Source: an uncultured Acidobacteriaceae bacterium (GTDB lineage: Bacteria > Acidobacteriota > Terriglobia > Terriglobales > Acidobacteriaceae). Taken from it: DNA of 64,000 bases. Positions 1-64,000 of the stretch are shown in pieces. The stretch spans positions 62,454 through 126,453 of the forward strand of contig CAVTVC010000009.1 in the NCBI GenBank assembly GCA_963738085.1. The letters run 5' to 3'. The notes below the pieces were generated by a model. That model worked only from the letters and a program-made list of their open reading frames with translations, was not told where the DNA came from and ran no database searches. A program made the position numbers and the translations under genes. The first letter of the stretch is position 1. Every line of letters begins with the position of its first letter.

Positions 1-198
1 GGCGAATTTTTGCGGGGCAAAGGTCTGTTGGAGGATTGCTTTGTCGCGTATGTCGCCCTGGATGCTGGTGAGGCCTGGATGGGTGTCGGGATCGGCTACG
101 AGGTCGATGTTGGTGCAGGCGTAGCCTTCGGCGAGAAGTCTGCGTTTGAGAATGCCTCCGAAGAAGCCGGATCCTCCCGTGATGAGGACGTGGGTCAT
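1..198 (-). CDS. NAD-dependent epimerase/dehydratase family protein (N-terminal part, runs off window)
   Basis: Manual translation from ATG at 198: MTHVLITGGSGFFGGILKRRLLAEGY...IQGDIRD, with a Rossmann GGxGxxG motif. It lies 7 bp downstream of the 206..1549 gene. Confidence 0.85.
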   Translation of the reverse strand, partial: MTHVLITGGSGFFGGILKRRLLAEGYACTNIDLVADPDTHPGLTSIQGDIRDKAILQQTFAPQKFA

Positions 199-205
199 TG
201 TTACG

Positions 206-1549
206 TTAATGATACGTTTTTTGCGGCTTTGTCGCTGACTGGAAGAGGAAGACGGCGAGGATGGTCATGAGGGGTTCGAGCGGATGACGGAAACGTGCCT
301 GCACGGTGATGAAGTAGTAGGTGAGGGGCACTAAGGCGAAGGCCCAGGCGAAGAGGATGGCTCCGGGAATGCGTTGTTTGAGCGCGAGAGCGAGGCCGAG
401 GAGACTGGCCAGGCTGAGGAAGAAGTAGTTGGACTCGCGGGCAGCTTCGATGAGGACGCCTTTTTCGACAGGCTTGGGGAGGCTGACCCAGAAGAAGTAG
501 AAGCGCTTGAGGCTGTAATCGACGAAGCGCTGTTTGTGGGAACGGATCTCCTGTTTGGCGATCTCGCCTTCGCGGCGTACGTAGGAGGCTTCGCCCATCT
601 GGCGATATTGCTGGAAGACGGGACAGACCTCGCAGACAGGGATGGTCGCTCCCCAAGGGAAGCCTTGATGTTCTTCAAGGATGGATTGATGGAGCTCGGC
701 GCCGAGATTGCCGCGCAGGGGGATGAAGGTGTGGAAGACGGAGAAGTTGCGGACTGTCCACGGGGCGATGCAGGCGAGGGCGAGTACGCAGGCAAGCATG
801 CTGCGAAGAAGCGCGGAGAGGATTGGGGATTTGGCTTTGATTGTTCCGAGGAGCATCCATAGGCCGCAGACCGGGATGAAGAGAAGGAGAGTGGAGTTGA
901 GAAGGACGACGAGTCCGGAGAGAAGACCGAAGGCGGCCCAACGGGCGGTTGTGCCGGTTTGTGGTGCGGGGTCGGTAGGTGGCGTACCTTCTCCGATGCC
1001 CCGGACGCGCAGAGCGATGGCGATAATTTTGGAGAAGAGAAAGGCGGTGAGGCACATGTCCCATATCCAACGAACAGCGAACTGCATGGCGGCGGGATAG
1101 AGGGCCCAGAGCCATCCGGACCAGATGGCGATCTTTTTGGCGCGGCCAGTGTGCTGGAAGCAGCGGGCGGCGATCTCGTAGATGACGGAGGAGGTCGCGG
1201 CGGAGAAGACGCTGTTGATGACGAGGAGCACCCAGGCGGATGCTGCGGTGTAGACGCCGAAAATTTTGAAGACGCCGGCGATCAGGAGGGGATAGAGCGG
1301 CGGCGACCATGCTGTGGGGCCGGAGTGGCCGGTGAAGGGGTCTGCGAAGCCAAAGCCGGTGGCGAGGGCTCGTGCGATGCGGCCCATCTCCCAGCCGAAC
1401 TGCAGGTGATCTTCTTCGGGGCGGATGCGATAGGTGTGGATGATGGTGATGTAGAGGACGCGGATGAGGAAGCCGGCCCAGAACATCGAGGAGGGCGCGC
1501 GGAAGAGAGAGGATTTTTCTGGTGGGCGGGAGGCTTCTATGCGTTGCAT
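206..1549 (-). CDS. GT-C/ArnT-like (family 39-type) membrane glycosyltransferase
   Basis: 447 aa polytopic membrane ORF with an N-terminal loop acidic motif (FGWEMGRIA), PPLYP and a C-terminal RFRHPLEP. Operon-like spacing with both neighbours. Confidence 0.7.
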   Translation of the reverse strand: MQRIEASRPPEKSSLFRAPSSMFWAGFLIRVLYITIIHTYRIRPEEDHLQFGWEMGRIARALATGFGFADPFTGHSGPTAWSPPLYPLLIAGVFKIFGVYTAASAWVLLVINSVFSAATSSVIYEIAARCFQHTGRAKKIAIWSGWLWALYPAAMQFAVRWIWDMCLTAFLFSKIIAIALRVRGIGEGTPPTDPAPQTGTTARWAAFGLLSGLVVLLNSTLLLFIPVCGLWMLLGTIKAKSPILSALLRSMLACVLALACIAPWTVRNFSVFHTFIPLRGNLGAELHQSILEEHQGFPWGATIPVCEVCPVFQQYRQMGEASYVRREGEIAKQEIRSHKQRFVDYSLKRFYFFWVSLPKPVEKGVLIEAARESNYFFLSLASLLGLALALKQRIPGAILFAWAFALVPLTYYFITVQARFRHPLEPLMTILAVFLFQSATKPQKTYH

Positions 1550-1554
1550 CGCCG

Positions 1555-2196
1555 TTAGCTGCGGCCGGCGCGGGGTTGGGCGATGACGAGGCCGCGCGGG
1601 GTTGGCAGGAAGACGACGGAGAGAAGTCCCTCGGACTCCATAGAGCGCGCGGCCTCGCGGACGACTTTGTGGTGAGAGCTGGCGTCGTGGATGAGGATGA
1701 TGCCGTTGGGGTTGATCTGCGGGAGGAAACGTCTGACTTCCTTCTCGCGGAGGTCAGGGTCTGAGTCGGAGAAGAAGAGGTCGATGGTGCCGTCGATCTT
1801 CATTTCCAGGCTGGACTGGTTGCGGAGTTCGATGAAGCTGCTGAGCGGCGAGGAGGCGAGGCGTTCTTTGGCTCGGACATAGACGACGGGGTCAAACTCG
1901 CAGCTGATGACTTTGCCGAAGCCGTTGCGCTCGAGGCCGCGGGCGATCCATTCGGTTGAGATACCGAGGAAGGAACCAGTTTCGACGACGAGACGAGGCT
2001 TGATGGTGGTGACGAGGGTAGCGATGAATTCCAGGACCTCGACCTCGGCGGTCATGGAGTCGATCATGCCCCAGTGTTGAGGCTCGGGGCACTCGGGGGT
2101 AGGGCGATGCATCTCCGGCTGGAGTTTGCCGGCGGCGCGATCATGCTGGAGCATGATTTTGTGTTCCTGTTTCAACTTCTTACGGAATAGGCCCAT
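1555..2196 (-). CDS. Class I SAM-dependent methyltransferase (Methyltransf_24-like)
   Basis: Motif I VVETGSFLGIST, acidic residue after beta-2 (SCEFD), IDLFFSDS and ILIHD. Confidence 0.8.
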   Translation of the reverse strand: MGLFRKKLKQEHKIMLQHDRAAGKLQPEMHRPTPECPEPQHWGMIDSMTAEVEVLEFIATLVTTIKPRLVVETGSFLGISTEWIARGLERNGFGKVISCEFDPVVYVRAKERLASSPLSSFIELRNQSSLEMKIDGTIDLFFSDSDPDLREKEVRRFLPQINPNGIILIHDASSHHKVVREAARSMESEGLLSVVFLPTPRGLVIAQPRAGRS

Positions 2197-2316
2197 GCGT
2201 GCTCCCGCTATCCATTATGCGGGAATAGGAAATTTCTGGCTGGACAGTCTTTGCGAAATAGGGTCAGCTATCAGAGCGGCGGAAGTGAGTGGAACAGGCG
2301 AAGGGAATCGGGATTC

Positions 2317-3126
2317 ATGACGAAGACTTATGTGGGGCAACTGATATCAGAGATGATGGCGATGTTCATTATTATTGCGTTCGGCGACTCAGTCGCTGCG
2401 ATGTATACCCTTTACACCCCAAGCCCTTACCAGCAGGCCTATTGGGGCGTGTGCATTGCGTGGGGATTGGCGGTTACGCTCGCGATTTATACGACGGGTT
2501 CGGTGAGCGGGTGCCATGGAAATCCGGCGGTGACACTGGCGCTGGCGATCTATCGGCAATTCTCGTGGCGCAAGGTCATTCCTTACTGTGTGGCCCAGGT
2601 TGTGGGCGCGTTTCTTGGTGCGGGCGTTGTGTATGTGCTCTTTTCGCCGGTGATCGACCATTTCAATATGGTCAACAATTTTTCGCGGGCGACGGGTGGG
2701 GCGGCTGGTGTCTTCTTCACCCATCCGGGGCTGGCGATTACACCGATGCATGCTTTTGGCGACGAGATTATTTTGACGGCGTTCCTTATTCTCGGCATCT
2801 TCGCGATTACGGAGCAGTATAACGAGATGGCTCCGGGGGCGAATGGAGGGGCGGTGATGATTGGGTTGCTGGTGGCGTTGATCGGGGCGTCGATGGGCTA
2901 CCTGGAGGCGTGGGCGCTCAATCCGGCGCGCGATTTCGGGCCGAGGTTATTTTGTTTTCTGATGGGTTGGGGTGGGTCGGCGTTTCCTTCGCCGGATAGT
3001 TACTGGTGGATACCTATTGTCGCTCCGTTGATCGGTGGGGTTGTGGGTGGTGGGGCGTATCAAATACTGATTCGGCCCTTTCTGCCTGCGAGAGAGCGAG
3101 CCATGCTGGGTGGGGCGAAGGTTTAG
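2317..3126 (+). CDS. glpF: Glycerol uptake facilitator (MIP aquaglyceroporin)
   Basis: Two NPA motifs (GNPAVT, LNPARDFGPR), six TM segments, upstream of glpK. Start moved to ATG 2317. Confidence 0.93.
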   Translation: MTKTYVGQLISEMMAMFIIIAFGDSVAAMYTLYTPSPYQQAYWGVCIAWGLAVTLAIYTTGSVSGCHGNPAVTLALAIYRQFSWRKVIPYCVAQVVGAFLGAGVVYVLFSPVIDHFNMVNNFSRATGGAAGVFFTHPGLAITPMHAFGDEIILTAFLILGIFAITEQYNEMAPGANGGAVMIGLLVALIGASMGYLEAWALNPARDFGPRLFCFLMGWGGSAFPSPDSYWWIPIVAPLIGGVVGGGAYQILIRPFLPARERAMLGGAKV

Positions 3127-3146
3127 GAAGGTTTAGGAAGGTTTAG
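3117..3146 (+). repeat. Perfect 10-bp tandem repeat (GAAGGTTTAG)x3
   Basis: Read directly. The first copy contains the glpF TAG stop and the array ends just before the glpK RBS (GAGGAG). Confidence 0.95.
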
Positions 3147-3161
3147 AAACGAGGAGACGAG

Positions 3162-4655
3162 ATGACGTATGTACTTTCGCTCGACCAGGGGACGACGAGC
3201 TCGCGCGCGATTCTTTTTGATCATGATGGCAAGATTGCGGGAACGGCCGCGCATGAGTTTCCGCAGATCTATCCGAATAGTGGATGGGTAGAGCATGATC
3301 CGTTTGAGATCCTCACGTCGCAGTTGAGCTCTGCCGTCGAGGTGATGGGCAAGACGGGAACGCGTCCTCGAGATGTTGTGGCACTGGGGATTACCAACCA
3401 GCGAGAGACGACGATCGTGTGGGATCGCGAGACGGGCAGGCCTATCTATAACGCGATCGTGTGGCAGGACAGCCGGACTGCCGCGTTTATGAAGCGCCTG
3501 TTCGATGAGGGTGCGGAGGAGATGGTTCGGCAGAAGACGGGACTGCTGCTGAGTCCGTATTTTTCTGCCAGCAAGATTGCGTGGATACTCGACAACGTGA
3601 ACGGAGCGCGGGCGCGTGCGGAGGCCGGCAAACTTGCATTTGGCACGGTCGATAGCTGGCTGGTGTGGAACCTGACGAGCGGGCGGCGGCATATTACGGA
3701 TCGCACGAACGTGTCTCGTACGCTGCTTTACAACGTTGTTGAGGACAAGTGGGACGAGGACCTTTTGAAGCTGTTCAAGGTTCCGATGAGTATGCTGCCC
3801 GAGGTTGTGTGGTCGAGCGAACGGGTGGGGCAGGTGACGACGACGCTGGGATTGGGCGAAGTTGAGATTTCGGGGATTGCGGGGGACCAGCAGTCGGCGC
3901 TGTTTGGGCAACTGTGCGTGTCTCCGGGCGATGCGAAAAATACTTATGGGACGGGTTGTTTCCTGCTGCAGCATATTGGCGACCGGTTCACGCTGTCGGA
4001 GGAGCGGCTGATCACGACACTTGCATGCAGCGTGGAAAATAAGGCTGCTTATGCGCTTGAGGGCAGCGTCTTTGTTGGCGGAGCGGTGGTGCAGTGGCTG
4101 AGAGATAACATGAAGTTTTTCCGTAGATCGTCTGAGGTTGAGGGGATTGCGGATTCTGTGCCGGATTCCGGGGGGGTAGTCTTTGTGCCTGCGTTCACCG
4201 GTCTCGGGGCCCCGTACTGGGATGCGCAGGCCAGAGGGTTGATTATTGGCCTTGAGCGCGGGACTCAGATTGGGCATATTGCGCGCGCAGCGGTTGAGAG
4301 CATTGCATTTCAGGTTGCGGATGTTTTGCGTGCGATGGATAAGAGTTCAAAGAGTCCGTTGACGGAGCTTCGTGTGGATGGAGGGGCTGCGGCGAATGAT
4401 GCGCTGATGCAGTTTCAGGCTGACCTGCTTGGCGTGCCGGTGCATCGGCCTGCGGTTCTGGAGACGACGGCGCTGGGAGCCGCTTATCTCGCGGGGCTTG
4501 CTACAGGGTTCTGGAGTAGTGTGGACGAGTTGAAGAAGCATCGTGCCGCGGACATCGTCTTTTCTCCAAAGGCAGACAAGAAGCAGATGGAGCGGTTGCA
4601 GGGAAACTGGCAAGAGGCTGTCGCGCGCTCCCGCGGATGGAGCAAGGAGAGCTGA
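3162..4655 (+). CDS. glpK: Glycerol kinase
   Basis: LDQGTTSSRA, GITNQRETT, YFSASK, GDQQSALFG, KNTYGTG and VDGG motifs; 497 aa. Confidence 0.97.
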   Translation: MTYVLSLDQGTTSSRAILFDHDGKIAGTAAHEFPQIYPNSGWVEHDPFEILTSQLSSAVEVMGKTGTRPRDVVALGITNQRETTIVWDRETGRPIYNAIVWQDSRTAAFMKRLFDEGAEEMVRQKTGLLLSPYFSASKIAWILDNVNGARARAEAGKLAFGTVDSWLVWNLTSGRRHITDRTNVSRTLLYNVVEDKWDEDLLKLFKVPMSMLPEVVWSSERVGQVTTTLGLGEVEISGIAGDQQSALFGQLCVSPGDAKNTYGTGCFLLQHIGDRFTLSEERLITTLACSVENKAAYALEGSVFVGGAVVQWLRDNMKFFRRSSEVEGIADSVPDSGGVVFVPAFTGLGAPYWDAQARGLIIGLERGTQIGHIARAAVESIAFQVADVLRAMDKSSKSPLTELRVDGGAAANDALMQFQADLLGVPVHRPAVLETTALGAAYLAGLATGFWSSVDELKKHRAADIVFSPKADKKQMERLQGNWQEAVARSRGWSKES

Positions 4656-6256
4656 TGAATCGTGATGAGATGGTGGCACGGGTCCGGGACCGGAAGGAGC
4701 CGTGGGACATTGTGGTGATCGGTGGCGGGGCTACAGGGGCTGGGGTTGCCGTCGATGCAGCGACGCGGGGCTACGATGTGCTCCTGCTGGAGCGCGAGGA
4801 TTTCGGAAAGGGCACGTCGAGTCGCGCGACCAAGCTGGTGCATGGGGGAGTTCGTTATCTGGAGCAGGGAAATCTCTCGCTGGTGATGGAGGCTTTGAAG
4901 GAACGCGGACTGCTTTTGCGGAATGCTCCGCATATCGTTCGCAACCTGCAGTTTGTTGTGCCGAATTATTCGTGGTGGGAGGCTCCGTTTTATGGGATCG
5001 GGATGAAGGTCTACGATCTTCTGGCGGGCAAGTACAGCTTCGGCTCTTCAAAGACGCTTTCGCTTGAGGAGACGCTTCGGCTGCTGCCTACGATACGGCA
5101 GGACGGGCTGCGCGGCGGGGTGATGTATCACGATGGGCAGTTCGACGACACGCGGTTGCTGATTCATTTGATGATGACGGCTGCGGAACACGGGGCTACG
5201 GTGTTGAACTATGCGGGTGTCGTTGAATTGACGAAGGATGAGGATGGGTTTGTGCGTGGCGTGGTTGCTGTGGACGGCGAGAGCAGCGAGCGATATTCGA
5301 TTGCAGCGCGTGCGGTGGTGAATGCGACTGGGATCTTTACCGACGAGACGCGGCGTCTGGCTGAGGCCTCCGCTGAACCGATGATGGTGCCGAGCCAGGG
5401 AATTCACCTGGTGTTCGATCGTTCTTTTCTGACGGGCGACACAGCTCTGCTTGTTCCCCATACCGACGATGGACGGGTTTTGTTTGCTGTTCCATGGCAC
5501 AATCGCACGCTGGTGGGCACGACGGATACGCCAATTGAGACGATCTCGTATGAGCCGCTGCCTTTTGAAGAAGAGATTGAGTTTGTTCTCGAAACGGCGG
5601 GGCGGTACCTGGCGCACAAACCTACGCGCGAGGATATTCTGAGCGTCTTTGTAGGAATACGGCCGCTGACGAAGGCTCTTGGCGCGGGCGAAGGCAAGAC
5701 TTCAGCGATTTCGCGCGACTATACGATTCATATCGATCACACCGGGTTGCTGACGATCGCGGGTGGAAAGTGGACTACTTATCGGCACATGGCCGAGGAC
5801 TGCGTGGACCATGCGGTCACTCTGGGGGGACTCGACGAGCGTCCATGTGTGACTGCTACGACGCACATTCATGGCTATTTTCAGCACTCCGGTGAGTTTG
5901 AGGGATTGTCGGTGTATGGATCGGATGCGGCGGCAATACTTGAATTGACGAAAGAGAATCCTGAGCTTGCTGAGAGGCTGCATCCTGATTTGCCGTATAT
6001 CGCGGCGGAGGTGGTGTGGGCTGCCCGGCATGAGATGTCGCGCACTGTGGACGATGCTTTATCGCGTCGGACGCGTGCGCTGTTGTTGAATGCGCGTGCA
6101 GCGGTTGCGGTGTCTCCTGCAGTTGCGTCGCTGCTTGCCAAAGAGCTGGGCAAGGATTCTTCCTGGGTTGAGGAGCAGGTGGCAGCGTTTGGTGCTTTGG
6201 CGGCGCAGTACATCGCTCAGAGTGGCAAGTATCCGGCGATGTCTGTGTCTTCTTAG
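4655..6256 (+). CDS. glpD: FAD-dependent glycerol-3-phosphate dehydrogenase
   Basis: GGGATG FAD motif, GTSSRATKLVHGGVRYL and GGKWTTYR. TGATG overlap with the glpK stop. Confidence 0.95.
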   Translation: MNRDEMVARVRDRKEPWDIVVIGGGATGAGVAVDAATRGYDVLLLEREDFGKGTSSRATKLVHGGVRYLEQGNLSLVMEALKERGLLLRNAPHIVRNLQFVVPNYSWWEAPFYGIGMKVYDLLAGKYSFGSSKTLSLEETLRLLPTIRQDGLRGGVMYHDGQFDDTRLLIHLMMTAAEHGATVLNYAGVVELTKDEDGFVRGVVAVDGESSERYSIAARAVVNATGIFTDETRRLAEASAEPMMVPSQGIHLVFDRSFLTGDTALLVPHTDDGRVLFAVPWHNRTLVGTTDTPIETISYEPLPFEEEIEFVLETAGRYLAHKPTREDILSVFVGIRPLTKALGAGEGKTSAISRDYTIHIDHTGLLTIAGGKWTTYRHMAEDCVDHAVTLGGLDERPCVTATTHIHGYFQHSGEFEGLSVYGSDAAAILELTKENPELAERLHPDLPYIAAEVVWAARHEMSRTVDDALSRRTRALLLNARAAVAVSPAVASLLAKELGKDSSWVEEQVAAFGALAAQYIAQSGKYPAMSVSS

Positions 6257-6599
6257 AAAGTGGAGGTTCGGTACGGGAGTTATCCGATTCTCATCCGTTG
6301 AGAAGGGCGAGGAGAAATGCGATGATTCCCCGGATTGTGGCCATCGGGAGCGGAAAGAGGCGTACGGGATTGCATTGCATCGGCACTTCCAATCACCTTG
6401 AAATGAGGCATGCTTTCCAGACCCTCAGCGCTCCAATGTTTCAGCAAAGCTTGGTTCAAGGTTAGCGGTTCTATCTCTGCCGGCCACTCACCCTTTCGGA
6501 TTGGCTGCTTTCCCAAAAGTTGTATTGCCTCGGCTGTAGACGGAACCGTTGGAGCGGATCGAGCGTAATCCACTCATCACAACGGCCCGGAGAAACCCT

Positions 6600-9137
6600 A
6601 TGCAGGATATTGTTGTTGCTTTTCGTCAGTTTTTTAAGTCCCCCGGGTATGCAATCACGGTTGTGCTGACGCTGGCGCTGGGGATTGGAGCGAACACGGC
6701 GATCTTTACGCTGGTTCACGGTGTTCTGATGAAGTCGCTGCCGGTGGCCGATCCGAAGTCGCTTTACCGGGTGGGAGACCTGGACGATTGCTGCGTGAAT
6801 GGTGGGTTCATCAACGAGAACGGGGACTTCGATCTCTACTCCTGGGATCTGTATAAGCATTTGCAGGAGACGACGCCGGAGTTTGAGCGGTTGGCGGCGA
6901 TGCAGTCGGGTGGAGCGTCGATGACGACGCGGCGGGGTTCGGAGCCGGCGAAGACGGAGCGCACGCAGTATGTTTCGGGGAATTTTTTTACTACGTTCGG
7001 GGTTGGGTCTTTCGCAGGGCGTGTGTTGACGGATGAGGATGACCGGCCGGGGGCGACTCCGTCGGCGGTGATGAGCTACCAGGCGTGGCAGTCGGACTAT
7101 GGCAGCGATCCGAAGGTGGTGGGAGCCACGTTTTATATGGAAGGGCAGCCGGTGACGATTGTGGGGATCGCTCCGCCGGGGTTCTTTGGCGACCGCATCA
7201 GGAATAATCCGCCCGCGTTCTGGATTCCGCTGGCGGTCGAGCCAGGGATCGCAGGGAAGAATTCGCTTCTTCATGTGCGGGAGAGTAACTGGCTTTATGC
7301 GGTGGGACGGCTGAAGCCAAGGGTAAGCATGCAGGCGCTCGAGGGGAAGATGTCGGCGAGTCTCCGGCAGTGGCTTTCGACGCAGACGGGATATACGCGC
7401 AATGGCGGAGACACGATTATTCCTAAGCAGCATGTAGTGATTGTTCCGGGAGGAGCGGGTATTCAGAGTCTTCAGCAGAGGACGGGCAAGGGGCTGCATC
7501 TGCTGATGACGATCTCCGGCCTGGTGTTGCTTGTGGCGTGCGCGAATGTAGCGAATTTGCTGCTGGCACGCGGGGCTACGAGGAAGGCGGAGATTTCGGT
7601 ACGGATGGCGCTGGGAGCGGCACGAAGCAGGCTGATTCGACAGATGCTGACGGAGAGCATCCTGCTGGCCTGCATGGGAGGGTTGGCTGGGCTGGCTGTG
7701 GCGTATGCGGGGACACGGATGATCCTGGCGCTGGCGTTTCCGGATGCGACGAACCTGCCAATTTCGTCGAGTCCTTCGTTGCCGGTTCTGGGGTTTGCGT
7801 TTCTGCTATCGCTGCTGACGGGGGTGGTGTTTGGGATTGTGCCAGCGTGGATTACGTCGCACTCGGACCCGGCGGAGGCGTTGCGGGGAGCGAATCGGAC
7901 GACGCGGGACAGCTCTTCCCTGCCGCAGAAGTCGCTGATTGTGATTCAGGCAGCACTTTCACTTGTGCTGCTGGTAGGCGCAGGACTGCTGACGAAGAGT
8001 CTGCGAAATGCGGAGCATCAGGACTTTGGACTGCAGACGGAGAACCGGTATGTGATGCATCTGAATCCGGCGGGCGCTGGGTATACGGAGGAGAAACTGC
8101 CGGCGCTTTATCAGCAGTTGGAGGAGCAGTTTGGCGCGCTGCCGGGAGTGCAGAGTGTGGGGCTTGCTCTATACAGCACGCTGGAGGGCAATAACTGGGG
8201 TGAGGCTGTGTTTGTAGATGGGCGGCCGACGCCAGGACCAAATGCACATATTGGCTCGTCGTGGGACAGAGTGAGTCCGCGATTCTTTGAGACCGTGGGG
8301 CAACCGGTGATTCGAGGAAGAGGGTTCACGGATAGTGATACGGCTACTTCGCAGAAGGCGGCGGTGGTGAATCAGGCGTTTGTGAGGAAGTTCTTTCCGA
8401 AGGAGGATCCTATCGGACGGCACTTTGGGATCTTCGACCAGAGGTATTCGGCTTCCTTCGAGATTGTCGGGATTGTGGCTGATGCGAAATATAACAGTCC
8501 GCGCGAGGAAGTGCGCACGATGTACTTCCGTCCGTTGACACAAGAGATGAGCGGCCTGACGGAGGCGAATCTTCTGAGAGCGGAGGGCTCGTCGATGTAC
8601 ATCAATTCGGTGACGCTGCACTTTAAGAGTCCACCGGAGAACCTGGATGCGATGATGCGAAGGACCCTGCAGAGTATCAATCCAAACCTGACGGTAATCG
8701 ATCTTCACTCGCTGGATTACCAGGTTGCTGGAAACTTTACTCAGGAGCGGATGATTGCGCGGTTGACCACGCTGTTCGGGGTGTTGGCGCTGGTGTTGGC
8801 TTCGGTGGGGTTGTACGGAATTACGTCGTACCAGGTGGCCCGGAGGACGAGCGAGATTGGGTTAAGGATGGCTCTGGGAGCGGACCGGGCGAATGTAGTC
8901 AGAATGGTGATGCGCGGGGCGTTTCTGCAGGCTGGACTGGGGCTGGTGATCGGGATTCCGATTGCGATAGTCGGGGCGCGATACATGGCGGACCAGCTTT
9001 ATAAAGTGCGGTCGTATGATCCGGTGAGTCTGGGGATTGCGGTGGTGGTGCTGCTGGCTTCGGCTACGGTGGCGGGATTTATTCCAGCGCTGCGAGCGGC
9101 CAATATTGAACCAATGCTGGCGCTGCGGACGGAGTGA
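6600..9137 (+). CDS. ADOP-type duplicated ABC transporter permease (MacB/FtsX-like)
   Basis: TLALGIGANTAIF N-terminus, two FtsX-like halves (EISVRMALGA / EIGLRMALGA), no adjacent ATPase gene. Confidence 0.9.
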   Translation: MQDIVVAFRQFFKSPGYAITVVLTLALGIGANTAIFTLVHGVLMKSLPVADPKSLYRVGDLDDCCVNGGFINENGDFDLYSWDLYKHLQETTPEFERLAAMQSGGASMTTRRGSEPAKTERTQYVSGNFFTTFGVGSFAGRVLTDEDDRPGATPSAVMSYQAWQSDYGSDPKVVGATFYMEGQPVTIVGIAPPGFFGDRIRNNPPAFWIPLAVEPGIAGKNSLLHVRESNWLYAVGRLKPRVSMQALEGKMSASLRQWLSTQTGYTRNGGDTIIPKQHVVIVPGGAGIQSLQQRTGKGLHLLMTISGLVLLVACANVANLLLARGATRKAEISVRMALGAARSRLIRQMLTESILLACMGGLAGLAVAYAGTRMILALAFPDATNLPISSSPSLPVLGFAFLLSLLTGVVFGIVPAWITSHSDPAEALRGANRTTRDSSSLPQKSLIVIQAALSLVLLVGAGLLTKSLRNAEHQDFGLQTENRYVMHLNPAGAGYTEEKLPALYQQLEEQFGALPGVQSVGLALYSTLEGNNWGEAVFVDGRPTPGPNAHIGSSWDRVSPRFFETVGQPVIRGRGFTDSDTATSQKAAVVNQAFVRKFFPKEDPIGRHFGIFDQRYSASFEIVGIVADAKYNSPREEVRTMYFRPLTQEMSGLTEANLLRAEGSSMYINSVTLHFKSPPENLDAMMRRTLQSINPNLTVIDLHSLDYQVAGNFTQERMIARLTTLFGVLALVLASVGLYGITSYQVARRTSEIGLRMALGADRANVVRMVMRGAFLQAGLGLVIGIPIAIVGARYMADQLYKVRSYDPVSLGIAVVVLLASATVAGFIPALRAANIEPMLALRTE

Positions 9138-9200
9138 GGGCTGCTGTGGATTGATCTCGGTTATCCTTTGCATCTAGGCTGATTGGCGAGGATGTGAAGA

Positions 9201-9695
9201 ATGATGACGAAGACGATTGCAGTGGAACGAGTCACGTTTGTGTCGAAGAGAGCGTTTGATGAGGTTCTGGGACTGCTGGATCACGGAATAGGTCGTCCGA
9301 ACTTCAGTGAACTGGGTCGGCGGATGAACGAGGCGGCGACGTTTTCGGAGTATGAGGCGGTTATTCGAGGGGTAGTGGGGAGCGCGGACCTGATGGAGTT
9401 TATGCGTTTGGATCTGGGATCAGCGCTGCGCAAGGATCCTGCAGTTGCGGCTTATAACATCGTGAGGATTATTGCAGGGAATCCGCTGATCATGAAACAG
9501 ATGACAGAGTTTGTGCCGGATGCGGGCTCCTACGCTCCGGTGACGATTCTGGTTTATGAGCGGGAAGATGGGGTGCACGTGTCGTATGACACGATGGCCA
9601 GTCATCTGGCGGATTGCGGGAGCGAGAAGGCACTGCAAGTGGCGAGGGATCTGGATGCGAAGGTGCTTCGACTGCTGAGTGAAGCTACGGGTTGA
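9201..9695 (+). CDS. DUF302 domain-containing protein
   Basis: IIAGNPLIMKQM and AGSYAPVTILVYEREDGVHVSYD pattern typical of DUF302. Confidence 0.7.
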   Translation: MMTKTIAVERVTFVSKRAFDEVLGLLDHGIGRPNFSELGRRMNEAATFSEYEAVIRGVVGSADLMEFMRLDLGSALRKDPAVAAYNIVRIIAGNPLIMKQMTEFVPDAGSYAPVTILVYEREDGVHVSYDTMASHLADCGSEKALQVARDLDAKVLRLLSEATG

Positions 9696-9712
9696 TTTGT
9701 CTGGCAACCGAC

Positions 9713-9748
9713 GATTCTTCGACTGCGCAGCACATTGATGTGATGCTT
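9713..9748 (+). repeat. Partial copy of the TCCTTCGACT...CTCAGG palindromic repeat family
   Basis: GATTCTTCGACTGCGCAGC matches the 5' arm of the copy at 55992. Lies between convergent stops. Confidence 0.5.
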
Positions 9749-12413
9749 AGTGTGGAGTGAGGGTGAGGGTGTAGGTGGTGGCGGCATCGACGGCTGAATT
9801 TGAGAAAGGCAGGGGGAAGGTCGTTCCGTTGTACCAGGCGTGCCACTGATCCATGAACCAGGGACTGGCCGGGTTAGAGGATTCGCCGAGGACCAGGTTG
9901 AGAGTGCTGTGATCGAGATCGGCAAGGTCGGCGGTGAAGCGCTCGGATGGGCCGAAGGAGCGACCGACTTGTTTGACGGTGGCGTCGTCGCCGCTTTGGG
10001 GTTGGATTCCGGTGCCGGTGGGGAGGCCGATGAGTCTCTGGAGAAGTTCGGACTGGGAGTAGATGGGGTGCTCGATCTCGAGGGGCCGGAACTGCCCGTA
10101 GCGCCATTTGCTGAGGTCTGCGGGGGCGTTGGCAAGGCGAAGGCTTTGGGCGACGGCGGTGGCGAGCAGGTCATCCCAAGAGGCGTAGGCTTTGGGTAGC
10201 CAGCGCGCGGGAGTGTGCATGATGAGCCACTCTTCGGCGTAGGCTTTGTTGCCCCATGAGTAAAGCGAGGCTGCGGTGATGGGTTGATTTTTGCCTTCGA
10301 GCTTTGTTGCGGGATTGGTTTGAGAGACAGGCGGGGTGGTGACCTGGGGGTTGATGAGCATCGGCCAGATTGCGGCGCGGGCGGCTACGACGATGGCGGG
10401 AGCTGCGGCGTCGGCGTCGACGCTGCCGTTCCAGTCGCGGAGGAGGTCGGCGGCCTGATGGAGGCGTTTGGCTGCCAGCTTGTCGTTCGTCAGCTCGGGC
10501 CGCGTGGCGTGGTCGATGGCGTAGGCTAGGCGCTGGGCGATGACGTGGTCGAGGTCGGAGTAGACGTCGGTCTGAAGGGCGAGCATATCGGCTGGGGTGA
10601 GCTGTTTTTTTGCGGATTTGTCGGTGAGGAACTTCCAGATGCGCTGATTGCGGTAGGGTGCTGCCCAGTTGAGGGTGATGGGGTAGGGGTAATCGTCGGG
10701 GGTGATGCGGGCGTTGGCGGTGGCGAGGATGCCGTTGGGTGGGTCAAGGGCCTGGGGGAGGCGGTCATAGGGGATGGCACCGACCCACTCCTGCGTGGCG
10801 TCGAGTGCGTCGGTGGGGACCGGGCTGATGGGGCTGGGTGTCATGACGCTGCCGCGGAGGGGGATGCGGCCAATGGCGTGATAGCCGATGTGTCCCTGAT
10901 CGTCGGCGTAGACGAGGTTCTGGGAGGGGCCGCCGAAGGTGGAGAAGGCCGAGACGAGACTGACGCCGTCTGTGGCGGAATTGATGGCGAGAAAGGAGAC
11001 GTTTTGTATGGTGGCGGGGTCGTAGATGGTCCAGCGAAGGGAGAGCGCTCGTTTTTCCGAGGGCAGGATGCCGGAGATGATTGGAGTGATGGTTGTGCCG
11101 TGTTGTGTGCCGGGGATTTCTAGGATGACGTCTTTTCCGCCTTTGACGTGAATGACCTCGCGATCAAGGAAGACAGGCTTCCAGTCGCCGTTCTGGGCCT
11201 GGTACTGTGCGGTGTTGTTGTTGGTGCGAACGTGCTCGATGTAGACATCCTGGACTTCGGCTCCGAGGTTGGTGAAGCCCCAGGCGACATGCTCGTTGTG
11301 GCCGACGACGATGAAGGGCACGCCGGGAAGCGAGACTCCGGTGACATGGAGATTGCCGGATGGTGTAGGGGTCTGGAGGTCGGCCTGATACCAGATGCCC
11401 GGGACGCTGTGAGAGAGGTGCATGTCGTTGGAGAGGAGCGGCTTTCCGGTGGCGGTGTGGGCTCCGGAGACGACCCAGTTACCGGAACCGGCAAAGCAGC
11501 CTTCGCAGATGGGGTTGCGGAGAGTTTGCTGGAGGGCAAGGAGATCGGTGGTGGAGGCGGTTTGGGGCGAGGACTTGTTTAGTTTGGTTTGCGACTCGTC
11601 GAGGGGAACGTTGGGGATGTCTTTTTGCGGTGCGGTAAGGTCGACGATGGCTTGGGCGGGTGGGTGGTCGCGCCAGGTGACGGTCGGATAGAGGTCGCCG
11701 AGGAGGTGTTCTGGGAGTTTGGCGGTGAGAGCTTCGCGGGAGAGTTCGGAGGAGAAGCTGGTCGTGAGGTCCTGGAACATGACGAGGCCGATGAGGAGAG
11801 TGTCGCGGGGAGTCCAGGGGGCTGGCTCGTACCGGAGTAGACGGAATTCGAGGGGCAGATGCGCGTGCTGGATGGCGATGGAGGCGTTGACGCCGGCGGC
11901 GTAGCGCTCGAGCTGGTGAAGCTGGTCGGGCGGGAGAGTGCTGAGAGCGCGGTCGGCGGAGTTCCGGAGCTGGAGAGTGCGCTGCAGACGGTCGTGCGGG
12001 AGGAGCGATGAGCCGAGGATCTCGGCGAGGTTGCCGGCTGCGTGGCGACGGAGAGAATCCATCTGCCAGAGGCGATCCTGAGCGGTGACGAAGCCCTGGG
12101 CGAAGAGGAGGTCGTCGAGTGAGGCCGCGCGGATGTAGGGGACGCCATGGTTGTCGCGCTGGATGGTGACGGGAGCGGCGAGGCTCGGAAGGGTGATGGA
12201 GCCGTCGAGTTGCGGAAGGGAGGCGTGCAGGGTCTGCTTGAGCCAGCGGCGCGCGGTGAAGAAGCCGATGACTGAGACAAGAATGACCAAGGTGCCGAGA
12301 ATGACGACGATGCGGCGGAAGATGCGCCGGCGTTTGGCTTGCAGCGCGAGCTCTTCTGGGGTGAGGGGCTCGTCGGGAACGACGTCGGTGTTGGTGAGAT
12401 GGGGGAGGCTCAT
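9747..12413 (-). CDS. Penicillin acylase family (Ntn-hydrolase, peptidase S45) protein with N-terminal membrane anchor
   Basis: FAQGFVTAQDRLWQMD, GSGNWVVSG beta-chain start, LSNDMHL and ATANAR. Start placed at ATG 12413. Confidence 0.92.
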   Translation of the reverse strand: MSLPHLTNTDVVPDEPLTPEELALQAKRRRIFRRIVVILGTLVILVSVIGFFTARRWLKQTLHASLPQLDGSITLPSLAAPVTIQRDNHGVPYIRAASLDDLLFAQGFVTAQDRLWQMDSLRRHAAGNLAEILGSSLLPHDRLQRTLQLRNSADRALSTLPPDQLHQLERYAAGVNASIAIQHAHLPLEFRLLRYEPAPWTPRDTLLIGLVMFQDLTTSFSSELSREALTAKLPEHLLGDLYPTVTWRDHPPAQAIVDLTAPQKDIPNVPLDESQTKLNKSSPQTASTTDLLALQQTLRNPICEGCFAGSGNWVVSGAHTATGKPLLSNDMHLSHSVPGIWYQADLQTPTPSGNLHVTGVSLPGVPFIVVGHNEHVAWGFTNLGAEVQDVYIEHVRTNNNTAQYQAQNGDWKPVFLDREVIHVKGGKDVILEIPGTQHGTTITPIISGILPSEKRALSLRWTIYDPATIQNVSFLAINSATDGVSLVSAFSTFGGPSQNLVYADDQGHIGYHAIGRIPLRGSVMTPSPISPVPTDALDATQEWVGAIPYDRLPQALDPPNGILATANARITPDDYPYPITLNWAAPYRNQRIWKFLTDKSAKKQLTPADMLALQTDVYSDLDHVIAQRLAYAIDHATRPELTNDKLAAKRLHQAADLLRDWNGSVDADAAAPAIVVAARAAIWPMLINPQVTTPPVSQTNPATKLEGKNQPITAASLYSWGNKAYAEEWLIMHTPARWLPKAYASWDDLLATAVAQSLRLANAPADLSKWRYGQFRPLEIEHPIYSQSELLQRLIGLPTGTGIQPQSGDDATVKQVGRSFGPSERFTADLADLDHSTLNLVLGESSNPASPWFMDQWHAWYNGTTFPLPFSNSAVDAATTYTLTLTPH

Positions 12414-12554
12414 GGCTTGATGGCAAGTGTAAATGGTGGGCGAGGGGTGGGTGGAACGGGATTGCGAATATGCTCCGGCGGCAGGTGATTTAATTTGCTT
12501 TACTGGAGTTGGTTGCAGAGTCTCAGATCGGGTTGGCGACGGAGGCCGGGATAT

Positions 12555-14183
12555 ATGGGGTCGGGTGAGAGCTTGCATGCGGTCGAGACGGTGCTTCTGC
12601 TTCTGCTGGTGCTGGTGGCAGTGTTTGCTGTGTTGGCGCGGCGACTGAAGGTGCCATATCCGATTGTGCTGGTGCTGGCGGGGCTAGTGATCAGTTTTGT
12701 GCCGCGGATACCTCGTGTTCCGCTGGATGCGAATGTTGTGTTCGTGGTTTTTCTTCCGCCTCTGCTGTATGCGTCGGCGTGGACGCTGTCGTGGCGGGAG
12801 TTTCGACGGAACGGGATGGTGATCGGGCTGCTCGCGGTGGGGCTGGTGGGATTTACGGTGTGGGGAGTGACGGAGTTTTCAGACCGGTTTATTACAGCAC
12901 TGTACTGGAAGCCTGGTTTTCTGCTAGGGGCGGTGGTGTCAACGACGGATGCGATTGCGGCGACGTCGATTGCGAAGAGCCTTGGGTTGCCAAGGAGGAT
13001 CGTCGACATCCTGGAAGGGGAGAGTTTGCTGAACGATGCAACGGGATTGCTGGCGCTGGAGATCGGACTGTCGATCATGGTTCGCGGACAGATGCCGACC
13101 GTGGGGGGCGGGTTGGCGCGGCTGGTCTATCTGGTCGTGGGTGGTTTGGCGATCGGGCTGTTGATTGGGGTTGTAGTGGGGTGGATGGAGAAGTTCATCG
13201 AGGACGGGCCGGTGGAACTGGTGGTGACTTTGGTGGTGCCGTACGCGGCTTATTTGGCGGGTGAGCGGGCACATGCTTCGGGTGTGCTGGCCGTGGTGGC
13301 TTGTGGAATTTATATGAGCCGGAAGAGCACGCAGTTTTTTTCAGCAGCGGTGCGGCTGCAGGTGAATGGTGCGTGGGAGTCGCTGACGTTCATACTGAAC
13401 GGCCTGGTTTTTGTGTTGATTGGGTTGCAGCTGCCCTACGTGCTGGCGGGGATTCACGGGAAGTATGGTACGGGGACGCTGATTTTTTATGGAGCGGTGT
13501 TCAGCGCGGTGCTGATTTTGCTGCGGATGATTTGGGTGTTTCCGGCAGTGAAGATTGCATCGTTCGTACAGCGCAGATGGCGGGGGCATAAAGATGCAGT
13601 GGAGTTGAAACCGCGTGAGGTGTTTGTTGTGGGGTGGACAGGGATGCGTGGGGTGCTGGCGTTGGCGGCGGCGATCTCGATTCCGGAGACGCAGTGGAAT
13701 GGGCAGCCGTTTGAGGAGAGAAATTTGATTGTGTTTCTGGCATTTTGCGTGATCTTCGTGACGCTGGTGCTGCAGGGGTTGACGCTTCCTGCACTGATTC
13801 GAGGATTGGGTCTGGCCGGGACAGAAGAGATGGATCCGGAGGAGATTGAGGCACGGGGGATCGTGTTGAAGTCGGCGATCCGCTATCTGGAAGAGGAGCG
13901 GAAGAGCAGCAGTGGTCCGGTTGTGCATCTCTATGACGATCTTGTGCACCGCTACCGGCATAAGCTTGCCCAAGTGAGTGGGGGTGCGGAGGAGAGTGTC
14001 GATGGCCTGGATAAGGAGGCTTATTCGCGGCTGCGGACGATTGCAGAAGGAGCGCTCCATGCAGAGCGGCGCACACTGATCGGGCTGCGGGACAGAGGGC
14101 GGATCAGCGACGATGTGTTGCGGACGTTGGAGAGGGAGCTGGATCTTGCGGAGAGTCAGTATCAGGGGATTCCGCTGTCGTGA
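12555..14183 (+). CDS. Na+/H+ antiporter (CPA1 family)
   Basis: FLPPLLY, STTDAIA, LEGESLLNDATG and GWTGMRGVLALAAA motifs. Confidence 0.92.
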   Translation: MGSGESLHAVETVLLLLLVLVAVFAVLARRLKVPYPIVLVLAGLVISFVPRIPRVPLDANVVFVVFLPPLLYASAWTLSWREFRRNGMVIGLLAVGLVGFTVWGVTEFSDRFITALYWKPGFLLGAVVSTTDAIAATSIAKSLGLPRRIVDILEGESLLNDATGLLALEIGLSIMVRGQMPTVGGGLARLVYLVVGGLAIGLLIGVVVGWMEKFIEDGPVELVVTLVVPYAAYLAGERAHASGVLAVVACGIYMSRKSTQFFSAAVRLQVNGAWESLTFILNGLVFVLIGLQLPYVLAGIHGKYGTGTLIFYGAVFSAVLILLRMIWVFPAVKIASFVQRRWRGHKDAVELKPREVFVVGWTGMRGVLALAAAISIPETQWNGQPFEERNLIVFLAFCVIFVTLVLQGLTLPALIRGLGLAGTEEMDPEEIEARGIVLKSAIRYLEEERKSSSGPVVHLYDDLVHRYRHKLAQVSGGAEESVDGLDKEAYSRLRTIAEGALHAERRTLIGLRDRGRISDDVLRTLERELDLAESQYQGIPLS

Positions 14184-14291
14184 TGCACGCGGATGCGAGG
14201 TGTGCGCGTCGTCTTGACGGTGACTGTTATTCCCTGAAGAATGAATCCGACTTAAACGTGGCTTTGCCGAACGCGCGCTAAGGCTGGATCG

Positions 14292-15389
14292 ATGACGGAT
14301 ACTTCTAAAAACTTGAAAGATGGTGATGGCATGAAACGAGGGCGGCGGGATTTTCTCAAGGCAGGCGGCGTTTCTGTTGCGGCGGCTGTGGCTCAGGCGG
14401 CGATGGTGTCTCAGGCTCGCGCCGATGGTGGAGCTGTGCCTTCGGTGACGGATGCGCATGCGGTGCAGGAGATGATGCCTACACGCAACCTGGGCAAGAC
14501 GGGTTTTCGTGCAGGAATTTTTGGGCTTGGCGGACAGGGGGCGCTGGAGCGAGGCAACAACGAGGTTGTGGCGCTGCCGTTGATTGAAAGGGCGCTGGAA
14601 TTGGGCGTGAACTACTACGACACTTCTGCGATCTATGGTGGGCCAGAGCGTTGGAGTGAACAGTACCTTGGCAAAGCGTTGAAGGGACATCGCGGTGAGG
14701 TTTTTATCGCTAGCAAAACGAAGGAACGTACGCGGGATGCGGCGCTTCGCAATCTGGAGGTGTCGCTAAAGCTGTTGAATACGGACCATCTGGATACGTG
14801 GCAGCTTCACGATGTGGGCGTGAGCGAGGACGTGGAGGCGATCTTCGGCAAAGGCGGGGCGATCGAGGCTTTCACGCAGGCGCGCGAGCAGAAGATGGTG
14901 CGATTTCTTGGCGTGACTGGACGGTTTCGACCTGAGGCGTTGATGGAGTGTATTCGGAGGTTTCCGTTCGATACGGTGCTGATGGGTTTGAATGCCGCAG
15001 ATCAGTATCAGTACAGCTTCGCCAAGGAACTGCTGCCGATGGCGGTGGAGAAGCAGATGGGTGTGATTGGAATGAAGGTGATGGCTCGGGGGAGGATTCT
15101 TTCGAGCTGGACGCCCCCGCCGGTTGAGGAACAGAAGCGCTCGTGGGAGGGGACGGGTGCGATTGCGACGACTCCGGGGACACTGACGAAGAAGGAGACG
15201 ACGTTCTATACGCTTTCGTTGCCGATCAGTACGGCTATTATCGGGTGTGACTCGGTGGCGCAGGTGGAAGAGTGCGTGCAGCTTGCGCGGGAGTTTACGC
15301 CGCTGAGCGAGAGGCAGATGGCGGAGCTGGCGCAGAAGACCGAGCCTATCGCCAAGCAGGCGTTGTTCTTTCGCATGATGCCGCGTTGA
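14292..15389 (+). CDS. Aldo/keto reductase with twin-arginine signal peptide
   Basis: RRDFLK Tat motif; DTSAIYG, ASKT and LHDV catalytic tetrad positions. Confidence 0.88.
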   Translation: MTDTSKNLKDGDGMKRGRRDFLKAGGVSVAAAVAQAAMVSQARADGGAVPSVTDAHAVQEMMPTRNLGKTGFRAGIFGLGGQGALERGNNEVVALPLIERALELGVNYYDTSAIYGGPERWSEQYLGKALKGHRGEVFIASKTKERTRDAALRNLEVSLKLLNTDHLDTWQLHDVGVSEDVEAIFGKGGAIEAFTQAREQKMVRFLGVTGRFRPEALMECIRRFPFDTVLMGLNAADQYQYSFAKELLPMAVEKQMGVIGMKVMARGRILSSWTPPPVEEQKRSWEGTGAIATTPGTLTKKETTFYTLSLPISTAIIGCDSVAQVEECVQLAREFTPLSERQMAELAQKTEPIAKQALFFRMMPR

Positions 15390-15445
15390 CCGGAGTGCGC
15401 TATGCTGAAAGCTTCGCGCTGGCAAGGTGATCGCGAACCTGGGAG

Positions 15446-16444
15446 ATGGCGAACTTGGAATGCAGGATTTTTTATCACGATAAGTGCTTTGATGGGGCCT
15501 GCTCGGCTTCATTGTTTATGCGGTTTCATCGGGAGTGCGTGAAGACTGCGGATAAGTTTTCGTTTCATGGGTTGGTGCATCGGGCAGGGGCGCTGTTCGA
15601 TCACGGGGCATTCGTTGCTGGGGAGAATGCGATCGTTGATTTCAAGTATTCGGCTTCGCCGAAGGTGACGTGGTGGTTCGATCATCACCAGAGTGCGTTT
15701 TTGAATGCGGAGGACCAGAAGAATTTTGAGGCGGGGCAGGCGGACGGTTCGCAACGGATGCGGAAGTTCTTCAATCCTGACTATGTCTCGTGTACGAGTT
15801 TGATTGCGGATATTGCGCAGGTGAATTTTGGGTTTGATACGGCTCCTGTGCTGGAGTTGATCAAGTGGGCGGATATTGTGGATGGGGCTCGGTACGAGAG
15901 CGCGAAGGCCGCCGTGGAGATGGCTGCGCCGGCGATGAAGTTGACGATGGTGATTGAGAGCGCAGCTGATCATTCTTTGGTGCCGCGGCTGATTCCACTA
16001 CTGACCGAGATGAGCTTGCAGCATGTGCTGGATCAGAATTTTGTGCAGGTGTTGCTGGGGCCTTTGATGGAGCGGCACTGGGCTGCGCTGGAGCTAATTC
16101 GGCAGCGGGCTACAGTGGAGCGCGGCGTGATTACGTTCGATATTACGGATCAGCCTACGGAGGGGTACAACAAATTTATTCCGTATTATCTGCATCCCGA
16201 CGCTACTTATAACGTGGGGTTGAGTAAGTCGAGCTTTCGGACGAAGGTGTCGGTTGGGACGAATCCGTGGACGAAGAAGGCTCCGTCGGAATTGGTGAAT
16301 CTGGCGGAGATTTGTGAGCGGTATGGCGGTGGAGGCCACGCTCGCGTGGGGGCGATCAGTTTTCCGCCGGATCGGGAGGATGAGGCTCGCAAGGCGGTGG
16401 GGGAGATCGTGGGGGAGTTGCGCGCGACGGATGGCACGGATTAA
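15446..16444 (+). CDS. DHH/DHHA1 family phosphoesterase
   Basis: YHDKCFDG, WFDHH and C-terminal GGGGH motifs. Confidence 0.8.
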   Translation: MANLECRIFYHDKCFDGACSASLFMRFHRECVKTADKFSFHGLVHRAGALFDHGAFVAGENAIVDFKYSASPKVTWWFDHHQSAFLNAEDQKNFEAGQADGSQRMRKFFNPDYVSCTSLIADIAQVNFGFDTAPVLELIKWADIVDGARYESAKAAVEMAAPAMKLTMVIESAADHSLVPRLIPLLTEMSLQHVLDQNFVQVLLGPLMERHWAALELIRQRATVERGVITFDITDQPTEGYNKFIPYYLHPDATYNVGLSKSSFRTKVSVGTNPWTKKAPSELVNLAEICERYGGGGHARVGAISFPPDREDEARKAVGEIVGELRATDGTD

Positions 16445-16506
16445 GACGGATTAACGACGAAAGACGGGTTAGAAGCAAAAGAAATACGGATTAGAGCAAA
16501 GACAAC

Positions 16507-16566
16507 GACCACGGATTCTTTCGGATAGCTGTTTTTATCTGTTTTAATCCGCGAAGATCCGTGGTC
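16507..16566. terminator. Inverted repeat between convergent genes (GACCACGGAT...ATCCGTGGTC)
   Basis: Perfect 10-bp arms at 16507-16516 and 16557-16566. Confidence 0.5.
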
Positions 16567-16572
16567 AATTGT

Positions 16573-17946
16573 CTAGGGTTTTAGTTTGGTGAAGAGGTTG
16601 AGGCGGGTGAGGTCGTTGAAGATGACGAAGGCGAAGAAGGCCAGGATGCATACGAAGGCGACCTGGTAGACGCGCTCCTTGATCTGCTGGTTGACGTCGC
16701 GGCGCATGATGGTTTCGATGATGAGGAAGAGGATCATGCCACCGTCGAGGATGGGGATCGGCATCAGGTTCAGGATGCCGAGATTGAGCGAGATGATGGC
16801 CATGGTGCCGATGAGGGGCATCCAGCCTGGCATCTGGACGGCCTGATGGATGGCCTGGCCGATTCCGATGGGGCTTTGCAACTGCTTGACTGAGACCTGA
16901 CGCGTGAAGAGGCGCTTGATGACCTCGACGATGAGCATGGAGTTCTTCTTGTTGAACTGCCAGGAGGCGACGATGGCTTTGCCAAGCGGAAGACGCTCAA
17001 CTTTGACTGGAGGCGGAAGGTACCCGAAGCCGAGGCGGTAGTCCTTGGTGCCGTCACCCATGTCGGTGAGTTGCGGCGTGATCTGGAGGGGCACGGTTGT
17101 GCCGTTGCGAAGGATGGTGAGATTGGCGGGCTTGCCGGCCTGGTCCTGCAGATAAGCGAGGATGGCGGGGACGGAGTGGAGTTGATGGCCGTCGATGGTG
17201 GCGATTTTATCTTTCACCTGGAGGCCTGCGTGAGCGGCGGGCATGGTCGGCTCGAGGCTCGCGACCTCTACAGAGGTGTCCTGCATTTTGGGGATGAGGC
17301 CCAGCTTGGTGAGGGAGAAGTCGTCTGCCTGACCTTTGTTTTCGACGAAGAGTTTGCCGTCGATGCGTTCTCCGTTGTGAATGAAGGAGAATGGAACGGT
17401 CTGATTGAGGTTGAGGAGGGAACGATCGATGACGTCGTGCCAGGTCGGATTCTCGATGGTATCGAAGTGGGCGATGGTGTCGCCGCTCTGGATGCCGGTC
17501 TTCGCGACGGACGTGTTGGCGGGGATGTAGTCGGCGTGGGCGGGGCCGTCGAAGAACTCTTCGACCTCGTTGTGGAGCATGGAGACGCCGGTCATGAGGC
17601 CGAGAGCGAGAAGGAAGTTGGCAACCGGGCCGGCGACGGCGACGAGCATACGCTGCCAGCGCGGGTGGGCGTTGAAGTCACCGGGATCGGTCGGGGCGAC
17701 GGAGCCAGAGGTTAGTTCGTTGCCGGAGAAGCCCATCTCGCCAGCCATCTTGACGTAGCCGCCGAGAGGAATGGCTGCGATCTGATATTCGGTGTCGCCG
17801 CGACGGAAGCCGAGGAGGCGTTTGCCGAAGCCGATAGAGAATACCTCGACGCGGATGCCGCAGAGCTTGGCGACGGCGAAGTGGCCGAACTCATGGACCA
17901 GAACCATGATGCCAAGGACGATGAGAAGCTCGATGAATGTCGACAT
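16573..17946 (-). CDS. rseP: RIP metalloprotease RseP
   Basis: HEFGH zinc motif, PLGGYVKM, PDZ-like regions and LNLMPIPILDGG. Follows dxr. Confidence 0.95.
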   Translation of the reverse strand: MSTFIELLIVLGIMVLVHEFGHFAVAKLCGIRVEVFSIGFGKRLLGFRRGDTEYQIAAIPLGGYVKMAGEMGFSGNELTSGSVAPTDPGDFNAHPRWQRMLVAVAGPVANFLLALGLMTGVSMLHNEVEEFFDGPAHADYIPANTSVAKTGIQSGDTIAHFDTIENPTWHDVIDRSLLNLNQTVPFSFIHNGERIDGKLFVENKGQADDFSLTKLGLIPKMQDTSVEVASLEPTMPAAHAGLQVKDKIATIDGHQLHSVPAILAYLQDQAGKPANLTILRNGTTVPLQITPQLTDMGDGTKDYRLGFGYLPPPVKVERLPLGKAIVASWQFNKKNSMLIVEVIKRLFTRQVSVKQLQSPIGIGQAIHQAVQMPGWMPLIGTMAIISLNLGILNLMPIPILDGGMILFLIIETIMRRDVNQQIKERVYQVAFVCILAFFAFVIFNDLTRLNLFTKLKP

Positions 17947-17984
17947 GAAGTTGGGGAAGACCTCGTTACCTGACCTGTTTTTTT

Positions 17985-19160
17985 TTACTGTCCCACGCCT
18001 GCGGACTGCCTGGCAATCACTTCGCGCGCACGTTCACGCGCGGTAAGATCTGCTTCGAGCACTTCGGCGATAGACGCCGGCGGTTGACCGGATGTTAGCT
18101 GCAGCACTGTTTCTATTGTACGTGGAATGCCAAGAAATGGTATGTCTCCGGCGAGGAAGGCAGCAACGGCGATCTCGTCGGCGGCGTTGAGGGCGATGCA
18201 GGTTTTCCCTCCCGCTTCTGCCGCCTCGTAGGCGAGGCGGAGGCAGGGGAAGCGAGTGAGATCGGGTGTGGAGAAGTCGAGTTGGCTGAGGGTTTTGAGG
18301 TCGAAGGTCAGGTCGGACGTTACGCGCTCAGGGTAGGCGAGGGCGTAGAGGATGGGGAGGCGCATGTCGGTGACGGAGATCTGCGCGAGGATGCTGCCGT
18401 CGACGAATTCGACGAGGGAGTGGACGGTGGACTGAGGGTGGATGGTGACCTGGACTTGTGCCGGAGGAAGGCCGAAGAGACGGCAGGCTTCGATAACCTC
18501 GAAGCCTTTGTTCATCATGGTGGCGGAGTCGATGGTGATGCGCTGGCCCATGACCCAGGTAGGGTGCTTGAGAGCCTGCTTCGGAGTGATGCGGTCGAAG
18601 TCGGCCAAGGGCGTGTTGCGGAAGGGGCCGCCTGACGCGGTGAGCCAGATTTGTTTTACTTCGGCGGCGGTTCCACCGCGCATGCACTGGTGGACGGCGT
18701 TGTGTTCAGAGTCGATGGGGAGGAGAGCGACGTTGTGTTTTTTAGCAGCTGCGATGATGAGTTCGCCGGCGGCAACGAGGCATTCCTTGTTGGCGAGGCC
18801 GATGGTTTTTCCGGCGCAGACTGCGGCGTAAGTGGCTTCGAGACCGGCCACTCCAACGATGGCGGAGACGACGAAGTTGACTTCAGGCAGGGTCGCGACG
18901 TGGATAGCGCCTGCGGTACCGTGGAGGACTTCAATGGTGATGCCTTCGGCCTTGAGACGGGTTTTGAGGGTTTCTGCAAGTTTTTCTGTGGCGAGGGAGA
19001 TGACTTTAGGGCGCCAGCGAAGGCATTGCGTGTAAGCGGCGTCAATGTTGCTGCCTGCCGCCAGGGCGACGACCTGGTAGCGATCGGGGAAGGATTCGCA
19101 GATGGAAAGGGTGCTGTTGCCGATGGAGCCGGTCGAGCCGAGGATTGCTAATTTCTTCAC
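17985..19160 (-). CDS. dxr: 1-deoxy-D-xylulose-5-phosphate reductoisomerase
   Basis: LGSTGSIG, LANKE, LPIDSEHNA, TASGGPFR, HPTWVMGQRITIDSATMMNKGFE. Confidence 0.97.
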   Translation of the reverse strand: MKKLAILGSTGSIGNSTLSICESFPDRYQVVALAAGSNIDAAYTQCLRWRPKVISLATEKLAETLKTRLKAEGITIEVLHGTAGAIHVATLPEVNFVVSAIVGVAGLEATYAAVCAGKTIGLANKECLVAAGELIIAAAKKHNVALLPIDSEHNAVHQCMRGGTAAEVKQIWLTASGGPFRNTPLADFDRITPKQALKHPTWVMGQRITIDSATMMNKGFEVIEACRLFGLPPAQVQVTIHPQSTVHSLVEFVDGSILAQISVTDMRLPILYALAYPERVTSDLTFDLKTLSQLDFSTPDLTRFPCLRLAYEAAEAGGKTCIALNAADEIAVAAFLAGDIPFLGIPRTIETVLQLTSGQPPASIAEVLEADLTARERAREVIARQSAGVGQ

Positions 19161-19241
19161 GTTCTTTATTTTCGCAGACTCGAGAGTAAGACGCGGGGAG
19201 GGCTGACTTTTATCGAGTCTGCGAAGGGGTTGGACTTTCAG

Positions 19242-19269
19242 CCGGCCCTCGTTTGTGTTCGAGGGCCGG
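19242..19269. terminator. GC-rich hairpin (CCGGCCCTCG-N8-CGAGGGCCGG)
   Basis: Perfect 10-bp stem just downstream of the 19278 stop. No clear U-tract on the minus strand. Confidence 0.5.
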
Positions 19270-19277
19270 TGCGGTCA

Positions 19278-19940
19278 TTATGGTGCGTTGACGACGACGT
19301 ATGTGGTGTTGCTGCCTGACATTTGAGGCTGGTACCAGGTGCCGTTGCAGTTCTGGTAGGCCAGTCCATTGACGATTTGCGTTGCGCAGCCAGCGGGCGG
19401 CTGGTTGACGATCGAACCGATGACAGCAGCGGTTACCATCGCCGTGGCTGTGACCGCAGCTGCAGCTGCAACGGGATGGTAGCAGCAGCCGCCGCCGCCA
19501 TAGTAGCCGCCGCCACCGTAGCCGCCATTGACGTTCACGTTCACGTCGCGGTTAACGTTGACGTTGTTGTTGACGTTGGTGTTTCTATTCACGTTCTGAT
19601 TTACGTTGGTGTTTCTATTTGCGTTCTGATTTACGTTGGCGTTGCCGTTGCGATTGGCACCCTGATTGGCGTTGGCGCCGCGATTGGCGCCTTGGTTGCC
19701 GTTGGCGCGATTGGCACCCTGGTTGCCACCGCGATTGCCGCCCTGGGCAGGAGTCGAGTTGACGCTGGTTCGAGCGCTGCTGCGGGTACCGCCGCCTGCT
19801 GCGCCGCCGCCGCCACCGCGAGATGCGGCCCCACCACCACCACCACCGCCGCGGCCGCCGCCGCGTTGGGCGAAGAGGGTCATTCCGGATATCAGGATTG
19901 CGATGGCGAATAGGGCGAAGATCTGAGTTGATCGCTTCAT
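19278..19940 (-). CDS. Secreted Gly/Asn-rich low-complexity repeat protein with Cys-containing C-terminal domain
   Basis: Signal peptide MKRSTQIFALFAIAILISGMTLFAQ, NQGANR and NVNxN repeats, then CCYHP, a hydrophobic helix and C..YQNC..WYQP. Confidence 0.8.
   Translation of the reverse strand: MKRSTQIFALFAIAILISGMTLFAQRGGGRGGGGGGGAASRGGGGGAAGGGTRSSARTSVNSTPAQGGNRGGNQGANRANGNQGANRGANANQGANRNGNANVNQNANRNTNVNQNVNRNTNVNNNVNVNRDVNVNVNGGYGGGGYYGGGGCCYHPVAAAAAVTATAMVTAAVIGSIVNQPPAGCATQIVNGLAYQNCNGTWYQPQMSGSNTTYVVVNAP
19581..19745. repeat. Intragenic ~27-30 bp tandem repeats encoding the NVNQNxNRNT and NQGANR units
   Basis: Two near-identical 30-mers at 19581-19640, followed by several CGATTGGCRCC-containing units. 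Confidence 0.85.
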
Positions 19941-19950
19941 AGCAGTCACC

Positions 19951-20799
19951 TTATTTCCCTTTCTTGGTGTCGTCGGCGGTTTGCCCTTCGAAGAGAATGC
20001 GCTTGGCATCGGGCGGCGGATCGAAGACGAAGGCAGCGTCGTTGAAGGAGGGCGCGAGGTTCCACGTTAGAGTCATGGTGTGCTGCGGCCTGGCCTCGTC
20101 GGTGAGGGTGGTAATGACCAGCCTGCGCGGCAGAGGATAGTCTCCGAGCTGAATCCAAATCTGCCAGTCGACGCCTTCCTGGTGGAAGACATACTGCTCG
20201 CAGGTGACGCCCTCGACGGTTGTGGGGCCGGCGTCAATGGCGGTCTGGATCTTATTGATATCGTCCTCGTTTGTTCCCCATTTGAAGAGGTCGATGAGTG
20301 GCAGTTCGATGTCGAATTTTTCCTGGACTTGCTTGAATAATTCGCCGATAGTTGGCGGTGCAGCAACGGTTGCGTAGTAGTTATTCAGCTTTCCCCAAGC
20401 GGAGAAGGTTTTTCCGTCGTAGAGATAAAGTCTGTGCTTGTCATCGCTGGTGACCTCGGCGCGCATGCGGTTGGGCTTAACGGCGAGCATGTCGATTTTG
20501 GTCCTGGATTGAACGATCAGCCCGTCCTCGAGGACATCATCGTGTGTGACGTCTCCCTGCACCTGGAAGACCTTGAGGGTGCGAAGATAGGCGCCCATTT
20601 TTTTTACTGTGTCGATGGCGGCGGGATCGATGTTGGAATCTTCTTTCGCTTCTTTTGCTTCCAGCGTCGCTTGAGGCGGTTGACCGATCTTCGCAAGAAT
20701 GCTCGATCCAAAGGACGCCCACAGAATGATTCCCGCGATGAGAACGGATATTGCTGCTAAGGTCAGTTGTTTTGGAGAGAAGCGCTTTAAGAAGTTCAT
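19951..20799 (-). CDS. DUF2092 domain-containing periplasmic protein (LolA-like fold)
   Basis: KPNRMRAEV, YDGKTF, ELPLIDL, VDWQIWI and PRRLVIT pattern; N-terminal hydrophobic anchor; 10 bp upstream of the repeat protein. Confidence 0.8.
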   Translation of the reverse strand: MNFLKRFSPKQLTLAAISVLIAGIILWASFGSSILAKIGQPPQATLEAKEAKEDSNIDPAAIDTVKKMGAYLRTLKVFQVQGDVTHDDVLEDGLIVQSRTKIDMLAVKPNRMRAEVTSDDKHRLYLYDGKTFSAWGKLNNYYATVAAPPTIGELFKQVQEKFDIELPLIDLFKWGTNEDDINKIQTAIDAGPTTVEGVTCEQYVFHQEGVDWQIWIQLGDYPLPRRLVITTLTDEARPQHTMTLTWNLAPSFNDAAFVFDPPPDAKRILFEGQTADDTKKGK

Positions 20800-21080
20800 A
20801 TCGTTCTACCTCGCGAATCATTTCCGGTGAAGTCCCTGACAGGTCGGTTCCACGGCCAATCTGCGGAGATGGGCCTGCCTGGTCAGATAACGGGCCAATC
20901 TGATGCTGGGGAGCGCTCCCGAGTGAGCAATAAGGCCTGGTCCTACATACGGGGTAAGTAGCGGTGCTTCAGAATGACCCAAAACATTCGCAGCAGACCC
21001 GGCTGCGTTGCGTATAAAAGTAGCCCTTAGGCGTCTTTCGCGTAACTGGGAAAAACCCTAGTTTTTTACGATCTGTGAGG

Positions 21081-21944
21081 TCAGAAGCGGCCGAGGCCGA
21101 AGTAGTCCTTTAGGAGGAGGGCGAACCAGAGGACTGGCGAGGCAAGGAGGAGGGCGTCGATGCGGTCGAGGATGCCTCCGTGGCCGGGGAGCATGGTGCC
21201 GGAGTCTTTGACTCCAGCGCCTCGCTTGATGGCGGATTCGAGGAGATCTCCCATCTGGGCTGCGATGTTGAGGATGGCAGCGAGAAGGAGGGATTGCCAG
21301 AGCGGCTCGGAGATGTGGAGGCTGGTGTTACCGCGGGCGGTGAGGGCGTTGGAGATGGCGATGACGAATCCTGCGGCGAGCATGCTGCCAATGATGGAGG
21401 CAATGGAGCCGACCCAGGTCTTGCCTGGACTTAGACGTGGCGCGAGTTTGCTCTTGCCGAAGGCGCGGCCGAAGTAGAGGGCGGCGATGTCTCCGGCCCA
21501 GACGCAGACCATCAGAAAGAGGAGGAGCGCGGGGCCATCCTCTTGCTTCCAAAGCATGGGAACCAGTGTGAGCGGGTAGGCGATGTAGATGAGGCCGAAG
21601 AGTCCCTGTGCGGTGTCGGGGAGGACCTGGTTGAGCGGGGAGCGGAAGCCGTTCCAGGCGAAGAGAGCAAGAGTGAGGGCGCTGAGAACGGGGAGTTGGG
21701 CTTCGACAGGGAAGTTTGGCAGGGTGACGACGAACGCGAGAGCGGTGCCGATGGCCATCCACCAGATGGGGATGCGGAGTTTGGCGTTGTGGGCCTCGGC
21801 ACCTTTTGCGGCGAGCTGGAGAAATTCATAGGCAGCCAGCTCGGCGACGATTGCTGAGAAGAGAGTAATCATCCAGAGCTTGCCGAAAAAGATAAGAGCA
21901 AAGACGGCGAGGATGAGGACCGAGGCAGTGAGGATTCGTTTCAT
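21081..21944 (-). CDS. cdsA: Phosphatidate cytidylyltransferase
   Basis: WAGDIAALYFG, SPGKTWVG and GDLLESAIKRGAGVKDSGTMLPGHGGILDRID signature. Confidence 0.95.
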   Translation of the reverse strand: MKRILTASVLILAVFALIFFGKLWMITLFSAIVAELAAYEFLQLAAKGAEAHNAKLRIPIWWMAIGTALAFVVTLPNFPVEAQLPVLSALTLALFAWNGFRSPLNQVLPDTAQGLFGLIYIAYPLTLVPMLWKQEDGPALLLFLMVCVWAGDIAALYFGRAFGKSKLAPRLSPGKTWVGSIASIIGSMLAAGFVIAISNALTARGNTSLHISEPLWQSLLLAAILNIAAQMGDLLESAIKRGAGVKDSGTMLPGHGGILDRIDALLLASPVLWFALLLKDYFGLGRF

Positions 21945-21992
21945 TGGGCTTAGACAGGATAAATGGGATGCGGTTAGGCGAAGGAATATTAC

Positions 21993-22020
21993 TTGACGTA
22001 TCAAGATATATCTTGATACT
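21993..22020 (+). promoter_or_regulatory. Sigma70-like promoter (TTGACG...GATACT) overlapped by the perfect 22-bp palindrome GTATCAAGATATATCTTGATAC
   Basis: The palindrome at 21998-22019 is read directly and fills the -35/-10 spacer 10 bp upstream of the PadR start. Confidence 0.75.
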
Positions 22021-22029
22021 GTTTTAAAC

Positions 22030-22638
22030 ATGAGAAACCTACATGAACACTTACACGAACACTTTCGAGGTTTCCGCGGCAGAGAAGGAAGCCGTGGAGA
22101 GAGACAAAGGGAAGATAGACATTGCGGCGGTCGAGGAGAATTTGGCGGACGACATGGATTTGGATCCCGTGGTGGCCGAGGAGGGCCGATGCGGTTCTTT
22201 GGGGCCGGCGATCTGCGCTACGTTATTTTGCAGATGATCGCAGAGAAGCCGAGCCACGGTTACGAGATCATCAAGTCGATCCAGGAGCGGCTGGGAGGCA
22301 CGTATGCACCGAGTCCGGGTGTGGTTTATCCGATGTTGACCATGCTGGAGGAGATGGGACATGCAACGGTGGTGACCGAGGGCGCGCGCAAACTTTATAC
22401 GATCACCGAGGAGGGATTGAAGGCGCTGGCGGAGAACAAGGCGCTGGTGGATGCGCTGTTCGCCAGGATGGACCACGTGCGGGGGGAGCAGGGTGGGGAG
22501 CGAGCACAACAGATTGAGAGGGCGGTCGCGAACTTTCGTATGGCGCTGCGGATGAAGCAGGGATCGTTGACGACAGAACAGATCCACGCGATCACCGACA
22601 TCATCGATGCGGCGGCGAAGCAGATCGAACGTGCGTGA
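22030..22638 (+). CDS. PadR family transcriptional regulator (YqjI-like, His/Gly/Arg-rich N-terminus)
   Basis: GDLRYVIL, PSHGYEIIK, SPGVVYPML and KLYTITEEG winged-helix motifs. Confidence 0.9.
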   Translation: MRNLHEHLHEHFRGFRGREGSRGERQREDRHCGGRGEFGGRHGFGSRGGRGGPMRFFGAGDLRYVILQMIAEKPSHGYEIIKSIQERLGGTYAPSPGVVYPMLTMLEEMGHATVVTEGARKLYTITEEGLKALAENKALVDALFARMDHVRGEQGGERAQQIERAVANFRMALRMKQGSLTTEQIHAITDIIDAAAKQIERA

Positions 22639-22800
22639 GCTGAGCTGAGCTCTTACCCTTACAAATTAGGAAGCTATTTCGTTTTCAGAAGCTCGGCCTT
22701 GTCTAATCGAATGACGAGGAATAGACGTTAGGTTTCGCGAGAAGACAAATTCGGAAGTTTGCCTCCTGCGCGACTTACGGGGAGACTCCCGTGGTGAAGG

Positions 22801-23847
22801 TTAGCGGCGGGTGAGAACTTGGTCGGATTTGGTCTCCGGCTTTGTTTCGGACTTGATCTCTGGCTTGGGGATGAGATGGTCTTTGATCTCGGCGGCAATC
22901 TGTTCTGCGGGTTCGAGGTTGTTGAGGTCTTCGTCGGTGAAGGTCTCGCCGAGGCCGCCGAAACGTCGTTCGCGACGTTGGTAGGCCGCGATGGCTTCGA
23001 GGAGATGGAGGCCGTGGAAGTCGGGCCAGAGACGGTCGGTGACGAAGATCTCGGAGTAGGCGATCTGCCAGAGCAGGAAGTTGGAGATGCGCTGCTCGCC
23101 GGAGGTGCGGATGACGAGGTCGGGATCGGGCATGTGGCGCGTGTAGAGGGCGCGGGAGATGGAGGACTCGTCGAGGGCTTCGAGGGCACCGGCTCCGAGG
23201 AGGTCGTCGACGGAGCAGCCGCGGGTGTGAGCCTCGGTGGTGAGGTCGGTGAGGATGCTGCGGACAGCATCGACGATTTCGGAGCGGGCTCCGTAGTTGA
23301 GGGCGAGGGTGAGGGTGGTGCCGGTGTTCTTTGCGGTGGCTTCGCTGGCCCACTGCATAGTGTCCTGGACCTCCTGCGGGAGGTCGTGCGTGCGGCCGAT
23401 ATAGGCCATGCGGACGTTGTTGTCGTTCATGCGCTTGACGTTGCCGACGAGGTAGCTTTTGAGGAGCTTCATGAGGAAGCTGACCTCTGACTTGGGGCGG
23501 CGGAGATTGTTTTCAAGCGAGAAGGCGTAGAGGGTCAGCCAGGGAAGGTTGATGCGGGAGGCGGTTTCGACGACGTACTGGACAGACTCAGCGCCTTTTT
23601 GATGGCCAAGGAAGCGTTTGAGAGCGCGTTTTCCGGCCCAGCGGCCGTTGCCGTCCATGATGATGGCAACGTGTTGAGGAATTTTGGCGGGGTCGAGCTG
23701 CCTGTAGAGGCTTAGTTCCGCGGGGGCGAGTTCGTGGCTGCGATTGGAGACGCGGCTGGGCGTTAAGGGGGAGTCGGTGGGGGTGTTGATGCGCGCAAAA
23801 GCAACCTCGCAGATATTGACGCTAGCACACCGATGGGGGGTGTGCAA
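22801..23847 (-). CDS. uppS: Isoprenyl transferase (undecaprenyl diphosphate synthase); true start uncertain
   Basis: HVAIIMDGNGRWA, LYAFSLEN, LALNYGAR, DPDLVIRTSGEQRISNFLLWQIAYSE. Confidence 0.93.
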   Translation of the reverse strand: MHTPHRCASVNICEVAFARINTPTDSPLTPSRVSNRSHELAPAELSLYRQLDPAKIPQHVAIIMDGNGRWAGKRALKRFLGHQKGAESVQYVVETASRINLPWLTLYAFSLENNLRRPKSEVSFLMKLLKSYLVGNVKRMNDNNVRMAYIGRTHDLPQEVQDTMQWASEATAKNTGTTLTLALNYGARSEIVDAVRSILTDLTTEAHTRGCSVDDLLGAGALEALDESSISRALYTRHMPDPDLVIRTSGEQRISNFLLWQIAYSEIFVTDRLWPDFHGLHLLEAIAAYQRRERRFGGLGETFTDEDLNNLEPAEQIAAEIKDHLIPKPEIKSETKPETKSDQVLTRR

Positions 23848-24065
23848 TGAACGTCTTTTAATCCGGAGTTAGTTGGTGAGGAGGTTGGAAGATGGATTGG
23901 CTCTAGCTGCTTATTTTTCTTCTTCCGGAACCTGATTCTTTCCACTTGTCTGCCTGCTGGAGGGCGATTAGCGGCTACCAGCTACCCGCGCTGAAGACGC
24001 TTCAAAGAAGAGGCAAAAATCTTCGGCGGAAAATCTCTCGCGTGTCTGTAGCGAATAAGTTACGG

Positions 24066-24100
24066 AGGGGAGAGCGTCACATGTTGTGGCGCTCTCCTTT
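24066..24100. terminator. Stem-loop downstream of the XRE gene
   Basis: GGAGAGCGTCACA-TGT-TGTGGCGCTCTCC, a 13-bp stem with one G-U pair. Confidence 0.55.
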
Positions 24101-24131
24101 GGAGAGGACAATCCGGCATTACGAGAGCCGC

Positions 24132-24665
24132 TTAGGCTGTGCGACGACGTCCGGCGGCGAGTTCGCGAACGTGGTTGAGGAAGATGGAGCGCTGGAGGTC
24201 GTCGAGCTGAGAGGTGTACATGGCGATCTCGGCGAGGAAGGGGTCGGTCATAAGGACCGCAGTCTCGTCGCGATGGCGTGTGTTGGAGTCGCGCAGCAGG
24301 GTGGAGATATCTACCTGCAGTGCTTTGGCAAGCCGGTCGAGCGAAGACAAGGTCGGCATGGCTTTGCCGTTTTCGATCTTCGAGATATAGGTGCGGGGCA
24401 CGCCCATGCGGGTGGCGAGCTGCCGCTGCGAGAGATTGCGCACGTGGCGCAGATCGCGAACGGCTGTTGCTACCTGCAATCCGCCTTCAACAGCGACGGG
24501 TGTGGGCACGAGAGCCAGAGGAGCAGGAGCCGGTTCGGGCTCTTCAACCTCTAAGCATTTGTGGCAGCGACGGCAGAGAGCGTTCGCTGTCCGAAACTGC
24601 ACCAAGCTGCAATGATCACAGCGCAAGACCTCACGTTGTTCAACGGGTGCCATCATAGTTGCCAT
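24132..24665 (-). CDS. XRE-family HTH regulator with N-terminal C4 zinc ribbon
   Basis: CDHC-x11-CRRC, then LSQRQLA...RTYISKIENGKAMPTLSSL. Confidence 0.85.
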   Translation of the reverse strand: MATMMAPVEQREVLRCDHCSLVQFRTANALCRRCHKCLEVEEPEPAPAPLALVPTPVAVEGGLQVATAVRDLRHVRNLSQRQLATRMGVPRTYISKIENGKAMPTLSSLDRLAKALQVDISTLLRDSNTRHRDETAVLMTDPFLAEIAMYTSQLDDLQRSIFLNHVRELAAGRRRTA

Positions 24666-24893
24666 AAGTTGTCTGTGCGGGCGGACCCAGAGCAAGGACC
24701 GCAGCACATGTCCGATAACGGATCGTGCGATGTGCCTAGAGTGACACTGGTACTTACGGTAGTCAAGAGAAAAGCCGCCGATTAATCCACAAATGCCTAA
24801 AAAACACGGAAAGGAACCAAGGTGGTAACTTTCATGGCGGGTAAGTCGTGGTTAGTGCGTTGCGGTTAGATTGGAAGGAAGGAGTCTTCAAAA

Positions 24894-25538
24894 ATGAGCG
24901 AAGGGTTAGGACGCGCGCAGGCGCTTGCGACGCTGGAGGAGTGGACGAAGGGCGAGAGTCTGCGGAAGCATGGGATGGCTGTTTCGGTTTGCGTCGAAGC
25001 GTATGGGGTGATGGAGGCGGAGAGGCTTGGGCTTGCGGGTGTGGAGGCTGCGAAGTTAGTGGAGCTGTATGCGAGCGCCGGGCTGCTGCATGACATGGAC
25101 TATGAGCGGCATCCAACCCTAGAGGAGCATCCGTTTGTTGGGGTGAAGCATCTTCGCGAGGCGGGATGGCCGGAGGATGTTCTGCATGCGATTCTGGCGC
25201 ATGCGGATTATTCAGGAGTGGCGCGGGAGTCGCATCTGGATAAGGCGCTGTTTGCCTGCGATGAACTCGCCGGATTTTTGACTGCTTGTGCGTTGGTGAA
25301 GCCTAGCAAATCGATTATGGAAGTTGAGGTGACGGGCGTGAAGAAGAAGATGAAGGATAAGGCGTTCGCGCGGGCGGTGAAGCGGGAGGATATTACGGGT
25401 GGTGCGGAGTTGCTGGGGTTGAGTGTGGAGGACCATGTGGGGAATTGTTTGAATGCGATGCAGGCGCGGGCGGGGGAGCTGGGATTGAAGGGTATAGCGA
25501 CCGCGGATTTCGGAAGGGTAAACACGGATCGAATTTGA
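24894..25538 (+). CDS. HDIG/HD domain metal-dependent phosphohydrolase
   Basis: LRKHG, GLLHDMDYE, HPFVG, AILAHA and ACDELAGF. Confidence 0.85.
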   Translation: MSEGLGRAQALATLEEWTKGESLRKHGMAVSVCVEAYGVMEAERLGLAGVEAAKLVELYASAGLLHDMDYERHPTLEEHPFVGVKHLREAGWPEDVLHAILAHADYSGVARESHLDKALFACDELAGFLTACALVKPSKSIMEVEVTGVKKKMKDKAFARAVKREDITGGAELLGLSVEDHVGNCLNAMQARAGELGLKGIATADFGRVNTDRI

Positions 25539-26162
25539 TTAGGCGATTTCGCTGGAGTGGATGCGCCTGATGTTTGCGTAGGCGAGGGCTTCGTCGGTTT
25601 CGATTATGGTGTTGGGGAGATTGACGGGGCGGGTGGCGTCTTCGATGACGATGGGTTCGAAGCCGAGGTTTTTGCCGTCGATGGCGGAGTAGCGAACACA
25701 GAAGTCGTAGGCGAGGCCGCAAAGGAAGAGGCGTTGCAGGTTGCGTTCGCGGAGATAGCCAGCTAGGCCGGTGGGAGTGGTGTGATCGTTTTCGAGGAAG
25801 GCGGAGTAGCTGTCGATGTGGCGGCGGAAGCCTTTGCGGAGGATGAGTTCGGCGTGGGGGATGTGGAGGGCTGGGTGGAAGGCTGCGCCTTCGGTGTGCT
25901 GGATGACGTGATCGGGCCAGAGGGTCTGGGGGCCGTAAGCGGCTTCGATGGTTTCGTAGGGTTGTTTGTTGTGGGTGGAGGCGAAGGAGATGTGCTGGGG
26001 TGGGTGCCAGTCCTGGGTGAGGATGACGTGGTCGAATTTTCTGGCGAGGGTGTTGATCGAGGGGACGATGGCGTCACCGTCTGGGACCGCCAGATTGCCG
26101 CCGGGCATGAAGTCATTTTGGACGTCGATGACGAGCAGGGCGTCGGTGGGTTGGAGTTGCAT
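25539..26162 (-). CDS. pncA: Nicotinamidase/pyrazinamidase
   Basis: IDVQNDF, TQDWHP, RKGF, DSYSAF and GLAYDFCV cysteine-hydrolase motifs. Confidence 0.92.
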   Translation of the reverse strand: MQLQPTDALLVIDVQNDFMPGGNLAVPDGDAIVPSINTLARKFDHVILTQDWHPPQHISFASTHNKQPYETIEAAYGPQTLWPDHVIQHTEGAAFHPALHIPHAELILRKGFRRHIDSYSAFLENDHTTPTGLAGYLRERNLQRLFLCGLAYDFCVRYSAIDGKNLGFEPIVIEDATRPVNLPNTIIETDEALAYANIRRIHSSEIA

Positions 26163-26216
26163 GGTGATTCAATGGTAGTGCAACGGGTGCGGAGTGCGGT
26201 CGTGCATCGCACGATG

Positions 26217-26273
26217 CCCACATCTCAGAATCGAGATATGCGCACCCAGCGCCCGGCGAAGATGGGGCACCCG
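26217..26273 (+). repeat. REP-like palindrome (family 1) plus partial second unit
   Basis: CCCACATCTCAGAATCGAGATATGCGCACCC followed by GAAGATGGGGCACCCG. Confidence 0.85.
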
Positions 26274-26282
26274 ATTCCGCGG

Positions 26283-26747
26283 CTACGGCTTTAGGTTTTT
26301 CGTGTCCTGGATGGTGCCGATTTTGATGTCGGATTGTTTGCAGGATTTGTCGCGGCAGAAGCCGGTGATCCAAACCTCGCCGTCGCCGATCATGGCACCC
26401 TGGGAGTTGACGAAGAGATTTTCGTATTTTTGTTTCAAGATTGCGTCTTCTATGTCGTGCGTGAGGATACGGTCGTAGTCTTTTATGAACTCTTTCTGAT
26501 TTTTGACGGTAAAGGGCTTTTTGCCGGGATTGACCTTGATGGGGTAGTGGACGAGGGAGGCTACTGTGGAGGCGTCATGTTTCGCGACGGCCTGTTGGAG
26601 TTGGGTGAGGATTGTATGGACCTTGGTGTGGTCGCCTACGGAGAGGTCAATGGATTTGTCGAGGTCGGTGAGGGCGGTTTGGGTGCGGCCCGGCAGGGCG
26701 ATGAGCGCAAAGATGGCGACGAGTGCGAGGTGGGTGCGGATGGTCAT
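26283..26747 (-). CDS. Secreted hypothetical protein
   Basis: Signal peptide, globular composition, QGAMIGDGEVWI and a C-terminal Cys pair. Confidence 0.75.
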   Translation of the reverse strand: MTIRTHLALVAIFALIALPGRTQTALTDLDKSIDLSVGDHTKVHTILTQLQQAVAKHDASTVASLVHYPIKVNPGKKPFTVKNQKEFIKDYDRILTHDIEDAILKQKYENLFVNSQGAMIGDGEVWITGFCRDKSCKQSDIKIGTIQDTKNLKP

Positions 26748-26823
26748 TCCGTCTCCATAGAGGTGTATTTAGCCCTGGTGGGATAGGCTACACGTCTTCG
26801 AGAAAAGACGATAGACGCGTTGT

Positions 26824-28574
26824 GTGGCTAAGATGCTAGTCGAAGCGATTTGGTGGATCGAAGGCGGAGGAATTGTTTTGGAGAATGCTTTGGTGTCGAA
26901 GGTGGATGGGAAAGCGGCGCGGTTTGGGGCGAATCGTGAGGCGCTGCGGGTATTGATGGCGGCGTTGCGGGTGGAGGAGGACGAGATTCGGCTAGGTGGC
27001 GGGGCGAAGGCGGCGGAGGCTCAGCGGGCCAAGGGGAGGCTGACGGTTCGGGAGCGGTTGAAGCTGCTGCTGGATGAGGGGGCGGAGTTTCTGGAGCTGG
27101 GGCTGTGGGCGGCGTATGGGATGTATGAGGAGTATGGCGGTGCTCCGGCGGCTGGGGTGGTGACCGGGCTGGGGAGGGTGAGCGGGCGGCTGTGCATGGT
27201 CATTGCGAATGATGCGACGGTGAAGGCGGGGGCGTTTTTTCCGATGACGGCGAAGAAGGTGTTGCGGGCGCAGACGATTGCGCTGGAGAATCGGATTCCT
27301 ACGCTTTATCTGGTGGATTCGGCGGGGGTGTTTCTGCCGCTGCAGGAGGATGTGTTTCCGGATACGGATGATTTTGGGCGGGTGTTTCGGAATAACGCGG
27401 TGATGAGCTCGCTGGGGGTGCCGCAGATTACGGCGATTATGGGGATGTGCGTGGCGGGTGGGGCGTATCTGCCGGTGATGACGGATACGGTGCTGATGAC
27501 GGAGGGGTCGGGGTTGTTTCTGGCGGGGCCTTCGCTGGTGCAGGCGGCGATTGGGCAGAAGACCGGGGCGGAGGAGCTGGGTGGGGCTTCGATGCATAGC
27601 GAGATTTCGGGGACGGTGGATTTTAAGGAGCCGAATGATCATCTGTGTCTGGCGCGGTTGCGGTCTTTGGTGGGGAAGATTGGGGAGCGGGCTGGGCGCT
27701 CCGTTTTCGCGGGTGGCTTTTGATGCGGTGAAGGATGCTCCGAAGTATGCGGCGGAGGATTTGTATGGGTTGATTGATCCTGATCCGGCGAAGGCGGCTA
27801 CGAATGTTTATGACATGCATGAGGTGATTGCGCGGATCGTCGACCGCAGCGAGTTTGATGAGTACAAGGCGGAGTTTGGGCGGACGGTGTTGTGCGGGTA
27901 TGCGCGGATTGGCGGGCGGGCGGTGGGGATTGTTGCGAATCAGAAGATGAATCAGTCGCAGACGGCGCTGGACGGAAGCAAGCGGACGGAGTTTGGCGGG
28001 GTGATCTATACGGAGAGTGCGCAGAAGGCGGCGCGGTTCATTATGGATTGCAACCAGAGCCTGGTGCCGCTGATTTTTCTGCATGACGTGAATGGGTTCA
28101 TGGTGGGGAAGGATGCGGAGTGGAGCGGGATTATTCGTGCGGGGGCGAAGATGGTTTCGGCGGTGAGTACGAGTCGTGGTGCCGAAGATTACGGTGATTG
28201 TGGGCGGGAGTTTTGGCGCGGGGCACTATGCGATGTGCGGGAAGGCTTATGATCCGCGGTTTTTGTTTGCGTGGCCTACGGCGCGGTATGCGGTGATGAG
28301 TGGGGCTTCGGCGGCGAATACTCTGGTGGAGGTTCGGGTGAAGCAGATGGAGCGTGGCGGCAAGACGATCTCCGAGGAAGAACGGAAGGGGATTTATGAC
28401 GAGATCAAGGCGACTTATGATGCTCAGGCTGATCCGAGGTATGGGGCGGCGCGGCTCTGGATCGATGCGATCATTGATCCGGCGAAGACGCGGGAGGTGC
28501 TGATGACGGCGCTGGAGGCGGCTAGTTTGAATCCTGAGGTGGCGAGGTTTAATCTGGGGGTTTTGCAGACGTGA
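26824..28574 (+). CDS. Acyl-CoA carboxylase beta subunit (methylcrotonyl-CoA carboxylase-like); two +1 frameshifts in this sequence
   Basis: NDATVKAGA, YLVDSAG, GMCVAGGAY, GSFGAGHYAMCG and YGAARLWIDAII spread over three ORFs. Extra bases near 27697 and 28176. Start uncertain. Confidence 0.88.
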
Positions 28575-28852
28575 TTTCGCGGCGGACTATCGTGATACTT
28601 GGACTCGCGGTTTTTTTGTTTGCGATTCCTCAAGCCTTCTACGCAGGAGAGCATACTGATTGCCATGTCATTCATGTAGCGTCGCTAAAAGGTCCGACGC
28701 TGCTGAGCGAAGCCGAAGTGACGTTCGATGTGTGTTCCATGGTCGACTTTGGAATGTATCCATGGATGCGCTATTCATTTCTCGCGGGCTTTGTAGCTCT
28801 GATCGCAACAGCGATTTCATATCGTTTGGATAGAAGAATGCACACAGTTTGA
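28571..28852 (+). CDS. Small two-TM hypothetical membrane protein
   Basis: 93 aa with hydrophobic segments at both ends. GTGA overlap with the upstream stop; fills the gap to hmgL. Confidence 0.55.
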   Translation: MISRRTIVILGLAVFLFAIPQAFYAGEHTDCHVIHVASLKGPTLLSEAEVTFDVCSMVDFGMYPWMRYSFLAGFVALIATAISYRLDRRMHTV

Positions 28853-28869
28853 CTAACCAGAGAGAAAAA

Positions 28870-29743
28870 ATGAGTGACTTGGTGAAGATTATTGAATGTC
28901 CGCGGGATGCATGGCAGGGGTTGCCGAAGAATATGCCGGCGGAGGTGAAGGCGGACTATCTGCGGGTGTTGATTGCTGCAGGGTTCAAGCATATCGATGC
29001 GGTGAGTTTTGTTTCGCGGACTGCGGTGCCGCAGATGGCGGACTCGGAGATGGTGTTGGAGTATTTGGATCCGCCGGATGATGTGGAGATTATCGGGATT
29101 GTCGTGAACGCGAAGGGAGCTGAGCGCGCGGTGAAGACGGGGAGCGTGCAGACGCTGGGGTTTCCTTATTCGATCTCGCCGGAGTTTTTGAAGAGGAACC
29201 AGGAGCAGACACCGGAGGAGTCTCTGGAGGAGTTGGAGAAGGTTGGGACGCTGGCGTACAAGGCGGGGATGGATGTGGTGGCGTATATCTCGATGGCGTT
29301 TGGGAATCCTTATGGTGAGGCGTGGGATATCGATGAGGTCGTGGCGGCTTGCGATCTGCTGGCGGATAACGGGCGTGACGCAGATTTCTCTGGCGGATAC
29401 AGTGGGGTTGGCGACGCCGAAACTGGTCGCCGATGTGGTGAGCGATGTGATGGCGGTGCATGACAATGTCGAGATTGGGGTGCATCTGCATGCTCGGTCC
29501 GACAATGCGGCGGCGAAGGTGCGGGCAGCTTATGAGGCTGGGTGCAGGCGGTTCGATGCGGCGATCGGCGGGTTGGGCGGATGTCCGTTTGCGCAGGATG
29601 CGCTGGTGGGGAATATGGCGACGGAGACTTTGCTGGCGGAGTTGAAGGCGCTGGGTGCGGAGTTGCCGCCGCTGAGGCCACTGGATGGCTTGATTGCGGC
29701 TAGCGCGGAGATTTCGCGGAAGTATGGGGCGCAGGTGCAGTGA
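28870..29743 (+). CDS. hmgL: Hydroxymethylglutaryl-CoA lyase; one +1 frameshift near 29371
   Basis: ECPRDAWQG, SLADTVG, GVHLH and GGLGGCPFA motifs across two ORFs. Confidence 0.88.
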
Positions 29744-29789
29744 GGGCAGCTAGACAGCGGTTAGCGAGTTAGCAGGTTTTGGAGGGTTT

Positions 29790-30577
29790 ATGAGTTATGC
29801 GACGATTCTGGTTACAGAAGAAGATGGGGTTCGGACGGATCACGCTGAATCGTCCGGAGCGGCGGAATGCGATGACGCCGGAGATGCAGGAGGAGTTGAT
29901 TGCCGCGATTGAGGAGGCTGCGGCGGGCGATTGTCGCGTGGTGGTGTTTGCGGGAGCGGGTGAGGCGTTTTGTGCGGGGCTGGATCTGAGTGCGTCTGCA
30001 GGGGATGAATGATAAATCTGCAGACGAGCACACGGCGGATGCGACTCGAGTTGGCGCGGTTGTTTCGGACGCTTTATGAGTTGCCGAAGCCGACGATCGC
30101 GGTGGTGCAGGGGGCGGCGATTGCCGGTGGCACGGGGCTGGCGACGATGTGCGACTTTACGCTGGCGGTGCCGGGGGCGAAGTTTGGATATACGGAGGTG
30201 AGGATCGGATTTGTGCCGGCGGTGGTGTCGGCGTTTTTGACGCTGCAGATCGGGGAGAAGCGGGCTCGGGATCTGTTGTTGACGGCGCGGTTGTTTTCTG
30301 TCGGACGAGGCGTTGCGGTTGGGGCTGGTGAATGAGGTGGTCGAGGCGGAGAAGCTGGAGTCTCGGTGCGCAGAGCTGGCTGGGATGTTGAAGGCGAACA
30401 GTCCGGAGGCATGGCGGCTACGAAGACGACTGCTGGCGGCGCAGAACAAAGCGTGGCTGGATGACGGCGGTGGCAGTCGCGTTGGCGGCGAATGCTGAGG
30501 CGAGGTCGACGCATGATTTTCGCGAGGGCGTCACGGCGTTCCTGGAGAAGAGAAAGCCGGTATGGGGGAAGTCTTAA
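29790..30577 (+). CDS. Enoyl-CoA hydratase/isomerase (methylglutaconyl-CoA hydratase-like); several frameshifts in this sequence
   Basis: TLNRPERRNAM, FCAGLDL, AIAGGTGL, GYTEVRIGFVP and DFREGVTAFLEKRKPVW fragments in shifting frames. Confidence 0.8.
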
Positions 30578-30635
30578 CGCCGACTTACATCGATGACACC
30601 GATTCGAAATGGATTTAAGTCGGTAGACTGTTGGG

Positions 30636-31070
30636 ATGAGTGACGTTCAAGGGTTGAGGCCTCGAGTGAAGCGCGGGTGCGGGTGCGGTATGCCGAGACG
30701 GATCAGATGGGGGTGGTGTATCACTCGAATTACCTGATCTGGTTCGAGGTTGGACGGGTGGAGTTCATCCGGCAGATGGGGTTGGACTACAAGACCATGG
30801 AAGAGGAAGGTTGCGGGATTGCCGTGGTGGATGCGCAGTGCGGTATCGAAGCTCCTGCGCGATATGACGATGAGTTGGTGGTGGAGACGACGGCTGCTTG
30901 CTGCGCGGGGGGCGGTGGTGAGGTTTGGGTACAGGATTGTGCGGGTTGTAGATGGCGTGCAGTTGTGCGAGGGAGAGACGGTGCATGTGTTGTGTTGGCA
31001 AGGATATGAAGAAGACGTTTGCCGCCGAAATATGCGAAACGTTTTGCTGCAGTAGCTCATCTCATAACGT
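30636..31070 (+). CDS. YbgC/FadM-like acyl-CoA thioesterase; frameshifted, ends approximate
   Basis: RVRYAETDQMGVVYHSNYLIWFEVGR hotdog signature. Confidence 0.78.
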
Positions 31071-31105
31071 ATTCGCTGTTCAGATTGAAGACGAGGTGAG
31101 ATACG

Positions 31106-31839
31106 ATGAGCGCTGATAAGAAGGTTGCGCTGATTACAGGTCGCGAACAAAGGAATTGGGCTGGAGACGGCGCGGCAGCTTGGGAAGCTTGGGATTACGG
31201 TGCTGGTGGGAGCACGTGATCTGCTAAGGGCGAGGCTGCGGAGCTGAGTTGAAGAAGGATGGCGTCGATGCCCGCGCAGTGAAGCTGGATGTTGATAATT
31301 CGGCGGACTATGAAGCTGTGAAGAAGTTGATCGAGAAGGACTTTGGAGAGCTCGATATTCTGATCAACAACGCAGGCATCATGCTCGATGGCCGCAAGGG
31401 CAACGAGACGAGCAAGACCTCGCAAGATGTTTTGCGGAAGACGTTTGATACGAACTTCTTTGCGGTGGTGGGTTTGACGCAGGCGCTGTTGCCATTACTG
31501 AAGAAGAGCCTGGGTGGGCGGATCGTGAATCTGTCGAGCATCCTGGGTTCCACACACTGCACGCAACGCCAGGATCTCCGATCTACGATGCCAAGACATT
31601 TGCTTATGATGCTTCGAAGGCCGCGTTGAACTCGTTCACGATTCATCTGGCGCATGAGCTGAAGGGGACGAAGATCAAGGTGAATTCGGCGCATCCGGGA
31701 TGGGTAAAGACGGATATGGGCGGCGAGGTGCACAGCTCGACGTGGAGACGGGCGCGAAGACCTCGGTGGAGCTGGCTACGTTGCAGGATGCGGGCCGACA
31801 GGTGGGTACTTCCATCTTGGGAAACCGTTGCCCTGGTAG
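31106..31839 (+). CDS. SDR family oxidoreductase (carbonyl reductase-like); several frameshifts in this sequence
   Basis: KKVALITG(A)NKGIG, LINNAG, NLSSILG, AYDASKAALN and HPGWVKTDMGG fragments. Confidence 0.8.
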
Positions 31840-31863
31840 GGAAGGCGGCTCTGACTTTGGTGA

Positions 31864-32283
31864 TTACCGGATGAGTAGGGTGCGGGGTTTTACGTTTTCG
31901 CGGATGAAGGTGATGGTGGATTCGAGCGGCGTTCCCGGTCCGAAGATGGCCGAGACGCCGTTTTCTTTTAGTTTGGGCTGGTCTTCGTCGGGGATGGTGC
32001 CGCCGAGGACGAGGAGGATGTCTTCGGCCTTTTGTTTGCGGAGAAGTTGTACGATGCGCGGGACGATGACGTTGTGGGCGCCGGAGAGGATGGAGAGGCC
32101 GATGCAGTCGACATCTTCCTGGATGGCGGCGGAGACGATCATCTCCGGGGTTTGGCGGAGGCCGGTGTAGATGACCTCCATGCCGGCGTCGCGGAGGGCG
32201 CGGGCGATGATCTTTGCGCCGCGGTCGTGGCCGTCGAGGCCGGGTTTGGCGACGAGGACGCGGATTGGAGTCTTCCCAGGCAT
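31864..32283 (-). CDS. Cobalamin-binding subunit of methylmalonyl-CoA mutase family
   Basis: [12 protein letters not shown] (DxHxxG), GLSILSGAH and LGGTIP. Confidence 0.92.
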
Positions 32284-32330
32284 CGAGGGTGAGTATACCC
32301 GGGCCCCCTGAGAGTTGGCATCTTCTTCGA

Positions 32331-33285
32331 TCAGGGCAACGCGTAATAGCCGTCGCGGGCCGTGATAACTCCACCACGGTTGGGGCTGTCAAGCCTGATG
32401 CGATGGAAGGAGCCGTCGCGTTTGAAGTGCTGCGGCTTGTATACGAGACGATACTGGCTGCGCAGGTTGGCGTCGATGACGCGGAGGTCGTGCGAAATCG
32501 TTTCACGTGTTTGGTCGAAGAAGAGGACGCCACCGGTCCGGGACGTTAGTTTGCTGAGGGTCTTTTGCCCGTCGGAGAAGATAGATTTAGGCTCAATGCT
32601 GAAGACGTAGATTGCTGTGTTTGCCTTCTGGCAGATGTCGGTGTCGTCTTCGAGACGGGCGTGGCTGGCGTTGTCGATGCCGTCGGTGAAGAGCAGGATG
32701 AAGTTTCCTGCGAGTGGGTTCGTTGTTCCGAATTGATCTCGGCAAGCTTTGTAGATTGCGTCGAAGAGAGCGGTGCCGCCTAAGCGGCTGGCGCGGTCGG
32801 CGGCTACGTTATTAAGGCTTGCCGTTAGTGCATCGCTGTCGCCTGTCCAGTTTTGCAGGACCTTCGACTCCGAATCGAAGCGCATCAAAAACGCACGATC
32901 GGTCTGCTTACGAAGAAGTTGGGTGAGGTATTCGGTTAGCTATTGCCTGGTTGCGACGGAGATATCCGAGCATCGATCTGCTGGTGTCCATGAGAATGCC
33001 AAACCGGACGGGCAGATTTTGGTGCGCCTTAAAGGAGACGATCTGACGGGGCCGCTTACCGTTGTCGAGAACGCGCAGGTCGTTGAGCTTGAGATCGTCC
33101 ATTGGAATTCCATGGAAGTCGGCGGCGTGAAAGGTGAGGCTAACCTCGTCGACATCGATGTTGAGAGTGAATGGAGTGGCTTCAGTTGAGTTTTTCGTGG
33201 TTTGAGGAAATGCGAGGGCGAGAACGCTTGTTACGAAGAGCATCATGCCTAGACGGATGGAGCACTTGCGCCGGTGACGGGGCAT
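32331..33285 (-). CDS. Acidobacterial VWA domain protein; one frameshift near 32930, start uncertain
   Basis: [26 protein letters not shown] and C-terminal [11 protein letters not shown]...DGSFHRI across two ORFs. Confidence 0.82.
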
Positions 33286-33309
33286 GGATATCGAGTATAG
33301 CTTTAGAGA

Positions 33310-34158
33310 ATGACGATGGACCGTGTCGAGGCGCACCGGTTGTTCTTTGCGAAGTTGATAGCGGCTAATGCCGGTATCGCTCCGGGAAGTGAGATTGAGG
33401 CTGCGCTGGCGTCAATTCCGCGTGAGCGATTTGTTGGGCCACCGCCGTGGAAGATCTTTACCCGCTCGGGGTATGTGGAATCTCCTGCCGATGATCCGGC
33501 GCTGCTGTATCAGGACCTTGTTGTTTCGCTTGGAGGTGAAGGTCCTTTCAACAATGGGCAGCCTACGTTGCATGCTTTCTGCCTTGCGGCGATGGAGCTG
33601 AAGAAGGGCGACCGGGTCGTTCATGTTGGTGCCGGTACGGGATATTACACGACGTTGCTGGCGAAGCTCGTGGGAGAGACAGGGACGGTGGATGCCTACG
33701 AGGTTGAGCAGGAGTTTGTGCGGCGTGCGGTGCGCAATCTGGCTGAATTTCCTAACGTCGCGGTGCACGCGAGATCCGGTGCGGAGAGGCCGCTTCCGGA
33801 TTGTGATGTCCTTTACGTCAACGCCGGGGCGACCGGCCCGCTGGATGTTTGGCTTGACGTTTTACGTCCGGGAGGGCGGCTTCTATTCCCGATGACGCCC
33901 TCGGAAGGGGCAGGGGCTATGCTGCTGATCACAAAGCAGAGGGATGAAGCGTTCACTGCCAGGTTTCTGTTGCAGGTCCAGTTTGTTGCGTGCATAGGCG
34001 CTCGGGATGAGACGGTGGAGCAAAAGCTTTCCGAGGCATTTCGCAATGGTGGATGGGCAAAGGTGAAGGTGCTGCATCGAAATGATTCGCCAGATGAGAG
34101 CTGCTGGTTTACTGGGAATGGATGGTGGCTTTCCACCAAGGAAACCGATGCCTCATGA
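33310..34158 (+). CDS. Protein-L-isoaspartate O-methyltransferase family protein
   Basis: IPRERF, VHVGAGTGYYT and YVNAGA motifs. Confidence 0.82.
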   Translation: MTMDRVEAHRLFFAKLIAANAGIAPGSEIEAALASIPRERFVGPPPWKIFTRSGYVESPADDPALLYQDLVVSLGGEGPFNNGQPTLHAFCLAAMELKKGDRVVHVGAGTGYYTTLLAKLVGETGTVDAYEVEQEFVRRAVRNLAEFPNVAVHARSGAERPLPDCDVLYVNAGATGPLDVWLDVLRPGGRLLFPMTPSEGAGAMLLITKQRDEAFTARFLLQVQFVACIGARDETVEQKLSEAFRNGGWAKVKVLHRNDSPDESCWFTGNGWWLSTKETDAS

Positions 34159-34231
34159 AGGAATAGCTGATGCCTGTCAAAGAGTCCTCTGCATTGCAAA
34201 AGCGCAATGCAGAGGATTCTGGTTTGTACGA

Positions 34232-36715
34232 CTAGTAATCTTCATCGTCGCCGATGGGCATGCCGGGTGGGGCTTCGATGGGTTTGGAGGGTACGAATTT
34301 GGCTGGGTCGCGTTCGAAGTCGTTGATGCGGTTGATGAGCGCGGCGCGGTGGATCGCTTCGGCAGTGTCGGTGGGTGATGGGGTGGTGGTGAATTCTTTG
34401 AGCAAGTCTGCGACGTGCGAACGAGCGATCGCGCGGGCTTGGCTGGAGGTGGCTGGGTTCACGGCTAGTGCGAGCGTTGCTTCGAGCGCACGGAACTCGA
34501 CGGCGCGCTCGACCTCGGACGACATGGTGTGGCCGCCTTCAGGGCGCTCGGCGACTGCTTTCGAGATGGCTTCGAGGACTCCACGGAGCGAGGGTGAATC
34601 GGGGACACGCATGTGGTATTCGATGAGGCGTGAGGCGCGTGCTGGGTCGAGGAGCAGGGCGAGGGTCAGGTCGGCGGAGGCTTCGGCAGTGGCGATTGGG
34701 TCGAAGGTGAGACCAGTATGCGAGGGGAATGACTCGCGTGTGCGCTCGAGGCCAGGCGGACGGGGCGGGAGGATTTGGAGGAGGGACTCTGGGAGGGTGA
34801 GGGTCTCGGGGGAGAGGGTTTTCAGGACAGCCGCGAGGGCTTTTTTCTGCTCTTCAGGGGAGACGATTTTGGTGATGAGTTGGCCGTCGCCGCGGAGGGC
34901 ATAACGGTAGTCAAGGCCGCCGATTTCTTTGGAGGCGGCTTCAGTCTGATAGCGTTCGAGCAGGTAGAGGGGGACGAGAGTGTCTTCGAGTTGAGCGAGT
35001 GGGGTGCCGGTGGTGATGGCGTTTTCGCCGAAGCGCTTAAGAGCGGCGGATCGTACAGTCATGATGCGGGTGAGCTCGTCGGCGGGGTCAGTGCCGTTGT
35101 CCCAGAGGTGTGAGTGCGGGTGTGCGCCGCCGAGGGGGCGAGAGTCTTCATCGGTAATGAAGATCATGCCGGTCTTCTCGCTTGCGGCAAGGATGGCGTT
35201 GAGGGCCGTGGGGTCTTCAGTGGGCTTATTGGATTTATCGAATTCGCGGTAGCCGTAGTCGATGGCGACCTTGTCCCAGATGCCGATGTTGACGCCATAC
35301 GTTTGGGAGAGGTTCGGAATGCCGTTTTTGCCGAGCGTGATCCAGGGATGCGGGTAGTCCATAACGGAGACGGACTCTTCGGGGGCATGGGGGAAGCTGC
35401 TTGCTGCGAAGTTGTGGGCGAGGCCTAGAGTGTGACCAGTTTCGTGTGCGGCTAGCTGGCGAGTGCGGGCGAGGACCATTGCGAGCATCGGATCAGAGGC
35501 GGATGGGAGAGGTTTGCCGTCAAGGTAGGGACTGAGGAGAGCTTCGTCAATGAGGTAGTCCTGGCGGCTACGGAGGGAGCCGAGGGTGACGTTACCTTTG
35601 ATGATCTCGCCTGTTCGGGGATCGACGACGGCGGCGCCATAGCTCCAGCCGCGGGTGTAGCGGTGGACCCACTGGATCATGTTGTAGCGGATGTCCATGG
35701 GGTCAGCGCCGGCGGGAAGGATGTCGGCGCGGAAGGTGCCTTTCGCCCAGCCGGCGGCCTGGAAGGCCTGATCCCACCAACGTGCGCCTTCGAGTAGAGC
35801 GGTGCGGATTGGTTCGGCTGCGCCGCTATCGACGTAGTACTGGATTGGAGCGACTGCTTCACAGTTGGCCTTGCAGGATGGGTCTTTCTTGAGCAGGCGG
35901 TGACGGATGATGAACTGCTGGTCGAGGGTCTCGCTAACAGGGACGTTATAGTCGCGGTAAGAGGTGGGAAAGTAGCCGGCACGGGGGTCGAAGTGGCGTG
36001 GAGTGAAGCCGGGGTCGGGTAGTTGGATGAAGGACTGGTGCTCGCGGACGGTGAGCGCATGGGCGTCGGGAGTGACGTCGCGGACGAACTCACCGCGAGC
36101 TGGACCGTCGGTGGTGAAGGTGAGAATGGCTTCGACCTCGGTGTTCCGGGGGAAGGCTTTGGTGGCGTCGAGGGCGATGGTGGAGCGTGTGGCATCGAGC
36201 TTGTAGGTGCCCTGCTGAGCGCGGGTGAGTGAGCCAACGACGTCATGCGCGTCGCGGAGGAAGAAGTCGGTGGCGTCTACTAGGACTGTTCCGTTGGTAT
36301 CTTCGGCGTCGACCTTAAAGCCGTAGAGAACGGACTCGGGGAAGGATTGGCGGACTGCGAGGACTTCGTTGGGATCGGAGGAGGTGGAGCGGAAGCGCTG
36401 GTTGGGTTCGACGAGGAGGACTTTGGGGCCGGACCGCTCGAAGTGGACGAGTTGGCCGCGGGAGATCTGGCCGCGGTCAAGGCCGAGGTCATTAGAGCCT
36501 GTGCCGTAAGGCAATGAGTGAGTGTAGAGGAAGTCCGGGCTCTTACTGTCGGGGCCGAGGCGCGGGATTTCGAGGTAGAGCTTGCCGGTCTTCGCGTCCC
36601 AGTCGAGCGGAAGGTAGCCGTCGATATGCTTCATGCCTGCGGTTTTGGTGGAGATGGTTTGTGCAGACAGCGTGGCGGAGACCGCAAGAAGGGCCAAGGC
36701 AAGATGTTTGGGCAT
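34232..36715 (-). CDS. Secreted zinc-dependent metalloprotease (metzincin, EcxA/DUF5117-DUF4953-like)
   Basis: Signal peptide, HETGHTLGLAH (HExxHxxGxxH) and SVMDY Met-turn. Confidence 0.9.
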   Translation of the reverse strand: MPKHLALALLAVSATLSAQTISTKTAGMKHIDGYLPLDWDAKTGKLYLEIPRLGPDSKSPDFLYTHSLPYGTGSNDLGLDRGQISRGQLVHFERSGPKVLLVEPNQRFRSTSSDPNEVLAVRQSFPESVLYGFKVDAEDTNGTVLVDATDFFLRDAHDVVGSLTRAQQGTYKLDATRSTIALDATKAFPRNTEVEAILTFTTDGPARGEFVRDVTPDAHALTVREHQSFIQLPDPGFTPRHFDPRAGYFPTSYRDYNVPVSETLDQQFIIRHRLLKKDPSCKANCEAVAPIQYYVDSGAAEPIRTALLEGARWWDQAFQAAGWAKGTFRADILPAGADPMDIRYNMIQWVHRYTRGWSYGAAVVDPRTGEIIKGNVTLGSLRSRQDYLIDEALLSPYLDGKPLPSASDPMLAMVLARTRQLAAHETGHTLGLAHNFAASSFPHAPEESVSVMDYPHPWITLGKNGIPNLSQTYGVNIGIWDKVAIDYGYREFDKSNKPTEDPTALNAILAASEKTGMIFITDEDSRPLGGAHPHSHLWDNGTDPADELTRIMTVRSAALKRFGENAITTGTPLAQLEDTLVPLYLLERYQTEAASKEIGGLDYRYALRGDGQLITKIVSPEEQKKALAAVLKTLSPETLTLPESLLQILPPRPPGLERTRESFPSHTGLTFDPIATAEASADLTLALLLDPARASRLIEYHMRVPDSPSLRGVLEAISKAVAERPEGGHTMSSEVERAVEFRALEATLALAVNPATSSQARAIARSHVADLLKEFTTTPSPTDTAEAIHRAALINRINDFERDPAKFVPSKPIEAPPGMPIGDDEDY

Positions 36716-36803
36716 GCGTCTGTTTTAGCACAGGGGTCCATACTTGCTTGCAATTTTCTAGAGAGTCGAATGCCTTCGGCTCGAAACAGCGCGCAAAGAC
36801 AGG

Positions 36804-37142
36804 TCAGGAAAGGGTGATGTCAGGGTTGTCGAGATGTTCGCGGAGGAGGCGCTGGGTGAGGGTTTTGAGGTCTTCGCCGGTTTTGGGAAGGGCGAAAGCG
36901 TTGGCCGGTTCGGACCAATCGAGTTTGTAGCTGGTGGACTGGGCGGAGATCCAGACCTGGCGGATGGGGGTGTTGGGGGTGATGACGAATTTGGCAGAGC
37001 CGTTTTCGAAGATGATGTTCATGACGCCGTTGTTGTCTTCGAACTCGAAGCCGTGTCCGTCGTCTTCAGCGGCGATGAGGGATTGCTTGAGAGACTCGAG
37101 GGCGCGGTCGGACTCGCGGCGGAAGGTGGCTTCGTCAATCAT
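36804..37142 (-). CDS. cyaY: Iron donor protein CyaY (frataxin family)
   Basis: GVMNIIFENG.KFVITPNTPIRQVWIS pattern, acidic N-terminal helix, 112 aa. Confidence 0.82.
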   Translation of the reverse strand: MIDEATFRRESDRALESLKQSLIAAEDDGHGFEFEDNNGVMNIIFENGSAKFVITPNTPIRQVWISAQSTSYKLDWSEPANAFALPKTGEDLKTLTQRLLREHLDNPDITLS

Positions 37143-37146
37143 GGGT

Positions 37147-37839
37147 CTAGTTTAGCTGGTCGAGAGCGGCGAGGACGTCGGTGGGTTCGGGGCGGACACG
37201 GGAGTCGGCGTGGGCTTCGGAAAATATGACGGTGCCTTTGCTGTCGATGACGAAGACGCCGGGGAGCGGGAGACGCCAGCTTGCTTCGGTGGCGTTGTGG
37301 TAGCCGAGGCCAGCGTTGTTGAAGGGGATGTTGATGAGGATGGATTGGAAGTAGCGGCGGTGTTCCGACGGGATGGTGTAGGCGATGCCGAATTTTTCGG
37401 CGATGGTGGCGCCGGGGTCGGAGAGCAGCGGATACGGTAGCGCGTGTTGCTGGAGGGTGAAGTTGTTCTGGCGGGTGGTCTGGGGGGAGATGGCGATGAA
37501 GAGTGAACCGCGCTCGCGGAGTTGCGGGTGGAGGTTGCGCCAGGCTTCCAGTTCGGTGATGCAGTAGGGGTCCCAGCGGCCGCGGAAGAAGTTGATGACG
37601 AGTGGGCCGAGGGCGAGGAGGTCGGCCGAACTGACTGGTTTGTGGGTGCGTGCGTCTTCGAGGGTGAATGAGGGAGCCTCCGCTCCGGTCTTCAGGATGT
37701 GATTCTCAATACCGGTGTTGAAGAGGTCCGCGGTCGCCTTTTCGGAGATGGCGAGACGCTCGGGCTGGACGAGTTTTCGGGTCTTGGCAGTGATGGCGTC
37801 CAACTGGTCCTGCAATGGTTCTTTTGTACTCACAGACAT
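37147..37839 (-). CDS. Peroxiredoxin-like (AhpC/TSA, PRX-like2) protein
   Basis: APSFTL, FFRGRWDPYC, IAISPQ, LLSDPG and LPLPGVFVID. Confidence 0.82.
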   Translation of the reverse strand: MSVSTKEPLQDQLDAITAKTRKLVQPERLAISEKATADLFNTGIENHILKTGAEAPSFTLEDARTHKPVSSADLLALGPLVINFFRGRWDPYCITELEAWRNLHPQLRERGSLFIAISPQTTRQNNFTLQQHALPYPLLSDPGATIAEKFGIAYTIPSEHRRYFQSILINIPFNNAGLGYHNATEASWRLPLPGVFVIDSKGTVIFSEAHADSRVRPEPTDVLAALDQLN

Positions 37840-37841
37840 AG

Positions 37842-37900
37842 CCCCCCTCCTACCTTAAATGTGTCAAAGTATTCGAACGAAAGACTTTAAGCCTGGACTT
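37842..37900 (+). repeat. Repeat family 3 (CCCCTCC...AAAGT-N-GACTTT...TGGACT)
   Basis: Aligns by eye with 43759-43816 and has an internal AAAGT/ACTTT hairpin. Confidence 0.65.
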
Positions 37901-37929
37901 CCGGCGCAATACTGCTGAGTTAAATATCG

Positions 37930-37951
37930 CAGTCCGGCCGGAGCCGGACTG
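37930..37951. terminator. Hairpin CAGTCCGGC-CGGA-GCCGGACTG
   Basis: Perfect 9-bp stem in the intergenic region. Confidence 0.45.
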
Positions 37952-38075
37952 TTTGATGGCTGAGTTAATTATATCGGGGGTATCAAGAGAATCGATGGGT
38001 TGATTGTGGATAAAGCTTGCGTCACATCAACGCGGACTGCTCTAACAGCTGCTGATCCCCCTCCACACATTTTCG

Positions 38076-39005
38076 CTACATGGAGCCTGCCATTTTCATC
38101 GATGCGTCGTGGCATTGGGTGGCCGGTGCTGTGGATTTTTTAGCAGCTACGGTCTTGTTGTGGGTTGCATTGCTGGCCATTGGAGCGGGCTTCATCTCTT
38201 TGACGAGTGTGACGATGCGTATGAAGGCCTGGTCGCGTGCGGCCTTGTTGGCGGGGCTGGCGTCTGGCGCTTCGCCTGCGCGCATGAAGCCGTGGCCGGC
38301 TCCGTCGTAGCTGACGGGATCATACTTTTTGCCTGCTGCTTTCATGGCGTCGGTGGTGGCAGGAACGGTCGCTCCGACGCGGGCGTCGTTGCCGGCGTAG
38401 AAGCCATAGACCGGAGCGGTGATGGTGGTTACATCAGCGGGGCCAGTGCCATAGAAGACGAAGGCAGCGGAGAGGTCTTTGCGGTGAGCGGCGAAGGCGA
38501 AGGATTTGCTGCCGCCCCAGCAGAATCCGGCGACCGCGATCTTGCCGTTAGCTGCGGGGATTGTTTTGGCGTAGTCGGCTGCCGCATCGAGGTCTGCGTT
38601 GACAACGGCTGCATCGAGGCCGGAGACGGCTTTGGTCCTATCGTCCCCCGTGCTGGGGAAGGCGTCGGTGCCGCCGCCGTTGGGACCGAAGCCAGTGAGG
38701 AGGTCGGGTGCGACGACGATGAAGCCTTGTCCGGCTAGTTCGTCGGCCATCTCTTTGGCCCAGTCGCTGAGACCGAAGATTTCGTGGATAAGGATGATAA
38801 CGGGTGCCTTGGTTTTGACCTCGGGGTAGACGACGAAGGCTTGCACGGTGCGCTCTCCGTGCTTGAGGGGGACGTACTCGTGGTGGCGAGGCGAGGCATC
38901 GAGGCGCGCTTTGGCCCAATCCTGCGCGTGGATGGGAGCGGCGGCAAGAGGGAGAAGCAGAGCGGCGGCGAGAAGTTTGAGGGTGCTGGGCATTGATATC
39001 GTCAT
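38076..39005 (-). CDS. Secreted dienelactone hydrolase family protein
   Basis: IHEIFGL, GFCWGG nucleophile elbow, FYAGNDARV and GAGHGFMR; signal peptide. Confidence 0.9.
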   Translation of the reverse strand: MTISMPSTLKLLAAALLLPLAAAPIHAQDWAKARLDASPRHHEYVPLKHGERTVQAFVVYPEVKTKAPVIILIHEIFGLSDWAKEMADELAGQGFIVVAPDLLTGFGPNGGGTDAFPSTGDDRTKAVSGLDAAVVNADLDAAADYAKTIPAANGKIAVAGFCWGGSKSFAFAAHRKDLSAAFVFYGTGPADVTTITAPVYGFYAGNDARVGATVPATTDAMKAAGKKYDPVSYDGAGHGFMRAGEAPDASPANKAARDQAFIRIVTLVKEMKPAPMASNATHNKTVAAKKSTAPATQCHDASMKMAGSM

Positions 39006-39137
39006 GGGGGGAGTCTATTACCGAGCGCGCGAGGGGGACAAGACGTGGGTGCAATTTTACGTGGAGAATGTGGAGTGCATCGTATTGAGGAGAAGTTTGG
39101 GCAGCAGTTATGCGATGAACAAGTTGAAGGGGTTGGC

Positions 39138-40151
39138 ATGAAAGGAATGGGTCGGCTGTGGTTGAGAATTGTTGTGCCGTTGGTGCTGGTTGCTGCGTTC
39201 GCTCATGCGCAGGAGCCCGTTGATACAGATCACGACGGGATGAGTGATATGCAGGAGCAGGCGTTGCTGGAGCGGTTTGTGCCGCGATTTCAGGTGAGCA
39301 GGACAGACTGTGCGGTGAAGCCCGCACTGTTCGAAGAGGGAGTAGTGAAGCCGACGGTGAAAGACCGGGATGGGACGATCTACGGGCAAGTAACTCCGCG
39401 CGAGGGAATCAAGGGTGGGAGCGCGGTGGTGGAGATTCACTTCTACGATTTGTGGAGCCTGGATTGTGGGCGGATGGGGCATCCACTGGATGCGGAGCAT
39501 GTGTCGGTACTGCTGCGTGCGACGACGATGGCTAGCCCGGCGGAGGATTGGAGGGCGGTGTATTGGTTTGCCGCGGCGCATGAGGGGACTATGTGCGATG
39601 CGAGTGAAATGGCTGTGGCGAAGGTTGTGGATGCGGAGACGCAGGGTGCCACTGTCTGGCTTTCTGCGGGTAAGCATGGTGCGTTCCTGAACGAGACGAT
39701 GTGCACGCAAGGATGTGGCGGCGACCGGTGCACAGAGATGACTCCGCTGATAGTGGCCCGGATTGTCAATCTGGGGGAGCCGGGTTCTGCGATGCATGGG
39801 GCGATATGGGTGGGGTCGCCGATGTGGCCGCTGGCGCTGAAGATGCGGAGTGATTTTTCGGCGGAGGTGATTGCGAAGCTGGAGCAGGGAGGAGACGTTC
39901 CGGTGGAGGTGAATGGAGCGCATGGATCGGTGAAGGGAACGATCTATGTGGCGAACTCGGTTGCGAATGGTGTGGGAACGAGTGGGACGAATACCGGCTC
40001 TGCGCTGAATGCCGCCGATGTAAAGACGGAGAATGCTCTGACCAAGAGTGCCAACGCTACGGGTGGGGCGCTCAAGAAGTCGGCAAAGGCGGTAGGGCGA
40101 TTTTTACATTTGACCGAAGATCCGAAGATCGTTGAGGGCGCACCGCGCTGA
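39138..40151 (+). CDS. Secreted Cys-rich hypothetical protein (possible NPP1/NLP-like fold)
   Basis: Signal peptide, DTDHDG, GHPLDAE and SAGKHG motifs. Start uncertain (39138 or 39147). Confidence 0.7.
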   Translation: MKGMGRLWLRIVVPLVLVAAFAHAQEPVDTDHDGMSDMQEQALLERFVPRFQVSRTDCAVKPALFEEGVVKPTVKDRDGTIYGQVTPREGIKGGSAVVEIHFYDLWSLDCGRMGHPLDAEHVSVLLRATTMASPAEDWRAVYWFAAAHEGTMCDASEMAVAKVVDAETQGATVWLSAGKHGAFLNETMCTQGCGGDRCTEMTPLIVARIVNLGEPGSAMHGAIWVGSPMWPLALKMRSDFSAEVIAKLEQGGDVPVEVNGAHGSVKGTIYVANSVANGVGTSGTNTGSALNAADVKTENALTKSANATGGALKKSAKAVGRFLHLTEDPKIVEGAPR

Positions 40152-40171
40152 GAGGCTTTTATACTGCGCCA

Positions 40172-40723
40172 ATGAGCCAATTTCATCTGCGAGTAGCGAC
40201 GGAGGAGGATGTGTCTGGTATTCGGAGGTTGATTGATGCTTCTGTGCGGGGTTTGCAGGCGAAGGATTATTCCGCTGCGCAGATTGAAGGGGCTCTGGCT
40301 ACGGTGTTTACGGTGGATAGCCAGTTGGTTGCTGATGGAACTTATTTTGTGGCGTTCACTGAGAGTGGGGAGTTGGCTGGGTGTGGCGGGTGGAGTTTTC
40401 GGAAGACGCTTTACGGCGGGGATCACCAGATGGAGAGGATTGTTCTGGAGCGGATGAATCCGATGGTGGATGCGGCTAAGGTTCGGGCGATCTTTGTGCA
40501 TCCGAAGTTTGCGAGGATGGGGTTGGGGAGTTTGATTTTATCGGCTGCTGAAAATGCTGCTTCGGAGCAAGGATTTTCGCGGTTCGAGATGGGGAGTACG
40601 TTGACCGGAGTGGCGCTCTACACGTTGAAGGGGTATCGGGAGGTGAGTAGGGTTTTAGTTCCGGTGGGTGGTGGGGAGGAGATTGAGGTGGTGAGGATGG
40701 TGAAGGAGAGTGAACATTCTTGA
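40172..40723 (+). CDS. GNAT family N-acetyltransferase
   Basis: AGCGGWS, VRAIFVHPKFARMGLG motif A and LYTLKGY. Confidence 0.88.
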   Translation: MSQFHLRVATEEDVSGIRRLIDASVRGLQAKDYSAAQIEGALATVFTVDSQLVADGTYFVAFTESGELAGCGGWSFRKTLYGGDHQMERIVLERMNPMVDAAKVRAIFVHPKFARMGLGSLILSAAENAASEQGFSRFEMGSTLTGVALYTLKGYREVSRVLVPVGGGEEIEVVRMVKESEHS

Positions 40724-40790
40724 TGGTGTGCAAGCCACCCGCTCCGGAAGGGTTACTCTGTTTGTTTTTCCAGTCGCAAGAATAACTACA

Positions 40791-40846
40791 AATCCTTCGA
40801 CTTCGCGGCGCGCAAAGTGCGCGAGTACTTAACTCAGGATGACAAT
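40791..40846 (+). repeat. Palindromic repeat family 2 (TCCTTCGACT...CTCAGGATGACAAT)
   Basis: Shares both arms and the CGCAAAG..GCGCGAG core with 55992-56047. Confidence 0.8.
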
Positions 40847-40864
40847 CAGATACTGGTTCGGAGC

Positions 40865-42433
40865 CTATGATGTGGTGAGTTTGAGAGTGATGCCGATGTC
40901 GGCTGTGGGTGGGCGGCTGGAGGGAAGAGTGACGTTGAGGGCAGTTGGGTCTTGAGCGAACTTCAGGTTTTGACCGTGGCCTAACATTGTGGCACTGGTG
41001 ATTTTTGGTGGGTTCTGCGGGCTGCTGGTGCCCAGGGACGGGATGACGGCTGTGCCTTCCGGCCAGCCTTGAATGAAGGCGTAGATGGTTGAGCCTTTTG
41101 CGGTGAAGCGGATGTCGGTGGCCGAGAGATCGGGCTTTTTGCCTTCGTTGGGGTCGAACTCCTGGCCGTTTTTGGCGATGACTACTTTAGTTGATGGGCC
41201 TTCGCCGTAGATCTTCCAGGGGCGGGTGGCGTAGATGCCTTCGCCGTTGACGGCCATCCATGCAGTGATGCCGGCGAGTACCTCGCGTTCGGCGAAGTCG
41301 AGTTCGCCGCTGTTGGGGAGTGGGAAGTTGAGGAGCAGGTTGCCGTTTTTGCTGACGATGTCGACGAGAAGGTCGATAACTTTTTTCGGAGTTTTGTAGG
41401 CAACGCCGCGCTTGTAGTGCCAGTCTCCGATGCATGTGTCGGTCTGCCATGGGGCAGGAGAGATGCCGTCGAGGACGCCGCGTTCGCGATCGAGTGCGCA
41501 GGTGCCGATGGCGCAGTTCTCGGCGGTCTTGCTGAAGTAGACGGACTCGACTTTGCCGTTGTGTTTTGCTGCGCTGACGTTGTAGATCTCGGCGACGGTG
41601 GAGTAACCGTACTCGTCGAAGGGGATGCCGCCGTCGGTGTAGAGGAGATCGGGCTGGTACTGGTCGATGAGGTCTTTGATGCGGCGAAAATACTGGAGCT
41701 TCCAACGGTCTGGCGCGATGCGGCCCATGGCCTCTGCGGTCCTGGCGAAGTTGGTTGGCTGGCCAGTGTAGTCGTGGTAGAGATCGGCGAAAGCGGGATC
41801 GATGCCGTCGTAGGGAACGCCTGCGAATGGGCCCTTTGTGTCGCTGGTGTGCGCGGGGGCCAGCCAGTCGTAGGAGTTGGAGAGATGTTCGCTGACGCCG
41901 AAGCGGAGGCCGCGCTTGCGGGCGGCGGTGGCCCATTCGCCGACGACGTCGCGTTTGGGGCCGGATGCGGCAGCGTTCCAGCGCGGTTGATATTTGGAGT
42001 TCCACATGTCGAAGTTGTCGTGGTGGACGCCCATGGAGAAGAAGTATTTTGCGCCGGCTTTGACATAGAGATCCATGAGGTGGTCAGGATCCCAACTTGC
42101 GGCTTTGAATTTGGGGATGAGGTCTTTGTAGCCGACCCTGGAGGGGTGGCCGTAGGTTTCAACGTGGTAGTTGTACTGGCCTGAGCCCTGGATGTACATG
42201 TTGCGGGCGTACCAGTCGCCGTATTCGACGCTGGATTGCGGTCCCCAGTGGGCCCAGATACCAAACTTGGCATCGTTGAACCAGGCGGGAAAGCGGTAGG
42301 CCTGCAGGGATGCAGGTGTTCCGGTGAAAGGGCCGGGAGCGATGGTGATCTGGTTTTGCTGGGCGTAAGCAGATCTTAGGGCGGGCGCTGCGGTTGCGAG
42401 GAGAGCAAGCGCCCGGCGGCGAGTGATTTTCAT
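40865..42433 (-). CDS. Alpha-L-fucosidase (GH29) with Tat signal
   Basis: TRRRALAL Tat-like motif, AKFGIWAHWG, HHDNFDMWNS and PDLLYTDG. Confidence 0.9.
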   Translation of the reverse strand: MKITRRRALALLATAAPALRSAYAQQNQITIAPGPFTGTPASLQAYRFPAWFNDAKFGIWAHWGPQSSVEYGDWYARNMYIQGSGQYNYHVETYGHPSRVGYKDLIPKFKAASWDPDHLMDLYVKAGAKYFFSMGVHHDNFDMWNSKYQPRWNAAASGPKRDVVGEWATAARKRGLRFGVSEHLSNSYDWLAPAHTSDTKGPFAGVPYDGIDPAFADLYHDYTGQPTNFARTAEAMGRIAPDRWKLQYFRRIKDLIDQYQPDLLYTDGGIPFDEYGYSTVAEIYNVSAAKHNGKVESVYFSKTAENCAIGTCALDRERGVLDGISPAPWQTDTCIGDWHYKRGVAYKTPKKVIDLLVDIVSKNGNLLLNFPLPNSGELDFAEREVLAGITAWMAVNGEGIYATRPWKIYGEGPSTKVVIAKNGQEFDPNEGKKPDLSATDIRFTAKGSTIYAFIQGWPEGTAVIPSLGTSSPQNPPKITSATMLGHGQNLKFAQDPTALNVTLPSSRPPTADIGITLKLTTS

Positions 42434-42542
42434 TCGAGCCACTCTAGTGATTATGGTGGCTCGATGCAAGTTAGGAGTTAATGTTCGATTGCTGGATATC
42501 CCACTCTTCGCGGGCGCGAAGAATGGGATATCGATGGCATAT

Positions 42543-42686
42543 TTAGACGACTTTGAGCAGAAGAAGAATGAGGACGATGAGGAGGATGAGGGAAATGCCG
42601 CCACCGCCGTAGTAGCCGAGCCCTGGTCCCATGCGGTATCCACCGAAGCCAAACACGAGTATCAAGACGATCAAAAGAATGAGCAT
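42543..42686 (-). CDS. 47-aa DUF3309-like small membrane protein (not in ORF track)
   Basis: Manual translation MLILLIVLILVFGFGGYRMGPGLGYYGGGGISLILLIVLILLLLKVV with a GGAG RBS upstream. Confidence 0.8.
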   Translation of the reverse strand: MLILLIVLILVFGFGGYRMGPGLGYYGGGGISLILLIVLILLLLKVV

Positions 42687-42791
42687 TTTTTATTTCTCCG
42701 TTCGGCGAAGATTCGCCACTGGAGGTGTGATGCAAATTCTGTTTGGAGTGCGAAAAGATTTGTGTTTCGGAGGGTTGCCTGATCGCGGAGT

Positions 42792-43229
42792 TTATTTTTG
42801 GAAGAGGTCGCTCTCGGCTTGGCGGCGTTGGTGGAGGCCGTCGATGACGATACCTTTGGCATGGTCCCATAGGAGAAACTGCTGGGCGGCAGATGCGAAG
42901 TTGCCAGCGTTGACCTCGCGCAGCAGAGTTGAGGAGAGCAGAGCGGCGCAACCGAGATTGAAGACGAAGTCTACTAAGGCGTCGAACTGGTTCTGGTTGA
43001 TTGGGGCGGTGACGGCTCGATTGACGCATGCGACAGAGGCGGCGATGTCGCTGTGAAGGAGGTGGTCGGCCTGATCCTGGGTGATGATGAGGCCTGCGTG
43101 GATGGTGGGGCCGGTGTGTCCGTAGCCTATCGTCCAGACACCGACCTGATCCTGGTAGGCGTTTAGTTTGAGGCCTTCAAATTTTTGGGTCAGGGCGAGG
43201 CCCGTGCTGCTGTAGGTAAAGTTGGCCAT
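42792..43229 (-). CDS. GH24 phage-type lysozyme
   Basis: E-x8-D-x5-T triad (FEGLKLNAYQDQVGVWTIGYGHT), QFDALVDFVFNLG and GLHQRRQAE. Confidence 0.92.
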   Translation of the reverse strand: MANFTYSSTGLALTQKFEGLKLNAYQDQVGVWTIGYGHTGPTIHAGLIITQDQADHLLHSDIAASVACVNRAVTAPINQNQFDALVDFVFNLGCAALLSSTLLREVNAGNFASAAQQFLLWDHAKGIVIDGLHQRRQAESDLFQK

Positions 43230-43351
43230 TTGTTGCTCCGCGTGGCTGGGATTTCTCTATGGTATGGGTGGAGGGCGCGGGATTTCAATGCCGCGTATCT
43301 GGTCTTCGCGCACGAACACCTGCTTTACAGGCTTGGATGTGGAGTGCTGTT

Positions 43352-43729
43352 CTATTTTTCTTTTTCGAGTTCGACGACCATGACTTCCATTGGCTTGTCG
43401 CCTGCGTTGACGTCGGAGTGGAGGGTGTTGGGGGGCATGGCGGGGAGCCAGTAGGCTTTGCCGGTCTCCCATACGTGGGGTTCGACGTTGCCGGCGGGGT
43501 CGACGATGTTCATGGTGCCGCCGGTGAGGGCGATGATGACGCGGGGGTGATCGTGGTGGTGCATGGCGAGAGGCTGGTGCGGGAGCACGACGGTCTTCCA
43601 GACTTTGACTGCTTCGTTTTCGAATTGCGGCAACCGTTGTGTCTGTTGGGACTTCTGTTCGACCTGTGAGATGAGGACGGTGGTGCTGAGCGCGGCAGCT
43701 GCGAGGGCTGCGCGGATAGCGTGCTTCAT
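43352..43729 (-). CDS. Secreted cupin domain protein
   Basis: FENEAVKV, MHHHDHPRV and LHSDVN cupin motifs; AGGAG RBS. Confidence 0.8.
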   Translation of the reverse strand: MKHAIRAALAAAALSTTVLISQVEQKSQQTQRLPQFENEAVKVWKTVVLPHQPLAMHHHDHPRVIIALTGGTMNIVDPAGNVEPHVWETGKAYWLPAMPPNTLHSDVNAGDKPMEVMVVELEKEK

Positions 43730-43758
43730 GGGTGTCTCCTTTTGGCGTGAGTGTAGCA

Positions 43759-43816
43759 CCCCCTCCCCCGTCAAAAGTGTGCAAAGTCTTCGAAGGAGGG
43801 ACTTTAGGCTTGGACT
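43759..43816 (+). repeat. Repeat family 3, second copy
   Basis: CCCCCTCCCCCGTCAAAAGTGTGCAAAGTCTTCGAAGGAGGGACTTTAGGCTTGGACT. Confidence 0.65.
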
Positions 43817-43902
43817 AGCGGGTGAACTGCGGAGGGGCACAACGTTTTCGTTGGCATGAAGCCCTTTTTGGGAGTTCGCTTATGTCAAGTTTTAGGGCTG
43901 CG

Positions 43903-44286
43903 TCAGCGAAGCGGTTTGCCGATCTCCCAGTGGTGGCCGAAGGGGTCGAGGAGGCGGCCTATGCGCCAGGCGTGTTCGATCCGGATGGGGCAGACGATGG
44001 TGGCTCCGGCGGCGATGGCTCGGTCGAAGGCTGCTTCGGGGTCTTCGGTGGTGAGGATCATTCGGACGGTGCCACCGTTGAGGGTTTCGGGGCTGAAGTT
44101 CTGGTGCTCGGGGGATTCGTCGGCGACCCAGAAGCTGTAGCTGTTGATGGAGAGATTGCAGACTACGGCGCCGGATGGGTCTTCGTGGCGGAAGAGCTCT
44201 TCGGCTCCAAAGGCGGATTTGTAGAAGTCGACGGCTTTGGCTCCGTTGCGGACGGAGAGGAAAGCGGCGAGGGTGGTGGAGGTCAT
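43903..44286 (-). CDS. VOC/glyoxalase (PhnB-like) protein
   Basis: AVDFYKSAFGA and WRIGRLLDPFGHHW. Confidence 0.88.
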   Translation of the reverse strand: MTSTTLAAFLSVRNGAKAVDFYKSAFGAEELFRHEDPSGAVVCNLSINSYSFWVADESPEHQNFSPETLNGGTVRMILTTEDPEAAFDRAIAAGATIVCPIRIEHAWRIGRLLDPFGHHWEIGKPLR

Positions 44287-44350
44287 GGAGACTCCTTTCG
44301 GATGGGTGGGAGTAGTTTACGGTTGGGAGCGACGACAGTTCGCGCCTTCG

Positions 44351-44395
44351 CGCGAATTCCCACTCATGCGATGAGACTGCATGAATGGGGCACCC
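44351..44395 (+). repeat. REP-like palindrome, family 1 variant
   Basis: CGCGAATT-CCCACTCATGC...GCATGAATGGG-GCACCC: same flanks as family 1 with a different stem. Confidence 0.75.
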
Positions 44396-44518
44396 ATGGT
44401 CTCGGCTACATTTCATGTGCGGGCCACGCAGCCATGATGAATCAGGAATCGGGGGTGTGCTATGCTGTGTCGCATCCAGCAGCCCAAAATCGGAATCCTC
44501 GTTAAGAAGGAATCAGCC

Positions 44519-45055
44519 ATGAACCGCAAAAGCAAGCTCACGATTGCGAGAGCCACGGCAGCGCTCGTCCTCCTCGGCGCCTCGGCCGTTTACCCGCAGG
44601 AAAAGTACTCCCTGATATCGCCGGGCGGGATTGCGTTCTCCGACTTCAAGGGATATGAGGACTGGTCGGTGGTCTCTTCGGCCCGGACCGACGAAGTGCT
44701 CAAGGTGATCGTCGCCAATCCAATCATGATCAAGGCGTTCAAGGCGGGCATTCCGGGTAACGGCCAGCCTTTCCCGGATGGTGCCAAGATCGCGAAGCTC
44801 CAGTGGAAGCCGAAGAAGAGCACGGAGGCCCCTTTCGTCGTGGATGTGCCAGACATCTTCAAGCAGGCTTTCGTTATGGAAAAGGACAGCAAGAGGTTTC
44901 TGAAAGACGACGGCGGATGGGGATACGCGGTGTTCAACTATGAAGCCGCATCGGGCAAGTTCACGGCGGATTCCAGTCCCGTAAATTGCGGGACCACGTG
45001 CCATAAGGCCGTGAAGGCGAAGGACTACATCTTCCACCCGTACCAGAAGCGTTGA
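44519..45055 (+). CDS. Cytochrome P460/c'-beta family periplasmic heme protein
   Basis: Signal peptide, FPDGAKIAK, GGWGYAVF and C-terminal CGTTCH followed by KDYIF. Confidence 0.82.
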   Translation: MNRKSKLTIARATAALVLLGASAVYPQEKYSLISPGGIAFSDFKGYEDWSVVSSARTDEVLKVIVANPIMIKAFKAGIPGNGQPFPDGAKIAKLQWKPKKSTEAPFVVDVPDIFKQAFVMEKDSKRFLKDDGGWGYAVFNYEAASGKFTADSSPVNCGTTCHKAVKAKDYIFHPYQKR

Positions 45056-45056
45056 A

Positions 45057-45094
45057 GCGGATCTGCCCGGCGTCGAGTACCCGGGCAGATCCGC
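45057..45094. terminator. Perfect 14-bp inverted repeat between convergent genes
   Basis: GCGGATCTGCCCGG-N10-CCGGGCAGATCCGC. Confidence 0.7.
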
Positions 45095-45112
45095 CGAATG
45101 GTGCGTGTCGGT

Positions 45113-45853
45113 TCAGGCGTTGGTTCCACCATCAACGGTGAGATTGGCCCCTGTGATGTACGAGGACTCGGGGCTGGCGACGAAGGACACCAGGGCGGCG
45201 ACCTCGTCTGGTGTACCGTAGCGTTTGAGTGCTGTAACGGCTATTTGGGGAGCTGCCCAGTCGCCTGCGGCGGGATTGAGGTCGGTGTCGATAGGGCCGG
45301 GCTGGACGTTGTTGACGGTGATGCCGCGGCTGCCGACCTCCCGGGACAAGCCCTGGGTGAACATCTTTACCGCTCCCTTGGTGGCTCCATAGGCTGCCAG
45401 TCCGGGAGTCATGTTTTTCTCCCCGACGCAGGAGCCAATCATGATGATGCGGCCGTTGTCGTTCATGTTCTTGAGAGCCGCCTGGGTCGCGACCATTACG
45501 CCGCGGAAGTTGAGGTCGATCATGTGGTCCATCTCCTCGAGCGTCGTCTGCTCGAATGGCTTGGGGATGGCGGTGCCTGCGTTATTTACGAGGACGTCCA
45601 ACTTGCCCAAAGTCGCGACGATTTTTTCGACTGCGGCATTGATCGCTTTGGGATCGGCGGCGTCCGCCTGGATGGCGAGTGCCTTTCCGCCGCTGCCTTC
45701 GATTGCTTTGACCACGGCGGAGGCTGCGTTGGCGTCCTTCGCGTAGGTGATGGCCACGCTCGCTCCATCTGTGGCCAGACGCTTTGCGATCGCGGCGCCG
45801 ATTCCTCGGGAACCGCCGGTAACAAGTGCCACTTTATTGGCTAGCTTCGACAT
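45113..45853 (-). CDS. SDR oxidoreductase (3-oxoacyl-ACP reductase-like)
   Basis: TGGSRGIG, VNNAG, YGATK and VQPGPIDTD. Confidence 0.92.
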   Translation of the reverse strand: MSKLANKVALVTGGSRGIGAAIAKRLATDGASVAITYAKDANAASAVVKAIEGSGGKALAIQADAADPKAINAAVEKIVATLGKLDVLVNNAGTAIPKPFEQTTLEEMDHMIDLNFRGVMVATQAALKNMNDNGRIIMIGSCVGEKNMTPGLAAYGATKGAVKMFTQGLSREVGSRGITVNNVQPGPIDTDLNPAAGDWAAPQIAVTALKRYGTPDEVAALVSFVASPESSYITGANLTVDGGTNA

Positions 45854-46041
45854 ACACTCTCCTTTGGTTTTCTGTAATTTTTTTAGGGCGCTGATTTTCT
45901 AGCTGATGAGGATGCTGCTGGGAGCTTTCGGTTCATATCTGATGCGCTGCTCGTATGGGTGGATGCGTCAGTTTGAGGGAGACAAGCTATTGGATAAGAA
46001 ATGCGGAGATCGTAGGGAGGAGAAAGCGGTTCGCCGCTTTG

Positions 46042-46118
46042 CGCGAAGACCCACATCTGAGAATCGAGATATGGGACACCCGACTTCTGTGGCTCAATTT
46101 AGATATGGGCCACCCGGC
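46042..46118 (+). repeat. Long REP doublet (family 1)
   Basis: Full hairpin plus TGTGGCTCAATTTAGATATGGGCCACCCG tail. Near-identical direct repeat of 48124-48202. Confidence 0.88.
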
Positions 46119-46120
46119 AT

Positions 46121-46786
46121 TCAGGAGGAGAGACCCTTTTCGACCATAAGGATGAGGCATTCGCTGAGGGTTGAGATCTCGGCGGGCGTAGCGGTGTGGA
46201 GCGGGCCGTCGATGACTAGGAAGGCGAGGCCATGGACGGCGGACCAGGCGAGATACTCGGCGCGGGGGCGGCGGTTGCGGGGGAGGAGGCGGTGCAGGAC
46301 CATCAGGTCGAGGGCGTGGCCGAGGAGTTGGAAGGGGTTGAGGCCGCTGGCGCCGGTCTTTGCCTTGTCGTCGTCGCCGATGACTGGCTGTGTGTTCGAG
46401 AAGGCGGTGCGGAAGAGGCCGGGCTGGTGGAGCGCGAAGGTGAGGTAGCCGATGCCGACGGCACGGAGGCGGGCGCGGGCGAGCGCGGCACCGCGGCGAC
46501 GGGGCGGGATGGCGGCGATCTCGGCCTCGATGGTGCGGGCGAGCTGCGAGAGGGCGTGGGCGCGGACGGCGGCGAGCAGCTCGGCGTGGCTGGAGAAGTG
46601 GCGGTAGGCGGCGTTGGGGACGACGCCGGCGCGGCGGGTGGCCTCGCGGAGAACGACGGCTGCGGGGCCACCTGTGCGGGCGAGCTCGACTCCGGCGGCC
46701 AGCAGGGTGCGTGGGAGATCGCCGTGGCGGAAGGTGGTCCTTGCAGGGGTGGGTGGCGCGGGAGTCTTCTTCGGCTTCGTCATCAT
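46121..46786 (-). CDS. TetR/AcrR family regulator (WHG-type C-terminal domain)
   Basis: FRHGDL, VLREATRRAGVVPNAAYRHF HTH and WSAVHG. Confidence 0.9.
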   Translation of the reverse strand: MMTKPKKTPAPPTPARTTFRHGDLPRTLLAAGVELARTGGPAAVVLREATRRAGVVPNAAYRHFSSHAELLAAVRAHALSQLARTIEAEIAAIPPRRRGAALARARLRAVGIGYLTFALHQPGLFRTAFSNTQPVIGDDDKAKTGASGLNPFQLLGHALDLMVLHRLLPRNRRPRAEYLAWSAVHGLAFLVIDGPLHTATPAEISTLSECLILMVEKGLSS

Positions 46787-46790
46787 TGCT

Positions 46791-46846
46791 TGTGGACAGT
46801 GTACAGATTGTTCGCATAGCATCGCTGCATGTGAACAATGTCCACA
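46791..46846. promoter_or_regulatory. Two imperfect palindromic operators in the TetR/hypothetical divergent promoter
   Basis: TGTGGACAGTGTACAGA (46791-46807) and TGTGAACAATGTCCACA (46830-46846); 14/17 identity to each other's reverse complement. Confidence 0.65.
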
Positions 46847-46890
46847 TTTTGGACGACCGAAGCAAGTGAAGATGCTTTTTCAAGGAGGCT

Positions 46891-47607
46891 ATGCAGATGG
46901 CGAATCGGATGGTTGGAGCGATCATGTCTGGCGTGGTGTATGGAACGATCCTTCTCGGTGTGGCTGGGGTGGGGTGGGCGCAGGGAGCGAAGGCGCCGTA
47001 TCCTGCGATGGCCCCGGTGGAGCAGTACCGCGTGGCGAGCGTGGCGGAGGAGATTGCGTTGGCGCGTAGTGCGGCAAATGAGGCTGTGAGCCGCGATGCG
47101 GAGGTACTGGTGCTCGGAGGGCACGGCTACGAGACGGAGGCGAAGGGGACGAACGGCTTCGTCTGCCTGGTCGTGCGGTCGTGGGCGACCGGCTTCGATG
47201 ACCCGGAGTTCTGGAACCCGAAGGCACGTGCGCCGCACTGCTTCAACGCCGTCGCGGCGCGCTCGGTGTTGCCGGCGTACCTGAAGCGGACGGAGTGGGT
47301 GCTCGCCGGGTTGACGAAGGAGCAGGTGAAGGAGCGCATGAAGGAGGCGGTGGCGAAGAAGGTCTTCACGGCGCCAGAGGAGGGATCGATGTGCTACATG
47401 CTGTCGAAGCAGGGCTACCTGAACGATCACGATGGCCATTGGCATCCGCACCTGATGTTCTTCCTTCCCCCGACGGAGGCGGCGAGCTGGGGCGCGAATC
47501 TCAAGGGCTCGCCGGTCTTCGCCGCGCCGGGAGACGTCGAGCCAGTGACGACTTTCTTTGTTCCGGTGACGAAGTGGTCGGATGGGACGATGGAGGAGAT
47601 GAAGTGA
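46891..47607 (+). CDS. Secreted hypothetical protein with Cys/His motifs
   Basis: AGGAGG RBS, signal peptide, APHCFN, CYML and HWHPHLMF. Confidence 0.78.
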   Translation: MQMANRMVGAIMSGVVYGTILLGVAGVGWAQGAKAPYPAMAPVEQYRVASVAEEIALARSAANEAVSRDAEVLVLGGHGYETEAKGTNGFVCLVVRSWATGFDDPEFWNPKARAPHCFNAVAARSVLPAYLKRTEWVLAGLTKEQVKERMKEAVAKKVFTAPEEGSMCYMLSKQGYLNDHDGHWHPHLMFFLPPTEAASWGANLKGSPVFAAPGDVEPVTTFFVPVTKWSDGTMEEMK

Positions 47608-47627
47608 CGATTTGAGTTTGTTGCGGG

Positions 47628-48091
47628 TTAGGATTTCATAATCAGGAATGGGGATGGTTCGTTCAGGAGATAGTGGCGATAGGTGGACAAAGGCCAGTCT
47701 TCCGTGTTTTTGACGAGGCCGCGGGTGACTGGGGTTGCGGTGCATGTACTCCAGCTTTTCGACGCGCTGTTGTGGGTGAAGACATTGAAGTCGTAGTAGC
47801 GGGGTTGCCAGAAAGGGCGTTCGGCGAGGCGTCTGGAGGCGGAGATTTTCAGAGCCTGTAGAGCTTTTGAGAGAGGGGCTTCGGGAGGTTCGCTCATGAG
47901 GATGTGCACGTGCTCTGGCATGACGACGTAGCCGAGGATTTCGAATTGATAATGGCTTCGTGTGCGTTCGAGAGAGTCGAGGAAGATGTCTCTTGAGTTT
48001 GCGTGTTGAGGTAAGGTTTGCGGTTGTGACAACTAAAGGTGATGAAATGATCGTCGCCTTCTTAGTGGTATCGCTTGAGCCCAAACGGCAT
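47628..48091 (-). mobile_element. REP-associated tyrosine (Y1 HUH) transposase RAYT, inactivated (TAA at codon 10 plus about three frameshifts)
   Basis: MPFGLKRYH*...HFITFSCH, YVVMPEHVHIL (HUH), FWQPRYYD, KLEYMHRNP (catalytic Tyr) and W.LSTY; adjacent REP palindromes. Confidence 0.88.
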
Positions 48092-48123
48092 GGGTTGATT
48101 TTAGAGCATCGGGTTCGCGCGTG

Positions 48124-48202
48124 GCGCGAATGCCCACATCTCAGAATCGAGATGTGGGGCACCCAGTTTTTGTGGCTTCAATTTAGATGTGGGCCACCCG
48201 CC
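48124..48202 (+). repeat. Long REP doublet (family 1) directly upstream of RAYT
   Basis: Perfect stem CCCACATCTC-AGAATC-GAGATGTGGG (48133-48158), GCACCC and the shared tail. Confidence 0.9.
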
Positions 48203-48670
48203 CTAGTTCTTGACGGTCATCGCGTCGGAGTCCACGGCTTTCTTGCCGGTGATGCCTTCCAGAGCCATGAGAATTCCGCGGTAGTCGTTCTTATCGCACT
48301 GCATGACGAAACCGCCCTTCTGATCGCCATTGGCATAGGTGATGCCAATGAAGTGTTTCTTGGACTTGCTCAAGGCCATGAGGGCCCCAATTCCGAAGGA
48401 GACTACGGCAAGCCCGATGGCGGCACCGACCCGCCGGTGGACATCCTGTCCGTAAGAAATCTCGGTAATTGCGGAAGCGGGAACGGTGACTAGATCCTTC
48501 TTGTTTTTAGCCAAGCGCACCTGCGTCTGTTCGATTGCAAACTCGGCGGAAGAGCCGGATTTGACGGATTGAATCGATCCGCCGTCGTAGGCGACCTTGT
48601 AGCTGTTATCCGCCGCAAAGGCGACCGTGGGAACTAATAGGCAGAGAATTGCTGCAATAAAACTTTTCAA
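48203..48670 (-). CDS. Secreted/membrane hypothetical protein
   Basis: TTG start with AAGGA RBS, signal peptide, internal Gly-rich hydrophobic hairpin. Confidence 0.72.
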   Translation of the reverse strand: MKSFIAAILCLLVPTVAFAADNSYKVAYDGGSIQSVKSGSSAEFAIEQTQVRLAKNKKDLVTVPASAITEISYGQDVHRRVGAAIGLAVVSFGIGALMALSKSKKHFIGITYANGDQKGGFVMQCDKNDYRGILMALEGITGKKAVDSDAMTVKN

Positions 48671-48736
48671 TTTAAATCCTTTGTAGTGGAATGTCAGAAT
48701 TATGCTGCTATCGCGCATCTAGCAATCCAAGACTCC

Positions 48737-48776
48737 GCGCGAATGCCCACATCTCAAAATCGAGATATGGTGCACC
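48737..48776 (+). repeat. REP-like palindrome (family 1)
   Basis: GCGCGAATGCCCACATCTCAAAATCGAGATATGGTGCACC. Confidence 0.85.
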
Positions 48777-48957
48777 TGATTCTGTGGGCTCGGATACCGA
48801 AGTAGGACTTCGGGGAATCCATTCTCTAATTCTAAGAAGTAATAAACTTTTCGTCATTGCGTCAAAGCAATCTAACTCAGGCCACAGACGCGTTTGAAGC
48901 CCCTAGACGAGAGATGGCCAGATTTTTAGTGTGCGATTGCAGGAGCATTTTTGATCT

Positions 48958-50343
<1,386 letters not shown>

Positions 50344-50454
50344 ACTGTCTTAAGTTTAGCAGCGGGTGGGCGAGTCAGCGGTTTTGCAGTTGTTTTGGGT
50401 GGGAGTGCTGTGAAGTGGCTTGGCTTGGCGTGCTGAATCGCGTAGAACGGAACG

Positions 50455-52099
50455 ATGAAGATATTGACGGCAGAGGAGATGGGGACGGTTGATCGACGGA
50501 CGGTCGAGGAGTTCGGCGTGCCGCTGGACGACCTGATGGAACGGGCGGGTTCGGCGGTAGCTGAGTTTTGCCTGCGACGGTATCCGAGGGTGGGTCGGGC
50601 CACTGTGTTGTGCGGGAGAGGGAATAACGGCGGAGACGGGTTCGTTGCTGCTCGTGTGCTGGCACGCACCGGAATGATGGTGCGTGTGGTTTTGCTGGGA
50701 AGAATGGATGAGGTCAAGGGGGAGGCCGCGAAGGCTTTGAAACAAATGCGGGAGGAGGCTTCCTCGGCGATTGTGGACGAAGTGGTGGGTGAGACTGGGC
50801 TCGAAGGGATTCGCGATGCTGTGGGTGATGCGGAGGTGTTGATCGATGCAGTGACGGGGACGGGGTTCAAGCCCCCGCTGCGGGGAGTTGCGGTTTTGTT
50901 GCGGGAGATGGTGGAGAGGCTTGAGGTGCCGGTGGTGGCGGTGGATCTTCCGTCGGGGTGGGATGCGAATTCAATGGAGCAGACGGCTGCGGGATCGTTT
51001 CGGGCGGATGCGGTGGTGACGTTTACGGCTCCGAAGCTGGCGCATGTTTTTGGGCATCTGACGCGGAATGAGAGGACAGGTGGGACGTTTGGGCCGGTGG
51101 TGGTGGCGGCGATCGGGTCTCCGGAGGAGGCGGTGACGTCGGCTAGCGGGTTGACGTGGACCGGTGGGTCAAAGTGGTTGGCGGAGAAGGCTCGGAATGT
51201 GAATTCGAATAAGGGCAGGTTTGGGCATGTTCTGGTGGTTGGGGGGAGTTACGGGAAGGGGGGAGCTCCGGCGATGGCTTCGCTGGCTTGTCTTCGGAGC
51301 GGGGCGGGGCTGGTGACGGCGGCAGTGCCAAAGAGCATTGTGGATACGGTGGCTCGGATTACGCCGGAGCTGATGATGGTTCCGCTGGCCGAGGGGAACA
51401 AAGGCGCGGTGTCGTTCAAGAGTCTGGATGGCGCGAAGCTGGATGCTCTGATGGAGAAGATTACGGTGGCGGCGGTGGGGCCAGGGCTGTCGACGGAGGG
51501 GGATGCTCCCGCGTTTGCACGGCAGATTGTTGAGAAGGCGACGGTGCCCGTGGTGATTGACGCTGATGCGCTGAATGCGTTTGAGGGGAAGGCTCATTTG
51601 TTGGATGGGGCTGGGAGGGTAATGGTTTTGACGCCGCATCCTGGGGAGATGGCTCGCCTGGCCGGGTTGACGGTGAAGGAGGTTGAGGCAGATAGGGTGG
51701 GGTTGGCGCGGCGGTTTGCGACGGAGCACAACTTGACGCTGGTGTTGAAGGGGTGGCGGACGCTGGTGGCGCATCCGGATGGAGCGATTGCGGTGAATAC
51801 GACGTGGGAATCCGGCGATGGCTAAGGGCGGGAGCGGGGATATTCTGACGGGAATTGTTGCGGCAATGCTGGCGCAGTTTCCCGGTGATGTGGAGCGGGC
51901 GGTGGAGACGGCGGTTTATCTGCATGGGCTCGCTGGGGACTTTGCGGCAACGGTGATGGATGAGCATACGGTACTTGCAACCGATACGGTTACACATCTT
52001 TCGGATGCTTTCCGGTACAGGGTGATGGATGAGCATGGGTTGACCTGGATCTGTGGGCTTCGAGCGGATGAAAGAGAAAGGTTCAAGACGCGGAGTGAG
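50455..52099 (+). CDS. nnr: Bifunctional NAD(P)H-hydrate epimerase/dehydratase; +1 frameshift near 51803, 3' end approximate
   Basis: CGRGNNGGDG, DAVTGTG, VDLPSG, NKGRFGHV, VIDADAL, LTPHPGEM and AKGGSGDILTG. Confidence 0.9.
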
Positions 52100-52506
52100 G
52101 CGGGGACTCTTGCAATGGGGGAGCGGGTTTGGGAGATGTTGCTGCCTGCTCCGAAGCTGATTGGTGCTGCGGGGGGAGCTGGGGGCGGGGAAGACGACTC
52201 TGGTGAAGGGGATTGCGGCGGCGTTGGGTGCGGCTGAGGCGGAGGATGTGACGAGTCCTACGTTCACGCTGGTGCATGAGTACGTGGGGCCTAAGGTGCA
52301 GCTGTACCATCTGGATCTGTACCGGTTGGAGACGGAGGGGAGATTCTGATCTGGGGTTGGAGGAGATGGCGGATGCGCCGAATGCGTTGGTGCTGGTGGA
52401 GTGGGGTGAGAAGTTTCCGAGTGTGGTGGCGCGGGCGGAGGGCGAGATCTCTATTGAGCACGCCGGTGGGGATGAGCGACTGTTTGTGGTGCGGTTGGAG
52501 GGGTAA
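52068..52506 (+). CDS. tsaE: tRNA threonylcarbamoyladenosine biosynthesis ATPase; about three frameshifts in this sequence
   Basis: LRGELGAGKTT, VTSPTFTLVHEY, HLDLYRL and LVEWGE; canonical position after nnr. Confidence 0.88.
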
Positions 52507-52519
52507 GGCTGGTGCTGCG

Positions 52520-53287
52520 CTATTGTCCGCGGCCGATGTAGCGGTAGATGGCGCACTCTTCGTCGCCGGTTGACCCGTACTCTTTTTGTTGGGCTATAGC
52601 GGCGAGGTCGGCGATGTGGTCTTCGGGGGACATGGCGATCTGGCCGAGGAAGAGGCGTTGGAATGCAGGGTGCTTGTCGAGTATGTCGCGGCACTCGGAG
52701 TTGACGTAGAGGAGGTCGAAGGGGTACCGGGGCGGCGTGGCGTATTGGGCTTCGATGCGGCGAAGAAGGTTTTTGAGGACAGGGCCTTCGAAGGGGTGGT
52801 AGAGGAAGGCGAGGGTGGGTGTTTGGGGCAGATCGAAGGCAAGCGCGTCCTGCTGGTGGAGAAAGATTGGCGCGATTGGCGGAGCGGTGTCATCTGCGGC
52901 GTGGTCTGTTTGCCAGACTTCGAGATTGTTCTGCGCGATGTCGGCGATCTCGGGGTTGAGTTCGATACCGACGACCTGGCGAAAGGAGAATTCGCTGGCG
53001 ATGAGCATGGCGCGGCCTTTGCCGGCGCCGATGTCGAGGAAGGTGTAGCTGTGGATGGGATGGGGTGGGATGGTCTCGCGCCACCGGTCGATGAGGGTGC
53101 GGAGGATGCTGGGGGCGATGCCGTAGTAGGCGGTGACGAAGGCGTCGTTGGGGTGGCCGGTGACGAGGTTGCCGGCAGGGATCAGGCCGCTGGTGTCGAC
53201 GTTGTGGGCCAGGTCGAAGGGATGGATGGGGGTGGTAGCGAGTTTGAGGAGATCCTGCGGGCGTTTGGGTTTGGGAGGCTTGGGCAT
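52520..53287 (-). CDS. Class I SAM-dependent methyltransferase
   Basis: FLDIGAGKGRAM, VGIELN and FLYHPF. Confidence 0.82.
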   Translation of the reverse strand: MPKPPKPKRPQDLLKLATTPIHPFDLAHNVDTSGLIPAGNLVTGHPNDAFVTAYYGIAPSILRTLIDRWRETIPPHPIHSYTFLDIGAGKGRAMLIASEFSFRQVVGIELNPEIADIAQNNLEVWQTDHAADDTAPPIAPIFLHQQDALAFDLPQTPTLAFLYHPFEGPVLKNLLRRIEAQYATPPRYPFDLLYVNSECRDILDKHPAFQRLFLGQIAMSPEDHIADLAAIAQQKEYGSTGDEECAIYRYIGRGQ

Positions 53288-53289
53288 AG

Positions 53290-53661
53290 TCAGCGGATCT
53301 GGATGAGGTTGGGGTTGCCATCGAGGCCAAGGGTTTTGCGGCCTGCGGGTGTGATGCTGAGGGGTGACCATGCGGGCTCGTGAACGAGGACGACTTCAGT
53401 TTGGCTTACGGCTTCGAGGCCAGCGAGGCGGTTGACGATCTGCGCTGTGAGTTGGGCTTCGGATGCTTCACTGGATTGCGTGGGGGTGATTTCGATTTTG
53501 ATGGTGTGCTTTTGCGGAACGCCGGGGATGTGGGTGCCGGGGGCGTCGAGATCGCGGGCGATGGCGATGGAGCGGATGAGACCGAGGTCGACTATGTTGC
53601 AGGGGAGGACCGGGTCGTAGCAGTCGCGCAGGGCTGTGATGACGTCGGTTTCCGTGAGCAT
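53290..53661 (-). CDS. Metal-sulfur cluster assembly factor (DUF59/SufT-like)
   Basis: ALRDCYDP...NIVDLGLI and LVHEPAWSP. Confidence 0.8.
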   Translation of the reverse strand: MLTETDVITALRDCYDPVLPCNIVDLGLIRSIAIARDLDAPGTHIPGVPQKHTIKIEITPTQSSEASEAQLTAQIVNRLAGLEAVSQTEVVLVHEPAWSPLSITPAGRKTLGLDGNPNLIQIR

Positions 53662-53776
53662 TGCTGACTTGATGATATCCGTTGTTGCAAGTGGCGGTGG
53701 AGAAGGCCCGGGCTGGAGGCCCTCGCAAAACAGAAAGCAAGCGGTGCGGCTGAAGTCGCACGCTTGCAAAAGCCGG

Positions 53777-54814
53777 TTAGTGGCCGCCTGCCGCGGAGGT
53801 CGAGGAGATGTTCGACCAGGCGAGGCCGTCGGCGGTGTTTCCAGCGTCGATGAGGGACTGGACCTTCCATGTCTTAATGTCGATGGCGGCGACTTTGTTT
53901 TCTGTGTTGCAGGAGACGTAGGCGACGAGGCCGTCGGGGCGGATGAGGACCTCTTGCGGCTGGGCGGGAACGTCGATGGTCTTGACGACGGTGAGGGTCT
54001 GGAGATCGATGACGGCAACTTTGGAGGATTTGGAGAGGCAGAGGATGAGGAAGCGGCCGTCGTGTGTAGACGCGCTGCCGTAGCCAGTGCCTGGGAGAGG
54101 AATCCATGTTTTGAGTTTGCGGGTGGCGGTTTCGATGACCGCGAGACGGGGCTTGTCCCAGTCGGACGTGAAGAGGAGCTTGTCGTCGTTGCTGATGGAG
54201 ATGCGCTGGACTTTTACGGCTCCGGCTTCGCCGAGGGGGATGATGGCAATGGTTTTGTGCGTGTCGAGGTCGAGGACGGAGACGCTACTGGCTCCTACGT
54301 TGGTGGTGTAGGCGAAGCGGCCGTCGTGGGAGAGGGCGAACATGTGGGACTCGGGTGCGCCGGTGGGGATTTTGTAAAGGATCTTGAGGGTTTTCGGATC
54401 GATTGCGGTGATGGCCTGATCGAGTTCGGTGGAGACGTAGAGGATGTTGCGATGGGTGTCGTAGACGGGGAGATGGGGGCGGACGCCGTGGCCGAAGTCG
54501 ACCGTACTGGTGATTTTGTGCGAGGGGACGTCGATGACGAGCATCTCGTGGCCGTCGGTACCGGCGCGGCCTACGCCGGCGTTACCGTAGATGGGGACGT
54601 AGGCGGTGTGGCCGTCGGGCGAGGTAGTGACTTCGTGGCCGGTGATGCGATCTTCCTGGAGAGCGAAGGTTTGTTTTGCGGTGGCCGCGTCGATGAAGGA
54701 GAGAGTGTGGTCCTTTTGATTGGCTACGAGGAGGGTGCCTTGCGCGTGGGCTGAAGGAATGGCGATGGCGAGGGACAATGCGAACAGGCAACCGGTGACG
54801 GGAAAAATCTTCAT
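53777..54814 (-). CDS. Secreted YncE/YVTN beta-propeller protein
   Basis: Signal peptide and repeated xSxDG...AY/V..ID blades. Confidence 0.82.
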   Translation of the reverse strand: MKIFPVTGCLFALSLAIAIPSAHAQGTLLVANQKDHTLSFIDAATAKQTFALQEDRITGHEVTTSPDGHTAYVPIYGNAGVGRAGTDGHEMLVIDVPSHKITSTVDFGHGVRPHLPVYDTHRNILYVSTELDQAITAIDPKTLKILYKIPTGAPESHMFALSHDGRFAYTTNVGASSVSVLDLDTHKTIAIIPLGEAGAVKVQRISISNDDKLLFTSDWDKPRLAVIETATRKLKTWIPLPGTGYGSASTHDGRFLILCLSKSSKVAVIDLQTLTVVKTIDVPAQPQEVLIRPDGLVAYVSCNTENKVAAIDIKTWKVQSLIDAGNTADGLAWSNISSTSAAGGH

Positions 54815-54864
54815 AGGTCGCGAGTTTACATGGTTGCGATTGCGAGGGTGAAGAGAGTTGCCGT

Positions 54865-55917
54865 TTAGTTTTTTCGTTCGACGAGGTATTGGGCGAGGGA
54901 TTTTAGGGGTGTGGCGGCTTCGCCGAAGGGTTCGAGGGCGGCGAAGGCGTCGGCGATTAGTTCTTCGGCGTCTTTGAGGGATTTTTCTATGCCGTAGACG
55001 GCGGGCCAGGTGGCTTTGGTGGTGGCGGTGTCTTTGCCTGCGGTCTTGCCCAGCTCTTCGGAGCTTTGCGTCATGTCGAGGACGTCGTCGACGATCTGGA
55101 AGGCGAGGCCGGCTTTTTCGCCGAAGGTGCGGAGGCGGGCGATGGTGTCGACAGAGACTGCGTGGTGCTCTTCGAGGCCCTTCTGCAGCGCGTCGAGGCG
55201 AGCTTTGGCGGCTGCGACGGTTTCGCCGCCGCGGCGATCGGCGGCTCCTGCGAGCCCCATGGAGCCGCGCATCTGGCGAATACCGAAGAGGCCGCCGGAG
55301 ACGATGCTGGTGGTGATGAGGGCTCCGGTCTTGGCGCGGTGGATGGATTCGACGAGCTCGGCAGTGGGCGCTTTGCCTTCGGATTCGATATCGACTACCT
55401 GGCCGCCGATCATGCCGGGAGGAAGTGCGGTTTGGAGGTCGCCGACGCGGCCTACTCCGGTGCCGATGGCGAGAGAGACGTCTTTGAGGATGGCGACTAC
55501 GGTTGCGGATGGGGCGGGGAGCTGGGCGATGGTTTGGAAGGCGAGGGTCTGGAGCGCGTCGCCGGCGAGGATGGCGATGGCTTCGCCGAAGACGACGTGG
55601 CAGGTGGGGTGGCCACGGCGGAGGTCGTCGTTGTCGAGGGCGGGGAGATCGTCGTGGATGAGGGAGTAGGTGTGGATCATCTCAAGGGCTGCGCCGAGAT
55701 TGGCGGCGCCTTCGGGGATTGCTCCGGTTCCGGCGACCATCCGTGCGGCCTCCATGCAGAGGATGGGACGGAGACGCTTGCCGCCGGCGAAGACGCTGTG
55801 GCGCATGGCTCGGTGGATGGAGTGAGGGAGGGTGTCAGGTGAGGGCAGGAGACGTTCGAGGGCGCGGTCTGTGAGTTCGGCGCCGGAGACGAGCAGGGTT
55901 TTTACTGTGGAGTCCAT
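54865..55917 (-). CDS. ispA: Short-chain polyprenyl diphosphate synthase (FPP/GGPP synthase)
   Basis: GGKRLRP, YSLIHDDLPALDNDDLRRG (FARM), KTGALI, FQIVDDVLD (SARM) and GKTAGKD. Confidence 0.88.
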   Translation of the reverse strand: MDSTVKTLLVSGAELTDRALERLLPSPDTLPHSIHRAMRHSVFAGGKRLRPILCMEAARMVAGTGAIPEGAANLGAALEMIHTYSLIHDDLPALDNDDLRRGHPTCHVVFGEAIAILAGDALQTLAFQTIAQLPAPSATVVAILKDVSLAIGTGVGRVGDLQTALPPGMIGGQVVDIESEGKAPTAELVESIHRAKTGALITTSIVSGGLFGIRQMRGSMGLAGAADRRGGETVAAAKARLDALQKGLEEHHAVSVDTIARLRTFGEKAGLAFQIVDDVLDMTQSSEELGKTAGKDTATTKATWPAVYGIEKSLKDAEELIADAFAALEPFGEAATPLKSLAQYLVERKN

Positions 55918-55991
55918 CTGGTGTTGATGATAAATGAGCTTGTACGACCGCGGATTTTTGCGGCAGTGAAGGGAGGGCAAAAGCAAATGCA

Positions 55992-56047
55992 GGTCCTTCG
56001 ACTGCGCAGCTCGCAAAGGCGCGAGTTGCTTCGCTCAGGGGGACAAT
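55992..56047 (+). repeat. Palindromic repeat family 2
   Basis: GGTCCTTCGACTGCGCAGCTCGCAAAGGCGCGAGTTGCTTCGCTCAGGGGGACAAT; abuts the stop of the 56048 gene. Confidence 0.8.
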
Positions 56048-57901
56048 TTATGGGCGGGTTTTACGTAACGCAAAGACGGAGAGGAGTGCGAGGGAGATTA
56101 CGGAGATGAAGTCGCCGAGGGTTTGGTCGAGGGTTTGCATGTAAGTGATGTTGATTTTGTAGTCCGCGGCGTAGATGGGAAGAGCGACGAGACCGTCATC
56201 ACGGTGAATATGTCTTGGGTGGTCGAGGCTCAGGCTGTTGGAGTCTGTGCTTGTGATGTCCCAGGATGGGTAGTCGCGCAGGTTAAGTATGAGATACCCC
56301 GGTTGGGCCGCTTTGAAGGAGAAGTGGGTGGGTGCGGGACCGGGCCGCGCGTTGATTGGGGCTTTTCCGTTGGGATCCGATGAGATCCAATACGAAGGGT
56401 TCGTTTGGGCGAGGGAGTCGTTATCGGCGGTTGTGGGGGTGTATTCGTCGGTGGGGTCGGTGCCTTGATTGGAGTGGAAGACGGCGAGGCGGGCTTGCAC
56501 GGTGTCACTGGGGTCGCAGGTTTGATGGAAGACGGTATAGGCCGGGTAGATCAAAGCTGCGACTATGACTGCCGCGAAGGCAGCTGTTGAGAGGGGGGTG
56601 AGTTGGATCGGTTTGAGGACGAGGGCCAGCGTTAGTGCGAAGACTGCGGCGAGGATCGCGAGGAGACGCCAGGGGAATTGGAGGAAGGCTAGTTCGGGGG
56701 CGTGGTTCCAGATGAAAGCAGTTAAGGGGGTGAGTAGGAGAGCGATCGCGATAGTTAGAACAGCGAGGGCATAGAGGAGTGGACGCTTGGGGGAAGCGGT
56801 CGCGCTTTCGCTCGAGGCCCACGTTAGGCGCAGAAGATGCGTCGAAGATGGGGCCCCCGAGTTTGTGGATGGAGTGCTCTTGTTTGTGGCTGCCAGATAA
56901 GTTAGCGCTAGAGCGGTTAGGGTGATCAGGGCGATGGCGATGAGTGAGGCGGTGTGGAGGACCTGGTCGTGGGCGGCGTCGTCGGTGTGGTGGAAGAGGA
57001 AGTTGTCATGGATGCGGTAGAAGGGGATGATCGCCATGGCGATCTGAACGAAGCGGCGTTCGTAGGCGGCGGGGAGGATGTAGAAGGCAGCCAAGGTGAG
57101 GCCGAGGATGGTTCCCGCTGCTGCGTTGATGGCTAGTTGGAGCGGTGTCTGGGATTGGGGGGGGCTGGTATTGGAATGGGTTTGAGCGTTCGCGCTTTCG
57201 CGCGATACCCACATCTCAGAATCGAGATATGGGGCACCCGGATTTGTTGCGCTTCGGTTATTCGAAGCCACAGGGATGAATCGGCTTGAAGAGTTGGTGG
57301 CCAGCCGAATGACGGTTAAGAGGGCGAGGGCGTAGCAGCTCATGACGGCGGCGGGGGCGTTGGTGAGCCAGAGGAGTGCGACGGGGATGGCGATGCGGGG
57401 GATGGTGATTTTGCTGCTCAGGATGGCGTGGAGGAGGAGCGGGATGAAGGCAGCGGCGAGGAGTTCGGCGTAGGCTGTGCGCTCGTAGGCGGTGAAGAGC
57501 ATGTACGGGTTGACTGTGTATACGATTGCGGCGATGAGTGCGGCTTTGGAATTGGTGAAATCGCGGGCGAGATAGTTGAGACTGAGGCCGGCCGCGGAGA
57601 GGGCCAGCCATGTGTAGAGGATCGGAGTCCACTGCCAAGGAAATATGAGGCCGAGGATGGCTCCGATGGTCCAGGAGAGCGGCGGGTAGAAGACGAAGCG
57701 GGGTTCTCCGGCGTTGTATGCGGGAGAGAAGGCCCAGTGCGGGTGGAGATTGCCGTGAGTGAATTGGCGTGCGGCTTCCATCCAGTTGAGGAGGTGGAAG
57801 TCGAAGTCGTGGCCGCAGGAGCAGCCGTTGATGAGAAGTGGCAGGATGGCGACGAGCGCGGCTAAGGGGATGAGGATGTATGATAGCCGATCGCGGTGCA
57901 T
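56048..57901 (-). CDS. Polytopic membrane protein, PTPS-related/GT-C-like family
   Basis: GHDFDFH, GEPRFVFYPP, YTVNPY...ERTAYAE and LQFPWR; two low-complexity loops containing REP sequence. Confidence 0.78.
   Translation of the reverse strand: MHRDRLSYILIPLAALVAILPLLINGCSCGHDFDFHLLNWMEAARQFTHGNLHPHWAFSPAYNAGEPRFVFYPPLSWTIGAILGLIFPWQWTPILYTWLALSAAGLSLNYLARDFTNSKAALIAAIVYTVNPYMLFTAYERTAYAELLAAAFIPLLLHAILSSKITIPRIAIPVALLWLTNAPAAVMSCYALALLTVIRLATNSSSRFIPVASNNRSATNPGAPYLDSEMWVSRESANAQTHSNTSPPQSQTPLQLAINAAAGTILGLTLAAFYILPAAYERRFVQIAMAIIPFYRIHDNFLFHHTDDAAHDQVLHTASLIAIALITLTALALTYLAATNKSTPSTNSGAPSSTHLLRLTWASSESATASPKRPLLYALAVLTIAIALLLTPLTAFIWNHAPELAFLQFPWRLLAILAAVFALTLALVLKPIQLTPLSTAAFAAVIVAALIYPAYTVFHQTCDPSDTVQARLAVFHSNQGTDPTDEYTPTTADNDSLAQTNPSYWISSDPNGKAPINARPGPAPTHFSFKAAQPGYLILNLRDYPSWDITSTDSNSLSLDHPRHIHRDDGLVALPIYAADYKINITYMQTLDQTLGDFISVISLALLSVFALRKTRP
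56805..56860 (+). repeat. Diverged intragenic REP (family 1 variant), in frame
   Basis: GCTTTCGCTCGAGGCCCAC...GAAGATGGGGCCCCCG; encodes GAPSSTHLLRLTWASSES. Confidence 0.6.
57199..57240 (+). repeat. Intragenic REP (family 1), in frame
   Basis: GCGCGATACCCACATCTCAGAATCGAGATATGGGGCACCCG; encodes PGAPYLDSEMWVSR. Confidence 0.9.
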
Positions 57902-57925
57902 GGAGAGAGTATCGCAGACGCAGTT

Positions 57926-58423
57926 TCACAAGAGGGGTTTGGCCATCTCGTATTCGAAGATGGTGGGGTCGTTGGGGTAGGGCTCGGTGCGGCCTGTTTT
58001 GGAAAAACCGAGGCGTTCATAAAAAGAGATGGCTGCAAGATTGCCACTGGTAACCATGAGCTGAAATGTGTGGGCTCCGCCGGTGCGTGCCCAGGATTCG
58101 ATTGCGTTGACCAGGAGGTGGCCGGTGCCGGTGCGGCGCTGCTCGGGCGCGACCCACATGGACATGAGTTGCGCTTGTTGCGGGTTTTGTTCGTTGAGGA
58201 AGGAGACGGCGATGCCGCAGAAGTTGTCTTCGTGATGAGCCAGGTAGCCGATGGAACGTGGAGTGCAGAGATTGAGTGCGCGTTGTTGCCAGTCGGCGTC
58301 GGTGAATTGAGATTCGCGGGCGTAGGTGCTGCCGAACGCGGAGGGCGCGTCCTGAAGGGCGCGGAGGCGGACTGCTTTGTAGGTGGAGGCCAGAGCGGGG
58401 GTGATCGGGTGGAGGGCGACCAT
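57926..58423 (-). CDS. GNAT family N-acetyltransferase
   Basis: AVRLRALQDAPSAF, SMWVAPEQRRTGTG and FYERLGF. Confidence 0.88.
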   Translation of the reverse strand: MVALHPITPALASTYKAVRLRALQDAPSAFGSTYARESQFTDADWQQRALNLCTPRSIGYLAHHEDNFCGIAVSFLNEQNPQQAQLMSMWVAPEQRRTGTGHLLVNAIESWARTGGAHTFQLMVTSGNLAAISFYERLGFSKTGRTEPYPNDPTIFEYEMAKPLL

Positions 58424-58448
58424 GTGGATGAATGGGATTGGTGGAGTG

Positions 58449-60050
58449 CTAATGCGCTCCGGCGGGGCCTTTGCCGGGTTTTACTTTTTTGAAGAGCCAG
58501 ACTATGGCTACGCAGGCGAAGCAGAGGAGAGAGAGCCAGCGGAAGACGTCGACGAAGGCCCAGTTTGAGGCCTGGCGCTGGAGTTCGGAGTACATCGTCG
58601 CCTGAGCGGGGGCGGTGGCGTTGGATGGGCCGAAAAGGCCGCTGCCTCCTCCTCCAGCGAAGAAGCCCTGGAGATTGTTGAAGTGATTCTGAAATTGCTG
58701 GCCGGTGATTGGTACCGAGTTGATGATCTGATTCTGGTGGACGGCGCTGCGGCGGGTGAGCAGGGTGGAGGCGATGGAGATACCGATGGAACCGCCGACG
58801 TTGCGCATGAGATTGAAGAGACCGCTCGCGTTGCCGATTTGTTTGTTGTCGAGAGTGCCGTAGGCGGCGGTGCTGATGGGGACGAAGACGAAGCTGAGGC
58901 CGAATCCGGTGATGAGGATCGGAAGAAGGAGTGTGGTGGGGGAGAGATCGAGGGTGACGTTGCCGAAGTAGAGAGTGGTGAGGCCGAAGGTGAAGAAGCC
59001 GAAGGTGAGGAGCCAGCGCGGATCGACCTTATTTGATAGGTAGCCGATGATGGGCATGCCGCAGATGGCTCCGATGCCGCGGGGAGCGACGACGAGGCCG
59101 GCGGAAAAGGCGGTGTAGCCGAGGAGCTCCTGGTAAAAGAGCGGGAGGACGGTGACGGTGGAGTAGATACCGATGCCGAACATGAAGATGAGAACGCAAC
59201 CGATGAGGAAGTTGCGATCCTTTAGTACTTTGAGGTCGACGATGGTGTTTTTGTCGCGCCAGCAGTGCCAGCAGAAGTAGATGAAGGAGACGACGAGGAA
59301 GACGAAGGCCCAGCGGATCCAGGTGGCGCCGAACCAGTCGTCTTCCTGGCCCTTGTCGAGGATGACCTGCAGGCAGCCGGTCCAGATGACCAGAGCAGCG
59401 AAGCCGTAGCGGTCGAGCGGAGCAACCTTGGCTTTGCTGATGTAGGCGGGGTCGTGGATGAAACGGTTGATCATGAAGAGGGCCAGGAGGCCGATGGGGA
59501 TGTTGATGTAGAAGGCGTATCGCCATGAGTAGGTGTCCGTGAGCCAGCCGCCGAGGGTGGGACCGAGAACGGGCGCGACAACGACTCCGAAGGCGAAGAC
59601 TGCCATGGCGGCTCCGCGTTTGGCGGGCGGGAAGGACTCGAGGAGGATTGCCTGGGAGAGGGGTTGGAGGGCTCCGCCACCGGCTCCCTGGATGACGCGA
59701 GCGAGAAGCATGAGGGGGAGGGTGGGGGCGGCTCCGCAGGCAAAGCTAGCGGCAGTGAAGATGGCGACGCAGGACATAAGGAAGCGCTTGCGGCCGAAGC
59801 GGAGGGAGAACCAGTTGCTGGCGGGGAGGACGATGGCGTTGGCGACGAGATAGCTGGTGAGGACCCATGTGGCTTCGTCGGTAGAGGCTGAGAGGGAGCC
59901 GGCGATGTAGGGGAGGGCGACCGAGGCGATGGCGGTGTCGAGCACCTCCATGAAGGTGGCGAGCATGACCGAAGCTGCGATGAGCCAGGGGTTCACGCCT
60001 CGGGCGGCTTCAGCGGATTGATCTGGAGGTGCGACTGCGGCTGAGGCCAT
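58449..60050 (-). CDS. DHA2 family (EmrB/QacA) MFS efflux transporter
   Basis: MEVLDTAIASVAL, RVIQGAGGG, APVLGPTLGGW and RNVGGSIG. Confidence 0.93.
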   Translation of the reverse strand: MASAAVAPPDQSAEAARGVNPWLIAASVMLATFMEVLDTAIASVALPYIAGSLSASTDEATWVLTSYLVANAIVLPASNWFSLRFGRKRFLMSCVAIFTAASFACGAAPTLPLMLLARVIQGAGGGALQPLSQAILLESFPPAKRGAAMAVFAFGVVVAPVLGPTLGGWLTDTYSWRYAFYINIPIGLLALFMINRFIHDPAYISKAKVAPLDRYGFAALVIWTGCLQVILDKGQEDDWFGATWIRWAFVFLVVSFIYFCWHCWRDKNTIVDLKVLKDRNFLIGCVLIFMFGIGIYSTVTVLPLFYQELLGYTAFSAGLVVAPRGIGAICGMPIIGYLSNKVDPRWLLTFGFFTFGLTTLYFGNVTLDLSPTTLLLPILITGFGLSFVFVPISTAAYGTLDNKQIGNASGLFNLMRNVGGSIGISIASTLLTRRSAVHQNQIINSVPITGQQFQNHFNNLQGFFAGGGGSGLFGPSNATAPAQATMYSELQRQASNWAFVDVFRWLSLLCFACVAIVWLFKKVKPGKGPAGAH

Positions 60051-60221
60051 GGTCTCGGGAGGAATCCATCCGATGGGAGTGATTGTCTCCTATGTAGAGG
60101 GGAGAAAGAGAGGCGGGGATGCTTTTTCGAGCGTGATTTCTCGGAGAATGACGAAAAGCGGCAGTCCTTGGCTGAGGGCTGCCGCATTGTTAGAGGTTCG
60201 TGATTCGTTTGTTGCGATGGA

Positions 60222-60530
60222 TCAGGAGCGATTGCGGCCGTTCGGGACTACTCCCTGGGAGACGGGGTGCACTGAGCCGTAGTGGAGACGACGGGCCGAC
60301 GGTGGATGCCGGAGGGCGGGGATTTGGGTGGCTTCGATGCTGCTGGGAAGCTGGGAAGGCTGGACACCTGAGCTGGATACCGTGTCGCTGGCGATCTGAG
60401 GTTTTGAGGTGCGGACGGAGGCGTCGGCGGAGTTGCAGCCGGAGAGCAGTCCTGCGATAAGGCCAGCGAGGCCCAAGGAGGCAACTTTGAGGAGGCGGCG
60501 TCTGGTACGCGAGGCGGGGAGGAAAGGCAT
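60222..60530 (-). CDS. Possible small Tat-lipoprotein-like hypothetical protein
   Basis: RTRRRLL followed by a hydrophobic stretch and an LSGC lipobox; mature part Ser/Pro-rich. Confidence 0.35.
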   Translation of the reverse strand: MPFLPASRTRRRLLKVASLGLAGLIAGLLSGCNSADASVRTSKPQIASDTVSSSGVQPSQLPSSIEATQIPALRHPPSARRLHYGSVHPVSQGVVPNGRNRS

Positions 60531-60786
60531 GAGCTAGGCTCCAAGGCGGTACATAGAAGCATCAAGAATTGAGGCAAGAGTAGCGGGGGGCATCAAGGGC
60601 GACAATGACACCTTTGGGGGAGTTTCGGAGCTGGGGTTTGGTGGCTGGCTTCGCGGGGATTATTGATAATAAAGAGCTTGCTGGAGATTTGAGTGGACGC
60701 TTCGATTTGGGCTATCTTGAGCGGCATCAAACGATTAGAAGGTGAGGTGTTTGCGAATCCTTTAGGGGAAGAGGAGCATCAGAATA

Positions 60787-60807
60787 CTTGACAGTAAGTG
60801 ACTCAAG
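60787..60807 (+). promoter_or_regulatory. HAIR-like operator (CTTGACA-N7-ACTCAAG) overlapping a TTGACA -35 box of dnaK
   Basis: Read directly; 12/14 match to the HspR consensus CTTGAGT-N7-ACTCAAG with exact spacing. Confidence 0.65.
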
Positions 60808-60870
60808 GTGAGATTCTTGGGCTGGTCAAGAAAAAGCTGAGGGGCTGTGTGCCCCGGAATGAGGTTAGGG

Positions 60871-62794
<1,924 letters not shown>

Positions 62795-63011
62795 GAACCG
62801 AAGGTGATTTTGCAGCGTATTGAAGAGTGAGGGGCGTTCCTGATTGGGTGCCCCTCCTTTTTATAAGTTTCGAATGGGCCGATTGACGTGTAGAGTGCGA
62901 CTTATCAGCCGGAAAGGTGTTGAAGTGAATAGCAGTGATGGGATCGATCGGTACGCGGATTTGCTTTGGCTGGAGAACCTGGAACTCAATCGACTGCTTG
63001 GAGGTAAGGCG

Positions 63012-63182
63012 ATGACCGAGACGATGTGGAGATGCGACCAGGTACGCGCGGGACAGTTGTACAACCGGATGATGTTCGATACGCGTGAAGAGGCTGAGCA
63101 GTTTGTACAGCGGATGCAGCAGATGGAACCGGATCAGATGTTTTCAATTGAAGCGATTGAGGCGCGGCAGGTCTGGAACTAA
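63012..63182 (+). CDS. 56-aa hypothetical protein
   Basis: GGAGGT RBS before ATG 63012; globular-looking sequence MTETMWRCDQVRAGQLYNRMMFDTREEAEQF. Confidence 0.65.
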   Translation: MTETMWRCDQVRAGQLYNRMMFDTREEAEQFVQRMQQMEPDQMFSIEAIEARQVWN

Positions 63183-63221
63183 GGTTTTCTGGTTAGGAAA
63201 ATTAGTTTGATTTTGTAGACG

Positions 63222-63263
63222 GTGGCGACGGTAGTTCTGGGTGTATCCAGTGCCGTCGCCATT
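63222..63263 (+). terminator. Stem-loop followed by T-rich tract
   Basis: GGCGACGG/CCGTCGCC outer arms with an inner CTGG/CCAG stem, then TGTTTTCTGTTTT. Confidence 0.5.
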
Positions 63264-63287
63264 GTTTTCTGTTTTTGAGGAGACGCG

Positions 63288-64000
63288 ATGCCGGAGGGCA
63301 ATGAGATTCATCGATGGGCTGAACGGCATTTTGCTGCGTTAGGCGATGCGCCAGTGCGTGTTGATGGCCCGCAGGGGCGGTTTACTGATGCCGACGTGAT
63401 CGATGGCAGAAAACTGCAGCGGGTGATGGCTGTGGGGAAGCATCTTGGGTATGACTTTGGAAAGGACCGGATTCTGCATGTGCATCTGGGGTTGCAGGGG
63501 GATTTTACGGAGGGCTCGGGGCCGCTGCCGGCGGTGCGCGGGGCGCTGCGGTTGCGCATGTGGAATGCAGCCAAAGTGAAGAAGCCTGCCGGGGCTGGTG
63601 CAAGCAAGCCGCACCGGTGGTATTCGGAGGATGATGGGACAGATAACCTTGCGCCGGAGGAGATTGCCTGGGTTGAGCTGCGCGGGCCGATGGATTGCTC
63701 GATCTATTCGCAGGTGATGTGGGACAAGCTCCTGGCGCGGCTGGGGCCTGATCCGCTGAATGGCGATGGAGCAGAGAGATTTGTGGAGAGAGTGAAGAAG
63801 AGCCGGAAGACGATCGGTGAGTTGTTGATGGATCAGTCGGTGGCGGCGGGGATCGGGAATATCTTTCGTGCTGAATTGCTGTTTCGAGCGCGGTTGAATC
63901 CGTTTTCGCCGGGTAATGCGTTAGAGGAGAGTGCGCTGCGGTCGATATGGAAGGATGCGGGTGTACTGATGAAGGCGGCGATGGTCGACCGGAGGATCGT
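63288..64000 (+). CDS. Fpg/Nei family DNA glycosylase (truncated at window end, not in ORF track)
   Basis: Manual translation: MPEGNEIH (catalytic P-E), GKHL, HLG and H2TH LLMDQSVAAGIGNIFRAELLF. Confidence 0.9.
   Translation, partial: MPEGNEIHRWAERHFAALGDAPVRVDGPQGRFTDADVIDGRKLQRVMAVGKHLGYDFGKDRILHVHLGLQGDFTEGSGPLPAVRGALRLRMWNAAKVKKPAGAGASKPHRWYSEDDGTDNLAPEEIAWVELRGPMDCSIYSQVMWDKLLARLGPDPLNGDGAERFVERVKKSRKTIGELLMDQSVAAGIGNIFRAELLFRARLNPFSPGNALEESALRSIWKDAGVLMKAAMVDRRI

Follow-up and report, generated by a model that had tools for sequence, protein, structure and literature searches.

Two members of a REP superfamily lie within the coding sequence of one membrane-protein gene in the 64-kb window (the whole stretch of Acidobacteriaceae DNA analysed here), and both are in frame. 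As a whole, the data are best explained, with a probability that we put at about 80%, by in-frame insertion of REPs into two loops of the protein, mobilisation of the repeats in trans by a RAYT (REP-associated tyrosine transposase), selection that keeps permissive sites, and turnover of the loops. Earlier examples of in-frame REP insertion are the Rickettsia palindromic elements (RPEs) and intragenic GTAG/CGTC REPs; what is new here is the group of hosts, the superfamily of elements, and that the same two loops have been colonised again and again.

Two REPs in the reading frame of a GT-C-like protein gene

The earlier note on this DNA had described two REP palindromes inserted in frame in one membrane-protein gene. 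This was confirmed: the frame of the single ORF is kept through both repeats, and the peptides quoted are exact (Table 1). The full copy reported at 57199-57240 is present and perfect; the element is, however, wider (about 57186-57252). The repeat at 56805-56860 is in frame as well, but its reading as a diverged type A copy was rejected. It is an eroded member of a distinct sister family, type B, which is dispersed in its own right and to whose consensus the in-gene copy is 89.8% identical over 59 nt. The two inserts lie in different loops, which contradicts the idea of one site tolerating two insertions.

Table 1. Positions in the window of the host gene, its inserts and the related extragenic elements
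Feature	Positions	Strand	Remarks
Host gene, GT-C-like polytopic membrane protein, PF10131-related	56048..57901	-	single intact ORF of 617 aa
Type A REP, in frame	57186..57252	-	aa 217-239 (..ATNPGAPYLDSEMWVSRESANA); identical to the window core (0 mismatches) and alignable with the extragenic copies
Hairpin 1 of type A	57208..57234	-	10-11 bp stem, loop GAUUCU; one G.U on the mRNA strand (A.C opposite)
Hairpin 2 of type A	57190..57205	-	6-bp stem TCGCGC/GCGCGA, GAAA loop
Extra 16-aa unit upstream of type A	57248..57295	-	NSSSRFIPVASNNRSA; bounded by direct repeat GCCACMAAYYC; holds small palindrome GTGGCTTCG..CGAAGC
Type B REP, eroded, in frame	56795..56866	-	aa 346-369 (TNSGAPSSTHLLRLTWASSESATA); both ends common with type A, middle differs
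RAYT pseudogene	47628..48091	-	PF01797 E 9.7e-10; NF047646 74 bits, under the cut-off of 80
Extragenic REP doublet (GTGG-tagged partner + type A unit)	48118..48200	-	adjoins the RAYT pseudogene on its 5' side; fold -44.9 kcal/mol, z -5.1
Extragenic REP doublet	46035..46116	-	between SDR gene and TetR gene
Extragenic type A copy	48731..48790	-	between ORF 48203-48718 and ffh
Extragenic composite copy	26207..26275	-	downstream of isochorismatase gene

On the mRNA strand, type A reads GCAACAAATCC-GGGTG-(CCCCATATCTC GATTCT GAGATGTGGG)-TA-(TCGCGC GAAA GCGCGA)-ACGC, with the tag GGGTGC, and folds into two hairpins (-30.9 kcal/mol, z -4.27). The hairpins of the in-gene type B copy are weakened (mRNA-strand z -1.29). 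Each insert contributes about 22-25 disordered residues, rich in Ser, Thr, Pro and Ala. The extra unit upstream of type A is missing in short-form orthologues (for example L006, L007 and L019) and is probably the remnant of another unit.

The host protein carries a conserved GHDFDFH motif directly after TM1 and ends in a beta domain followed by the last TM helix. Residues H31, D32, D34 and H36, right behind TM1, are invariant across 121 sequences; they are candidates for the acidic catalytic motif that GT-C enzymes have in the first extracytoplasmic loop. The match to PF10131 is weak (21.6 bits, under the cut-off of 26.4); several orthologues pass, and many are listed with this family. A Foldseek search of the PDB with the AlphaFold2 model (pTM 0.71) gave GT-C enzymes as all of the best 32 matches (AglB, AftD, ArnT, STT3, PglB, PMT, ALG9/12), at a probability of about 1.0 for the top 20 but with TM-scores of only 0.3-0.44. 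The protein thus models as a polytopic GT-C fold, as had been proposed, and the inserts are placed between hydrophobic helices, in low-confidence coil (pLDDT <50 at residues 210-245 and 355-369). Both insert loops are predicted to be disordered and, by the positive-inside rule and the helix count from both ends of the model, are probably cytoplasmic. An exposure of the loops at the envelope, as once suggested, is therefore unlikely.

The same two loops are filled by many repeat families

In distant orthologues both loops are short and rich in Lys and Arg, with 10-17 aa for loop 1 against 58 aa in the window protein, and 20-30 aa for the loop 2 segment against 55 aa. These short loops represent the ancestral state, from which the longer ones arose by insertion. 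The earlier note had asked whether palindrome-free orthologues have conserved loops of the same length, which would speak against insertion; since their loops are much shorter, this objection falls away. Empty loops are also found in close orthologues (loop 1: P0033, P0037, P0061, P0063; loop 2: P0006, P0013, P0032, P0061, P0063).

Across about 120 closer orthologues, at least nine repeat families occupy these two loops, some in tandem or nested, and they occur nowhere else in the protein. Counts of repeat-derived motifs in 121 proteins (PGAP 91+30, VPHP 24, VISTE 9, SSRP 21) fall entirely within the two loops, with 0 elsewhere. The families are scattered across the orthologue tree, and 75 of the 80 genomic orthologues are single intact full-length ORFs (three are frameshifted and two lie at a contig end). 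The differing families in the same two loops of related species indicate that, in this group, intact genes regularly gain peptide sequence from such repeats. The earlier note, which had described one protein, understated the extent of this.

Types A, B, D, H and I (superfamily 1) have common ends (..ATNPGAP and SRxSATAPAH) and an identical position in loop 1; types A and I are distinguished by compensatory changes in the stem. Types E and G (superfamily 2, GTCATYTCGACCG...GTGGAGARACC) show no sequence likeness to superfamily 1, yet lie in the same loops. Loss is recorded as well: in L020 a type F copy is missing exactly 33 nt between its two GGGTG repeats.

The common ends and the shared position, together with L005, which differs from type A by paired stem changes only, would suit a single ancient insertion per loop whose variety arose in place by decay, compensatory substitution and gene conversion from end-sharing genomic copies. 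Such homogenisation also predicts in-gene copies that are more alike across orthologues than synonymous sites, and the identity of the 65-nt in-gene element among orthologues is 0.90, compared with 0.84 for the flanking coding DNA and 0.745 for flanking third positions. We nevertheless consider this origin unlikely, given the unrelated superfamily 2 in the same loops, the tandem and nested copies, the empty sites within the insert-rich clade and the sporadic single inserts on otherwise empty deep branches (L051, L057, L027, L028, L023). Gene conversion between end-sharing copies, rather than new insertion, could still account for part of the family diversity of the loops.

The repeats are dispersed in Acidobacteriaceae genomes and enter other genes

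Within the window, the 26-nt core CCCACATCTCAGAATCGAGATATGGG has five matches at up to two mismatches, against 0 expected from shuffles. All are on the + strand (starts 26217, 46050, 48133, 48746 and 57208); four of the five are intergenic, and the one inside the host gene has no mismatch. In public genomes, the exact 32-nt type A core was found in more than 118 stretches of Acidobacteriaceae DNA, and type B in 46 stretches. At the position of hairpin 2, a hairpin of at least 5 bp is present in 86 of 137 type A copies, compared with 12.9 in shuffles, with 22 different stems and compensatory changes. Three features characterise the superfamily: the 5' tag GGGTG(C/G), a hairpin 1 that varies, and a hairpin 2 that is small and covaries.

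Further coding insertions of the same element, which the earlier note had proposed to count, are present in many genes. In a DNA census of exact cores, from which all counts of coding copies derive, an ORF with at least 80 codons on each side spans 39 of the 137 type A cores, about 18 of these with GC3 >=0.70, and 98 have no such ORF. About 13% of exact type A copies are in frame within real genes, among them those for MnmG, TsaD, RsmB, DNA ligase and GluRS. Pfam domains were found in nine of ten spanning genes tested, and in six of these the insert lies between or within domains (MnmG twice, ATP-dependent DNA ligase, TsaD, RsmB and a class-V aminotransferase). A protein database search with a 50-aa tandem of the insert peptide returned no candidates. 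Literature searches found no paper with the peptide YLDSEMW and none connecting Acidobacteriaceae with REPs.

No Rfam family reached its gathering score in the window, with chance-level matches only near the inserts, so the element does not correspond to a described RNA family. The GTAG and CGTC tags are absent from the stem foot; GGGTGC (GTGC) is found there in type A and GGGTGG (GTGG, which fits GT[AG]G) in the doublet partners.

Association with RAYT genes and orientation of the repeats

Two frameshifts and a TAA that follows codon 9 in frame disrupt the window RAYT; a three-frame reading recovers the HVH motif in frame and the YMHRNP tyrosine motif out of frame. The arrangement of a doublet before the RAYT recurs at intact 154-aa RAYT genes of other genomes, one of which is flanked by type A on both sides (L101) while another has two copies upstream (L137). 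The intact protein carries the HVHLL and YMHRNP motifs. In several genomes, intact RAYTs have type A copies immediately on their 5' side, and on their 3' side as well, at conserved spacing.

The tag strand is the locally C-rich strand in 135 of 137 type A and 42 of 50 type B copies. This rule is independent of gene direction, and the orientation of the elements switches in blocks along the chromosomes. A nearly fixed orientation relative to a very strong strand composition skew fits replication-coupled transposition of single strands. A CACAAA-like 5' flank is enriched (41 of 137 copies against a background of 2.8%); as empty and filled orthologous loops are too diverged for nucleotide-level alignment of their boundaries, the target signal consists of this flank enrichment.

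For the proposal that the repeat is RAYT-mobilised, the association itself stood, with the pseudogene beside its doublet and intact genes flanked by type A elsewhere; the evidence is one of association, and the window RAYT is dead. We infer mobilisation by RAYT from this genomic association. Alternatively, the repeats could be real and in frame but moved by another transposase in trans, by template switching at hairpins or by recombination. The missing GTAG/CGTC tag (tag definitions in PMC3733652 and PMC6006769) and the dead window RAYT would agree with this, as would the several families, superfamily 2 included, that have no identified transposase. This alternative appears doubtful to us in view of the RAYT genes that type A adjoins on both sides, of a protein that passes the NCBIfam model for REP-associated tyrosine transposases (NF047646, 110.7 bits against a cut-off of 80), and of the near-absolute strand orientation, which is a prediction of single-strand, fork-coupled HUH transposition (PMC6006769).

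Conservation of the in-gene copies

An element more conserved than flanking third positions is unexpected for a purely neutral passenger, unless the insertions are recent or homogenised. In-gene copies might be retained as nucleic-acid elements, with a role of mRNA or DNA structure in pausing, stability, supercoiling or recombination and the peptide as a by-product. This would suit the identity of the 65-nt element despite the hypervariable protein sequence of the loop, the intact type A hairpins and the G.U pairing that falls on the mRNA strand. However, the type B copy that shares the gene has eroded, in many orthologues neither loop holds an element, and families replace one another. Elements also lie antisense in genes of the other strand, so that the mRNA of these genes bears the A.C strand. 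Retention for such a role is in our view rather improbable, and the inserted peptides are probably neutral passengers.

Assembly and probable translation of the inserts

A contig from a separate metagenome run crosses the type B insert (56753-57081, one difference), and at type A the left junction is bridged by independent metagenome contigs (57053-57228 with no difference, and 56927-57237). In these short, mixed contigs no insertion event or presence/absence polymorphism was seen, and the right junction of type A is uncrossed. Transcription is supported by a metatranscriptome contig at 56800-56979, in the host gene and over the type B insert. Metagenome contig depth is 1500-2200 at type A and about 5-100 over the remaining gene, a 100-200-fold spike at the core that speaks for its status as a repeat. 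A separate public contig of 310 kb encodes a 99%-identical protein, and complete isolate chromosomes carry in-gene inserts too (Tunturiibacter L012 and L013, Granulicella sp. S190 L001).

Misassembly of repeats into the gene, a pseudogene or three genes split by extragenic REPs would be conceivable for a metagenome-type assembly in which repeats are hazards and the depth at the core is very high, but is rejected as highly improbable, since independent runs cross the junctions, the second contig and the isolate chromosomes agree, and more than 100 orthologues stay in frame through inserts of many lengths, with conserved residues and the GT-C fold extending over the entire ORF.

From the conservation of the ORF we infer that the insert peptides are translated. 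A peptide across an insert junction, in the host protein or in MnmG/TsaD, would for example contain GAPYLDSEMWASR.

Proposed mechanism

In the RAYT-based explanation that we prefer, a RAYT-type HUH tyrosine transposase would move the elements in trans, with single-stranded DNA at the replication fork as its substrate, and their orientation to the replication strand would be set in this way. A fixed orientation would leave sense copies in the host gene two readable frames (GAP... and VPH...), since the third has a TGA. Selection would purge insertions that break the frame or strike structured parts of a protein, and the survivors would sit in permissive cytoplasmic loops and interdomain linkers. 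Further insertions may be attracted by existing copies or by A-rich Lys/Asn codons of the loops that resemble the conserved 5' flank CACAAA. Hairpins would also be lost by deletion between short GGGTG repeats. Under gain, selection and loss combined, one family after another would come and go in these two loops in related species.

A bolder, tentative version, which we hold to be unlikely as it stands, sees the RAYT-driven superfamily as a targeted, strand-specific generator of loop sequence. It would prefer A-rich CACAAA-like motifs, which in C-rich coding strands occur chiefly as Lys/Asn/Thr codons in cytoplasmic loops and in linkers between domains; insertions would then return to the same sites of essential proteins, and the copies would be kept or homogenised as DNA or RNA elements.

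So far, in-frame palindromic insertion has mostly passed for a curiosity of Rickettsia and a handful of other genomes. In the present case it is common among free-living soil bacteria that are themselves abundant, and essential genes of Acidobacteriaceae are affected. Hundreds of orthologues can be followed through empty, filled, tandem and nested states and deletion footprints. They offer a natural series for studying the origin and remodelling of protein loops through selfish repeats, the determinants of target and orientation, and whether coding copies stay active as DNA or RNA elements. In practice, the repeats lengthen loops, mislead alignments and domain calls, and cause short-read assemblies of Acidobacteriaceae genomes to break.

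Comparison with known systems

The elements resemble the REP/REPIN and RAYT (TnpA-REP) systems of E. coli and Pseudomonas in their short imperfect palindromes, a conserved 5' tag beside the stem and G.T stem pairs. Also shared are many dispersed copies, often doublets and mostly between genes of the same direction, and a RAYT gene flanked by its own repeats. REPs are defined by a GTAG (GT[AG]G) or CGTC tetranucleotide at the stem foot (PMC3733652, PMC6006769), whereas the tag here is GGGTG(C/G), that is GTGC or GTGG. Unlike in REP/REPIN, the unit has two hairpins of which the second covaries freely, sister families are alike at their ends and differ in hairpin 1, about 13% of exact copies are coding, and orientation is almost fully tied to strand composition.

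With IS200/IS605 elements (IS608, ISDra2) they would have in common an HUH/Y1 enzyme related to RAYT, subterminal hairpins recognised on one strand (PMC6006769) and an orientation bias from fork-coupled insertion (PMC6006769). In contrast to IS200/IS605, they carry no transposase, and the target signal observed is an enriched CACAAA-like 5' flank rather than a defined tetranucleotide. Intragenic MITEs (ERIC, Nezha, Correia) are likewise small non-autonomous repeats that are occasionally translated as part of a protein (PMC10969869); the terminal inverted repeats and target-site duplications that MITEs owe to DDE transposases were not seen in the elements described here.

GTAG/CGTC REPs have been described within coding regions of known proteins (Opitutus terrae, Thauera and others; Di Nocera et al. 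2013, PMC3733652). As here, they occur singly or as dimers, sometimes twice per ORF, and add 20-30 residues (PMC3733652). Many of their hosts are genes of DNA or RNA metabolism (PMC3733652), to which DNA ligase, MnmG, TsaD, RsmB and GluRS correspond in our set. Tag and host phylum differ, and on our reading PMC3733652 contains no report of one orthologous loop filled repeatedly by many families, or of the strand rule.

RPEs sit in frame in unrelated, functional and often essential genes, at positions that the fold accommodates (PMC10969869, PMC3733652), and in-frame insertion into functional genes at structurally permissive sites was found here too. RPEs are about 100-150 bp long, AT-rich and without a known transposase, and reside in the reduced genomes of obligate intracellular bacteria. 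As size, base composition and host differ, the likeness to RPE-1 to RPE-10 is one of behaviour only. The elements of Acidobacteriaceae are about 40-75 bp long, GC-rich and RAYT-associated, belong to free-living bacteria of the soil whose genomes measure about 4-6.6 Mb, and strike the same two loops with many families.

Two loops of a GT-C-like protein carry repeat-derived inserts

The host gene is a single unbroken ORF of 617 codons, and its protein has thousands of homologues. We compared it with 120 homologues of 61-99% identity from Edaphobacter, Tunturiibacter and Granulicella, and with a second set of 75 genomic orthologues from GTDB species representatives. The sequences aligned well, with many invariant residues, outside two segments: segment 1 (query aa ~199-256, loop 1) ranges from 13 to 80 residues among homologues and segment 2 (query aa ~330-384, loop 2) from 27 to 87. 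In distant orthologues (45-55% identity) both loops are short and Arg/Lys-rich (RIVQERRASL and RLAQTPAGRRLKL for loop 1, ARKKINLS and FLQKKKNNRHVLL for loop 2). Close relatives with empty sites were found for loop 1 (homologues P0033, P0037, P0061, P0063) and loop 2 (P0006, P0013, P0032, P0061, P0063). Palindrome-free orthologues therefore have short or empty loops instead of conserved loops of equal length, in agreement with the earlier note's claim that REPs had been inserted in frame at both sites.

An approximate motif classification of the 120 homologues assigned the loop 1 inserts to type A in 70 (plus 4 tandem or nested), B in 12, C in 9, E in 9, D in 5 and I in 3, with none recognised in 7. 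Loop 2 held type G in 32, F in 27, B in 14, A in 6, H in 4, I in 4 and composites in 11, with none recognised in 21. Another small unit, PGSPTSAFARWGGE, is nested within other copies. Repeat-derived motifs were confined to the two loops, with 0 elsewhere in the 121 proteins scanned. A neighbour-joining tree of the orthologues, built with the loops left out, showed mostly short loops with sporadic single insertions on the deep branches, and a mosaic of insert types and empty sites in the clade of the window. Insert losses are also visible as deletion footprints: loop 2 in L020 (about 3990-4040), a stretch of a related genome, keeps the type F flanks (..NARV/EQSS..) with exactly 33 nt gone between the GGGTG repeats bracketing the hairpin, and loop 1 of P0061 reads TNPGAP/TQT.

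An AlphaFold2 model from the 121-sequence alignment (pTM 0.71) placed residues 204-252 as coil between helices 182-203 and 253-280, and residues 340-371 as coil between helices 309-339 and 372-390, with pLDDT <50 at 210-245 and 355-369. The best 32 Foldseek PDB matches were all GT-C enzymes (AglB, AftD, ArnT, STT3, AftA, PglB, PMT, ALG9/12) at modest TM-scores of 0.3-0.44, which bears out the GT-C-like identity proposed from the sequence. Both insert loops appear cytoplasmic, and conserved segment 281-308, which separates them, periplasmic. Three points suggest this: short ancestral loops with a strong positive charge, positively charged ends of the protein (MHRDR at the N-terminus, LRKTRP at the C-terminus), and helix counts that agree from either end.

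Repeat families and hairpins

A search with the 26-nt type A core CCCACATCTCAGAATCGAGATATGGG revealed 5 matches in the window at ≤2 mismatches versus 0 in shuffles. The copy inside the host gene has 0 mismatches and folds into two hairpins (-30.9 kcal/mol, z -4.27). The other four are intergenic, the usual location of REPs, and their neighbours (isochorismatase, SDR, TetR, ffh and two unnamed ORFs) all lie on the minus strand. Lone tag fragments with no recognisable hairpin may be remnants of decayed copies. A repeat scan also gave a direct repeat family, D3, in which GCC/GCCGCC and TAG/TAC abound and which probably codes for a repetitive segment rich in Gly and Tyr on the minus strand.

The peptides that the earlier note quoted for both inserts are exact. 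Its reading of the second site as a diverged copy of the same element is rejected: the site shares both ends with type A, but the middle differs, and it is 89.8% identical over 59 nt to the consensus of another family, type B. Public Acidobacteriaceae genomes hold 46 stretches with a strict type B pattern, several in one genome, and type B is therefore an independent dispersed repeat. The second copy is an eroded member of this sister family, with 1 mismatch in hairpin 2 and an mRNA-strand fold z of only -1.29.

The DNA of orthologous loops revealed a superfamily 1, in which every member starts with (AGCCACAAATC)CGGGTGCCCCAT and most end with the small hairpin TCGCGC GAAA GCGCGA followed by CCGCTCCCGCCCAT. 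Hairpin 1 distinguishes the members (types A, B, C, D, F, H, I); between A and I the loop is identical and the stem changes are compensatory. The unrelated superfamily 2 (GTCATYTCGACCG...GTGGAGARACC; types E, G) gives the peptides VISTEA..AVEKP / SSRPERSEVERPPHF from two frames.

Scanning the exact 32-nt type A core (GGGTGCCCCATATCTCGATTCTGAGATRTGGG) against one genome per species gave at least 137 copies in at least 118 stretches, nearly all from Acidobacteriaceae. Hairpin 1 contains a G.U pair as read on the tag strand, A.C as read on the opposite one. Hairpin 2 was present in 86 of the 137 copies among the matches listed, versus 12.9 in shuffles (maximum 21), with 22 different stems (e.g. 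TCGCGC/GCGCGA, TCGTGC/GCACGA, TCGTCC/GGACGA, TCGGGC/GCCCGA); what is conserved is pairing rather than sequence. In 41/137 copies among the matches listed, versus 2.8% of control windows, a CACAAA-like motif precedes the core within 16 nt on its 5' side and may be either the end of the element or its target; at the corresponding place, empty loop 2 sequences of close orthologues are A-rich (ACC CAA AAC; AAA AAA).

Eight orthologues carrying type A in loop 1 were compared: mean identity is 0.90 over the 65-nt element, and the flanking coding DNA reaches 0.84 and third positions 0.745. Any of three processes would explain this excess: insertion that is recent or repeated, gene conversion that homogenises the copies, or selection acting on the hairpins.

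Coding copies in other genes

Among the matches listed, 39 of the 137 core copies lie inside an ORF extending at least 80 codons on each side, and about 18 of these 39 ORFs show GC3 as high as that of real genes. Pfam domains were detected in 9 of 10 tested ORFs and flank or enclose the insert in six (MnmG in two genomes, DNA ligase, TsaD, RsmB, class-V aminotransferase). This DNA census of the core covers the other coding insertions that the earlier note proposed to count. The interdomain site of MnmG, an essential gene, is filled in three different genomes, a further case of either recurrent or ancient occupation. Among the matches listed, the element is read in each of its five stop-free frames; the sixth, which contains TGA, was never seen among them.

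Coordinates of the host gene, repeats, RAYT features and coding copies (L-numbers, stretches of related genomes)
Feature	Location	Strand	Details
Host gene	56048..57901	-	GT-C-like membrane protein
Type A REP, loop 1	57252 down to 57186	mRNA strand	GCAACAAATCC-GGGTG-CCCCATATCTC-GATTCT-GAGATGTGGG-TA-TCGCGC-GAAA-GCGCGA-ACGC
Type B REP, loop 2	~56795-56866		
Type A core starts	26217, 46050, 48133, 48746, 57208 (host gene)	+	Core search, ≤2 mismatches
Lone tag fragments	44386-44396 and 62847		GGGGCACCC and GGTGCCCC
D3 repeats	19489-19863		
Y1_Tnp ORF	47628..48032	-	PF01797, E 9.7e-10
RAYT pseudogene	47628-48091	-	Start 48091
REP doublet	48118-48200		Directly 5' of RAYT pseudogene
Superfamily 2, loop 1	L002, L004, L010, L011, L016, L034		
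Superfamily 2, loop 2	L007, L010, L015, L041		
MnmG (GidA)	L085:2542-4854, L103:4807-6918, L157:6224-7999		Type A core at one shared interdomain site, antisense frame ..HISESRYGAP..
ATP-dependent DNA ligase	L120:489-2837		Two in-frame type A cores, Pfam domains both sides
TsaD	L182:3308-4555		In-frame type A core, Pfam domains both sides
RsmB	L198:5146-6615		In-frame type A core, Pfam domains both sides
Class-V aminotransferase	L081:1333-2616		In-frame type A core, Pfam domains both sides
Glu/Gln-tRNA synthetase	L162:6620-7999		In-frame type A core

Association with a RAYT transposase

The Y1_Tnp ORF of the window scored 74 bits with the NCBIfam REP-associated tyrosine transposase model (cut-off 80). 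Three-frame reading revealed a TAA after codon 9, two frameshifts and a YMHRNP tyrosine motif out of frame; the RAYT gene is a pseudogene. Its junction with the adjoining REP doublet (..GCGCGAACCCGATACCCTAAAATCACCC-ATGCCGCTCGGCCT..) is also present in other genomes. Intact RAYT genes of 154-155 aa with HVHLL and YMHRNP motifs were found in L101, flanked by type A copies on both sides, and in L137, with two copies upstream and a protein score of 110.7 bits in the NCBIfam model. The earlier note's link to a RAYT thus holds as a genomic association, which suggests that a RAYT may mobilise these repeats.

Orientation follows the DNA strand

The strand asymmetry of the window is unusually strong: the plus strand has a GC skew, (G-C)/(G+C), of about +0.29 in every 8-kb block (range 0.23-0.35), despite Pfam-confirmed genes on both strands. 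Third-position skew is as large as about ±0.7 in related genomes, where its sign depends on the DNA strand, independent of gene direction. The locally C-rich strand carries GGGTGCCCC in 135 of the 137 type A copies among the matches listed and in 42/50 type B copies. Genes carrying the element in sense have a C-rich sense strand (skew -0.28 to -0.45) and antisense carriers a G-rich one (+0.20 to +0.36); the rule therefore tracks the DNA strand, not transcription. Orientation switches blockwise along OZ255715.1, OY969625.1 and contig CBDIDK010000002.1. Such a rule is what single-strand, fork-coupled transposition by an HUH transposase (mechanism reviewed in PMC6006769) would predict, and it also accounts for superfamily 1 copies in the host gene being always sense, in frames GAP... 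or VPH... only.

Metagenome support

Separate metagenome runs gave contigs that span 56753-57081 (1 difference), 57053-57228 (0 differences) and 56927-57237. Word depth in soil metagenome contigs is 1500-2200 over 57164-57287 versus roughly 5-100 across the rest of the gene, and many contigs end at 57207/57208 and 57239-57247; the REP core is very abundant in these soil communities, and short-read assemblies break up at it. In a leaf-litter metatranscriptome, a contig spans 56800-56979, joining the type B insert to the next helix, with DNA carry-over possible.

Comparison with known systems

The finding is real and its original interpretation essentially right. Two features merit follow-up: many families have repeatedly colonised the two permissive loops, and the strand rule is near-absolute in genomes with extreme composition skew. 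A literature search retrieved no description of the host group, the element superfamily or the repeated use of the same loops. The RAYT gene with adjoining repeats matches the REPtron arrangement that defines RAYT systems, whereas another defining feature differs: the stem foot, GTAG or CGTC in those systems, is here GTGC, or GTGG in partner units. Intragenic location is shared with REPs of the GTAG/CGTC families in Opitutus terrae, Thauera and others (PMC3733652) and with the Rickettsia RPEs (PMC10969869). The phenomenon is therefore already known, and the loops described here are a rich new example of it.
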